From Elsinoe ampelina (Eukaryota), in contig ML992510.1 of NCBI GenBank assembly GCA_010093995.1, forward strand, positions 1,272,326 to 1,336,325: 64,000 nt of DNA. The letters run 5' to 3'. Position numbers and translations under genes: made by a program. The notes beneath the pieces were generated by a model. It saw only the letters and a program-made list of their open reading frames with translations. It ran no database searches and was not told the origin of the DNA. This document shows positions 1 through 64,000 of this stretch, one piece after another; positions within the stretch are counted from its first letter, which is position 1; every line of letters starts with the position of its first letter.

Positions 1-1401
1 GTTCTATAATTCTAGTAACCTTATATCTGTCCTTTATAGTATAATTATAGATATAATTAGTTACTCTAGAATCTAGTATTAATAAGTTAGAGATGTTACT
101 AGTAGCTAAAATAAATACTAAGTATAATCTAATAGTAATAGCTATATTAATTAATACTAGTAGAGTTAACCCCTTTTAATATTATACTTCCTTAGTAATA
201 GAAGCCTTAATTCTCTCTTTAAGAGTCTTATTATTTAGCCTTTATTTAATCTCCTTTATAGTCTACTAGTTTAGTGTCTATCCTTCTAGCCTTAAATGCT
301 TATTTAAGTAATAGTACTTAATCTACTTATACTAGCCTTAGTATATATATTTAGGCTCTCTAGAGAGACTAGGTTTCTTATAAAGAATATTCTTAGTAGC
401 TATAGAGAAGGCTATAGCTCCCTTACTAGCCTTTATAGTACTATATAGCTTATAGAGTTTATAAAACTATCTAAACTTAGTAATTAGTTTAGGTATAGTT
501 AGTAGAGTTAGTAAATCTAGATTAATAAGGTACTTATTAGTAAATACTAGTTTAGCCTTTAAGATAGAGAGTAAGAAGTCTCTCTATAGCTTTAAGCCTT
601 AAGCTTCTAGTAGATTATAGTTCCTAGCCTTATCTATAACCTCTTTCTATTACTAAAGCTAATAGTTTATATTTTATAAAGAAGAGCTAGATAGCTACTT
701 TCTCTAGAGTACTTTAACCTCGAGCTAAATAGCTATATTAGATAGAGTAAATCTATTCTTTAATACTCTAAGAATAGCCTATAAATAAGAATCCCCTTCT
801 AGTTAGATAATAGTAAGAACTTATAGTACAATTAATAACTAAATAAGGCTAGCTAAATTAGCTAAGGCCTTATACTATTTATTATATTATACTTATTTCT
901 CCTTATATATCTAGAAGAGTACTAAGAAGTTAATATTTACTACCTCTAGCCTTTAAGGCTTAGGGAGCCCTTCTAGTTTAATAGTCTTCTAGGGATTAAT
1001 AAAGTTCTATATCTTAGTGTTTAATGCTCTTATCTTAATAATATATAGCTAGCTAGCTTATTTAGCTAATGTAGCAAGAATAATAGGTGTTCTAGCTATT
1101 AAGGTGTTAGTATCTATAGTTATTTATTTCTTTATTAATACCTAAATCCTATAGTTATAGTTAAGGTAGTTCTTAATAGATTCTAATACTTAAAAAGCGA
1201 GATAATAGAGAATTAACTAATAAATAGAATAGGAAAGTAACTAAGTAATATACTTATATAGGGGTAGTTATACTAGGCTTATGACTATTAACTTATATAG
1301 GGAAGGAAAAAGGATTAATTACTACCTAATCTACTAAACTAAGGTAAATTATAACTATATAAATACTTAACCTAATAAACTAAGAGATAACTAAATTAAT
1401 A
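1..1401 (-). mobile_element. RIP-inactivated Ty1/Copia LTR retrotransposon, 5' part (putative 5' LTR, gag, protease); continues past window start
   Basis: Minus strand at ~40-85 reads ILDSRVTNYIYN (de-RIP: ILDSGATxHICN, Copia protease). At ~270-345 it reads KYIY*G*YK*IKYYYLNKHLRLEG*TLN (de-RIP: CIC...H.W..CYYLN..RPEGW.PN, fungal Copia gag knuckle). A GTCATAAGCC PBS-like sequence abuts TATTAAC at 1286. Putative LTR ~1286-1401; outer end uncertain. Confidence 0.75.
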
Positions 1402-1649
1402 GAACTTCTAAATAATAATAGATTAAGACAATAACTATCTAATTTAATTATAAACTAGTAGAGTAGTAGATAAGTATTTAGTTCTACTAGGAGATAAACT
1501 AAATTAGAGTTCTTCTTAGCGCTCTAGCTTATACCTTAGTTAATATAGAACAAGTCTTAGAAGCTCTTAGTTATATAGAGGCAAGGCTAAATTGTTAGCT
1601 AATTAGATATTAGACTTCTCTCTCTCTATTATCTAAGGCTTAATTTTTT

Positions 1650-3120
1650 TAGTCGTAGTATACTAAGATTCTACTACTAAATTGTACACCTTTATAACAC
1701 TACTAATTTTGCTTTAATTACTTTAATTTTTTTCCTAATAAACTTACTATAGCTAAATTACCTTATTCTAATTTATATATACTAACTCTAGAGGCTAATT
1801 AGAAGTATACTAAGGGGCATAAGTAGCCTACTCTAATCTACACTAGCTATTACGCCCTTAGAGTAGTACTACTACTACCTAGATACACTAAATTCTCTAT
1901 AAGCTAGATATTATATATAATAAAGATTCCTAAGTGTTCTATATAGTAGATACTTACTAGATTAGCTTAGAGGCCTAGATCTAAGCGGCCTAGAAGAACC
2001 TCTATTATTAATAACTATCTACTCTATTATATCTAGCGCTTTATTAATAGTAGCTTTAGTAACGCTAAAAAGACTTACTAGTAGCTAGTAGACTTATTCT
2101 ATCTAGATATTAACTCTTAGACACTACGTAGAGCTATATAAGGCTATAGTATCTTTAAGTTTAAGGCTAAATAGAAGAGCTAGCTAAAGGCTAAGAATAT
2201 AGTAGCTTATAAAGTATAGGCTAAAATCTACTACTATAAAGACTTAGACTTCTAGTTCTAGAAAAGTGTTAGATTTACTAATAAGTCTTATTTTTACTAT
2301 AACTTAAGAGCTACTACTATAATCTATTACTACTAAGGCTAGAGAAATAACCTAAATAAGATCTAGTTTAAAAAGAAGACTATAAAGATAATAGTATATA
2401 TCTAGGAGATAGTTAGCTATAGCTTTAAGTTAGAGCTTATATTCTACTCTAATTTACTACTACTAAAGACGATTAACAAGTAAAAGGCTATACTAGAGGC
2501 CGACCTTATCGATGTTAACTCTTAGCCTTTAGAGGCTATTCTTAAGATAGAGAAAGCTAAGTTATATCTATTAAATAACTTATAGCCTAGCTATAAGTAC
2601 TAGTATAAAGATAAGACAAGTTATAAACATAACTACTATAAGAAGTAACCCTTAGTACTTACTATCGGTAGTAACCTTAATTAGTTTACTTATCTTTATA
2701 GTATCTTTATTCTCTATATTAAGAAGTACTAGAATAATATATAGTTTAAGAAGAAAGCCTTTATACTAGAAGAAGACAATAATAGCGCTTATAGTACTCG
2801 ATTAACCTATAATCTAGTTAAGCTATATAAAGACTTACTACTAGGCTTCTAATATTATACTAATTGTACTAAATTACCTAATATAACTATTATTAAGAAC
2901 TACTAGTAGAGAGTTAAGTAGCGTATTAAGCGACGTATACTAATAACTAATAAAGAGCTAAAACGCTTCATTTAAGAAGAATAGAAAGATATACTATAGG
3001 ATTAGATAGATAAGCTAGTAGAGGAGATACTAGATAGAGTATACTAGCTATAGTAATATAATAGCAAAAGCACTAACTATTAAGCACTTACACCTTCAAT
3101 TCAATAGTATAGCTATTCAC
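1650..3120 (+). mobile_element. RIP-inactivated Tc1/mariner-superfamily DNA transposon (transposase relic)
   Basis: Plus strand reads F*KSVRFTNKSYF at ~2256 (FWKSVRFTDESHF), LEEDNNSAYS at ~2766 (LEEDNDSAHG) and LPNITIIKNY* at ~2874 (SPDMxIIENCW), i.e. a Tc1-type DDE triad. ORF ends near 3083. TIRs not resolved, so ends are approximate. Confidence 0.8.
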
Positions 3121-3787
3121 CACCTTAATTACAGCTTCATACAATAAGAATTGAGCGCAGCCTATGAAGATGTATTGTCTGTATACAAAAAGTGGTAAAG
3201 CCGGTACAGCTTGGCGGGCCCGTGCGCCAGGATTTCTGAAAGTGAGCCTTGGTCGCTCGCTCAACACCTCAGTTTAAACTTCCATAATTCCAGTACACTT
3301 CCTCTTCTTACGCCTCTTACTCGACACCAGATCATCACACTTGATACAGTAGCCCCCATCGACGCGCCACGTTTCTCGTCGTCGATAGCCTTGCGCTCAT
3401 CTTGTCCGCGGGTCTGACTCCATGATGCCCGCTCCACGCATGTCCCAGTTTGCCGAGCAAGTTTGAGGCACGACCTTCTCATCTTCGGTGTCACACCAGG
3501 AGTCATGGAAAACCAATACCTTTTCTGCGGTTAAAGAGTCCTTCACAGATCAACAGCGCCAGAAATGAATCCATGCGTGAGATCCCTTTGGGGCTGCTGC
3601 ACCACTGATAACGCCTATCTCTCGGTGGCGTGGACTGATTGGGTGGGACCCCAAACCACAAATGCCGAAGCCGGACGCAGGTGAGATATGTGTATCCCCT
3701 CCATGTCTACTTTACCTCGGGGTTTGCCCATGGGCAGAGAAGTATATTGTTCATTCTTCATCGTTCCCTTCGCAGTATTGTAACATC

Positions 3788-5499
3788 ATGGCTGAGCTTT
3801 CCAAAGTCCAAGACCGAGACGTCGCGGACCTCGTCACCGCAGATGGCCTCACCTCCGAAGAGGATGCCAGGGTCCTGGCCGCCATGGGCTACAAGCAAGA
3901 GCTTCAACGCAATTTCACCAAGATCGAAGTCTTTGGCATTGCGTTCTCCATCATGGGTCTGCTGCCCTCAATTGCCAGTACCTTGAGCTTCTCTATCCCA
4001 TCTGGTCCTGTCGGCATGGTCTGGGGCTGGTTCCTTGCCAGCGGTCTCATCTTCATCGTCGGTATCTCCATGGCAGAGCTCGGTAGCAGTCTCCCTACCA
4101 GCGGCGGTCTCTATTTCTGGACACACCACTTTGCCGGTCCCAAGTGGAAGAATCCTCTCTGCTTCTTGGTTGGCTACAGTAACACTCTCGGTCTCGTCGG
4201 CGGCATCTGCTCCATCGACTATGGGTTTGCACTCATGTTCCTATCCGTCATCTCTATTGCAAGGGACGGAGAATGGTCGCCGTCCAATGGCATCGTCTAC
4301 GTTGTCTTCCTGTGCACAGTACTGAGTCACGGACTAGTAGCAAGCTCTTTCAGCAAGTTCATGGGGAAGCTGGTAAGTCTCCGATCTTCCATCATACTGC
4401 ATTCACTCACGAAAGACAGCAAACCTTCTTTGTCGTCATGAACTTCGTCTTGATTTTCGCCACAATCATTGCCCTCCCTGTAGGGGCCGCCAACCGGCGC
4501 AACAACGCCGATTTCATATTCACTCGAGTTGAAAATGGCACTACCTGGCCTGCTGGGTGGACTTTCATGATCTCATGGCTGTCTCCTATCTGGACCATTG
4601 TGAGTCTTGCATCGCATGATTGACCGAGCAAACACTAACGCATGCGCTAGGGCGCTTTCGACTCCTGCGTACACATTTCAGAAGAAGCTACGAATGCCGT
4701 CAAAGCTGTCCCCTTCGGTATTCTCATGTCCATCGGAAGCTGCTGGCTTTTCGGATTCGTCCTTCTGGTTGTCATCGCTGCTTGCATGGTTCAAGACTAT
4801 GACACCATCCTTGGGTCTCCCTTCGGTCAGCCGATGGCTCAGATCTACTATGACGCGATTGGAAAACAAGGTGCGCTTGGCCTTATGAGTCTTCTCATGA
4901 TCGTCCAATTCATGATGGGCGTCTCAATCACCGTCGCTGCTTCCCGTCAGATGTGGGCCTTCTCCCGCGACGGTGCCTTGCCGTTCAGCGGCTTCTTCAG
5001 AGTCATTTCTAAGCGTGCTGGATACATCCCACTCCGAACCGTCTGGGGTTCCGTCATTGTGGCTGCTGTTCTTGGTCTGCTCTGTCTTATCGCTCCCGCC
5101 GCTGCCTCTGCTCTCTTCGCCATGTCGGTGGCCGGTAACGACCTTGCTTTTGCCCTGCCGATCCTGGCGAGGGTTGTCTGGGGTCAGGACAAATTCAAGC
5201 CAGGTCCATTCTACATGGGCCGGTGGAGTGTGCCACTGGCTTGGGTTTCGATCATCTACCTCGTCTTCAGCATCGTCCTTGCCATGTTCCCTGTGGGCGG
5301 GCCAGGACCCACTCCGCAGGACATGAATTACACCGTGGTCATTGTCGCTGCGCTGTGGGGTGGCGCTTTGTCATACTACTATCTGGACGCTCGCAAATGG
5401 TTCACCGGCCCCAAGATGACACTCGAAGGGGAAAATGTCGAGGTTGAAAAGGTGGCGGCAGTCGAAGAGAAAAAGACGGGCGATACCGCCAGCGAGTAA
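3788..5499 (+). CDS. Amino acid/GABA/choline permease (APC superfamily, Uga4-like)
   Basis: GYKQELQRNF, FGIAFSIMG, MAELGSSLPTSGGLY, WTIGAFDSCVHISEEA and SRQMWAFSRDGALPFS motifs. Introns 4373-4419 and 4600-4650 (GT..AG) join the ORFs in frame. Confidence 0.92.
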
Positions 5500-5792
5500 G
5501 TTACGGACCTTCAGCTCTACCATAAACTTAGCATTGTGCACCTACAATGTATGGTCGCATTGAATTGAATAACTCAACTGAAAGCAGGCTTTGTAGACAG
5601 AAATGTTCGATATATAAGCTGTATGTAATTGTAGGATAATGTTCAACCAAGCCTCGGAGACATTTTTCACTGCGCGATGATAATTCATCCGCCTCCGCGG
5701 CGACCTTGACTCCCATAAACCAAGAGGCAATCGCAATGTGAAAACTCGTAAGTATCCATTGAAATTCAGCAAATTCACATTCGTGTCTGGCC

Positions 5793-6815
5793 ATGTCGAG
5801 ACCAAAGATCCTGATCGTCGGCGCCGGAGCTGTCGGACTCGCCCAAGGCTATCATCTCTCCTTTGGCGCCGATATCACCTACCTCGTTCGCCCGGGTCGC
5901 AAGCCTGCTTTTCTGCCGTCAAAGCGTCTCTACGATTACAAGGCAAATGCACTTCGCACGTTTGAGTCGTACCGAGTCATCGAATCACCAGAGGAAGTCT
6001 CCTCCGAAACCTTCCTTTGTGTCTTTGATACGCTAGACGGATCCACTGCTCGTTCCGACTCTGGACGCGCGACAATAAGCGCTGTTGGGAACCTGATACG
6101 AGATCATGCTGACACCTTTGTGGTTTTTGACGCGGTTGGTTTGGATATGAAGGAGTACTATGCGTCGACGATGGGAATATCCATGGACAGACTCTTGCTC
6201 GGAGCAAGCATGCTGGCACATCAGCCAACTGATAAGATCTCGAAGCCTCCTGCCGCAAATCAGGATCAGACCAGCCAGGCAGATATGTTCTTCGCGTATC
6301 TCGCTGGCAATGCGGGCATGATGCTGTCCAAGTCGAATCCAGCCTATGCGAACGTTTTCAAGAACGTATATGCGAAGAACCCTACTCTAAGCGTCTCCTT
6401 TCTACCGCCGATCAATGAGGAGATGGTGGTGACAACGATAATTGTGATGATGGTTGGCTGGCATACCCATGGCTGGGGCGCCTTGCAAGGGTTCATCAAT
6501 GATTCCGACACATGGCCCTTAATGGTCAGAGCTCAGAAGGAGATCCTGTCACTCCCTCGCTACGGCTGGATAGGATATATCTTATCCTTCATCATGGGAT
6601 CCTGGTCGACGGCGAAGCTGCACACTACGCTCGATACTCAGGCCTTGCCGCTGCTGAGCCATGAATTCAACAAATTTCATCATGGGGCCAAGGTGTTGCA
6701 GCAGGACTTTGCCCTTCTCCAGGATCTGGTCGAGCAAGGCGAGAAGGAGAAGCACAGTATGCCGGCAGTGAAGCAGTTGATACAAGCGGCAGAGAAGATC
6801 AAGGCTGATAAGTAG
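5793..6815 (+). CDS. Ketopantoate reductase (PanE/ApbA)-like Rossmann-fold protein
   Basis: 340-aa intronless ORF with N-terminal ILIVGAGAVG dinucleotide-binding motif followed by ITYLVRP. Confidence 0.7.
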   Translation: MSRPKILIVGAGAVGLAQGYHLSFGADITYLVRPGRKPAFLPSKRLYDYKANALRTFESYRVIESPEEVSSETFLCVFDTLDGSTARSDSGRATISAVGNLIRDHADTFVVFDAVGLDMKEYYASTMGISMDRLLLGASMLAHQPTDKISKPPAANQDQTSQADMFFAYLAGNAGMMLSKSNPAYANVFKNVYAKNPTLSVSFLPPINEEMVVTTIIVMMVGWHTHGWGALQGFINDSDTWPLMVRAQKEILSLPRYGWIGYILSFIMGSWSTAKLHTTLDTQALPLLSHEFNKFHHGAKVLQQDFALLQDLVEQGEKEKHSMPAVKQLIQAAEKIKADK

Positions 6816-6871
6816 ACTCGTAACCCGAACGGCATCGCATTGGTCTTGATCATTTCCTGGTCATTGTCCGA

Positions 6872-8596
6872 TCAGATGGACATCTTCTCCACCGACTCGT
6901 TTCCACCCTTGGCATGAGCAAAAGTCTTATACCTCTCCTCCTCATCCGCAATCGTCGAGCGAATGACTCTCCTGTTCTCCGGGTTCAACCCCATCATGAT
7001 CCTCGGGTTCTCATAGAACATGGTATCAACCTGCTCCAACGTACGTCCCGAAGTCTCCACCCCAAAGAAATACGTCAAAGGTATGAACGACGCGCAAACC
7101 ACGCCCCACACGAAGAAAAACTTGCCCCCGATCGAGCTCAATCCGATGGGCGTGACCATGACGACCACAAAATTCGACATCCAATGCGAAAACACCCCGA
7201 CAGCCGTCGCCTTGTTCCTCACATTCAGCGGCTGGATCTCTGCCGAGTAAGACCACGACACCGGCAGGATCCCCAACGTGAAGCAATCCAGATACAGGAA
7301 CATGAACGCCACCGCCGCCGCAGCAGTAGAGTAGCTCTGCACCGAGAGACATCCCGCGATGACGAGCATACAGACCGCGCAACCCGCTGACGAGCCCATG
7401 ACGCTCCACCGGCGGCCGATGCGGTCGATGTACAAGTAAGGAGGCCAGGAGAAGATGGCGTACTGCGTGAAGGCGACGGAGGCGAGGATGAGGGACATGC
7501 TTTGGGAGTAGCCGAGGTATTCTTGGAGGATGTAGGCGAGGTAGTAGCATAGTGCCTGGGAGGGGGTCAGCTCGGGACGCAAGAGGATTGGAGGGGAAAG
7601 GGAGATGTACATTGACGCCGGACCATTGGTTCATCATGTAAGGACCCATGCCGAGGAGGACTCGTTGGAGGTTGCGAGCTTTGGTGGAATTGCTGAAGAC
7701 TTCGCTCCACGAGGGCTCGGAGGATTTGCTTTCTGCGTTGATGGCTTCGAGAATCTCGTTGAGTTGGCCGGAGACTTGGTCGTCGTTGTCGTCTTTGTTG
7801 AGGAGGCGGGCGATGACATGGCGGGCCTGTCCCAAATGTCAGTGATGAGGCACTACGGTCGCCGATATCGTTGACTCACCTTCCCATGCTCTCCACGCTT
7901 GGCAAGCCAGCGAGGCGTCTCGCAAATGAAGGGGCAGCATAACAATACAAGCATTGAGAACAAAATCTGGCATGCTACTGGAAATCGCCATTGCATGGAG
8001 TTGTTGGCGTACAGCGTTGCGAAGCAGAGCCAGGATGCTAAGGCGACGCCGATGATGATCAAGGCGGACTGTACGACTAGCAGAGCTCCTCGATTATGTG
8101 CTGGCAGAGTCTCGGACTGCAAAATGGGTACAGCGACCTGTGTGGCATCAGCAATAGCTATGATGTGAGCCTCGATGGTCTCACCGTGGACAGTCCTACT
8201 CCGACTCCTGCTATGATTCGGGACACAAACATCTGCCAATACTCCATTGAGGCCGTCTGGATCGCAGCGCCGATGATGACAATGACATTGGCGAGGATGA
8301 TGGATCGCTTCCGACCTATCTTCTCGCCGAAGAAGAAGGCCGTAACTGCACCAAGAGCGCAGCCAATGTCGTAGATGGCAGAGATGAGACCAGTCATGGT
8401 AGGGTTGGGATAGCCTAGTGTCTCTTTGAATCGTTCACCGCCGAGGATACCTCCGATAAGACCTTGATCGAACTGGGATGATCAGCAATTGTCCTTGATC
8501 GGTTGTAGGTGCATCACTCACGCCGAAGAGCAGAAAGTCTAGCCCAGACGTCGCAAGGATGATGCCCATTAGAGCTTTGCCTCTGAGCTCGATCAT
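6872..8596 (-). CDS. MFS sugar porter, multi-exon
   Basis: Exons encode LFG/(Y)DQG, GEKIGRK, RIIAGVGVG, ETPRWL, NQWSGVN, DRIGRR and ETSGRTLE. Start MIELRGKALMG at 8596; several short introns. Confidence 0.9.
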
Positions 8597-9483
8597 GTTT
8601 GGGGCGTAAGACGAGAAATGTGAAGCCCTCGGATTATAGACTGTAGTTATGCTCGGAAAAGGGTGGGCCAGGAAAAGGATCTTATATCCTGCAGCCCCAG
8701 TGGATCGACCACGGAGATCAAAGCATGAACGGCAGGGGAAAAGAGGGGGCAATTGCGGAGATCCAACCTTGTTCGATTTACCTTGGAGCAGATTCACCAT
8801 TTCAACCATGCGAGATGCAAACGCCGTCTCGTCGGCCGCTGAAGATGACGAGGTCAAGCATTCGTGGGCACGTTTCAAGGCGTGGTGATTAGGGCGGGCC
8901 GTGCGTGTCTTTGGGCCGGGAGCATGCATTTGGTTATCCGGTGGTCGGAAAGACATAACAAGTTAGGCTGCCCAGGGGCTGATTCTGATATCCCCGCCAT
9001 TTGGGAGTCGATAGGGCGGATATCCCCCGCGCAGTTCGCGTCCCCAAAGAAACCTTCACAAGATGTGTGATGGCAATTTGCATTCTGGTCCATGCACAAG
9101 GCACGTGTAGGATGGTCAAAGCATCAAGATCTCATGATGTTTTGTCAATTACGAGCTCCCGAATCTGTGGCAGACGAAGACTGGTGCGTGATGAAGGCAG
9201 TGAGTCTTATCAAGAAAAGCAGAGGTAGATGTGGCCAGCGGTGATGGCCGAGGCCAAGGCTGAGGTAATCTTGTGGAAATTCTCCACTGCTCCGCTGCGG
9301 CATTCTACATTGCTGATTTTCCTCGTGAGATTTTCTCTTCTTTTCACCCAACACCGGATGCTGGGGAATGCCAGAACAACCAGTACGACAAGTCGAATGC
9401 CTCGAATGCTCAAAGAATCTTTTGGAGACATATGAAGGGCGGTGAACAGTTTGCTATCCTTCATTCGACGATTGCCTTTTCCA

Positions 9484-11036
9484 TTACAACACCACCTCGC
9501 ATCTCTTGCTCTTTGGCGTAATGACAAAGTAATTCTCCAACGCCATGCTCTCGGGCGTGGTACTACCGGCCAAGCGAAGACCCCTGCAACGTCGAACGAG
9601 CAAGGCCGTACCATATCTCAGCTCCATCCATGCAAGGTTGATCCCAAGGCATGAAGTTGCTCCGGCCCCAAAGGCACAGAACGTTGAACGGGCTCGGGGA
9701 TCGATATCGTGACTTGGATACCATCTGGAAGGATCGAATCTGGTCTAGTCAGCAGCTGGGCCACTTGTGGTTCATCATACAAGACTTACGTGTCGGCGTC
9801 TTTCCATATTGCCTTGTCACGATGAAGTGTATAGGCTTGCGTTCCAATGGTTGTATGGCCCGGGACAAAGTGTCCAGCTATAGTGGCTCCACCAGCTGGT
9901 ACGACTCGAGGTAGAGTCCCGGGCACGGCGCAATACAGACGCAAGGTCTCATTGATGACTGCGTTCAACAATGGCAGCCTCTCCAATTCGGCATCGTTGA
10001 AATTGTCAGGCAAACTGGCGACTTCATCCTCGAGTGCCACTTGTAACAGTGGACGGCTCAACACTGCATAGCTGAGGAAGGTAAGTGTGTTGGCGGTCGT
10101 GCCTGACCCGGCGAAAATGAGACTGGTTGACTCGGTATGCACGTCCTACAAAGGTCAGCAAAAGGTCAGGGTAATCACAAGAGGTCAAGTACCATGTCAT
10201 CTACACGACCACCCTCCTTCTCTGCCTCAGCCATGATTGTGGCCATCAAATTGGCATCACTTCCACCCTTCCGCGCGTTCTCCACAGCCCTCGTAGCATA
10301 GCCAAGGATATACTCACTGCTATTGAAAGCCTCTCGCAGCGCTCGTATCGGCAATCTTGAACCAATCGACCTGATCCAAGGCATCTCAGCTCCAATACCA
10401 TTACCTTTCAGCGCCGCTTCCAGGACACGAATGTACTCGGTCTTCCTTCCCAGCTCCAGCAGCCCGAAGCTCTCGCCGTACCCTATCACACCAATAATGT
10501 CGGTCGCCATGAAGGTCCACCACTTCATCAGATCCGCTCGACTGCTCAATGCATCCTCGCGAATCCTGCTGACCGCCAACTCGATCCGACCACGTACAGC
10601 GGGCTCCCACATCTCACGGAGGTAGCTCTTGCTGAACCCTCTCGCGAAAAGTCTTCGTCTGGCGCCGTGTTCCTTGATGTCTCTCATGGAGAAGACGGAC
10701 AAGCGGGGAAAGTTGGTGAGCCGTTCGTACCACGCATCCTTCTTGTACTTGGTCGACACGCCGTGGATTGTCTTGAAGGCATCTACGTCTGCGCCTACGG
10801 ACACTTCTGTCGGGCTGATGCGAACGACTGTACCTCTTGTGAAGGTCGTCGATGTAGAAGATCCTACGGCCTGAGATGATGGCTCGCTTGAGGAAGAGGT
10901 TGGTAAAGTTGGAAACCAAGGGGCCGGGGAGATGGCGGAGAGGGGATGTGGCCGCTGCGTAGATTGTGGTGATGAATTTGTATGAGATCAACAAAGCGAA
11001 TAGTGCCAGAGCAATCTGCTGAACGCTGATTGCCAT
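9484..11036 (-). pseudogene. Cytochrome P450 with an apparent frameshift at ~10829
   Basis: N-terminal TM anchor plus LPGP, I-helix AGSGTTA, ETLR, FDPSRW and heme motif FGAGATSCLG. Introns at ~10146-10192 and ~9741-9789. Frame changes between LHKRY and VVRISPTEVSV. Confidence 0.75.
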
Positions 11037-11776
11037 GCTTGTGGTCGTGCTATACAGTGATAAATACAGGTTTTTGGAGGAATAAGACGCAATGTGTCGT
11101 TCGTGAGGAGGCGAGGGGCAGCTCTTTACCTATCTTTCATCATAGCGAGATCGTTGGATCTAGAGGCTAAGTAGCCCTCATGCTCTTATTCTAGCATGGA
11201 TAGACTGCAGCGACAGCGCTGCGTGCAGTGTACTAGCGGATTGGCACAAGGATCCTTTCGGATCTCCATGATAGTCCGGATATTTTTGGAGTCCGGGCTA
11301 GTGTTTTCGTGCATGTCGATAACGTTGCACGGGACCACCAAGCAGCTTGAGTTTCGGGAATTGAGTCGATTGGATATTTGAATCCTAGGATAGCACGTCG
11401 CTAGGCACAGCCAGAAGACATTATGGTAGCACCACGATGGTGTCAGTGACACCTGACTTGCCAAGGTCCGCTCACAGCATGCACAATGCCCTCACGACGA
11501 CGTCCTCAGCCTCTCACATCCCAGCAAGTCGGGTAAGTCAAGCAGACCAAGCTTTCCCCCAAGCTCACGCCAAGGGCACATACCGGGCGATCATGTCCAA
11601 GGATTATGCTTATCTCTCGCGTGAGTGGGCCACGGAGTAAGCTCCTCATCGGACTTCCCCCTCACTATTGCACTGGCAAACCCCAAAAGGGACACTGATG
11701 GAGAAGTTTCGTATCAACTACGAACAAACGTACAATCCCATGACCAGAAATGACAGATATGCTACGTAACAGGTCA

Positions 11777-13636
11777 TCACATCCCCAGGACAATGTGCTT
11801 GAACTCGTACTTTCTCGACCATTCGATCCAGTCCACGTCCTCGGATCGTCCGCCTGCATTCTCGGCTGCCCGCTGCTCGATGATGGCCAGGTCGAGCAGG
11901 TGGTACACCCGTCTCACGGCCCCGGAAAGCCCTGCTTGGCTCATCTGCCGCAGGAGTCGGAGGGCTTCTTGCTTTTCGTCTCGGTTCTTGCTCACGAATC
12001 CGGCGATAAATAGGCCGGGAGCTAGGTGGTGGTTTTCCGTGTCGGCATTGGCGACGCTGGCCCGGGCGGCTTTGATGATCACGCTGCAGTGCGTGGCGTC
12101 TTCGTCCTCGTAGCGGTCTGATTCGAGCCGTTGATGGGGGTACATGCTGGAGTGGAGGTACAGAGACAGAACGGAGAATTGATAACGTGAAAAAGAGAAT
12201 GTGCCTTGGATGATGGCTGGCTGTTGTTCCAGTGAACATGGGTCTTCTGGGTCGTCGGCGAATCGTGGGCAATTCTTTTCCCACAGTTCTCGGTGGCGAG
12301 CAGACAAGTCATCGACTCTCGCTTGTCGCTCTGCTTGGTTGACTGTGCCGGCTTTCATGTCTCGCCGCATGTCTAGAGTGAGCTGGCTCTGCTCGGCGTA
12401 CATCTGAAAGATCAAAAGTGACAGCTTGTGTACTGCCAGAAAGTTCTGAAAAACAGTCGCGGATGGGAAAGTGTTCTCACCGCTGGGAGCGATCGGCCAT
12501 AGTGGCAATGTCTTGCCATTGTTTAAGAAGCTTCGCACATAGTGCCCCGCTTCTTCGTTCCCAGCCAATCCGGCTTGTGAATCCAACAAGAGAGTATACC
12601 ACGACAGGTAAGCTTTCAGACGACTGATGCTTGGTGACGACGGAGAGTGGACGAGACTGGCCAAGCCCTGCAAATGGAGTGCCCAGCATGTACGATCCTG
12701 CGGCCATCGTTGCGAAGCACAGCCAATGTCGTACATGAGCAGAATGAAGTGCAGGAAGAATGTCGCCTCCGGATCGTATGTCTCGAGATTCCGACATGCA
12801 GATACCGCTCGATCATAGTGCTGAAATGAACCTGCCAGAAGCTCTGGACGGTTGTTGAGCCCGCTGTTCAGCAAGGTGATAGCACAGATGGCGTGGTGGA
12901 GTGGAGGAAACCTCCGAGCTGTCGACAGAAGCAGATTCTCATTGTTCTCAATATTCAGTCGGAATCGTACGGCCATAGGCATGATCTTTTTGCATATGAC
13001 TGTGTCGAACAGGTACGGGTGTCTCTGGTTGTCGATGGTTCGCGTGCCATAGTCCATGATGTCGAAGCGTGGGGAATCCCATGGCTGCTCCTGCCGAGAT
13101 GGATTGTTCAGAGTAAGCGTCTGATCAGAGTCCTCATCGTCGCTCTCGTGCGCCAGACGAACGGGGAGCTCATTGAGCTCATGTCGAGAAGCTCGATTTG
13201 ACGTCGGGGTCGTGTTGACAATGTTTGTCCGAGAGGAAATGCTCGGCGCAGGTGCACGTGCCGTAAGGGCGAGCGAAGAGTCCTCTCGTCCGCCACTCGA
13301 CTCGGGAGATGAAGGGGATCCACCCGAGCTGTCAGTCTGATAGGAATCGGAGCCGGTGCTGGTGTAGGTCTGTAGCTCACTGGACCACTCTACGGCCGAG
13401 TCTGGCTGCTTGGAACTGGCCGCGGCTTTCTCGACCCTTTTATCGGTTACGATATACTGTCTCTCGACTGTATAGTTGGAGTTGACAAAGCGCCATTGTC
13501 GAGCCCAATCGCAAGCCTTGTTCAGTCGTGTACAAGGACCACACCTTGGCCGCTGTTCGTCACATTTGACCTTTCTCCTCCGACAGGTGCCACAACCGCT
13601 GAAGGACCTTGCGGTGGATCGAGATACATTGTCCAT
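11777..13636 (-). CDS. Zn(II)2Cys6 fungal transcription factor
   Basis: 619-aa ORF with CGTCRRRKVKCDEQRPRCGPCTRLNKAC at the N-terminus and a fungal-specific TF-type C-terminal region. Confidence 0.93.
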   Translation of the reverse strand: MDNVSRSTARSFSGCGTCRRRKVKCDEQRPRCGPCTRLNKACDWARQWRFVNSNYTVERQYIVTDKRVEKAAASSKQPDSAVEWSSELQTYTSTGSDSYQTDSSGGSPSSPESSGGREDSSLALTARAPAPSISSRTNIVNTTPTSNRASRHELNELPVRLAHESDDEDSDQTLTLNNPSRQEQPWDSPRFDIMDYGTRTIDNQRHPYLFDTVICKKIMPMAVRFRLNIENNENLLLSTARRFPPLHHAICAITLLNSGLNNRPELLAGSFQHYDRAVSACRNLETYDPEATFFLHFILLMYDIGCASQRWPQDRTCWALHLQGLASLVHSPSSPSISRLKAYLSWYTLLLDSQAGLAGNEEAGHYVRSFLNNGKTLPLWPIAPSGENTFPSATVFQNFLAVHKLSLLIFQMYAEQSQLTLDMRRDMKAGTVNQAERQARVDDLSARHRELWEKNCPRFADDPEDPCSLEQQPAIIQGTFSFSRYQFSVLSLYLHSSMYPHQRLESDRYEDEDATHCSVIIKAARASVANADTENHHLAPGLFIAGFVSKNRDEKQEALRLLRQMSQAGLSGAVRRVYHLLDLAIIEQRAAENAGGRSEDVDWIEWSRKYEFKHIVLGM

Positions 13637-14661
13637 CGGATTGACGGCCCTCGCATGGCCACCACTAGGACAAGGCTGTCGAATAGGGTGAGCATCTACG
13701 GTGAGTCCATGGGAGCTCCTGAAGGAAAAGAGCGGGGTCTGTCCGAGAAGGGTTGTCTGGACCGACGTGCAGGATCGGCGGATGCTTAGACCAGGTCGCT
13801 GGAAACGTCGCGATTCAATGCATCATTCACGGTCTCATTATTGTGAAAGACGAGAGGGCTATCGTGATGAGAATCGGAGATGCGATATCTTGAGTGGGGC
13901 GCTGACAAGCTGAAGGATAAATGGGTCGACTCTCCTTTTGTCTTTTGTGAGTTTTTTACCTCAAGCTCAAGCTCAAACTCAGGCCAGCTGGGCTGATCAG
14001 GGTCAGGTCCAAGTATTGGCGTTCTTCTTTCGTTTTAGAAACGGCAACGGTGCTAATGACATCTCGAGAGTATATCGGTGCAACGCACTGCACAAATGTC
14101 CCATGGATCGCACGAACCGCTCCAGTAAGCGCACGCCATGTGTTGGGTTGGAGTACTTGGAATCATAGGCTCGGTCCGAATGCAAGAAAGAGAGACATCA
14201 ATCGGTCAACAGTCCCATGGGTCCACAGCGCAAGGACCAGGGCAAGATGCAGCTGCAGAGCAGCAAAAAGTCTTTGTAACCTTAAAAAAGGCTTATACTT
14301 TAGCCGTATACTGGAGCCTAACACCAGCCACTCTCGGTCTCCCACCTCAGCAATGACGAGGGGCACTCCTCCGCAGTAAACATCAAGTACCTAACTTAGC
14401 CTGGATGTCGACATCTGCAAACGGCGCGTGGGATATGGCAACCGTTCGACCGACCACGTTGTCCCTTATCGACTCGAAAGACATCGAAAAGGTCTTGCAC
14501 ACAATTCAATCCCATTTGACGGATTCCTGGGCAACGTCGTGGAATCTTGCATGACTCTGTGCATGGTCCCATACATAGTTCTAGGCCCCGCTCGGAACTC
14601 TATCCGAGCGAAAGAAGAGCGTCATCTTGCAGACAGGAGTTTCTCTCTATGACAAACCCGC

Positions 14662-15678
14662 TCAAGACGCAGGAGCAGTGCCGGCGTTGCCACCCGCCTG
14701 AATACTTTGCTGCAGGAACTGGACTGCAGGCGCAACATCATCCGAGTAAGCAAAATGGGCAGCCGTGACAGCGAGAGTTCCTCGACACACGCCGTCTCCA
14801 GCTTCGCAAAAGATCTTGACCTTTTCTCGCGGAAAGTTTGGGATCTGGCCGCGGTCTTGCTGGTTCCTGGTGTCACCGTACATGACTGCACCATCGACAC
14901 GCTCCTTTACGGCCGGTTGGAGGTCGCTGACGGCAGCGTGCATGACAGCTGTACCTTGGCTGGGAAACGTCAGTAACGGACCTCGAACTCGACATGAGAC
15001 TGCTGACCTGTAGCCGCCGACAACGATGCTGGTCTGAGGACATTTAGAAGCTGCCAGACTGATGAGACGTCCAGCTTCTCTGATGGCTGCTGGAGAGGAC
15101 CCGCGGGGGAGGGCATTGTCAGCAAGTCCAGCAGTGTATGGCCCGCCAACACCCTGACAAGCGACCTTGTCCTGACCGAGAGCTCGCTTGAGGCCACTGC
15201 AAGTAGCAGGCCCAGTGGAGGCACCCTGAGAATGTTAGTGCATGCCAGTTCTGAAGAAAATTGGTCTTACCATGTTACCGGGCTCAGTCGAGGCACGAGC
15301 CATGATGAAGGTCACATCGCGGCACTGGCCTTGCTCAAGCTCATTGCTCGTGCTGCCTCCTCCTCCACCAAGGCCACCACCCAAACCGCCCCCCAATCCG
15401 CCAAGGAAACCGCCGCTACCTGAACTCCCTCCACCTGATCCCCCCAAGCCACCAAGGCCTCCCCCGGAGCTTCCGCCGAGGCCCCTTGAGAAGCCTCCGC
15501 CAGTGCTTCCTCCACCAGAAGAGCTATCACCACTGCCGGAGCTCCCTCCACGGCCGAAGAAGCTGCCCAGGCCACCACCGGTGCTCCCGCCAAGGAAGCT
15601 GCCAAACTGGCGCTTGTTGAGGCTGATGGGTGATGCGGACGCCAGGCCCGCAATGGCAATGATGGATGCGACCTTCAT
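14662..15678 (-). CDS. Secreted cutinase (CE5) with Gly/Ser-rich N-terminal extension
   Basis: Signal peptide, KR site, [22 protein letters not shown] nucleophile motif split by an intron (~14960-15008), and YGD...CEAGDGVC...AHFAY. Second intron near 15227-15270. Confidence 0.93.
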
Positions 15679-17415
15679 TGCGAGTGTGTGTCAAGAAATG
15701 GTTTAATGAGAAAGGAAATCAATGAAGATTTGCTCGACCGGCGATGCTTGACGGCAGAATGAAGGGGACGAAATGGAGCTATAAGTAGCGAGTGGATGAG
15801 CATGATGCCGAGGGTCGTTGACCATACCGCTGTTGTCCCCCACCACCTTTGTGTTTCAGGGCAATCCGTTGCTTACTGTGCCAGAGCAAGTACCAAGGAT
15901 AAGCTAAGAGTAGATGGCGGTGGCATGTGTTGCTTGCCAAAACGCTAACGTCATGGCCGGGACTGCTTTTAGGTGAAAGGGCGTCGTCCAGGTACTGAAC
16001 CATTGATTCGGCACGGTCGGATCTGGTTCGTTTGCAAATTTACTCGCTTCGTTCGGTGCCAAAGCCATCAGAAAGCTGTCTGATGGCTCCGGCATCACAG
16101 TCGAAGAGTTTGATATGCCTCCGCCAGGTCAAAAAGGATAGGGAAGACAGCAGGCATGGCAAGCGAACTGCAATCTCGCACAAACCTAACGTCGGAGATC
16201 GGCCCAGGATGCTCGACAACTGTGGTTGACAGATCCAATGAGATGCAGAAGCTGTATGCAGGTGGTGGACAGGGCAGGTGAAGTGTCTGGATCGTGTTTC
16301 AACTTTCAAGATGCCGTGTCAGTGGTCCGCTTTAGGGAGTGTTGTGGCGGTGCGCCAAAGAACTGGATCTTTCGGCGATGAAGAGCCGAGGTAGCCTTAC
16401 CTCGCAACTCTGCATATACGAGATCTGTGGCTTCTTTTCATATCGAACTTACCGGTTCTGGTGGAGTCGATGTCCTGTCATCTTAAGCAGAAATGAACAT
16501 AGTGATTGATGTGGGGCGAACACAATCAACTTGCGGTGGATGTGGTTGAGAGACACCTGGGTACGCAGCACTTGCTTTGAAGACCAGGGCTTCGACAGTA
16601 GTGAGGGCTGGTAGTTCCCGTATCTTGAGTCAACAAGAACATCATCTCAACCATGAACTCTAGCAAAGGATTCAACGCTCTCCATTTGGATTTTGCGGAA
16701 GCTAAGCCCACTGCTGCCAGGTTGGTTTCGGATCTCGGCAGGATGCAAGTCTCGATGGCAGCCTCAAGTGCTGATCATATAGTACTGACTAGTCAGATAA
16801 GTCAATATTAGCATTGAGGTGCAGTAGGCGACTACAGCTCCACACCCTGGAATATGAACAGCGTCGACCCACAGCCTCCGTAGATAGATCTACAGGAGAA
16901 TGTGGATCCAGCATCTGCAGATATCCTAGGGACCCGCAGCTTGGGACGCTTGATCCAGCTCGTTCCATGGTGCGTTTGAAAGAGTCTCACTTCCTCAAGG
17001 ATGTCCTCGCGGACACGCAGTGGAAGGAAATGCCAAGTGAATTCGCGGCGACAGATCACTTCTTCCTCGGGCCTACCTAGGTACTTGATGGTGGTGTGGC
17101 CATATGTGAGGTCGAAATCGTCATGTGTATGCAGGAGACGTCGCGACCAGAGACAGGGACCGTGAGGTTTGCGTAAAAAGGCTACCACATTAGGCCGACA
17201 GGGATCTGAAAAGGTTTAACAGTGAAGAGGAATGATGTTGTGAGATTTCGAGGCTTATTGGACAAGGGGAGGTCAGAGTGAAATGGACCCCGCCATTCGG
17301 ACTCGCCAAGCTCGCTCCTCCATCCACTCCGTCCTCCTTCACACCTTCACGCCGTTCCACTAATCGCAACAACCCCTTACGAGGGTCGAGCCTTGCTCAG
17401 CGATAGCATGAGCTC

Positions 17416-18042
17416 ATGCCACCATCACGCGCCATCTCGAATACATCCTCGACCGGATTCTTTAACAAGAAACCTACACCGTTCAAGCCTCCAGGTCCAG
17501 CGAAGAGCTCCTCAAACTCCAATGACCGTACATCGTCTGGGGGCAGCAATGCCGCCGCCGCCACAGTCAAACCTGCCACGATGACAATCTCCGACGATGA
17601 AGAAGACTTTGGCACTGCATTCGACATTGACGACGTCGACATGGAAGACCTTGTGGACTCCCCACCCATTCAAACACCCGCGAAGCCGAATACCGCACCT
17701 CCTGCCAAAGACAGGCCTCGCTTTCCACAACCCCAGACCACCGAAGACGAAGCAATACCGGGTATACCGCCTACCCTCCTCACGCGAATTATGCACGAGT
17801 TCTACGCAGACAAGGACACTAAGATCAGCCGCAATGCTAACGCCATGATGCGGCGATACGTGGACATCTTCGTCCGAGAAGCTGTCGCAAGAGCAGCTGA
17901 AGGCCAGAAGGAGGCTAAGAAGCAAGAGGAGGAGGCATCGGGAGGGAACAAGACGGGCAAGTCGCGAGCACTGCCGGACGACATCTACCTTGATGTGGAA
18001 GATCTGGAAAGAATCACACCGAGCATGCTACTGGACTTTTAA
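17416..18042 (+). CDS. CENP-X/MHF2 histone-fold protein with disordered N-terminus
   Basis: C-terminal IPPTLLTRIMHEF..KDTKIS..A......YVDIFVREAVARA...LDVEDLERITPSMLLDF matches the CENP-X pattern. Confidence 0.85.
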   Translation: MPPSRAISNTSSTGFFNKKPTPFKPPGPAKSSSNSNDRTSSGGSNAAAATVKPATMTISDDEEDFGTAFDIDDVDMEDLVDSPPIQTPAKPNTAPPAKDRPRFPQPQTTEDEAIPGIPPTLLTRIMHEFYADKDTKISRNANAMMRRYVDIFVREAVARAAEGQKEAKKQEEEASGGNKTGKSRALPDDIYLDVEDLERITPSMLLDF

Positions 18043-18211
18043 TGGCTTTGTAAGGATCGCCAGCTCTGACCTCAAGAGCTGTATGGCGGGCATGGAACGG
18101 CAAAGATAGAATATGATACCCCGGTGCTGCGCATCAATAATTCAGTCGAAGATCTGGCTCTTTCAGGCTGCTATACATTACTCTATGGCTATGTGTGACA
18201 TTGTACCACAC

Positions 18212-20249
18212 TCAAGAAGAGCTGGGCAGGACATCCTCCAAATCGCTCGGGCTGATAAAGTACTGGCCCGTCTCGGTGTTGTTGGTAAGGTTAGTCTGCC
18301 TGATCTCTCCTCCCTTGAGGAAACCACTCTCCGCAATGCCGCCGGCGACTGGTCGCTGGATCTTATTCTCACCAGCCTTGACCGTGAAATTGGCAATGCT
18401 GATCTCGTTGGGGTTGCGGTTGATGATGGTGGGCATGCCGAAGAAGTTGGCGACGACTTCTTCGTGGCTGATGTGCAGCTCGTAGTATCCACGATAGTAC
18501 AGGTCTTGCCATTGAAGCTCCGGGCTGTCGTTGACGAGGCGCTGACTGAAAGCAGCGGCTCGAGCGAGGCTGATGTTCTGACCGTACGGGCAAGGAGAGC
18601 TGACTGCTGAACCGGCGAACTCGGCACCCAGACTACCAGCACCGGTCTCGGGGTCGTATGGAGCATTACCGAGCCAAGTGAGATCGCTTACCCAGCTGGC
18701 GTGACTGTCTCCGGCCATGAAAATATTGTTACCAATGTTGTTGTTGGTGAGGTATTCGAGCGTGCGATTGCGGTTGGCGACGTATCCATCCCAGGCATCG
18801 AGGTTGAAGGGACTATCGTTGCCAAAAGCCAAAGACTGGTTGATCTGCGAGAAGATGATCTGAGAGCCGATGAGTCTCCACGTGGCTCCTCTCTCCGCCG
18901 AACTGCCTAGTGTATTGTAGAACCAATTCTCCTGCCTGCTGCCCATCAGACTGCGGCTAGCTTCGTTCGAGATGCGGTGGATGTATTCGGTGTTCCAGTA
19001 AAGATCGGTGATGGACCGGTCGTAATTCCTGGTATCGAGCATGATGAGATCAAAAAGACCTAGCATTGTTAGAAACGCTCGACAACTAGCTTGCAGTGTG
19101 ACTTACTGCCAACACTGAATGACCTCCAGATTCGAAGATTGTCGTCCATCTCGACTTGTCTGATAGGCATCCATTCGAAGTAGGCCCTTACTGCGTTCAT
19201 CTTGCGCTGGTCGACACTGATGCCTCCGTCTCGGATGAAGCTATCTTCCGTATTGTTCAGATCAGATGATCCATCGCGGTAGCCGTTGTCAGAGACCTCG
19301 TGATCATCCCAGACAGGGATCCAGGGGTAGTTTTGATGGGACAGAAGTAGATCCTGGTCTTCTCGGTAGTTGGCGTGGCGCGCCCTGTAATCATACAACG
19401 TGTAGATGATACGGGGCGGATTGGAGAAGCGGCCAATGGGGGCACCATTACCATAATCACCGTCGCCAGCATATTCGTAGATGTAGTCACCAAGGTGCAC
19501 AACGTAGTCTACCGATTCCTTGCGGACGGTATTGCCATATGCGTTGAAGTAGCCAAAGGCTAACCCAGTCAGTGATAATCTGATCAATAAGCCAACGAAA
19601 CTTACGAAAGTTGCTGCACGAGTAGATAGCAAGGCTGACTTGGGCGGAAGAGTCCTCGGGCAGAGGTGTCGTCTTGGTCCGGCCAACTGGGCTAGACTTG
19701 CTGGAGCCGCAGATGTTGAACTGGTAAAAGTACGAGGTGAAGGGCTCGAGACCATTGGCCTCCACCTTGACAGTGTAGTCAATGTCGGAGGAGGTGTAAA
19801 CGACGCCGCTGTCGGCAATGCTTCCAAACGTCTCTTCTTCAGACACCTTGTATTCAACGCATATAGGTGCAGTAGTCACTCCCGACTTGTTGTAGATACC
19901 ATGACCGTACAATGGCACAGTTCCGCTCACCGTGGAGTTGTCGTCGACGTTTGCAAACATAGGAGACGCTCTCGTCCAGATAATCACCGAGTCGGGGTAG
20001 GGGTCACTGATTGGGGTCAGCCCATGTTGACGATTTGAAACGCTATACTTACCCAGACGCAACACCATGCGTAAAGTTGAGCTGGCTGGGGCTGTAATGC
20101 GTACCCGGCACATTTCGCTTGTTGACCTTGTGCAGCGATATACCCAGACCCGGATGATGCTCCGAAGGACTGCGGTAGTTGATGTTCCTGGTCCAGCTCG
20201 CGAGAGAGACTCCCGCGAGTGATAAGAGGGCTACGACTGCCTTCATCAT
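18212..20249 (-). CDS. Secreted PhoD-family alkaline phosphatase, multi-exon
   Basis: Signal peptide, FTHGVASG/DPYPDSVIIWTR, GRTKT, SCSN, HLGDYIYE, WDDHEV, MLDTRNYDR, DAWDGY and GDSHASW. Three introns. Confidence 0.93.
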
Positions 20250-20730
20250 GTGAACTGACCACAGAGAGACGTGATGAGAACAGACGAATTGAGGAGATCA
20301 TGATCTTACCGACATTGGTCTACATATACACAATAATGAATGTGGTCCGCGGTACGCGTCCATGGCTGCGATGATCTTCCACCGACAGGAAGCTAAACAG
20401 AAAACTTGAAGCTCTCCCGAGCTGTCCACTGCGGTACGTCTGGATATGACGGCGTGGTTGATTTGGCGAGCCAGTCAGATGGACTTGATTACCCATGCCC
20501 GCAAGCCAAGATGGATACTTGACAGAGTTTGCGTCGATGACCTTCCGTATCCGACATGGTCGAGGTGAAGGTGGAAAGTTTGGTGCCTATCGGATTTTTG
20601 ACACGTGGGAAGGACAAGCAAAAGCGATTGGCGAAGCCGGATCATTGCCGTGAAGTGAGCCGCAGCAAGAGGGGCAACATGGCGGCAAGACTTCTGTCAT
20701 GCTGGGACCTCTGTCAAGTGTCTCACATCC

Positions 20731-21777
20731 ATGGCCACATCTTCGATCAAGTTGAAGCCATTAACGCCCGGTGGCACGATAGCGTTCCTCTCACCCTCAT
20801 CACGACTCAACAAGCTCTTCGGGCACCGCATTGAGAGAGCAAAAGGCTTCTTCGCGAGAAATGGATTCCACGTAAAGGTATTCTGGCAACACACCTTGTC
20901 ATCAAATTATCACGAAGCTGTTCTCCAGCGTTGTGAAGAGCTTCATGCAGCCTTCCTGGACCCAGAAGTTTCGGCCATAGTATGCACTATCGGCGGACAC
21001 TCATGCAATGAGTTGCTCGAGTATATTGACTACGATGTGGTACGATTGCACCCAAAGGTTTTTTGTGGCTTCTCAGACATCTCTCTTTTACATCAAGCCT
21101 TCTATACTCAAGCTGGTCTGCAGACCTTCTATGGGCCGGCCGTGATACCCAATTTCGGCGAACATCCTGAGCCGATGCCATTCACCTTCGAAACCTTCCA
21201 GTCTGCACTATGCGGCTTCACAGGCCCGGTTCCACGCTCTCTTGGATGGTCACAAGAGTGGCTTGACTGGTTGAACCCAAGCACGGATCAAGAGGAGAGA
21301 AGTCTAGCACCCTCGCCCCCATGGAAGTGGCTGAGAGCAGGGCATGCTCAAGCCAAGTTGTTGGGTGGCTGTCTTCCATCTCTCAATCAGCTCGTTGGAT
21401 CAAAGTATTGTCCCGACTACAACGGTTGTGTTCTTCTGCTGGAGACGCCCGAAGCAGATCACAGGCCTGATGCTCCCATGTCTCTTGATATGGTCCGCAA
21501 GAGTCTGACGGACCTTCGCAACGCTGGTGTTCTCGGTGAGATCAGTGGCCTGGTGGTCGGACGTCCTTTTATGTACGATGATAATTTGCGAGCTGAATTC
21601 CATGGCGTTGTCCTCGAGGCTTGCCAGAACAATTCCTACCCTATCCTGGTGGACATTGACATTGGTCATACTCATCCTACTCTGACACTCCCGCTGGGAT
21701 CCATCGTCATTTTAGATGCAGGCCGAGATACTTTTGGGATTCTGGATAGCCCGGTGGCTACTTTGAAGGAGATTTGA
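20731..21777 (+). CDS. Peptidase S66 (LD-carboxypeptidase/MccF-like)
   Basis: 348-aa ORF with IAFLSPSS, CTIGG, GFSD (Ser), TFYGP, GGCL, LLETPE (Glu) and IGHTHP (His). Confidence 0.9.
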   Translation: MATSSIKLKPLTPGGTIAFLSPSSRLNKLFGHRIERAKGFFARNGFHVKVFWQHTLSSNYHEAVLQRCEELHAAFLDPEVSAIVCTIGGHSCNELLEYIDYDVVRLHPKVFCGFSDISLLHQAFYTQAGLQTFYGPAVIPNFGEHPEPMPFTFETFQSALCGFTGPVPRSLGWSQEWLDWLNPSTDQEERSLAPSPPWKWLRAGHAQAKLLGGCLPSLNQLVGSKYCPDYNGCVLLLETPEADHRPDAPMSLDMVRKSLTDLRNAGVLGEISGLVVGRPFMYDDNLRAEFHGVVLEACQNNSYPILVDIDIGHTHPTLTLPLGSIVILDAGRDTFGILDSPVATLKEI

Positions 21778-21998
21778 TGTGGCAGCCATATCATTTCGGT
21801 CTGGTCATTTCAAGTCACAACATCGTTGCGCAGAGTAAAAGGAACCATCGTCTTCATTCCCACGGACTTAATGAGCTAACAATCGTTTCATTACACGGCA
21901 ATACTCCAGCGTCAATTGAAGACTGCAGAGTACAAGTCGTTACATTTTCCGAAAGGTCTGTTCATATTCGCACCACCATTCAGATGACCCACAGTTCT

Positions 21999-23719
21999 TC
22001 AAGTGGTACCTCTCAGACCAGCAGACACTGTGGGTTGCCCGTGAGCCCCGACGACGATCGGACCAGGCTGGTCATCCGATGGAGGAGCGGCGAGCCTGTT
22101 CTTGCCGTCCTGCGATGTGACGTCGCTGTCACTAACATCCTCCTCGACGAGTTGTTGCTTCTTCTTGCGGCGGAAAATGTCGTCGACATACCTGAAGATG
22201 GCACAAGACAGACCGAAGGCGAGGATGGCACAGTTGACGCTGAACGCACGTCTGTACCGAGGTCTGTCGTCTGAGCGGAAGATCTGAGCACCGTAGATGC
22301 CAGCGATGTTGGCGCCCATGATGACGAGCGCCATGGCGAGTGCTCGCTCTTCGGAATCCTCACAGGTAAGAGACATCCAGGTGATGTTGAGAGGATGGGA
22401 GAAGGTGCCGAATACCTGGGTCCAGATGACACCAAAGTACTTGACTCCACGACGACCAGTTAGCTCTGTGAAGATACGGTTCAGGATGTAGCCAAGCAAA
22501 TGCATGCTGAAGCCAGCCATGACCGTCTCTCCTCGCTTATTGCTGTGTCGGGGTCAGTTTAGAAAGTACAAGCTGGTTTCTCCACGACTCACAATCTATC
22601 GGAGACGTAGCTGAAAGCCCAAGACACAGGGATCTGAATGAACAAACCCACCGCAGCAAGGGCATTGGCAGACAGGGCGCCAAATCCGAAGCTTCCGACA
22701 ATGGTGGGAGCGTAGGTATCAAATGCCCGCTGAGGACCATTGTTGGATAGAGTGATGAAAAAGTGGATCCACATTCTCCAATGGAGGAACTGCCCATGGT
22801 CAGTATACATCTCAACAGTATGCAAAAGATAGACCCTACCAGCTTCTTGAAAGCAGCAGCTCCAATGCTCTTCTTCTTCTTACCCTTCATCGGGTCGTCG
22901 AGGAGAACCCTCGACCTCAAGATATGAATCTCCCGGGGTGTAAAGACCTTCCAGGTAGGTAAGAAGGTCGGACTCGGGTTTTTGAACGAATCGGGCAGAC
23001 AGAAGCCGAAAATGAAGCCGCTCAGGATTGTAAATGCTCCCATGAGCACGAACAGCCAGAACCAACCCGCCTTCCCGCCGACACCACGCATGTTCAGAAT
23101 TCCGTATGCAAGAAGTTTCGCGGAAGCCTGTCCGAACTGGTTGCCAAAGTAAAAGACCATGACACGCTTTGCAGTCTCTTTCCTTGTGTACCATGTCGAA
23201 AGAGTCCACAGGCCGCCAGGGATGAAGCCAGACTCTGTGATACCAAGCAGGAATCGAGTAGCGATGAAGGATGCGTAGTTGGTCTGGAAGGCCTGGAAGG
23301 TACTGACAGTGCCGAAGAGGAAGAGTTGCAGCGTCAACCATTTACCGGGGCCGACTCGGTAGAGGATCATGTTGGAAGGGATCTCGGTGAGCACGATGCC
23401 CAGGGACAACATCTGTTGTCCGACGTTGAATTGATTCTGGGTGATGCCAATGTCCTCCATGAATCTGTCGGTAATAGCGTTGGCCATGTTACCTCTGTCG
23501 AGTTCTGCAGAATGTTAGGAGAGTCAATCAATGTGATACATGTTCCTTACGAAGACAGAAGAAACCCAAAGTCAAGATTGGCATGATGATGAGATCCAGC
23601 TTGCGCTTCGCCTTTTTCTCCTCGTCGACACTCCAGTCTCGGACCAGAGCTTGTTCCTCAACTCCATGGCTAGAGTTGTCCTCGACCACATCGGCCTGTT
23701 TGTAGTCTGTACTGGCCAT
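21999..23719 (-). CDS. MFS transporter, anion:cation symporter (Dal5/allantoate permease-like) family
   Basis: KRKLDLIIMP, (L)DRGNMANA, EIPSNMIL, RFLLGITESGFIPG, GWFWLF and QIFRSDDRPRY. Three introns. Confidence 0.9.
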
Positions 23720-25736
23720 GATTGAAAGGATGAACCGAATTCGACAGTACAAACCTACTGATATACCACAAACTGATCGGCCAGGGATCTGGGTTTCTTT
23801 ATACAGATTTCAGGCCAGATTTCCGCTCGACCACAACCGTTTTTTCATCACTGCTCATCAAAGACCACTGGAGTAGCCAAGGATGGATCCACGCCTTCAC
23901 GGGGCTTTGGGTGGACAAGCTTCCAGCCACGGTGCATCTGGGCGTGGACATGTTGTCGTCTGCCCAGCGGAAGAAGCACTTCTCCTGGGTGTGGCCAGTC
24001 CAAAACGGTGTGGGAGAAGGGCGGGAAACATGCCAGGAGTGGAACGGTCAGTTCAAATACTCTTGGCCACCGAGCTTGTCTGTACTTCGTCATTCTTGGT
24101 TCGATCACGCCATTTCAATCGCGCAACCCTCGAAGCTCAACTGCCTTCCCGCGGAAGTGCTTGCTGAGGTGGAAAGAAGTCTTGATGGAGATGAGGTATG
24201 GTATGTCTTGATGCTTATTCATGTCAAGATCAGCCTTTTTCTGTGGGAAAAGGGAAATCTCGACTGCTGTATGAGACGAGGACCTGCCAAGAGCACGTCT
24301 TCTGCGTATTGCCCGAGTCAACCATAGTATGCATACTACGCTCAGACGCCTCCAACTCATCGGGACCATCTTGGCAGCACACAAACATGAACTACAATAA
24401 TGACCAAGCTTGACGCCATCTTTCGCTGCCACTCGCGACACCATCAGCCAAAAGGGGGGCCACTGGCATTCGTTGAGTGCCCATGCATCTTGCATGCTTG
24501 TGCATCAGGCCCAAAGTGCCGCTACCAGCAGCACGCGATCGAAGTCGCCATAATCTAGAGTCGTTCAGACCCGCCGCCGTGGTTCTGGCCTTCGGATGAA
24601 CCCTACCCTCCGGCAGTCTTCGCTCTGTCCATCACAACGCACGATAGATTGGACCCCGACGAAGCTCGAGGCTACCCTGTGACCGTCCCAGGCTTAGCAT
24701 AAGTTACCCATTGAGCGGTGTGAGATCTCTGGCATCCTGCAGACACACGTGCTATGTAGAGGCGTAATCTCCACGCCTCGTGGCAGGCCAGATGCTGGAA
24801 GGTTGGCACTTCTGCCCACCAGCCTGGGCCTCGAGGCGGAGCTATCCCAGACTCCGAGTCACGAATGTTGGCTGGAACCCGTCGGTCAAGACAAGAATGT
24901 CACATTTTCCAAGAAAATTCTCGTCAGGAAGCTTGACCAAGCACGCGATCAATTTTCTTTCGCGGTCTGTTGGTCGTGTACCACCAAAGACAGGAGTATC
25001 CATGACGGCCCGTCTATGCAAAGGATGCTGGCTCATCGACAAGATCGCACTCGACCTGCGTTCGATCCCAAGCATGACAACAACGAACCAAGGACCGTGG
25101 TGGTGTGGTGGAGTCACAGCTATGTGCCACACCTCCACTTCACAAGACCAGGAAGCAGTCGAGCTTCCCGGTTTCCGTGTGTCAATCCAATAACAACATA
25201 CGCCTTCTGCCAAATCGCTGCGCTGCCAAGATCCCACGCTCGCATCATTGCACGAAGAGCTCCTGGCGAACCGGCGAAAGAAGCCCTGCATAGAGTAATC
25301 GCAGGCCGGGCTTGGGACCTTGGGACTGCGGTTAGTCATTTCTGCGTTTCCAAGGAAGGATATTTTCTTACCTAGCGGCGCTCCGACAATGTGGTCCGGG
25401 TTTGCAAGATCTGTGGAAATCTCGCTCGAGTTGGAGCTCCGCTTGGTCAGTTGGAGAGAGTCAAACAATCTACACACATGACAGCCCGCACCCCTCCTCG
25501 AAGTCCGCCTGACTGAGTCCTCAGGGATCCAAGACGCTTGGGGACTACAATTACGACCTGGCCCCCGCCGCAGCCCTGAATACCGCGTACGGCTAGTGTT
25601 CACTCTCGATGCGCAGTGGATTGTGATACATTATACGTCAAAGGAATCTACAGCGACCGAACTCCGCGAGATTGTTTCCCGGGAAGAGATGTATGCGCCA
25701 TGGCGCCATGCAGAGGTGTAGACCACACCCAGAACC

Positions 25737-27509
25737 TCAGATAGTGGTCGACTTTTGGTGAATGCTGTCCCGCTTCACATGCGGATGATCATCCACACTC
25801 TTCTTGCCCGAATTGCTGCCAATGACATAATCAGCCATTGTTTCCCCATACTCCTCAAGCAACATCATTTCATGAGTCCCAAGCTCGTCTTCCTTCATGA
25901 TCGGGTTCCCCCTCTTCATCAACGGGTCCTTACCCACATACTCCCAGAATGGTACTTGGCCGGATGGACGCTCGTCTGTGTTGAAAGCGTAGTCGTCATG
26001 GTACTTGAAGCCGTCTCGCAGTGTCCAATCCGTGAGCGGACCGTGGGTCTGAGGATGGTAGTAGGGCTTTGCGGTGCGGCCGAGGAGCATATGGAAGAGC
26101 TTAAAGCCGCCCTTGACGAGGAAGTCGCCGATCTTGCGAGGGAGACTGTCTCGTGGGTTGGATTCGAATTCGTTGCCCGAATGGTTGATACGGATGCGGA
26201 CGGATGAGTGTATTCTCTCGTTCGTGTTCCGCAGCAAACGATCTTGAGTTTCGTAATCGAAGATGGTCACCGGGTGTGTTCGACCTGGTCGACGGGTTCG
26301 GCTGCCGGCTAGGACGTGTGGGAAGGTCAGAGAGTTGTAGATGGCACCCATGGCCCAATTGCGTATCTTCTTAGCCTTGACCTCTTTAGATGCGTTGGCG
26401 GGGGCGTAGTGACGCTTCTGCCAATCGTCGTTGAGCTTCTTTTGGTCCCGGATGAAGTTGGGATCGAAGTGCAGCCAATGCTTCGGGTGCCATTTGTGGC
26501 TATTGGCCCGCTTGAGTTCGTCGCCACTCAGCTGGTCCATCATCCATGCCAGAGTGATATTGGCCTGACCGATATCTGGGTAAGCGCCTCCGATGGACGA
26601 GTGAGCACCGGCGAACCACACTTGTTTGAGGTTAGTCTGGCATCTGTCTGGCCTCTCCCAAACGCTGGGATAGAACGGAGCACGATGTTCGTCCAAAGCC
26701 AGAGCTTGGAATGCGTTCTTGACATGATTGTCGAGTGCGGTGTCGACCCACATGTACTTGTGGAGGAAAGCTGGAAGCTTAAAGATCTTCTTGACGAAAG
26801 GGCTTACTGGTACGCCCAAAGCACCGACAGTGTCGAAGACGCCGATGGCTGAAATGTCGGCCTCTTGGGTCAATTGGAGGGCGAGAAGCTTCTTGCGGTA
26901 GTCTTCGAGGTAATCATTGACATGAGCAATGTCGTTTGGATTGGAGCTGATGCCATGTGGCTGGCCACCTTGCACGTCGACGTTCCAGCGAGACCAATTG
27001 ATCCAGAACCGAGGTTTGTAGTCCGGATTGCCAGCATTCTGCCAGTCTTCGAAAATGTCGTAGAACCACTGCATGTTCTCTTTTCTGAGCAGACCGAGCT
27101 GACCAACCAGGCCACCCAAGCTGCGGGCGGTGTAGGCGCCTCGGGAGAAGCCGATCAGGAAGATGGAGTCGGTCTCATCACCGTTTCGGTCTAGTGCGCT
27201 ATCCTCCGCCTTGTGATAATTGTTTGCCAGGAAGGCATAGGCTTCTCGTACATTTTCAGAAAAGCCTAGGCCAGTACCGCCTCCAGCAACCTGGGCGAAG
27301 AGTCCAAGCCCAGTACCGATTCCAGCCTGGTAGTAGACGATTTGAGGATGGTCATGCTCATCTTCGGGCTTGATGGCTCTAGCTAAACGGGTGACATTGC
27401 TGGGTGTTCTGTTATTGCCATTGTCACTGTCCATCCACGTGCCATCGCAACAGACGATAAGCTTCTTTGCTCCTGTCCGCTTGACGTCGTGGATGATTTG
27501 GCCCGGCAT
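25737..27509 (-). CDS. DUF2235 / Tle1-like alpha/beta hydrolase
   Basis: KKLIVCCDGTW, SNVTRL, YYQAGIGT, GFSRGAYTAR, GVFDTVG, ALALDEHR and WFAGAHSSIGG. Confidence 0.9.
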   Translation of the reverse strand: MPGQIIHDVKRTGAKKLIVCCDGTWMDSDNGNNRTPSNVTRLARAIKPEDEHDHPQIVYYQAGIGTGLGLFAQVAGGGTGLGFSENVREAYAFLANNYHKAEDSALDRNGDETDSIFLIGFSRGAYTARSLGGLVGQLGLLRKENMQWFYDIFEDWQNAGNPDYKPRFWINWSRWNVDVQGGQPHGISSNPNDIAHVNDYLEDYRKKLLALQLTQEADISAIGVFDTVGALGVPVSPFVKKIFKLPAFLHKYMWVDTALDNHVKNAFQALALDEHRAPFYPSVWERPDRCQTNLKQVWFAGAHSSIGGAYPDIGQANITLAWMMDQLSGDELKRANSHKWHPKHWLHFDPNFIRDQKKLNDDWQKRHYAPANASKEVKAKKIRNWAMGAIYNSLTFPHVLAGSRTRRPGRTHPVTIFDYETQDRLLRNTNERIHSSVRIRINHSGNEFESNPRDSLPRKIGDFLVKGGFKLFHMLLGRTAKPYYHPQTHGPLTDWTLRDGFKYHDDYAFNTDERPSGQVPFWEYVGKDPLMKRGNPIMKEDELGTHEMMLLEEYGETMADYVIGSNSGKKSVDDHPHVKRDSIHQKSTTI

Positions 27510-28546
27510 GGTCAAGCTAGGTACCCGTGATCGAAGAGATCTTGGTAAGCTAGAAACGGACCGAACAATCGCGGGTGGTTCGATGCTTTTGAAGTGAACA
27601 GTGCTGGAAGGTAGAACAGCTGCAGGGGCGCGGAAACAGCATTAAAAAGGTAAATATTCGAGCAGATCAGGCAATACAAATTAGGAAAGACTGGTGCTTG
27701 AATTTAAAATGTAGCTGCGCCAACAACGCTCACCTTGCTGATGCTTTCCTTGACGCTGCGGCGTAGTCTGCGAGATGGCGGCGTGGCCGTACACTTGGGG
27801 GGGTCGATAAAGATGACGAGGTGCGTGAGACAAAGGTCAAAGGATGCAGGAGAGCAGGGATGCGCAAAATGATTGGTCTTTGCGTTCTTCTCAGCCAGCC
27901 TTACAGAGCGTTTCAAGCTGTTTTCGGCCAATGATGATCAGCAGCTAACACCGGATCTGCATCTCATCTTCCTCGATTTCTTGGGGAAATGCTGAGTGAA
28001 GAAGACAGGTCCAAATTGGGATGTCTAGTGCTGAGTCCAAGAGGAAGTGGCTCGGCAATCAGACATGCATTCCAATCATACTTCGAGGAATTATTGACAG
28101 CCAGGGTGCAGCAGAAGGAGCAGTTAGTGGCTGAGATCAGACCGACCGCCATGATTTTTGCCTGCTCCGCAAATAGAAACGCCTAGTTTGCAGCTCGGCG
28201 AAGTCCTTGGTGTGGGCGCAAGCGACACTCAGTAGTACGCGGTGAATCGCGACAAGTGCTTCGCTGATGTAGCTCGTGATGACGATCATTGTCGTAAGTC
28301 CATATTCGTTGGCCAGTCGAACGCCCTGTCCAATAATGTGGTGTTATGAGCAGAAGAACAACGACAACGAAAAGATGGGAAAAGATGGAAGGCAGTCGTA
28401 CAGTAGTATGACCGAGCTTCACCGCCTTTTGCGGCGAAAGACGACTCTGCCACGTCTCCGCCATTTTGGTGGCTGCAAAGAAATTTTGATACGCAGACCT
28501 GACAACCAAGTGTCTTTCCCACCTTGACACCGACGATTCTACCACG

Positions 28547-30860
28547 ATGAAGCGCAAGCTAGGAGCGCTCGAGAAGGTTGAGGCGGATCTACCAAATCTG
28601 CAAGCCAAAATCAGAAGAGACCCCATATCCTACAAGGACGACTTTACCAAGCAGTACCAGACCTATCGATCATTCCTCTCCCTATTCATCCAGGCGCCCA
28701 CCTCTTCGGACGAGCAGGGCATCATATCTGTCCGGGAGCATATCGACTTTGTTGCCCATGTCGCCGACTGCTACCCCGAGATCAGCGCCGAGTTCTCAAA
28801 CGACCTGATTTCACTGCTTGAGAAGCATCATGCCGTACTCGATGCCGAACTAAGAGACAAGATTGTCGGCAGTCTTGTCCTGCTCAGAAGGAAGGAGATC
28901 TTGGATTCACAAAGGTAGGTTGGCCGAGGTAGGTTTTTTCTGCTCAACTAAAACGAGTAGATTGCTCACAACTCTGCTACCGCTACTTGTCGCGACACCC
29001 AGCAAATCCCTTCGAGAACTGTTGTTCCAAAAGATCATCTCGGATCTTCGCACCGCTAATTCAAAGACTACCAATCACAAGCTCAACAAGACTATCCAGA
29101 CGGCACTTCACGACCTGGTCACTTCCGAGGGCTCATCTGCGAAAGGACTTTGGGCCGTCAAGATCACACGTGAACTATGGAGGAGACAAGTCTGGGCGGA
29201 CGCGAAAGCGGTGGAGATCATGAAGGAGGCAGCGCTGTCGCAGAACGAGAAGGTTGTCGTAGGAGGTGTCCGCTTCTTCCTTGGTGGCGATCAGGAACGC
29301 GAGGAAGCCGCCGACGATGACAGTGACGATGACGCGGGTATCGATATTTCCAAACTCAAGCACCAACATGGTATCAACAAGAAAACCAAAAAGCGAATGA
29401 CAGAACTCAAAAAGGCCGCTGGCACGGTAAAGAAGAAGGAGAAGAAGAAGAACGCACCACACCCACTCAACTTTTCAGCGCTTCACCTGCTACACGACCC
29501 GCAAGGCTTTGTCGAAAAGCTATTCCACCAGCATTTGCAGACCTCGACACCGAAAGCTCGCCTCAATCTCGAACAGCGTCTCTTGGTCTTGCAGCTGGTT
29601 TCCCGACTGATCGGGCTTCACAAGCTGATCCTCATACAATTGTACTCGTACGTCCAGAAGTATCTCACTCCGCGACAACCCAACGTAACCTCTTTCCTCG
29701 CCTCCCTCGCCCAAGCCACTCACAATCTGGTCCCTCCGGATGTTCTCGAACCGCTAGTGCAGAAGATCGCGAACGAATTCGTCTCGGAAGCCTCGGCCGG
29801 AGAAGTGGCATCCGCTGGACTGAACGCAATTCGCGAAATCTGTGTGCGTCAACCACTCGCCATGAATGATACCCTTCTCCAAGACCTGGTCACATACAAG
29901 AAGAGCAAGGACAAGGGTGTCATGATGGCGGCGAAGGGTCTTCTGAGCTTGTACAGAGAAGTCGGAGCTGATATGTTGAGAAAGCGAGACCGAGGGAAGA
30001 ATGCTACGATAGCGATGATGACGGGCGAGCGCAAGGAGCAAAGGTTCGGAGAAGTCGAGGAGGGCCAGATCGAGGGTCTGGAGCTACTTGAGAAATGGAA
30101 GGAAGAGGAACGGCGCAAACGAAGAATTGAAAAGGGCCTGGATCCGGATGTGGAGGACGACGAAGACGAAGATGCCGAAGCAGAAGGGTGGAACAACTGG
30201 GAAGCCGAAGAAGACGACAGCGACGATTCAGGAGGCTGGATCGACGTCTCTTCGGACGGCGAAGACATTGACATCAGCGACTCCGAAGACGAGCGAGAGA
30301 AGAAGACGAAGAGACAGAAGCGGGAGACACTGCATGAAGCCGAAGAAAAGGCACCAACAAGAGCTGACACGGAAGACATTGAAGCCAAGAAGCAACAGCT
30401 TTCTAAGCTCGCGACCACCAAGATCCTCACACCAGCCGACCTGGCCAAGCTGCAAGAACTCCGGTCCAGCGCTGCCGTAAGCAAAGCCATGCCCGGCAAC
30501 CGCACGCAACGTCAGAAGCCGACGGCCAACGGGACAAGCAGACATCAAGACGATCCCCTCACGGCCGCCGAGATAGAAGGATTGGCGGCACTGTCGAACA
30601 AGGCGACCAGGGAGGAGAAGATTGCTCTAGCCAAAGGTGACAAAGCCGACAGACACTCGTCGACAACGGCTATACGTAAGCAGAAGAAGGTGGATGAGGG
30701 GAAGAGTACCACGAACAAGGAGAAGGCTCGGAAGAAGAATTTCCTCATGACGCTGGGCAAGGCGAAGAGCAAGGGTAAGCGGAGTCTGGTCGAGCAGCGA
30801 AAGGTTCTCAGAGGTCATTTGGACCGGCAAAAGAGGGGAGGGAGGAGGGGTAACAAGTAA
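28547..30860 (+). CDS. SDA1: SDA1, 60S ribosome biogenesis/export protein
   Basis: DLPNLQAKIRRDP.SY, NFSALHLLHDPQGF, acidic region, ILTPADL and STTNKEKARKKNFLM. Intron 28915-28960. Confidence 0.95.
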
Positions 30861-30982
30861 TTGCTGCTAACGAATCTATATGTGCATGAGGCATTCTGAT
30901 CTATGTCCTGCTTGCTTGCTATCGGGTGAAGCGTTGAATCGTCTCCTGTCTCAGTAATATAAAGTCCTACGCCCAGGTTACC

Positions 30983-32024
30983 TCAAGTCTCTCTCAGCAA
31001 CATGCTTCTGGGATGACGCGTGTTGATAAAAGTATACTGCAACATTGTCAGTTGAATGACCTTTTTACTAGAACCTGCTCAGACGTACCTCAATAAACCT
31101 CGGGAACCCAGCAAACTTGTCACCGATCCAGTTGTGCTCGTTCCACACTGGTCTCATCCCCAGGGCCTCCAATCCGTCCCACCAGTCTAGAAAAGCTCGC
31201 ATCGTCGTTGGCATGCCAAAGGGGAGGGTGCCGTTCATGATGTGTATCTCCACCAAGAGCTGACCAATTGGTAGGACGGGCTCGTCAGTACCGTTCCAGT
31301 TCTTCTCAACGTGGCCGACAAGGCTGCCCAGAGCATCGAACTCGGCACCTTCAATGTCCATCTTCATGACATCCACAAAGTCGTGCCCGTTCGCGACCAT
31401 AAGATCCTGGACTGAGTATGCGGGTGGACTGCTCTCCTCGTTGGTCGTCTTTGCAATGGCCGCCTTTTTGAATTTTGCCCTTCCACTCTGTCGCTGGGTG
31501 ATATCGCCAGCCCACCCATTGACAGAGTAGTCGTACCCCCAGACCTTTGCATTTGTCCTGTCCATGACCCTGGCCTCGAACCCACTGTCGTCGTTGACGC
31601 CAAACGAGTATACCACAAGCTCTTCCGCTGTGTTCGTCGCCCGACTCGGACCCGGCGAATGTGTCTCATACTGGCTCATTCCGCATACCCACTTGCCTCC
31701 ATCTCCGAGGGTACCGACTCTTTCGACTTCGAAAGGACAGTTAAAGGAAGGTCGAACAAAGTCCCAGACGTTGTAGGGATAAATGAAGCCGGTGGGAAAT
31801 TCACGAGTACCCGAGGCTGCGAACATGATCTGACGGTCGAGGAGCGAGCGAGACCATAGCTTTTCGGATCGTGCTAGACGGATAGATAGATCGGAAGGTG
31901 ATGCTCTGGTTGTGTCTGGGCGTGGCCATGTTGGTCGGGAGTTGCTGACGAGCAGAGTATAGAGGAAGAAGATTGATGCTAATGAGGCGAGGATGGGGAG
32001 GATGCTGGATTTGGTGGCCAGCAT
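30983..32024 (-). CDS. Methyltransferase-domain protein (Methyltransf_22-like), N-terminally anchored
   Basis: CPFEVERVGTLGDGGKWVCG, VYSFGV, DVMKMDIEGAEF and QLLVEIH. Intron 31037-31088 leads to last exon YTFINTRHPRSMLLRET*. Confidence 0.85.
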
Positions 32025-33213
32025 TGTTGTCTACGGGGTGGGGTCAAGTCAAGAAAGGTCATGGACATTCAGAAAGATACTCTTCACCTTTGACGAGTGG
32101 CTTTGGAGAGGCCCATCTGGTTGCTCTTGCCTCATGTTTCATCTTGTCAGACTCAACACCACCGATATTATGGTTCTTACCCCGGCACTTGGACTGATCC
32201 CCTGTCAATCATGACTGAGGAAAAGTTTGGATCTTCAGCCTCGTGGTGGGCCTGATGTTGGCACCTGATTTGGAACGCTCAAACTAAGCTGCATCATCGC
32301 CTGTGGAAGGGGAGAGCATGTAGTGCGTCCCAGAATAATGCATAATTGTCGACGCAATAAAATTCGAAGGATACCAGGATGACCTGGAAGCTGAAAGAGC
32401 AGACGCCGCGTCCCTTCCTCGAAGGCGAAGGTACCTCTTGCAGTGACCAGCCTGTACATGTTGAGAGGGAGATTTTCGACTTGCACCCAAAACATAGGAT
32501 ATGGCAACAAGATGCTGACGAGGCTGGTATGAGCTTGATATGAGCTTGATGTGATGACAAGGGATAATCATGCGTGGAATACTTCTTTGGTTGAAGTCGG
32601 TGTCGGAAGAAATGCATACATAACCGAGGTCCAGACGTCGAGCATCGTCTTCGATATGTATGATGAATCAATGGCAAAAGCAACTGAGCTTCCATCTCGA
32701 TACTCGGCCTCAGCCCACAGTCTCATCGTGCACCATCAGCAGCACGAGACAGTCTGCATTTCCCGCATTCCTCAAGACAGATAGCAACATCTTGGCTCTT
32801 CGGACCCCAACGCGCCCTTGCATGGTTCTGCGGCATTCCGAACCATTGCCCTTGGTGCGAGGATGCTCCTACAATCGACACCTAAAGCGTGGATTTGACA
32901 AAACCATCCTCATCGCCGCTGCAATCGCTAGCAGACACACGTGACCAAAGACGTTGTTGTATCACGAGACGGTTTTCCATTCCTCGTTGGAACCTGCCTC
33001 TGACTCTGACGTCACTCTGTCGCGGTGGAAATGTCTCGTGCCTGACCTGACCGGTATTTCAGCTTCAAACTTCACCTTTGTCGAGGATGATATAATCCCA
33101 GCTAATTCTGGTCGCCAGACAATTTCCCCTGCACCGGAGCACTATGTATCTTGTGCTTCCTTGACGTCGTCTTGCAATCATGGGCCTGGCTCGCCCCGGC
33201 CTCCCATCCCGGA

Positions 33214-35244
33214 TGACAACCATGTCGGCTCAAAACAAGCGACAAGACAAGCTCCCGCCCATGCTCGGCCATATCCCTGCGCAGCACCTCTTCGCTGTCA
33301 TAGTCGTTGCTCTGTTGGCACTGTTCAGATGGCCGACGAGGTGGCTGATTTCTGGAGCACCTCTGTTAACCTACTCTCTACTGCTCGGATCCGCTCGAGG
33401 CTATCGAGTGCTTTCATTTGCCCCTCTATGGTCACTACTGGTCCTTGTCAATCTGGCTTACTCTGTGGTATCTACATCCTGGCTCCTCTACTGGGCCTAC
33501 ACTCTGACCTGCTATCCTGCCCTCCTTCTGGTCTGCATTTGCCAATTCGATTCAGCTGCTCGGCTCGTCCGGAGAAGACTCCGCTGGCTGCTCAATGGCT
33601 TGCAGTTCACAAATGATGTGGTGGCGCTCTTCGATTTGCCCGCTCTAGAAATCGATGTGGATGTGGAGGGCCTGATGTGCATTCGCGGCTTGACCATCTC
33701 GCTGTCTTCACTGACGGTTACTGCCTACGGAGTCGAGGTGGGAATCAAGCTCTCGGACGATTTGGAGATTGCCCTTGTTGTGGACAAGGTTATCGTTAGG
33801 CTCTTCCGAAGAATCGACATCTCTGACGTCTATGGGAATGTCAAAGGCGGGCTGTACGAGGTTAGTCGAACGCTGCTTGGCAATTGCTCTTTTGCTGATC
33901 CATGAGTAGATGACCTTTGGCAAACTTGCGAAAAAGACCCGTGATTCTGATGGTCATTCTCTCATGGTGACAGACACTTCATTACTGGCAGCAGCTGCAA
34001 ATACCGGCGACATGTCCCGGCCGGGAATGCCTCGGATGCAGACCATGACGGAACAAATGACTGGGGGTCAGACCATTGAGGTTGCATCCATCAGATCTGG
34101 TTTCGACGACATGCAGCAATTACCTGTCGATGACGAAGATGCGAAGAAGAAGGTCCGCTCTTTGCTGGACTGGATCGACCGTACCAGTGTGATAACTACC
34201 AGCCGCATAGATGTCGAGGCCATACTCAAGGATGCCACAGTCAACGATATTCGGGCCTCGATATGTAGTCAGCTTCATGACAAACCCGCCATTCCACATC
34301 CAGCTACCAAGGCCATCAGAGTGTCCACCATTAAGAAGCTTTCTTCTCCAGCAGTCCGGACCTTCCTCCACCGTCTCCCTCTACTCCTGCGTTGTCTCCT
34401 CAACCCCATCGCTTACTTTCATCCGATCTTTATCGAATCGATAACCGTCGGCGGATCCGGAAAGTTCCTGCAGCATATGCTCGACGAGAATCTCTTGAGC
34501 TCCAACACTGGCGTCAAGAACCTCAAACAGCGCATCTCGGCATGGCTTGCGGATGCCAGCTTTGTCTTCCAGATGGCAGATGTGGTCGGCCTGGCATCAG
34601 TACCCATCAACACCGACTATGATATTGTCAACAACCTGACGATCGCGGACGCCATGGCATATCGGACCTTGCCTGCTGAGGTCGATTTGGCACAGATTAT
34701 CCGTCTCGGAGGTGCCGATGCCCGCATCGCTGTGCCATCTTTCCTTTTGCCCCACCACGAGCATCTCTTGCCAGCTCGACCAACACAGGACGAGGAACAG
34801 GCAATGCAGGAAGAAGTCGAGGAGACCGATGGACTACCAAAACGTGTACAGGTCCAAAAGGATATGGAAAAGCGGATCAGGGACGAAGCCAACGTATCTT
34901 TGAGTGCACACGTACGACTCCCAGCCTGTTTCGATCAATCATTGTTAGATTTCATTGCCGCACTCGTCAAGGCGACCAAGATCGTCGAGATGGAGAAGGA
35001 CGATCCAGTAGAGAAGGAGGGAGTGTTGGCTTTTGCAAAAGGGCTAGGAGCAGATATCAAGGACAGCATGCGACGTGTTGCTGTAGACGCCGCAGCCAAC
35101 GACAGATGGATTGCCAAAATAGTCGGCAAGGTCACAAAGAGTCTCGAAACGATGCAGGGAGATGTTGGTTATAGTGGCGACATTCCCGTGCCTCTGGAAC
35201 CTTATCGCAAGCAAGCAGAGACAGCGTCAAAGTTGATGCCATGA
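33214..35244 (+). CDS. Uncharacterised membrane-anchored protein
   Basis: Hydrophobic N-terminal ORF joined in frame to the 444-aa ORF by intron 33861-33909 (GTTAGT..GCTGAT..TAG). Start codon uncertain. Confidence 0.75.
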
Positions 35245-36356
35245 ATATCTGGTAGTGCCTCCTTGTTCAATCAAGGGCTAAATAGGCTATCCAGCATTAG
35301 TTGATGGTGTGTGGTCCTAATAGCCGAACTGCCTCAAACGCCGTCCTCGGTTGGAGTTTGCTGTGCCAGGTGTATAGCAAGGCGATTCTGTGATGCTTTG
35401 TGATGCAATAGTATGCTGTTTTTGTCTGGGCCAACCCCACCACTTATATAAGGCGGCTCAGGCGTTCCAAAAATTCTACTGCAGTGGTTGAGATGGTGCA
35501 TAAAGTGTGTTTACATCAGCCTTGAGGGATGCCGCGGGGGATCTTCAAGGCTTCACTCTCAATCCACAATTGCCATGAGAACCATGCAATCCATCGATTG
35601 TGCCGATTATTCCCGCGAGACACAGTGGTCCAATCATATCACGGTCGCATATCCCTTACACTGTTGAGGATACGGGTACGCATCTGCGGGACATGCGTTT
35701 TGAGGCAGCTGAGAAACCCATCACCAGCCATGGCTTTCTGCTCACACAGGGGGACCGCAGCAACGTCGAGACATTCTCCCAAAATGCATTGAACAATCGT
35801 CGCTCACACGGCATGCCGACATGGTGGAACAGCGCCTATCACCGCAACCTGTTGGGTTCTGTCCAAGTGTAACAAGGCCACCCGTGATTTGCAGGATCTG
35901 CACGATCTGCCCACAACGCCCACGGCCAGCATGCCGACCTCAATTCTAATGGAGAACAGGACAGCAGAGCCCTACTGCGACTTCCGGTGGCAGCAATACA
36001 CTTCGCTCACGTGCTGGCTGGTTTCATACAGAATCCTGTTGCATTTGACTTTCCGTCCCAACAGCACAATGGGAGACCTGTCGAACGTGCTCTCCTCATC
36101 TCGACAGACCTCACAGTTGGATGCTATCGTGGAAGTAGGAGGCTCTCATGGAGCTTCATGCTACAGTTGTTCAAACTGTGCTTGTCAACGTCTTCTTTCC
36201 AGATGGCATGGTAAGTGGATATATAAGACGGTTAGACATCAGTGGCAACAAAATCATATCAACCAAACCAATTCAGAATAATCAACGAGCTCAACAACCT
36301 TCACAATCAATTCACTCCACAGATCATCACCCATCACGCACCAGTTCTGAACAACT

Positions 36357-36967
36357 ATGAAGTTCCAGTCCGCCACTATCCTTCTCCTCCTCGGCGCGCT
36401 TTCCCAGGGTGCATTGGCTGGTGGGTCGAAGAAGACGGATCCGACCACCGATCCGATTGGCAACCCAGCGAACGGGAACAAGCCATTGAACAACCAAGGT
36501 ACATGGAACACAGACATTCCAGTGGGAAATCCTGGACCTAAGGCGCCGGGTTTGACCAATGATGCCTTCCTGGGCGACACAAAGGGAGCAAACAAAGATG
36601 CCTTCAGCGGACCTGGCAAAGGACTCCAAGATGCATCCGACTTTACACAGAAAGGGATGGCTTTCGCTGGAGCCGCTCCTGACCTTGCTGCGGGAGGTCC
36701 TGCGCTGGCAGATCCGGTGAACAAGATCGGCGGTGCGATCCAGAACCACAGTCTCGGAAAGGTAAGCACCCTCTTGTAAAGCTGACCCCATTAGCTCCGG
36801 ACTGACAAGTATTGCAGGTGGATGATGCACTGAAGCAGAACCCCCCCAACCAAAGCAATGTGCCCCAGCCGAAGGGCGACGCAGCGTACGACTACACTAA
36901 GACTGATAAGGATTTCCAGCCTACTTCGTCGAACTGGAAGAGGCACGCCAGGCAATTCAAGGCCTAG
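36357..36967 (+). CDS. Small secreted Cys-free, Gly/Pro/Asn/Asp-rich protein
   Basis: Signal peptide MKFQSATILLLLGALSQGALA. Intron 36762-36817; exon 2 reads VDDALKQNPP...NWKRHARQFKA*. Confidence 0.8.
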
Positions 36968-37128
36968 AGTATGGCTTAATATCAGCTACATCTGATATTC
37001 TCTGCTACGGATCGGCGTTTAAATGAAGGGTCGCATTTTCGTTCGGGTTCTGCTATATTCTTGCTACAAGGCGTTTCCATAGAGGGTTACAATGAATTAT
37101 GATTCCACGGTCCAAATCCAGTTCTTCT

Positions 37129-38030
37129 CTAGGTGTAGGTGTACTTGGCGATGGTGATATCGGCCACGGTCCAAGTCTTTCCACCATCCTTTGTGACCAA
37201 GCTACCCTTGGAGTTGCCCAGCGAGAGAGTCCTCGAGTAGTTGGGATCGGCTACGTTCATGACCAGGGTAGTATTGACGTAGTGGTGTTCCGGGACTGTT
37301 CCACATTTGGCTTGTTGGCATTCCATCGCTGTACCCCATCCTGCTCCGGTGCCGCTTTCTATGATCACATCAGCTGAATCTCAACCGGAGCTTGGGCTGG
37401 GTCCTTACTTGTGGAGAGGGTGGACACAACCTTGCCATTGACCGAGACAGTCTGATCAATAGATGCGGTGGCGTCGTTGACCTTATCTGCAGTACAATCA
37501 GTGTCAAGCAGGCGCAGAAGGGAAGCAGCTCACAATCGTATGTAACACGATCACCAGGGTTCGCACGGTATGGCTTGCCATCATGTTGCTGGCCTATCGG
37601 GTATCAGTCACGGCCGTGGTTGTCATGTTCGATTGTGGTCATGGACATACCGTCGTAAGTACTAGCAACGACACACCATTTGACATCCGAGGCGGCAAAG
37701 TTGCAGGGTGAGCTAGACTGTCAGATGTGCTCAGGCTCTACGTTCATGCCATACTCACCCTTGGCCGACAGTAGAGATGGCGAGACCTTGAACGAGATGG
37801 CCGTCTGCTCCAGAGGTGAACTTTGTACCCATGCCAGGCCACAAGCCGAGGTTGCCGGTGTGTGGGCTGTTCAGCTCTGGAAGAACGAGCGTGGTGGTGG
37901 CCTGTCGGATGAATGAGTTTGTGGCGACAGCGCCAGTCGAGAAGAAGTTGCCGAAGCTGAAGTAGTTCTGGCGAGGAGCTACCACGGCGGCCGAGGCCAC
38001 CGGAGCCAGTACGACGAAGGAAGACCTCAT
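37129..38030 (-). CDS. Small secreted protein of unknown function, multi-exon
   Basis: Signal peptide MRSSFVVLAPVASAAVVAPR, then LGLWPGMGT, LVQGL and GWGTAMECQQAKCGTVPEHHY. Several GT-AG introns. Confidence 0.78.
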
Positions 38031-39057
38031 GGCTGCGTAAAGACTGACACAAGTTGGAGGAAGGATGAGTAGCACGACGTATCTGAAAGCGAGACAGTCG
38101 GCCAAAGAAGCCCTGGGAGAACATACCAGGTTATATACGGAGACACAGCTCTTCTTGAGACATGTCACCGTGCCGAAACAAGCAGGTAATACTATCCTTG
38201 TTACTGATGCTCCTACTCGAACCTTCTAGAGTACGCCTCCGTCTCAAGTCTAGTATGATCACACACGGCGGCGGGCTCGCTCGCTATGGATGACATGGAG
38301 CATCACTCTAAGGGATGGAGATCGAAATGTGCTGAGACGACGCTAACCCTCCGGACGAACCCTAGCGTGCGAATCTTGTTTAAGCTTACCAAAGCTTGGC
38401 CCTATACTTAATTACGTTCTGTGACAAAGGGTATATTGTCCGATAGGACCTAGCGAATAAAAGGACAAACATCTCTATAGTGTGTAAGTAGATTATAGTA
38501 ATAGAGTTAGTGTTTTAGCTAGTAGATTAGGCTTATAAGCTCTCTTAGAGTAAGACTAAACCTTTACTAACTTACTAAGCTATAAGTAATATAACTATTT
38601 ATTACTACTATATTTAAAGGTATTAATAGTATTCTATAGCTACTAATAATTTGCCTAAGGTTTTAATATTTTAATTAGTAATCTACTACTAGTCTAGACT
38701 ATATTAGGAATTATATAAGAATAGAATATACTAGAGAATATAGCTAGTTAAATATATAGCTAGCTAGCCTAGACTAATAGTAATAGATAATTATTCTTAT
38801 TAGATCTAGTATAGAGTACTTACTAAGATAGTATTATATTTTACTTATAATTCTATAAGAATAAGAAGACTATATATATAGTTATATTATACTAAGTAGT
38901 ACTATAAAGGTAATAAGACTTACTTAAGTAACTTTACTATAATAGAGTTTATACTTATATACCTTATTATACCTAGCTTCTTATCTATAAATAGATATAT
39001 ATTACTTAGTATTATCTATTATAAGTCGCTAGTGTTATTTATATAGTATATATATAC

Positions 39058-39522
39058 TATTACGAACTATCTAAATATAGCCTATATTAGTAGTTTAAGC
39101 TAAGCTAAGAACGAGGTAGTTCTACTTCTATAGTAGTATAGTACTAAGGTAAGAGTTAGAGAAGATATATCTTATAGATAATAAAGTACAATTAGATAGT
39201 ATTACAAAGGCTAGCCTTAGTAATACTAGTATTTACTATCTAGATAAGGTTAACTATAGTACTTATATAAGGTAAGAACTATTCCTATATATATATATTC
39301 TTTACTATATACTTTATATACTCTATATACTTCGTAGTAGAGCTACTAGAGAAGATAGAGTATATATCTACTAGTAATTCTATACGCTCTATAGTTTCTA
39401 AGGTAGAGCTACTAGAGAAGATAGAGAACTAGGTAAATATTAGGCTAAGTTATATAATAACCTTAGTAGTTTAATTAGTTCTAATATCTCTATACTCTAG
39501 CTTATTCTACTAGTTTATAATA
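39058..39522 (-). repeat. 3' LTR of element A
   Basis: Direct repeat of 45621-46085, differing mostly by transitions. Confidence 0.92.
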
Positions 39523-39596
39523 TTACTCTTCTCCTTTAATTAAGTTATTCTAATAAGTAAGTATTCTTCTTTATCTTTATATACTATATACTAAAT

Positions 39597-40150
39597 ATGC
39601 CTTCTAGTTATTAAAGGTATAGTAAATCTAGTATATCTATACGAAAGAATCTCTTAGAGTTTATTAAACTATTTAGAACTAATATACTATAGGCTTATTC
39701 TTATTACAAATTAAAGAGGCTAGACTATAAGGTCTATATTTAGTTAAGTATCTATAGCTAGTATATTATAAGTAACTACTTAAGTTATAATATTTAAGTA
39801 ATAAAATCGAAATAGTAGTATCTCTAGTCTAAGTATATTTATTTATAAAAGGAATTAGTTACGGCTAAGGCTACTAGAAAGAAAGCTAAAGAAGCTTATA
39901 AAAAGGTAAAAGAGGCTTATTAAAGAGCTATAAGTAATAAGCTTTACCTACGCGAAGTAATATAGAAACTAGAGAATAAGGTAGAGAAAGTAATTTCCTT
40001 AGAGGAAACTTGTATTTAAGTTCTAGAGTAAGAGGAAATACTATCGTTAGTAAATCTCGTCCTACTATAGAATTAGTAATTATTTATACCTAACTCCGAT
40101 TAGGGTTCCTTATTTAGCAATAATTAAGGTACTTCTATTAGCTAAGTAGT
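39597..40150 (+). pseudogene. RIPed antisense ORF of element A: Zn2Cys6-like motif plus coiled coil
   Basis: Intact ATG at 39597. TAT/TAC codons spaced x2-x6-x8-x2-x7 at 39696-39788, followed by a K/E/A-rich helical segment. 3' end approximate. Confidence 0.65.
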
Positions 40151-43100
40151 CTTCCTTAGGTATTTTTATTTTTATTTAGTATTAGTAGTATCTAGCCTAC
40201 CTAGTTAGTTTACTTAGAATAGGTTTTTAGTTTAGTAATCTAAGATTACTTACGAGGTAAGATATTTCTCTAGTTTCTATATTACCTTACTATACTAATG
40301 TTCTTTCTAGTAGATAAGATAGTAACGTTTTTCCCTTATAAATTTATAATATAAAACTCTTTTAATCTTATATTATAGCTCCTATATTTCTTTATCTAGT
40401 TCGATAGGTCTAAGTACTACGTCCTATAGTACTTTCTCTAATAGTAATATATAAAAGACTAAGTAGATCCTTATATATCTAGGTAGTTCTAGTTTATATA
40501 CGTTTTTGTTTTTCTTTTCTAGGATCTTAAAGAGTCCTAGTTTAGTATAGTTAAGTTTCTTACTTAGTTATTTTATTTTAATGTTTTTACTAAGGAGATA
40601 AACCTTCTCTCTCTCCTATAGAATTAGTTCTATAATTCTCTTCTAGTTAGTAAACTCTACTATTCTTTATAATATAAATACTATATCTTAGTATAGCTAG
40701 TTATATAACTTCTTAATATTAGCTACTAGTCTATTTATATCCTTAGATATTAGCTTAATTCTAAGTATATTATAGTATAGATCTAAGTATATTCTATAGT
40801 TTATATAGAATAGTAAAACTCTATTTGCTAACTTTCTATTATTAATAGTAAGCTCTATAAGTAGTAATAGTGTTACTTATAAGTCTTACTTATAGTTTAA
40901 ATAGTAGCGTAGGTACTACTCTAATACTTAATTTGCCTATTTAGTTTATCTATTCGTTTATAAGTAAAAGAAGGTTAATAGCTTATATTTAACTCCTAGT
41001 AGATCTATAAATAATTACTAGAATTATAATATAAATAGCTTATCTCTATTAGTTATTAGGTCTCGTAGTACTCTATATTATAAAATAATTATTTAAAGAA
41101 AGGTAAAGACTATATTCTTAGTAGTTACTATTGTCTTATATAGTATAAAATAGTAATACTTCGTAAATCTATCTACTAGAACTAGAATACTATTATACTT
41201 TATACTTATAAGGGGTTCTTCTAATAGTAATAGAGGTCCTATAAAGTCTATCGTAACTAATTACTATAGTTTATCTAGTAGTAGTAAAGGTTATAGTAGG
41301 CTATATAGTTTATGTCGAGAGTATTTAGACTTATAGTATATATTATATATAGCAATATACGTCTTAATATTGTTTTAAAGTCCTTTCTAGAGGTAGTTTT
41401 ATATAATAAGTTTAATAGTCTTATTAATTCTACTATATTCTATAGTTAGGTTATTATAGTATATTTAAATAATTTCTTTTTTCTATTCTTATATAAGCTT
41501 CTAGGTAAGGCTATATAACTACTCTACCTTTAGGTACTTATAGACTAAAGCGCTATTCTACTACTTTAGTATAGAGGCCTCTATTATTATTATATTTTTT
41601 AAGTAATCTAGCTAGTAGCTAAGAGTGTCTACTTCGCTATTCTCTAATTCCTTAATATAGTAGATCTAGAAGTTATAGCTTATAAGTGTTTCTAACTATT
41701 AAACCTATTATCTATTAAGAACCTTAGTTATTATCTAATATAGAAGGTTCTTATAGTCGGTATAGACTTATATAGGTAAGGTTATCTCTTCTAGGTATAC
41801 TTTTTATTTATAGAATACTTTTATAATTATAAGTAATTCCTTATCGTATATATCGTAGTTAAGTTTAGATCTAGTTATTTTTCGTAAGTAGTATATAATT
41901 AAGTAGTGTTATTCTTCTATATTCTTCTATACTAGATATACTTCTATTATAAAGTCTAAGGTATTTATTTCTAGTAGTGCTTATTAGTTTAGGTTAAAGA
42001 GTACTAGGATAGGTACTATTATAAGTCTAAGCTTTAGCTTCTTAAAGGCCTACTTATATCTCTTATTAAAGACAAAGCTAGTTTTCTTTTTCGTAAGGTT
42101 AAATATTAGTATAGCTACCTTAGAGAATTCTTTAATAAACTTATAGTAGTAGTTAAAGAACCCTAGTAGCGCTTAAATCTCCTTAACTATTATAGGTTCT
42201 AGCTAGTTATTTACTAACTTAATCTTTCTTAGATTAGGTCTAATACTATTAGTAGATATAATATAGCTTAGAAATTGTATCTTATACTTATAGAACTTAT
42301 ACTTAGAGAGTTTTACTAGTAGGTCTTTCTCTTTTAGTTTCTATAGTACTTTATAAATATGTTTTATATATTTATTATATATCTTTAAGAAAATAATAAT
42401 ATTATCTAAATATACTAAGATAAAGTTATTAAGGTATTCTTATAGAGTATTATTAATTAACTCTTAGAAGGTTATAGGAGCGTTAGTTAACCTAAAGGGT
42501 ATAATAAGGTACTTATATAGACTTTATTATATTCTAAAAGCTATTTTCTACTTCTTACTCTCCTTTATTTATACTTAATAATAAGCGTCTCTAATGTTAA
42601 TTATAGTAAACTATTTAGCTCTAAGTAGTTAGTCTTAAAGTTTGTTAATTCTTAGTAGAGAATAGTAATTCTTCCTAGTAAGTATATTAAGTTTCTAGTA
42701 ATTAATATATATTTATAATGTTTTATTCTTTTTTAGTATAAAAAGTACTTTATATATAATAGATAATTTTAATAGTTATATAAATTCTTTAAGTAAGTAC
42801 TTATTAATGTAGTTCTTAAGGACATTCTTCTCTTATTTTAATAGTAGTATAAGACCTTAATAGTGTATTAGGGATTTACTCTCTTCGAAAGGTATTTTAT
42901 AATTCTATAGTTTATATTAGAGTAAAGCTATAATACTTTCTCTTTCTTTAAATAAGTCCTTAAAGTCTTTATATTCTAGCGGAAGTACTTAATTACTTAC
43001 GCTAGTAATAGCTTTAACTATTAGTTATATCTATACTATTCTTATAGTTAGTATCTATAGAGCTAATTATACTTTCTATATTCTATAATTACACTTAGGG

Positions 43101-45620
43101 AATTTAAGTATTTCTTTAATCTAGTCTATATCTAGATTATATTATTAAAGCTAGTCTATACTAAGTACTATATTATACTATATATTAACTATATTAATTA
43201 ATTATTTTTCTATATATATTCTAATTCTAATTATAACGTTTTATAGTTCCTAAGTAACTTTTCTATTCTTTCCTATAGGAGTTCTATCTACTATAGTAAG
43301 TAGGTAAGGTAACTCCTTCTAATATTAATAAGGTTTAAGCTAATTAGTAACTATTATAGAGACGTAGCTATAGTTAGCCCTCGAATCTATTATTACTCTT
43401 ACCTTATTTCTCTATATCTAGACTTCTAGTATAAAGTAATTTAATATATAGATCTTTATTATATTAAGACTTTAGCTAGTATTATTGTCTTACCTTATTA
43501 AGTAATAACTAGCTAGTTTTTTATTATTATAGCGTCTTAGATAAGTAGTTAATCCCTTCCCGTATATATCTATTATTAATATTATACTTATTAGGCTAGT
43601 TATATCTTATTATTATTTAATATAGCAAGGTAGACTTCTAGTGCTTAAGTTCCTTAATAACTATAAAGTCTAATAATTCTCTATTAGTTATACTAAGTAG
43701 TGTCGTATACTTATATTAGTATAACTATTCTTTCTAGGTATAGCTAGGTATTAGTATTAAAGACAAGAATAAGTTATATAGATTTATCTTGTTATATTCT
43801 ATTCTAGTAGTAGATATATATTATTATATAATTCCTCTATATCCTTATAAGGTATACTTTAAGTCGTTTACCTAGTAGTAGTACGTTATTATTATTATTA
43901 TTATTAGATAAGTTCTTATCTATGTTATTATATTATAGTTATTTAGTATATTCTTTATTATATTTCTCTTTATCGCTACTACCTCTAGTATAGTTATAGT
44001 TAGTAAAGCTATACTAAGTATATTTTCTTACTTAGCTATAGGGAATAGTACTACCTATTTTAATTACTAAGAAGTCTATAGTATATTTAAGACTAATAGT
44101 ATCTTCTCTAAGTATATTATATAAGTAGATAGTATAGTACTATTTATAATTTAGATTTATAAATTTCTAGAGCGATATATAATATACCTTTCCTTATAGT
44201 TTACTATAAGAGCTAAAGGTAAGACTACTATATTATTATATAGTACTTATATTCTAATACTTTATCTTAATAATTATATATTAGTAATTATTACTAACTA
44301 CCTTCTAAGGTTAGTTAATATTACTACTAATTATAGAGAGCTCTTCTAGGTTAGGTTTCTAGTCTAGCTATTTTATTAGTTATCTATACTTAGATAGCTT
44401 ATATAGAAACTAACTAGATCCTTACTTGTCTAATAAGTAAATATAATAAGAGTTATTATAATATACTATCTATAATAGTGTTGTGTATTAGCTTTATTAT
44501 TCGCTATTAGTTATAGAAATATTAAGCGTAATATCCGGAGAGAATTCTATTACCTCTTAAGTTATTATAGACTTCTTTTATATTTCCTTATCTACGCTAA
44601 AGATTATTAAGTCTTCTATAGTAGTATTAGCCTTTTTCTCTACTAGCTCGGTAACTATTATATATAATCTATTAGCTAGCGCCTCTTATTAGTAGTCTCT
44701 AGCCTAATACCTAAGTCTTTTATACTTAAAATATAAATTGTCTTATTTATACTTCTCTTTCTCTTTTCTACTAAGAAACTTTCCTTTATAGCTATAGTCT
44801 TATACTTATAAGAGGTAGCCTTTATATATAGTATTAAGTTCTATAGAGTCTCTATAGTTTTAAGAGAAATATATATATCTAGTATTTACCTTATATCCTC
44901 TATAACGTTCTATATATCGTTTATAAAGTTAGTTATTAATAGTAATTATAGTGTCTACTAGTTCCTAAAGGCTATTAGACAGCTTAGATATTATTTAGTC
45001 TTTAACTAAGTTACTTAGTCCTTAATAGAATACTAAGTGTTTAGTACTATTATTCTAGTCTAGATATATTATAAGTTATTAGAACTAGAAATAGTACTAG
45101 GCTATAGACCTACGTTGTTATAGTTATTAAATCTTTATTATAGTAACATATTTCTTATTAGATATGTTAAAGACTTACTTAATCTTTACCTAGAAGATAC
45201 TAAAGCTCTTAAAGATAGCCTTTATATCTAGGCCTAGTTATCTATCTAGGTAGCTACTTATATAAGACTTAAACTACCTAAAGGTAGCGCCTTTAAGGTA
45301 TATTCTAGTATAGAGGACCTTTACTACGTTATTAGTATACTTATCTCTCTCTAGAGCGAAGAAAGCTTTAAGTTAAATAAGAAAGCGCCTTAAGTAAGTA
45401 TAGTCCCTATAGAAGAGTTTTACTTCTAACTTAGGCTTACTCTATTCTTTCTCTATACTAAGAGACTTTCTATATTTACTCGAGGTTAAACTAGTAGTAG
45501 ATATATTATTAATAGTAAGCTTTTCTAGCTTACTAGTAATTAAAGATACTAATAGTAACTTAGAGTAAGAGTTACTTATTAATCTTATAGCGTGCTATAC
45601 TATAGTAAGGATAGTTAAAA

Positions 45621-46085
45621 TATTATAAACTATCTAAATATAGCTTATATTAGTAGTTTAAGCTAAGCTAAGAATAAGGTAGTTCTACTTCTATAGTAGT
45701 ATAGTACTAAGGTAAGAGTTAGAGAAGGTATATCTTATAGATAATAAAGTACAATTAGATAGTATTACAAAGGCTAGCCTTAGTAATACTAGTATTTACT
45801 ATCTAGACAAGGTTAACTATAGTACTTATATAAGGTAAAGACTATTTCTATATATATATATTCTTTACTATATACTCTATATACTTTATATACTTCGTAG
45901 TAGAGCTACTAGAGAAGATAAAGTATATATCTACTAGTAATCCTATATACTCTATAGTTTCTAGAGTAGAGCTACTAGAGAAGATAAAGAACTAGGTAAA
46001 TATTAGACTAAGTTATATAATAACCTTAGTAGTTTAATTAGTCCTAACGTCTCTACGCTCTAGCTTATCCTACTAGTTTATAATA
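45621..46085 (-). repeat. 5' LTR of element A
   Basis: Direct repeat of 39058-39522. Confidence 0.92.
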
Positions 46086-49000
46086 TATATCTTATACTAC
46101 TCCTTTATAGTTTAGAAAATACTATTTACCTCTTCTTTTTTTACTAGATACTTCTTTCTAAAGTACTAAATTATTTAGTATACCTTAGCTACTTATTAGT
46201 AAGAAGCTTAATTATATTTATTTATTATTATATCTAAATATATTATTATAGGCTAAGATATAGATTATCTAATTTATAGCTATTATTATAAAGAAATATT
46301 AAAATATATAGATAGCTTTAAGAATAACTAATATAGTAATAAATATATATAATATAATAGACTAGTAGCTTTAATATAATAATAGTAATAAGGCTTAAGT
46401 ATTTCTACTTAATACTAGAAAGTAACTTATACTATAATATTAATAATTTTATCTAAGAACTATTTAATTTATAGTTAAAGTTCTATTAAGTATTACTTAT
46501 ATTTAGTTATATATATTAAAGACTATTTTAGCTTCTATAGAGATTTAAGAATATAGAGTTATATATAGTATATATATTTATAGTCTATAGTTGTTTTTAT
46601 AGTATAATATTATATTTATCTAGAATTAGTAACCTCTAGACACTATTTATCTTAGAATAAAGAGTAGATTCTAATAGTTTTACTAGAGGTAGAGTTAGAA
46701 AAGTACTTTAGATTCTAATAGGAATATTAACTTTTATTTCTTAGCCTAGGAGTTATTTTTTCTCTAGAATTTTTAGTTAGATTTAGTATCTACTCTAATA
46801 CTTTTATAATTCTTAGAATAAACTATATCTATTTAGTATTACTTCTAGGATTAAAGCTAGAATTTTTAAGAGTTACTTTAAAATTCTTTTAAAGTTTCTA
46901 GAAAATATAAAGTATAATAGCTTAGTAGCTTTACTTAGGTATATTAGAGTAGCTAGGAATATTAAAACACCTCTATAAATCTAGTATTACCTAGGTAAGC
47001 TAGTAGGTTTATAAGAAAACTATTTCTAAAAGACTTAACTTTTCTAAAAGTTAGTAAATATCTTAATTCTAGAAATAATAAATAACTCTATAGTATTTAG
47101 AATAACTATTTAGATACTTAGATCTTTAGGAAAGGCTAGGCACTTAGAATCTTAAATTAATAAGATAAATAGCTAGAGTCTTTAGTAGAAATACCTAAAT
47201 ATACTTCTTATTTTTATCTTTTTAACTATCTCTTAGTATTCTATAACTTTCTTTCTTTATTCTTTTAACTATCTCTTAGTATTCTATAACTTTCTTTCTT
47301 TATCTAGTCTTCTTAGAATAGCCTTAGAAAAATTTAATAGCTTCTTATAATACTTAATTAGAAGTTAGTAAGTAGATTATAAAAAGGAAAGTTAGAAAGT
47401 AATTTCTTATTATTTTAGTTATTATAGAGTATAGAGCTACTATTATAGATTTATTAACCTAAAGGTTTAGGCTATTATTTCTATTATATTACTTATTATT
47501 ATATTACCTTAGGTAATAATAAGCTTCTATAAGGAATTATTAGAAAAGATTTCTAGATTAATACTTAGTACTTAAGCTCTAAGTTAGTATATCTTAACTC
47601 TTTAGAAATTATATATCTAAACCTTTTATATACTATATTTTATATACTTATATACTTTATTATTATTATATTACTCTTTATTTTATATACTTAGCTACCT
47701 AGTATAACTTATAGATTATATATATCTTTTTATTTTACTTTTAGTTTTCTTTTTCTTTTTCTTATAAATACTACTTTAGTAAGTATACTTTATTAGAGCT
47801 AGGTCCTTATCTAGTTCTTTTAAGAGAGTTAAAGTAGCTAGAGATATTACTATAGAGATTAGATAGCCTTTAATTAGCTCTAGAAAGAACTAGCTTTATA
47901 ACTTATCTATAGCCTTTATAGCCTTTATAGCTTTTATAGAGTACTTTACTAGTAAGGTATAAATTTATCTAGAGTTTATTTACTTTAATAAGCTTAGTAG
48001 CCTAGAAAGAGATATATAAAGCTTTAGCTAGCCTATAGACTTTATCTCTACTACTTTAGCTCTACTAAGAGACTTTAGAAAAGAATCTTTAGTAAATATA
48101 AGCTTTCCTAAGAATCTTAACTAATTATAACTTCTAGTACTAGCTCTTTAGCCTCTTTTTAATTTTGTCTTATCTTTCTAAATAACTCCTAAGCCTAGTA
48201 CTTCTAGTAACTATTATAGCTTCTAAAGCTTAGTACTTTAGAACTTCTATTAATACTCTAAATACTACTAGTAATTAGATTATTAATCTAAATAATCTAT
48301 ATAAGTATTAAGTTTTTAATCTCTTTTAAACTTACTAATAATTTTAGACCTTACTTAGGTTTCTATAACTTTAGCCTTTACTTAGTAGGTCTAAGCTAAT
48401 CTTTAAAGACTTAATAAAGCCTAGCGTAAGACTCTAGACTCTTAAGTTAAACTCTTAATTAACTAGGACCTTTAGTATTTTAGTAAGCTCGACTCTAAGT
48501 TCTAGCTTAATTAGCCTATTATCCTAAGAACTTCTAGAACTACTATAAATCTCTCTAGATCTAATATTAACTACTTATCTTTCTTACTTATCTATAGTAC
48601 TAATAGGTATACTATTTACTTAGCTAGTTAGAAATATACTTCCTATACCTAGAGTAATAGTAAATATACTTCCTATATTACTATAAAGACTCTTAATAGC
48701 GCTATTCTCCTAAGAGGCTTCTATACTAACTATAGCTTCTAGAATAATTACTATAGCTATAGCTTATCTAGTAAGTATTTTTAACTTTTCTAAACGACTC
48801 TAACTAATATAAATTCTAAACTACTAGAGAGCTTTTAGATACTTATCTACTAACTAGACTCTTAAGTGTCTTAGGCCTTTTAGATTTATAAAGTATCTTA
48901 GAGGTCTCTTAACTAATAATAATACTACTAGAGAATTTCTAATTTAGGTTCCTAAGAATTCTAATTTCTCTAAGAGTTAAGACTCTCTAGAAAACTTTAT

Positions 49001-50437
49001 AGAGCTTCTAAATAATATTAAGACTTAGCTAGTAACTATAAAGGCTAGAGGTTATCTAGTAGAGAAGAAAGAGCTTTTAGATCTTAAAAGATCTAAGCTA
49101 GTCTATAATAAGTCCTAGGATTAATTAGAATTATATATAGCTTTAAGGCAATTTTAAAAGATATTAGAATTAAGTAGCTAGCTCTTTTAGTTTTTATAGA
49201 TATAAAGTAAGTAGGTAGCTTCTTAAGTTTTTATAGTTTTCCTAAGCGTTCTAAGGTTTATAATAGACTAGTAAGCTTCTAGGTTTTATAGCCTTAGACT
49301 TATCTTAGAAAATTTAACTAATAGTTAAGAAAATCTCTCTAGTATCTCTATAATTTATATTAATTCTAATAGCCTTCTAATCTATTTAAGGGTTCTAACC
49401 TTAGAATCTACCTATACTCTATATACTTTAAAGCTTAGTCTTAGTCTACTAAACTTCTAAACTCTATTAACTATTATAGGTTTCTTAAATTTTTTAGTAG
49501 AGTTCTAGAACTTAAAAATATCTTAGATAAGAACTACTAATATATATATAAGGTTACTAAAGTTCTAGATCTTCTAGTTTTATTTAGTTAGCTCTTATCT
49601 ACTATAGCTCTCTAGTAGGAAATATAAGTCTCTTCTTAACTATTCTAAGAGTATTTAGTAGAGAGAACTCTATTTAAGTACTTCTAGTAGTTTAAGGTAA
49701 TTATCTATATAGATTATAGATTTACTATAGTTCTAGATTAAGTTATCTTTTACCTAAAGAAGTATTACTCTTCCCTAGTAAAGGATAAATAATAAACTAT
49801 TATTAGTATTATAGGAGAGCTATAGGATTTAGTAAAGGAGAAATTAAATATTTAGTATCTCTATTCTATACCTAAAGCTATTCTAGAACTACCTATTTAA
49901 GGTCTAGAGTTTAAGTATATTTATAGAGATAATTATAAAGAATAGTATAACTATATTACTTAGTATATTAAAGTAATAAAATAGTATTATAGCTAAAAGT
50001 ATAGCTAGAAGAGTAATAAGTCTAAGGGAAAAAGTAAAGCTTAGAGAGTAAAGCTAAGAAGTAATAAGATCTAGATTAGTAATATCTAGAGTTAGAAATT
50101 CTTCTAGGATAAGGCTTAGTAGAAGTCTTTCTAGGTAGAGTATTCTAATATAAGAGAAAAGTAAAATAGAACTAATAGTAGAATTAATATATAGTTAAGA
50201 ATCTATTAGAACTCTCTTAGAAAGAGAAATAACTCTAAGATTATCTAGAGTCTAAGTAATAGATATAAGGTTAATCTTTAGCTAGAAATAACTAGCTAGC
50301 CTTAGTACCTTTTAGGATTTAAGTAGGTCTAGGTTCTATAGGCTATTACTTTACCTAGCTAGGATTTACTCTATTAGCTAAGTTAAACTCTAAGAGCTAG
50401 AATATCTTATAGTACTAGAATTAAGTATTAAGCTTAC

Positions 50438-50860
50438 TATTACGAACTGTCTAAACTAAGGTTATATAAGTAAGTCTTAGGTCGAGCTAAGAACGATATA
50501 TTCTACTTCTATAGTAGTATAGTACTAAGGTAAGAGTCGAAGAAGATATATCTTATAGATAATAAAGTACAATTAGATAGTATTATAAAGGCTAGCCTTA
50601 GTAATACTAGTGTTTACTATCTAGACGAGGTTAACTATAGTACTTATAGAAGGTAAGGACTACTTCCTATATACTATATACTTTTAGGTATATAGGTTTA
50701 GTAGTATTAGAGCACTAGTAGGGAGACTACTATCCTATAAACACTATAAACTACTTTCTATTTAGGATAGATTACGTAACTTGTCTATTCCTATCTTAGC
50801 GTAGGGCTAATTAGTTATTTATAACTTGTTCTATAGGTTCTCTAAGGGACCTTTATAATA
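50438..50860 (-). repeat. 3' LTR of element B
   Basis: Direct repeat of 56889-57311, followed by a pyrimidine run (PPT on the minus strand). Confidence 0.92.
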
Positions 50861-50955
50861 CTATTTCTCTTCTAGCTAGAGTTATCTTTAACATTTATAA
50901 CTACGCTACTCCCTAGGTTATTTTTCTTTCTTTTCTTTTTAGGCTATAGCTAACT

Positions 50956-51510
50956 ATAGATAGCTTTCGTGTTAATAAGAAGAACAAGAGCTAGAAACCT
51001 TCTTAATTCTAGAAGTAGTATTATATCGATATAGCTAATACTCTATCGACACTTAAGAACATTATAATAGTTATATATACGAACTGTCTAGAGTTTAGTA
51101 CAGTGTGTTATTTTAATCGTAAGCGGTTAGTAAAGTATACCGAATATTAGAGAAATAATTAGAAGTATAATAGCACTTTTTCGTTAGAGGAATATTACTA
51201 AGTAAGTAAGTAAAAGAAGGTAGTTAAGGTAAAGAGCCTTTAAAAACAAAAGGAGATAACTTAGTTAAGGAGGAATCTTATTATAGTATAGTAGGCTCTA
51301 GCTAAAGCTAAAGCGAAGAACTTATCTCTATAGAAGAATATAGTAAAGTTAGATAAGAAGTTAAATCGGATACTTCGCTAGGAAATAGAGGTGTTAGGCG
51401 TATTTAATACTATACCTCCTAATAAGGAGATTTTCTTAGGTAACTCTAACTTTATTCTAGAGGGGATACTAATAGTCTAAATAGTTAATTAGCCTACGAT
51501 AGGTTTTTAG
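50956..51510 (+). pseudogene. RIPed antisense ORF of element B: Zn2Cys6-like motif plus coiled coil
   Basis: 51076-51168 reads Y-TN-C-LEFSTV-C-YFNRKRLVK-Y-TE-Y-*RNN*K-Y. Two Cys survive as TGT and four are TAT. Ends approximate. Confidence 0.7.
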
Positions 51511-54500
51511 TCTAATAGTCTAGAATTACTTACGAGGTAAGGTATTTCTCTAGTTCCTATATAGCTTTACTATACTAATGTCCTTTCTAGTGGATTAAAT
51601 AATAGCGCTTTCCTTTTATAATCTTATATCTTAAAACTCTTTTAATCTTATATTATAGTTGCTATGTCTCTTCGTCTAGTTCGATAGGCCCTAGTATAGC
51701 ATTTTATAGTGCCTTTTCGAGTAGTAATATATAAAAGACTAGGTGTATTCTTATATATATTAGTAGTTCTAGTTTATATACGTTTTTGTTTTTCTTTTCG
51801 AGGATTCTAAAGGGTCCTAGTTTAGTATAGTTAAGTTTCTTACTTAGTCTTTTCGTTTTAATATTTCTACTAAGGAGATAAACCTTTTCCCCCTTACGTA
51901 GAATTAGTCTCGTAATTCTCTTACTATTAACAAATTTTGCTATCTATTCTAAGATAAATATTATATCTTAATATAACTAATCGTATAGCTTCTTAATGTT
52001 CGTAACTAGTATATTAGCGTCTTCCGATATAGGTTTTATCCCTAAGATGTCCTAGTATAAATCTAGATATATGCTATAATTAGCAAAAAACAGTAATACT
52101 CTATTTACTAATTTTCTGTTATTAATAGCAAGTTCTATAAGCAGTAGTAGCGATACTTATAAATCTTATTTATAGTTAAGGTAACATCGGAGGTATTATT
52201 CTAGTACTTAATTTGCTTATTCTATTTACTTATTCGTTTATAAGTAGAATAATGTTAATAATTTGTACTTAATTCCTAGTAGATCTATAAATAATTACTA
52301 GAATTATAATATAAAGAGCTTATCTCTATTAGTAATTATATCTTAGAGTACTTCGTATCTAGAAACAATTATCTAGAGAAAGGTAAAGGCTATATTCTTA
52401 GCTATAGCTATTGTCTTATATAGTACAAAGTAATAGTACTTTATAAATCTATCTACTAGAACTAGAATACTATTATATATTACGCCTATAAAAGGCTCTT
52501 CCGAGAGCGATAGTAGTTCTATAAAGTCTATCGTAACTAATTACTATAGTTTATCTAGTAGTAGTAATAGCTATAATAAGCTATATAGCTTATACTAGGC
52601 GTATTTAGACTTATAGTAAGTATCGTAGGTAGCGATATATTTCTTAATGTCGTTTTAGAGTTCTTTCTATAAGTAATTTTATGTAATAAGTTTAATAGTC
52701 TTATTAATCCTACTATAGCCTATAGTAGGGTCGTTATAGTATATTTAAATAACTTTCTATTTCTGTTCTTATATAAGCTCCTAGGTAAGGCTATATAACT
52801 ACTTTACCTTTAGGTACTTATAGACTAAAGTACTATTCTACTACTTTAGTATAGAGGCCTCTATTATTGTTATATTCTTTAAGTAATCTAGTCTTCGGCT
52901 AAGAGTATCTACTCTACTATTCTCTAATTCCTTAACATAGTAGATTTAGAAGTTATAACTTATAAGCATTTCTAACTATTATATCTATCGTCTATTAAGA
53001 ACCTTAGTTGTTGTTTAATATAGTAGGTTCTTATAGTCCGTATAGACTTATATAGGTAACATTGTTTCTTCTAGGTATATACGCTACTTACGGAATACTT
53101 CTATAATTATAAGTAATTCCTTATTATATATATCGTAGTTAAGTTTAGGTCTAGTTATCTTTCTTAAGTAATATACAATTAGGTAGCGTCGTCCCTCTAC
53201 GTCTTTCTATACTAGATACGCTTCTATTATAAAGTCTAAGATATCTATTTCTAGTAGTACTTATTAGTCTAGGTCGAAAAGTGCTAAAATAAGTACTATA
53301 GTTAGCTAATACTAGAGCTTCTTAAAGGCCTATTTACACTTGTTATTAAAGATAAAGCTAGTTTTCTTCTTTATAAGGTTAAATATTAGCGCTACTACTT
53401 TAGAGAATCCTTTAATAAACTTATAATAGTAGTTAAAGAAATCTAGTAGTACTTAAACCTCCTTAACTATAGTAGGTTCTAGCTAGTCGTTAACGGATTT
53501 AATCTTCTTTAGATTAGGTCTAATACTATTAGTAGATATAATATAGCTTAGAAATTGTATCTTATGTTTATAAAACTTACACTTAGAGAGCTTTACTAGT
53601 AGGTCTTTCTCTTTTAGCTTCTATAGTACTTTATAAATATGTCCTATATGTTTATTGTATATCTTTAAGAAGATTATAATATTATCTAAGTAAGCCGAGA
53701 TAAAGTTATTAAAGTATTCTCTTAGAGTATTATTAATTAATTCTTAAAAGAATACTAGCGCGTTAGTTAAACTAAAGAGTATAACGAGGTACTTATAGAG
53801 ACCTTATCTTGTCCTAAAGGCTTTTTTCTATTCCTTACTATTCTTTATTTGTATTTAATAGTAGGCGTCTCTAATATTAATTATAGTAAACTATTTAGCT
53901 CTAATAAGTCGATTCTAAAGCTTGTTAATTCTTAGGAGAGAATAACAATTCTTTCTAGTAATTACATTAAGTTTCTAATAATTAATATATAGTTATAGCG
54001 ATCTATTCTTCTTAGGTGTAAAGAGTACTCTATATATAATTAGTAATTTTAATAGTTATATAAATCCTTTATGTAAGTACTAGTCGATATAGGTTTTAAG
54101 AAAGTTCTCTTTCTTCTTTAATAGTAGTATAAGACCTTAATAGTATATTAGGGATTTATCTTCTTTAAAAGGTATTTTATAATTTTATAGTTTATATTAG
54201 AGTAGAGCTATAATACCTTCTTGTTCTTTAAATAAGTCCTTAAAGTCTTTATATTCTAGCGGAAGTGCTTAGTCGCTTATACTAGTAATAGCTCTAACTA
54301 TTAGTCGTACCTATACTATCCTTATAGTTAGTATCTATAGAGCTAATTATACTTTCTTCGTTCTATAATTATACTTAAGGAATTCGAGTATTTCTTTAAT
54401 CTAGTCTACTTCTAGATTATATTATTAAAGCTAGTCTATACTAAGTACTATATCGTACTATATATCTATAATGTCGATCGATTGTTTCTCTATATATGTT

Positions 54501-56888
54501 CTAATAGTAATTAAAACGTTTCTTAATTCCTATATAACTTACCTATTCTTTCCTATAGGGGTTCTATCTACTATAGTAAGTAGGTAAGGTAACTCCTTTT
54601 ATCGTTAATAGAGCTTTAGCTAATTAGCTACTATCGTAGAAATATAGCTACGATTAGCTCTTAAATCTATTATTACTTTTACCTTATACGTGTGTATTTT
54701 TGCTTCTAGAATGAAGTAATTTAACATATAAACTTTTATTATACTTAGGCTTTAAGTAGCGTTATTAGTCTACCTATCTAGCTAACAACGAGCTAGTTTT
54801 TTGTTATTACTAAGCCCTATACAAGGAACTAGTCTCTCCCTACGCGTATCTATTACTTATAGTAAACCTACTAGGCTATTCTTATTTTGTTTATATTAGT
54901 AAGATTAAGGTATACTACTAGGCCTACGCTCTAGTATCTATAAATCTCTAGGATTCTCTATTAGTTATACTAGGTATTATCGTATATATATACTAGAATA
55001 ACTATTTCTTCTTAGTCTAGTTACTCTCTAGTATCGAAGGAGAAAGTAAGTTCTATATTATATATAGATCCTAATCGGTACTAGTAATAAGTGTAAATTA
55101 TTATATAGTTTCTCTATATTTCTATAAGGTAAGCTTTAATTTATTCGCCCTAAGGTAGTACTTTCTCTCCCTTAGAGAAATCCTAGTCTAAGTTATTATA
55201 TTAAAGTTATTCTTTATTTCTTTCGCTATACTCCTTGTCGTTGTCGCTACCGCCGGCGTAGTAGTAGTTAGTAAAGCTACACTAAGTATATTTACGTACT
55301 TAGCTATATAGAATTTCTTTACCTATTCTAATAACTACGAAGTTTGTTATAGCTTCTAGACTAATAGCGTCTTTCCCTAGTATATTATATAAATAGATAG
55401 TATAGTACTACTTATACTTTAGGTTTATACATTTCTAAAGTAATATATAATAGACTTTTTCTTTTAGTTTGCTATAAGGGCTAAAGATAAGAGAACTATA
55501 TCGTCGCGTAGTACTTAAGTCCTAGTAGCGTATTTCGATAATCGAGTATTAATTATTGTTGCTAATTACTCTCTAGAGTTAATTATAACTTATGTTAATA
55601 GTGATCTTATCTAGGTTAAGTTCTACTTATACGAGATATCTTTATCTCCTATACGAAGTTAGCTTTCTTAGAAACTATTCTAAGCCCTACTTATCGGCTA
55701 AGTAAATAGGATAAGTAGAGTTATAATAAGCTATCTATAATAGAGTATTATATAGCTCTTCTTATTATATCTTAATTGTAGAAGCGCTAGGCGTAGTACG
55801 TCGAGGAGGTATATCTATCTCCCGGATTATTATAGATCTCTTCTATATTTCTATACTTACGTCGTTAATCGTTAGGTCTTCTATAGTAGTATTAGCCTTT
55901 TTCTCTACTAGCCTAGCTATTATTATATGTAATCTATCGGCTAAAGCCCTCTATCGGCATTCCCTAGCCTAATATCTAAGTCTTTTATACTTAAAATATA
56001 AGTTCTCTCGTCTATACTTCTCTCTCTCTTTTCTACTAAGGAACTTTCCTCTATAGCTACAGCCTTATACCTATAAGGGGTAGCCTTCGTATATAGCGTC
56101 GAGTTCTATAGGGTCTCTATAATTATAGTTACTACGTTAGAAGCAAGTATTAGCCTTATAGCCTCCTTGCTTCTCTATTCTTCTTTTATATAACTTATTA
56201 TCGATCTTAATTAACTTATCGATAAGCTCCTTAAGTTCGGCTAGAGATCTATCTAATATTATATCCTTAATAGAGTCGCTAAGTCCTTCGTAGAAGGCTA
56301 AGGCCTTAGTACTATTGTCCTAGTCTAGGTATTAAGTAAGCTACTAGAACTACGAATAGTACTAGGCTATAGAGCCTTATTACTTAAGCTATTAAATCTT
56401 AGTTACTACTACCTTTTCTTTATTAGAGATGTTAAAGATTTGCTTAATTCTCTTTTTAAATTCTATATAGCTACTAAAGATCTATTTAGTCTCTTCCTCG
56501 GGAGTGTCGGATAGGTAGTTACCTATATAGAGTTTAAACTATATAAATACGTTACCTCGAAGGCGAGACGTAGTATAGGTTACTCTAGATATATTACTTA
56601 GGTATATATCGAGTTATAGTTTAAATAGAAAGCCGAGCTAGATAAGGAAGTGTTTAAGCTAAAAGTAGTCCCTATAGAAGAGTTCTACCTTATTATACTT
56701 GCCTCTTTCTAGCTTATCTCTCGAGTAGGAATATTAATAACGTTCTTCTACTTAAGACCTAGTATCGGACATATTATTAATAGTAAGCCTTTCTAGCTTA
56801 CTAGTAATTAAGAATGTTAAGGGTAACTTAGAGTAAGAGTTACTTATAAACCTCGTAGCGTACTATACTATAGTAAGGGTAGTTAAAA

Positions 56889-57311
56889 TATTACGAACTA
56901 TCTAAACTAAGGTTATATAAGTAAGTCTTAAGTCGAGCTAAGAACGATATGTTTTACTTCTATAGTAGTATAGTACTAAGGTAAGAGTTAGAGAAGGTAT
57001 ATCTTATAGATAATAAAGTATAATTAGATAGTATTATAAAGGCTAGCCTTAGTAATACTAGCGTTTACTATCTAGACAAGGTTAACTATAGTACTTATAG
57101 AAGATAAGGACTACTTCCTATATACCGTATACTCTTAGGTATATAGGTTTAGTAGTGTTAGAGCACTAGTAGGGAGACTACTATCCTATAAACACTATAA
57201 ACTACTTCCTATTTAGGATAGATTATATAACTTGTCTGTTCCTATCTTAGCGTAGGGCTAATTAGTTATTCGTAACCTATTCTGTAGGTCCTCTAAGAGA
57301 CCTTTATAATA
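56889..57311 (-). repeat. 5' LTR of element B
   Basis: Direct repeat of 50438-50860. Confidence 0.92.
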
Positions 57312-58494
57312 TATAGGTATAGCTATTATAGTAGTTAGATAGGAGATAGTTTATGCACTCTCCGTTAAAAAGTCTAGGGAAGGTAATATACTAATCTATA
57401 TAGCTGTTATTACGACTATAGCGGTCGTAAGGGATAGCATTAACTCTCCTACTAATAGTAGTATATACCTATAACGCTAGGATATAATTACAATTTAAGA
57501 GAGTTATAGTAATAGTACTACCTAAAGAAGTTCTTAATATTAGTAGATAACTATACTAATTATTAAGAGCGCTATTTATAAATAACAAGTTCTATCCGGA
57601 AAAGAGCGCCTATAATCGGTTACTTCCTCCGTAGGCGTAGATAAAGGTAAAGATATTAATAAGAGATTATATATTTATATTACTTATATAAAGAGTAGCG
57701 TAGACTATGCCTATTATTAGTGTTACTATAACATCTCCCGGTTAGAAACACTTACTACTACTATTAATAAGATAGATAAGATAGTTAAGTATAGTCTAGG
57801 TCTATTAGGTTATTAGGTTACTAGGAGGGTTCTAAACTTAGGTATTGCCCCTTCTAAAGATAGCTACTAGCGTTATTATTAGTATTAACATAATAAGATT
57901 AACAATCAAAATAAAGGTAAGTATAAGTAGTAGAAGCGTACGTAAGTAAAAGAAAGAGAGAGAAATAGAAGGCAAGGACATAAGAGATAGATTACTTGCT
58001 CTTTATTTATGTTTTAGGCAATACTATAGACTTACTAGGTAAGTAAACAAAGAAAAGCACTATAGTAGTTAGATATAGTATATATATGTATAAAGGACTT
58101 AATATTTCTACTGCTATAGATAGTTACATAAAGGGTAGAAAGATAGGTTAAGAAGTACATTATACCTAGTAGTAGGAGAAGAAATTATACTTCTCTCGGG
58201 GAAACTCTTATTTTTTTTAATTATCGTTTATGTCTAATATATCTTATAGAATGTAACAAAAATAATATTAATAAATAGCCTTTTTACTGTAGAATTAGAG
58301 ATAGAAGAAAAATATTTCTGTTCTTAAGCTATTTAGAAGTCTTCTCTACTCTATATATAGACCTAATTAATATACGCCTTAAGGATTCTTCCCCTTTAAC
58401 TTTATTAATTAATTACGTAATGAATTAGATTACTATTAAGTCTAATTTTATTTAGCTTATTGTCTAAGGTGTTTATAAGTATTAGAGGAAGTTT

Positions 58495-60365
58495 TAATCT
58501 AAAAGGTGCCTTAGAATACGAATAGTTCTCCCTAACCTTAACTTTAGCTAAATAGGTGCCTCCTTAGCCCTTAGAGGTTCTTTAACAGCTATAGGCTCTA
58601 TATATACCTACTGCTTCTTTAGCCTGCCTCTTAGTCTTCTATTCTAAGCCTTTAGCTCTAACTTAGCCTATCTTTAAGCCTTTTTAGCTGCCCTCTCTAT
58701 CTCTCTCTAAGTCTTTTTTAAAGCTTTAGCTACCTTACAAGTAGCTTAAGTAATAGCTCTATCCTTACGCCTCTACTAAGCTTCCTACTCCTTTCTAACC
58801 TTCTTAAGAGCCCTCTCTTAAGCTCTCTACTCTCTATTTTATATCTCTTACTTCTTCTCTTACTCCCTTCTATCTTAAAGCTTAAGGGCTACTCTTACCT
58901 TACTAGAGCTAAATAGAATTACTCTAGAGCCTTTATTAGCTCTAAACTGCTTAATAAGCTTCTTACTACGCTTTCTCTTTTTCTTCTTATGCCTAAGAGC
59001 CTCTATTGCCTACTACTTACTAAGCCTTTTAAGGGTAGCCTCTACCTTACTCTTCTAGAGGTTATTACTAAGCCTCTTAATAACTTTCTTAGTCTTCCTA
59101 TTAATAGTCTTATTAATAATTACTCTTAGCTTTCTTATACTAGAAGGAGAGTCCTAGTAAGTAGAAGAACTACTTAATCCTCCCCTACTTAGCCCTCTTA
59201 GAGTTAGTTCTCTCTAACTTCTTAGCCTAAGCTTATTAAGCACTAAAGGGAGGTTAAAGGGGAATAGGCTAGTCTTACTCTAGCTAGAAGCTATATTCTT
59301 GTCTATAAAGGCTTTATACTAAGCTAGATAGAAGCACTTAAAGAAATCTCTCTTAGTTATCCTAGTCTAGCCTTCTAAGAGCCTAGTCTACTATTTAAGA
59401 AGCTAGCTATAATAGGTAGCTAGAGGAGTAAAGTAACTAACATCTAGAGGCTATAGCCTATATATAGAGTAAGGATGATATATAGCTATAAGGATCTTGT
59501 ACTATTAAGCCTATTTAAGGAACTTTAGAGTTACATAAGATCTATAACTATCGATAAATAAGAGCCTCTAATCTCTCCTTACTTTGTCCTAAGTGTACTT
59601 CTTAAACAAGGCTTCTAGCTACTTAAAACTAATCTCATTAGAAGTCTAGCTGCTTAGTAAAGAGGTAAACTAAGCTTAGTGCTTATTGCTGTTAAAGTCC
59701 TAGACCTATAAGTCTTAGATAGAACTAGAGGTGCTATTATAGATTAAGAGAGAGAGTAAAGCTATTCTATCTACGTAGATAGTAGCTATAACTATAATCT
59801 ACTTCCTTAATCTATCTTAGCTAGCTCTAAGAAGCTTCTTAGATGCTTTAAGGTCCTTTAGAAAGACTCGCTTAGCTTTAGTAATCCTTCTAAGGAGAAA
59901 GCCCTTCTTATCTATATTATAGATGTTCTTAGGCAGAATCTAGTACTTATCTATTTTCTTGCTAATAATGGAGAAGTATTGCTTAAAGGAAGCTACAGAA
60001 TCAGCCTAATGCCTTTCTAGATCTAGGTTGTTAAGATAGCGAGAGTCTAGTTTATCCTTATACCTATTAACAAACCTTAAATACTAGTTGTAACTAGGAG
60101 CTCTACTACTAAGCTAAGTAGCGATCTTAGCTACAATTGCTAGTGTAGGTGGTAGATATCGATTATAGAGCTGTCTAATATGTTGCAAAAGCTGCTGCTC
60201 TTGCTACTTAGTCAGGAATCGCTTGTCTTTAACTGCCTGACCTCTAGTAGTAGTAATTCCCTTCTATCTCCTGCTAAGTGTTAAGCGATTAACGCCATGA
60301 TTTCTGGCAGTCACAGCGATATAAGGAGACTCTGTAGAGTTTAATTCAGCAATTGCTGCTTCCAT
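58495..60365 (-). mobile_element. RIPed pogo/Fot1-like DNA transposon (HTH plus DDE_1 transposase relic)
   Basis: ATG at 60365: MEAAIAELNSTESPYIAVTARNHGVNRLTLSRR*KG. Also IYNIDKKGF (YNMDEKGF) at ~59910, RLLFIDSYRSY (DGHxSH) at ~59550 and L*PLDVSYF (LQPLDV) at ~59445. TIRs not found. Confidence 0.88.
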
Positions 60366-60620
60366 AACTGAAGTATTGATTGAGTAATAGCTAATTGAAC
60401 ATGCTCTATCTACGCGTTGGAGCGTGTGCATTGACTGGGTCTGTGCACGGAGTGGGGAAGACTTCTAAACCTCACCTCCCGCAACCTGGATAACTTCTGC
60501 AAGAAACCGACACTCTTCATCACTTTGTCCATCTTCCCTCCCCACGAGAGATTTTGTTTGAGACGAGCGCCCACTCACCTACTTGAGCAGGCTGGAGCCG
60601 ATCCTGAGGACAATCCGCGC

Positions 60621-61367
60621 ATGGAGGAATACGAGGCCGGCTCCGACCTCATGGAGCGAATTCTACCTGGCACACGAGTCCATGAACAGGCTCGGCATGC
60701 CACACCCCTGGCGACACTAGTAGAGGCTCGTGAAATACCGTCGAGGTCCGCCGATGGTCCAGCCGTCGAGGTCCTGCTCAATCCTTACCTTTTGACAAGG
60801 ATTCTGGTCCACCTCCCTATTCGAGATCTTTACAGGCTGCAAAGAGTCCATCGAGAATGAAAAGAGTACACCCGCTTCACGCGTGCTCTCCGACAGCACC
60901 TTCGAGCGGAATCCCTCAACGATCGGCCATGGTGGTGTGCAAAGCACAATTGTCCAATGGCGGGCGGAGACGGACACCTCTGCCAAGCTCACGAGACCCA
61001 GGGTGGCCCCCAACAGTCGATCAGCGACGAGGTGCATCAACCCTTCCAGATTCTCCTAATCTACAAGCTCCTTGGACCTCCAGCAAATAACGAGCCGCCG
61101 GGAAAATGTAGCAAGGAGTGGTGCCACCCGGTGCAGTACCAGGAGTCCACAGCGTTGGTACAGTATGAAGAGGGAGACTACGAGTGGGAGATGCTTTCGC
61201 AGGCGAGGGAGGAGGGCGTTGGCCCAAGATCATTCGACCGCATGCTGATCGTGCAACCGGCCGCCAGCGAGCTCGTTGTGAAAGTCTACTGGCAAAAACG
61301 CAGGCAGGACTCAGCTGTGGAGCGTTACACAAGGCTCGTGGTCGAGAGCGAGAATAAGACGGGTTAA
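60621..61367 (+). pseudogene. F-box-domain protein gene with an in-frame TGA at 60858-60860
   Basis: VLLNPYLLTRILVHLPIRDLYRLQRVHRE*K is an F-box pattern with the stop at the expected Trp. The frame continues without further stops into ORF 60957-61367 (SFDRMLIVQP). Confidence 0.65.
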
Positions 61368-61599
61368 GGGTGGGGTGAGGTTCGCCACGCTGTGCAGTGG
61401 TGCATCGGAAATCGACCGAGGGGCTGTCTGGAGGCTACGCGAGTCACATTAGAGGTGCCGGACGGTTATATGAGGAAGGTTCGTTTTCTTCCGACTAGAG
61501 ATACGTCTCCTCCACTGTGGACACCGTCATCATGTAGGCGTTCGTAGAGCGACGTGGACCGCCTTTTGGGCGGGTATACAATTCGAGCCTGACTTTGTA

Positions 61600-61920
61600 T
61601 TACTGGTAAAAGTCGCATCCACCGACTGCACAACCATAGAAGAGTCTGCGTTGACCGAAGCCATTGACAGCTGGGTTACGGACTTGGAGTCGGCTAAGCG
61701 GTAGGCCCAGGCAATTACAGGCCGGATTGTCGAGATGCACTCCATGCATGTCTGCAAAGCAAACGAAATTGTTATTGACATGCTGGTGGCAGAGATAGTA
61801 TGGTCTTCCCGCATTGCCGTTACGATTGCCTGAATTGACATGGCACTGTTCAGATGAATGGTAGCACATGCGACAAATAGGGGCAGTGCGGATCGCCCAG
61901 TGTTGTGCCTGCGGATCCAT
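61600..61920 (-). CDS. Small Cys-rich protein with GRF-type zinc-finger-like motifs
   Basis: CRMC...NRNGNAGRPYYLC...FVCFAD...NPACNC...SRLQ...FYGCAVGGCDF. Confidence 0.6.
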   Translation of the reverse strand: MDPQAQHWAIRTAPICRMCYHSSEQCHVNSGNRNGNAGRPYYLCHQHVNNNFVCFADMHGVHLDNPACNCLGLPLSRLQVRNPAVNGFGQRRLFYGCAVGGCDFYQ

Positions 61921-62169
61921 ACTGCGATTATTAGGACGTGCTTTCAGTCTCGATAGAAGCAAGAACATATATCTAGGACTGCTCCGAGGAGAAAGCTAGC
62001 GCGACTGAGAAGGATACTGCCTGATGACCACAACTAGGTCCAAGTGCTTATAAATCAGCCTGCTGCTGGTTGGGGCTGTTGTAACCACTTAGTCAAATGC
62101 ATTTTTGTGCTTCCACTCACTGCAGCTTTCTGCTCTATCCACTGTGGGTATGTTAGCATCACGCGTTGC

Positions 62170-62830
62170 ACGTCTTACTATGGCACGTCACGTCCGCAGG
62201 CCGGTGATGCTGTTCGGTCAATCCTGGCCAAGAAGGACTGAAGAAACGTATTGCCGGTTCGTGCCTGAATCAGGATGGCCGCCTGCTCTCTTGTTAAATT
62301 TCCATATAGTCCGATTGTGTGCTTGCCTGGTAGCGCTCGATCTAGCGTATAGGTGTAATTCCCCAACCCTGGCCGTCGAGCTCTCTGTTCTGCTCTTTGA
62401 ATGTCTTGGTCAATAAGTCTAGCCACAGCTTATTGCTCACGGTTGCCAACCATTGGATCACGACTCGACTTCTGTACGGGAAGAGTCATGAGCTTCGCCA
62501 CCTTGTCCGTGGCACAGTTGCAAGGTATGTCCCGCTCATTTTGTCTGGAACTGACAATCTCATCGTGTTCCTGTACTGCAGCGATCTCTGCGTTCGTCGC
62601 CTTGAGGCTACCAGATCTCGACATAAGCAGGGCCCAGAGCTCTGTCGAATCGTGAGGCGAAATGCGCTGTCCAGCAAAAGGCGCTTCCACTAACACTTGA
62701 GCGTCGCTGTGATTGGGCTCGAATGCCTGTCGTTTGTCTTAATTAGCGCAGGCCATTTCGAACCCAGGGAACGAGATGGTGGCAATGACGCTGCCCCTAT
62801 GTCTGCCACAGCCACCTTACTTTCTAGACA
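62170..62830 (-). mobile_element. Degenerate non-LTR retrotransposon (Tad-like LINE) ORF2 3' fragment, not obviously RIPed
   Basis: LDRALPGKHTIGLYGNLTREQAAILIQARTG..FLQSFLARI...SPACG resembles the post-RNase H/Zn-finger region of fungal LINE ORF2. Extent approximate. Confidence 0.7.
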
Positions 62831-63001
62831 CGCTGATATTTGAATGATGTTGGCCTCGTCCTTCATAGCCCCGTAGGACACTATCTTCAAAGCGGACATC
62901 ACACGGCTTGTCTCAAGCTTGTCTAAGGTCCTAGAGAGACTCGAGGTCTCTATATGTTCACGTTTGTCCTTAGCGTGCCGACTGATCTGGCACAGTCGAT
63001 C

Positions 63002-63805
63002 TTAGTCTCGATGACGGCCTGAGGGAGTCGCCGCCGTCCATGATCGATGAAACTTGCCATGGATGAGTTGTTGGCATGTCCTTATCGCATTCGCAAGCGT
63101 CTCCTCTGTTTGGCAGTGCATACGGAGGTCGTGAGGAGTCAGAACGAACCTATCCACTGCGTCTTCGCATGACATGCGTGGTGGACCGCCAGAGTATCGG
63201 CTTGTCCACCACCTCCAAGAGGCATAGCTAAGCAGCTGGCTAGGAAGCGGTTCGATCATGATCAATTTACCGTTCTGGACAACATGCAAGTATTGATCAT
63301 CGATCATCTCTTTGTACTTCCCTTGCTGCGGATGACGGGGCATTTGCGGACTCGCTGAACCGGAACAGCCTTGTGAGTCAGGTGCGTTGCATGTGAAGTG
63401 CGATGGAAAAACTTGAGTGATCCCATCCAAACGGTTCATATCCATAGCTGTAGGAGTTTTGGACCGTTCCAGACACGGATGTGTCGAGCAAGGGACACCG
63501 TCGTCTTCCCATCTTCATGTTAGACGGATACGCTGCGCAATATATTGAGAGTCCTCATAGCATCCCTGGAAAGCACCTTTGCTGACTTCAAAACAATCAG
63601 TAACACTCTTGAAACTTTGACGACCATGTGCCAAGGCGGTGCTCTCCCGCATCTCATGGTCAACATGAATTACTGGGGCGATAATGAGAATCTCGTCATC
63701 TTTAGGACGCATTCCCGCCACTGAGACCGCTGGGTGAGAGTCCTGGTCAAAATACACAAGGCTCGCCAAAGGATTCAGACGAGATAAGCCACCATGAAAA
63801 ACCAA
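63002..63805 (-). pseudogene. Possible uncharacterised gene interrupted by one TGA
   Basis: ORFs 63515-63805 and 63002-63445 are in one frame and separated only by the stop at 63515-63517. A GCTAAT..CAG acceptor-like site lies just upstream. Confidence 0.3.
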
Positions 63806-64000
63806 GGGTTTATCTGACAGGAGGCAAATTAGCTTTAGTCGTCATGGTATCACAAGAGTGGAAATTTGCACGATCCCTCAACAAGGCGCTGTTTGCTCCG
63901 TGGCGGATTCTACAATCCCTTCGAACATGGCATCTTTGTTTAAGTCTCACACAACATGGCACAAGTTGAACAGAGGGAAATGCCACATCATGGAGAGGAG

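Follow-up and report, generated by a model that had tools for sequence, protein, structure and literature searches.

Introduction

Ty3/Gypsy elements can carry an additional antisense ORF in the interval from pol to the 3' LTR (aORF-3R). Such ORFs are described in PMC7264820 as present in most copies of their elements and as conserved like other element proteins, and their products are characterised there as resembling no known protein and having no known function. Plant examples are Grande gene23, RIRE2, Retand and PvRetro13, and brtn in BcGypsy1 and Boty-like elements is mentioned in PMC8365987 and PMC4227169. The locus analysed here resembles aORF-3R and brtn in its position between pol and 3' LTR, its antisense strand, its presence throughout an element family and a conservation similar to that of pol. 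The brtn ORF of Botrytis Boty reportedly occupies just this interval, antisense between pol and the 3' LTR. By position and orientation, the locus belongs to the known aORF-3R kind. It differs in its host, probably a Dothideomycete near Elsinoe/Sphaceloma as judged from one host gene, and in a set of six Cys with the spacing of a Zn2Cys6 domain, whereas PMC7264820 gives no clear similarity for any aORF-3R product.

The second system to which the locus can be compared is the Zn(II)2Cys6 domain (PF00172) of factors such as GAL4, PUT3 and Pho7. The spacing rule of this domain is C-x2-C-x6-C-x5-12-C-x2-C-x6-8-C. An intact relative of the locus, here called P0121, shares the Cys spacing, predicted helices after the first and the fourth Cys and a basic module followed by a helix, and the clusters of structural look-alikes in the ESM Atlas are all from Ascomycota. 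In contrast to Zn(II)2Cys6 factors, P0121 has no Pfam Zn_clus match, a scarcity of basic residues in the stretch from Cys2 to Cys3 and no heptad coiled coil, and it is a retrotransposon-encoded protein of only 199 aa that lacks the fungal transcription-factor middle domain. The third system is HBZ of HTLV-1, an antisense retroviral product of the bZIP class. Here the likeness would be that of a small, nucleic-acid-binding-looking protein, encoded antisense at the 3' end and needing a 3' LTR promoter, but the two have no sequence relation, antisense transcription is putative here, and the present element is a fungal retrotransposon and not a retrovirus. More generally, retroviral antisense genes are expressed from the 3' LTR according to PMC10186651. 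Searches of the full-text literature found no description of an antisense ORF with zinc-cluster-like features in a retrotransposon of a fungus, a scope outside which lie Zhao 2011 (Virology 417:248) and bioRxiv/PDF supplements.

Results

A RIP-degraded Ty3/Gypsy element and its plus-strand frame

The window, by which we mean the whole stretch of 64,000 nt that was analysed, consists of blocks of ~52% GC alternating with AT-rich blocks of 20-34% GC (1-3000 and ~38500-60000). The AT-rich blocks bear the signature of RIP (repeat-induced point mutation), in which directional C-to-T and G-to-A changes enrich TpA and deplete CpA/TpG: the TA/AT ratio is 1.86 and the (CA+TG)/(AC+GT) ratio 0.12 at 38500-60000, the corresponding values in the GC-rich block being 0.54 and 1.31. 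Two sequencing runs compared with the window yielded A>G and T>C variants at 510-550 places and variants of the reverse direction at ~200; none of the 40 variant places listed, out of 1,716, falls in 39696-39788. Pfam searches in 18 frames of the RIPed segments 1-3100, 46087-50437 and 57312-60300 returned no family. The only true Zn2Cys6 pattern within the window is that of a host gene at 11777-13636 (minus strand), the first 60 residues of which are 82% identical to a protein of Sphaceloma murrayae, with an Elsinoe batatas protein also among the matches.

Element A is delimited by two minus-strand LTRs at 39045..39523 and 45608..46086, which pair in self-BLAST with 93.5% identity across 479 nt and enclose a RIP-degraded gag-pol (40193..45607, minus strand). 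When its frames were translated with every stop written as X before searching, the minus frame gave Pfam matches to RVT_1, RT_RNaseH_2, RT_RNaseH and SH3_Tf2-1, all in one frame. Element A is accordingly a minus-strand element, with 39045-39523 as its 3' LTR and 45608-46086 as its 5' LTR. Immediately internal to the 3' LTR lies the polypurine tract AAAGGAGAAGAG (minus-strand letters; 39526..39537). An LTR pair and the pol order RT - RNase H - integrase place element A among the Ty3/Gypsy chromoviruses, and a chromodomain-like stretch was recognised by eye only.

Between the end of the 3' LTR (39523) and the start of pol homology (40193), an ORF extends from 39597 to ~40185 on the plus strand, opposite to gag-pol. 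Its ATG (39597-39599) is located 74 nt beyond the LTR end, where the initial annotation of this DNA had seen an ATG 75 bp from the LTR, and re-translation reproduced the plus-frame string given there. The Tyr codons in which that annotation had recognised an x2-x6-x8-x2-x7 spacing at 39696-39788 start at 39696, 39705, 39726, 39753, 39762 and 39786, as described. Overall, the frame comprises 185 codons with 19 stops, and no Cys codon is left in its recognisable remnant.

Whether RIPed sequence yields such a spacing by chance had been raised along with it. In Markov simulations the pattern appeared at a frequency of 1.6-1.8% per 669-nt strand, and of 0.8% if only this region served for training. 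A six-frame scan with the relaxed pattern [CY]x2[CY]x6[CY]x5-12[CY]x2[CY]x6-8[CY] found 9 start positions at ~7 loci in the 21.5 kb of 38500-60000 (0 in 1-3000), and three of the other loci are plus-strand sites within the pol region of element A itself. The Tyr spacing by itself is weak evidence. A reading of the motif as chance spacing in non-coding, RIP-saturated 3' untranslated DNA could draw on these ~7 loci and on the share of Tyr among the codons of RIPed frames (9.5%), as well as on the 3' regions of element A and its neighbour element B, which cannot be aligned with each other, and on a word-indexed protein search with the X-read ORF, which was empty in that none of the 43 candidates scored had E <= 1. 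A test for codon periodicity in purine/pyrimidine (R/Y) space was uninformative, pol control windows included.

An intact relative in an unmutated element

With the X-read translation as query, phmmer found a single match among 1,835,955,588 representative proteins, namely P0121 (199 aa; E 4.7e-7, 46.2 bits), with residues 11-152 of the query on 16-157 of P0121, and BLASTP aligned the remnant to the same protein without gaps over 109 aa with 32 identities (29%). P0121 is the one intact relative recovered (n=1); the viral contigs scanned contained no relative, and a search of PDB sequences produced only coiled-coil noise (E >= 0.09). It has exactly six Cys (C39, C42, C49, C58, C61 and C69) in the arrangement C-x2-C-x6-C-x8-C-x2-C-x7-C, and its six TGT/TGC codons all face the TAT/TAC codons of the window. 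The earlier proposal that the six Tyr codons had been Cys before RIP is thus borne out at 6/6 aligned codons, and the peptide that had been reconstructed by reversing transitions shares 25 of 43 positions with P0121 (by-eye count), CKVHIRSG.CG.C included.

In the aligned DNA block, 153 of 327 nt are identical to L001, the contig that encodes P0121, and the differences comprise 89 in the RIP direction, 12 reverse transitions and 73 transversions. Because RIP makes only transitions, we recoded both sequences as purine/pyrimidine, which is RIP-invariant; the R/Y alignment scored 155 against a shuffle null of 39.3 +/- 5.5 (z = 21), with an identity of 0.78 in register and of 0.50-0.55 in shifted registers. 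It contains a gapless in-frame block of 390 nt (39657-40046 on L001 3109-3498), is followed by small indels near 40047, 40103-40106 and 40148, and sets the L001 stop codon (3631-3633) at 40183-40185. A RIP-aware profile, in which each codon is scored against the codons able to mutate into it, gave 53.1 at the locus for P0121 residues 35-75, with 22.9 for the runner-up among 42,996 positions. Residues 76-124 scored 44.4 against a null maximum of 21.3 and residues 125-160 scored 17.7 against 14.8, while residues 1-34 were marginal (11.6, equalled by 12 of 19,396 null positions); the blocks spanning residues 1-160 are collinear and in the same frame. The last 39 residues of P0121 (161-199) are unrecognisable in the window, with a RIP-aware score of 7.3 that was equalled by 84 of 19,396 null positions.

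These comparisons delimit the parts of the antisense gene in the window. The remnant proper, corresponding to P0121 residues 1-160, runs in a single frame without frameshift at 39597..40059 (plus strand) and includes the six former Cys codons (39696..39788) and what is left of a long charged helix (39807..40059, residues 76-160). The counterpart of the acidic C-terminal tail and stop is set by the R/Y alignment at 40060..40185 (plus strand), is unrecognisable as protein and probably overlaps the 3' end of pol on the opposite strand. Given that RIP turned the six Cys into Tyr and that 19 stops interrupt the frame, the copy in the window yields no protein; it is a dead fossil without present function.

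L001 itself is a metagenome contig of 6,093 bp with a GC content of 38-55% and without RIP. It represents one element, assembled in circularly permuted form with a single collapsed LTR, and carries, on the minus strand, a pol ORF of 833 aa (5950-3449; RT, RNase H and integrase, with a chromodomain-like stretch at the end), a gag with a CCHC knuckle (2592-865) and the protease with the start of RT (835-2). The P0121 ORF (3034-3633, plus strand) is antisense to pol, the tail of which it overlaps with its last 185 nt, and its ATG is ~45 nt away from a purine tract (~2990-3005) that adjoins the LTR edge at ~2989. The intact gene has the same place and orientation in the unmutated element as the remnant has in element A, with the ORF opposite to gag-pol in both. 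The two elements are distant relatives, with pol proteins 31% identical over 695 aa (E 9e-116, element A being compared after RIP), and in R/Y space the LTR of element A is not significantly similar to L001 (36 vs 34.7 +/- 5.2).

It is this homology to an intact gene that raises the locus above chance. The remnant matches an intact gene collinearly and in frame, this gene sits in the corresponding place of a related element, and the R/Y z is 21; chance spacing, refuted by phmmer, BLASTP, the R/Y alignment and the RIP-aware profile alike, is left with a negligible probability. We consider it highly probable that 39597 to ~40185 (plus strand) is a dead copy of a real antisense gene.

A gene of the whole family under protein-level constraint

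In the sequencing data, the bin that holds the ORF (39614-40227) has a summed word depth of ~68,000, a sum of depths and not a copy number, which is on a par with the pol bins and ~270 times the value of unique contigs (~250). An ORF at pol-level depth is part of the entire high-copy family. This bears on the idea that one element family recently captured, or transduced, a fragment of a host zinc-cluster gene. Sources for such a capture exist, since the host Zn2Cys6 gene at 11777-13636 (minus strand) is located in the window itself; however, transduced genes occur in one or few copies according to PMC7264820, whereas the ORF is found at full family depth and also at the same place in the distant relative L001, and it has no detectable similarity to host-type Zn_clus domains. 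Recent capture is accordingly a highly improbable origin. A second copy of the 3' region of element A or of element B was not found within the window.

The transversions that separate the ORF from L001 are concentrated at third codon positions of the plus frame, with 17/18/38 at positions 1/2/3 (p 0.003) and 21/22/43 when 130 codons are counted (p 0.005). The RT/RNase H control behaves in the same way (31/31/61 across 180 codons, p 0.0007), and the R/Y identity of the ORF (0.777-0.779) is close to that of the control (0.772), as is its protein identity of 29% to the 31% of pol. A third-position excess of transversions together with a pol-like R/Y identity implies a constraint at the protein level comparable to that on pol; by the pattern of its substitutions, the ORF evolved under purifying selection on the protein frame, at a rate similar to that of RT/RNase H. 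In the pol control against L001, RIP-type replacements are seen for 18 of 30 His residues of L001 (Tyr in element A), for 6 of 8 Trp (stop) and for 3 of 9 Cys (Tyr).

The same data weigh on the suggestion that the functional product is an antisense RNA, a source of dsRNA or small RNA that regulates the element, and that the open frame in L001 is incidental. PMC7264820 indeed suggests that antisense transcription could by itself be regulatory. A frame of 199 open codons in L001, transversions that concentrate at the third positions of that frame as they do in RT/RNase H, and six Cys all kept between elements whose pol proteins are only 31% identical after RIP would nevertheless be hard to reconcile with an incidental frame, and a pure RNA function seems very improbable. 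The protein-coding interpretation is preferred instead: the locus is very probably a RIP-inactivated antisense accessory gene of a Ty3/Gypsy chromovirus lineage, situated in the interval from the pol end to the 3' LTR.

The motif of element B

A second element in the window, element B, is bounded by LTRs at 50438-50860 and 56889-57311 and is 78% identical to element A at the nucleotide level from A 40193 onward. The similarity does not extend to the stretches from the pol end to the 3' LTR (A 39524-40192, B 50861-51472), which could not be aligned in self-BLAST and are not homologous in R/Y space either (51 vs 42.9 +/- 6.3). Similarly, element B gave no significant match to P0121 by BLASTP (E 5.2) or to L001 in R/Y space (z 0.3), and a RIP-aware scan of it for the helix block of P0121 was empty. 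Its motif at 51076-51168, in which two Cys codons survive, aligns to the P0121 module in the expected register, but only at the border of significance, ranking 70th of 42,996 positions in the RIP-aware P0121 profile (a null that includes element A) and scoring 18.6 against a maximum of 18.5 in a null of element B plus downstream DNA (16,956 positions). The only Pfam match of the X-read 3' regions of both elements was to the coiled-coil-like NET2A, below cut-off. The motif of element B may be a distant family member or a chance match.

These results reverse part of the initial annotation. An architecture shared by A and B had been offered there as an argument against chance, which falls away with 3' regions that are not homologous in R/Y space, and A had been considered weaker than B, whereas A is the case proven through P0121 and B is the one without a demonstrable relation. 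Of the comparisons suggested at the time, the one with the element B motif comes out borderline, and the one with host-type Zn2Cys6 factors gives neither a Pfam Zn_clus match nor a meaningful profile alignment for P0121.

The six-cysteine module

Residues 35-75 of P0121 form a basic module with 8 K+R and 2 D+E, whereas residues 125-199 are acidic with 2 K+R and 19 D+E. In a single-sequence AF2 model with a mean pLDDT of 68, each C-x2-C is directly followed by a predicted short helix (40-45 and 59-63), and a helix with a pLDDT of 86-98 comes after these at 75-158. Residues 39-69 conform to the Zn2Cys6 spacing rule (x2, x6, x8, x2, x7), and the top four Foldseek rows of the full-length model are Zn2Cys6 proteins, namely Pho7 (6o19, 6e33), GAL4 (1aw6) and PUT3 (1ajy), all weak with E 0.8-4.4 and none at E <= 0.001. 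In the ESM Atlas, the look-alikes of P0121 are Ascomycota clusters annotated as hypothetical proteins (161 aa, 140 members, score 0.95 and TM 0.77; 192 aa, 122 members, 0.91; 214 aa, 62 members, 0.90). Weaker structural neighbours (TM 0.23-0.32) are mostly clusters bearing Zn_clus, and residues 30-80 alone gave scores <= 0.81, which serve as leads only. VIA-align recovered only the long helix.

Other comparisons were insignificant. A Pfam search of P0121 at E up to 10 did not return PF00172 (Zn_clus). Against a Zn_clus profile built from 111 of 120 fungal factors, those carrying the Cys pattern, and biased to one subfamily, P0121 scored -1.3 bits with an hhalign probability of 2.7%. The same subfamily-biased profile has little power in a RIP-aware scan, where locus A ranked 301st (TpA-context) or 102nd (any transition) of 48,992. 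The loop between C2 and C3 (QQRGLE) has a single basic residue in six, as compared with RARKVK in the consensus of the subfamily-biased 111-factor profile, and AF2 modelling of the domain alone gave a poor structure (pLDDT 58) that matched no Zn2Cys6 protein. In the long helix, hydrophobic residues occupy 7 of 23 a/d positions, a number attained by 3,817 of 5,000 shuffles; there is no single heptad register, and a coiled-coil dimer is therefore not supported. The absence of a Pfam match, the insignificant profile and hhalign results, the loop poor in basic residues, the poor domain model and the lack of heptads lead us to credit the module, on its sequence, with the Zn2Cys6 spacing and not to file it as a member of the Zn2Cys6 family.

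Discussion

The intact product of the antisense gene would be a protein of ~199 aa with a basic six-Cys module, then a long charged helix and then an acidic tail, and would most likely be a small zinc-binding nuclear regulator. Since the start codon is located 45-75 nt from the LTR edge in the two elements, a transcript would need to start in or at the 3' LTR and run inward. Such a regulator would target the LTR of the element itself or host promoters, in the manner of retroviral antisense regulators. Each step of this scheme, from antisense transcription to zinc binding, dimerisation and regulation, is putative. We hold the view of the product as a DNA-binding regulator as a serious but tentative one, and the full scenario, in which a fungal Ty3/Gypsy lineage carries its own antisense regulator of the zinc-cluster type, transcribed from the 3' LTR and binding the LTR or host promoters, is rather unlikely to hold in all its parts.

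A different function for the same gene is possible, if somewhat doubtful. Here, the antisense gene is real, the six-Cys module is not of the Zn2Cys6 type, and the protein serves retrotransposition directly, for example by RNA or cDNA binding, by nuclear import of the pre-integration complex or by countering host silencing. Several features of P0121 would fit, as Pfam Zn_clus is absent, the profile comparison is insignificant, basic residues are scarce in the C2-C3 loop and the helix without heptads looks more like a charged single helix; moreover, PMC7264820 proposes accessory-protein roles for such ORFs and describes no clear similarity for them. It would leave aside that the Cys spacing agrees exactly with the Zn2Cys6 rule, that Zn2Cys6 domains take all of the top four Foldseek rows, weak as these are, and that a basic module, a helix and an acidic tail make up the layout of a small activator. 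These are the features on which a DNA-binding regulator, the reading that we tentatively prefer, would build.

The locus adds, beside Botrytis Boty, a second fungal lineage with an antisense gene between pol and the 3' LTR, and with P0121 of L001 an intact sequence is available for testing the function of aORF-3R proteins. A six-Cys module with Zn2Cys6 spacing, followed by a helix and an acidic tail, supplies a testable biochemical hypothesis for such a protein. Moreover, the coding history of RIP-saturated DNA is recoverable when R/Y comparison is combined with RIP-aware codon scoring. If the regulator reading is true, each insertion of the element would spread a regulator gene together with its binding sites, fungi would possess a counterpart to the retroviral antisense regulators, and the long-unexplained antisense ORFs of LTR retrotransposons would gain a function. 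In that case, the Ascomycota clusters of 'hypothetical protein' in the Atlas (62-140 members) would belong to the same family.

Abundance of the two families and gene overlap

For family A, represented in the window by 39000-46100, the word depths in two sequencing runs of one sample summed to about 65,000-98,000, compared with about 250 for unique contigs, which marks the family as a major repeat of the genome. The 3' region of element B had a depth of only about 530. A-like and B-like sequences were joined on some contigs, which suggests recombinant or chimeric copies. In the unmutated metagenome contig L001, which encodes P0121 (the intact 199-aa relative of the RIP-killed antisense six-Cys ORF of element A), the pol frame continues without a stop for about 83 codons past its chromodomain-like end. 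This extension shares 3449-3633 with the antisense gene, whose final 185 nt lie there on the opposite strand.

Cysteine motifs in host and RIPed DNA

Within the window, a true zinc-cluster pattern of six Cys is present only in a host Zn2Cys6 transcription factor (11777-13636, minus strand; 619 aa, UGA3-like, PF00172), whose closest named relative comes from Sphaceloma murrayae, at 82% across the first 60 residues. Chance matches to the six-position Y/C pattern were found on the minus strand in both LTRs of element A (39327 and 45890), and these were also the top scores of a RIP-aware Zn_clus scan, in which each codon is scored against the codons able to have mutated into it. They exemplify how readily RIPed DNA mimics cysteine motifs. 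Elsewhere in the RIPed, AT-rich DNA (1-3100, 46087-50437 and 57312-60300), none of 18 frames translated with stops as X contained a Pfam family.

Lack of homology between the 3' regions of elements A and B

The 3' region of element B (50863-51472, plus strand) carries a motif of six Y/C positions at 51076-51168, in which two Cys codons are still present and which is followed by a K/E-rich stretch. Against a profile of the P0121 module the motif scored borderline (18.6 versus a maximum of 18.5 for the B-only null), and in purine/pyrimidine-reduced sequence, which RIP leaves unchanged, the region had no homology to the ORF of element A or to P0121. The motif could be a very divergent relative in the same family, or due to chance. 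A 13-14 nt word, tacgaactgtcta, occurs twice in element B, at the outer end of its 3' LTR (50441-50454) and inside the 3' region (51075-51088), where it overlaps the first surviving Cys codon of the motif; this second copy may represent what is left of an LTR end, or else a cis element.

Self-alignment of the two elements gave 86-88% for the remaining LTR and 78% for gag-pol, whereas homology was absent throughout the block that begins at the pol stop, includes the purine tract and reaches into the inner LTR (39312-40192 in A, 50695-51472 in B). The module of accessory gene and U3 appears either to have been swapped or to be evolving far faster than the other parts of these elements.
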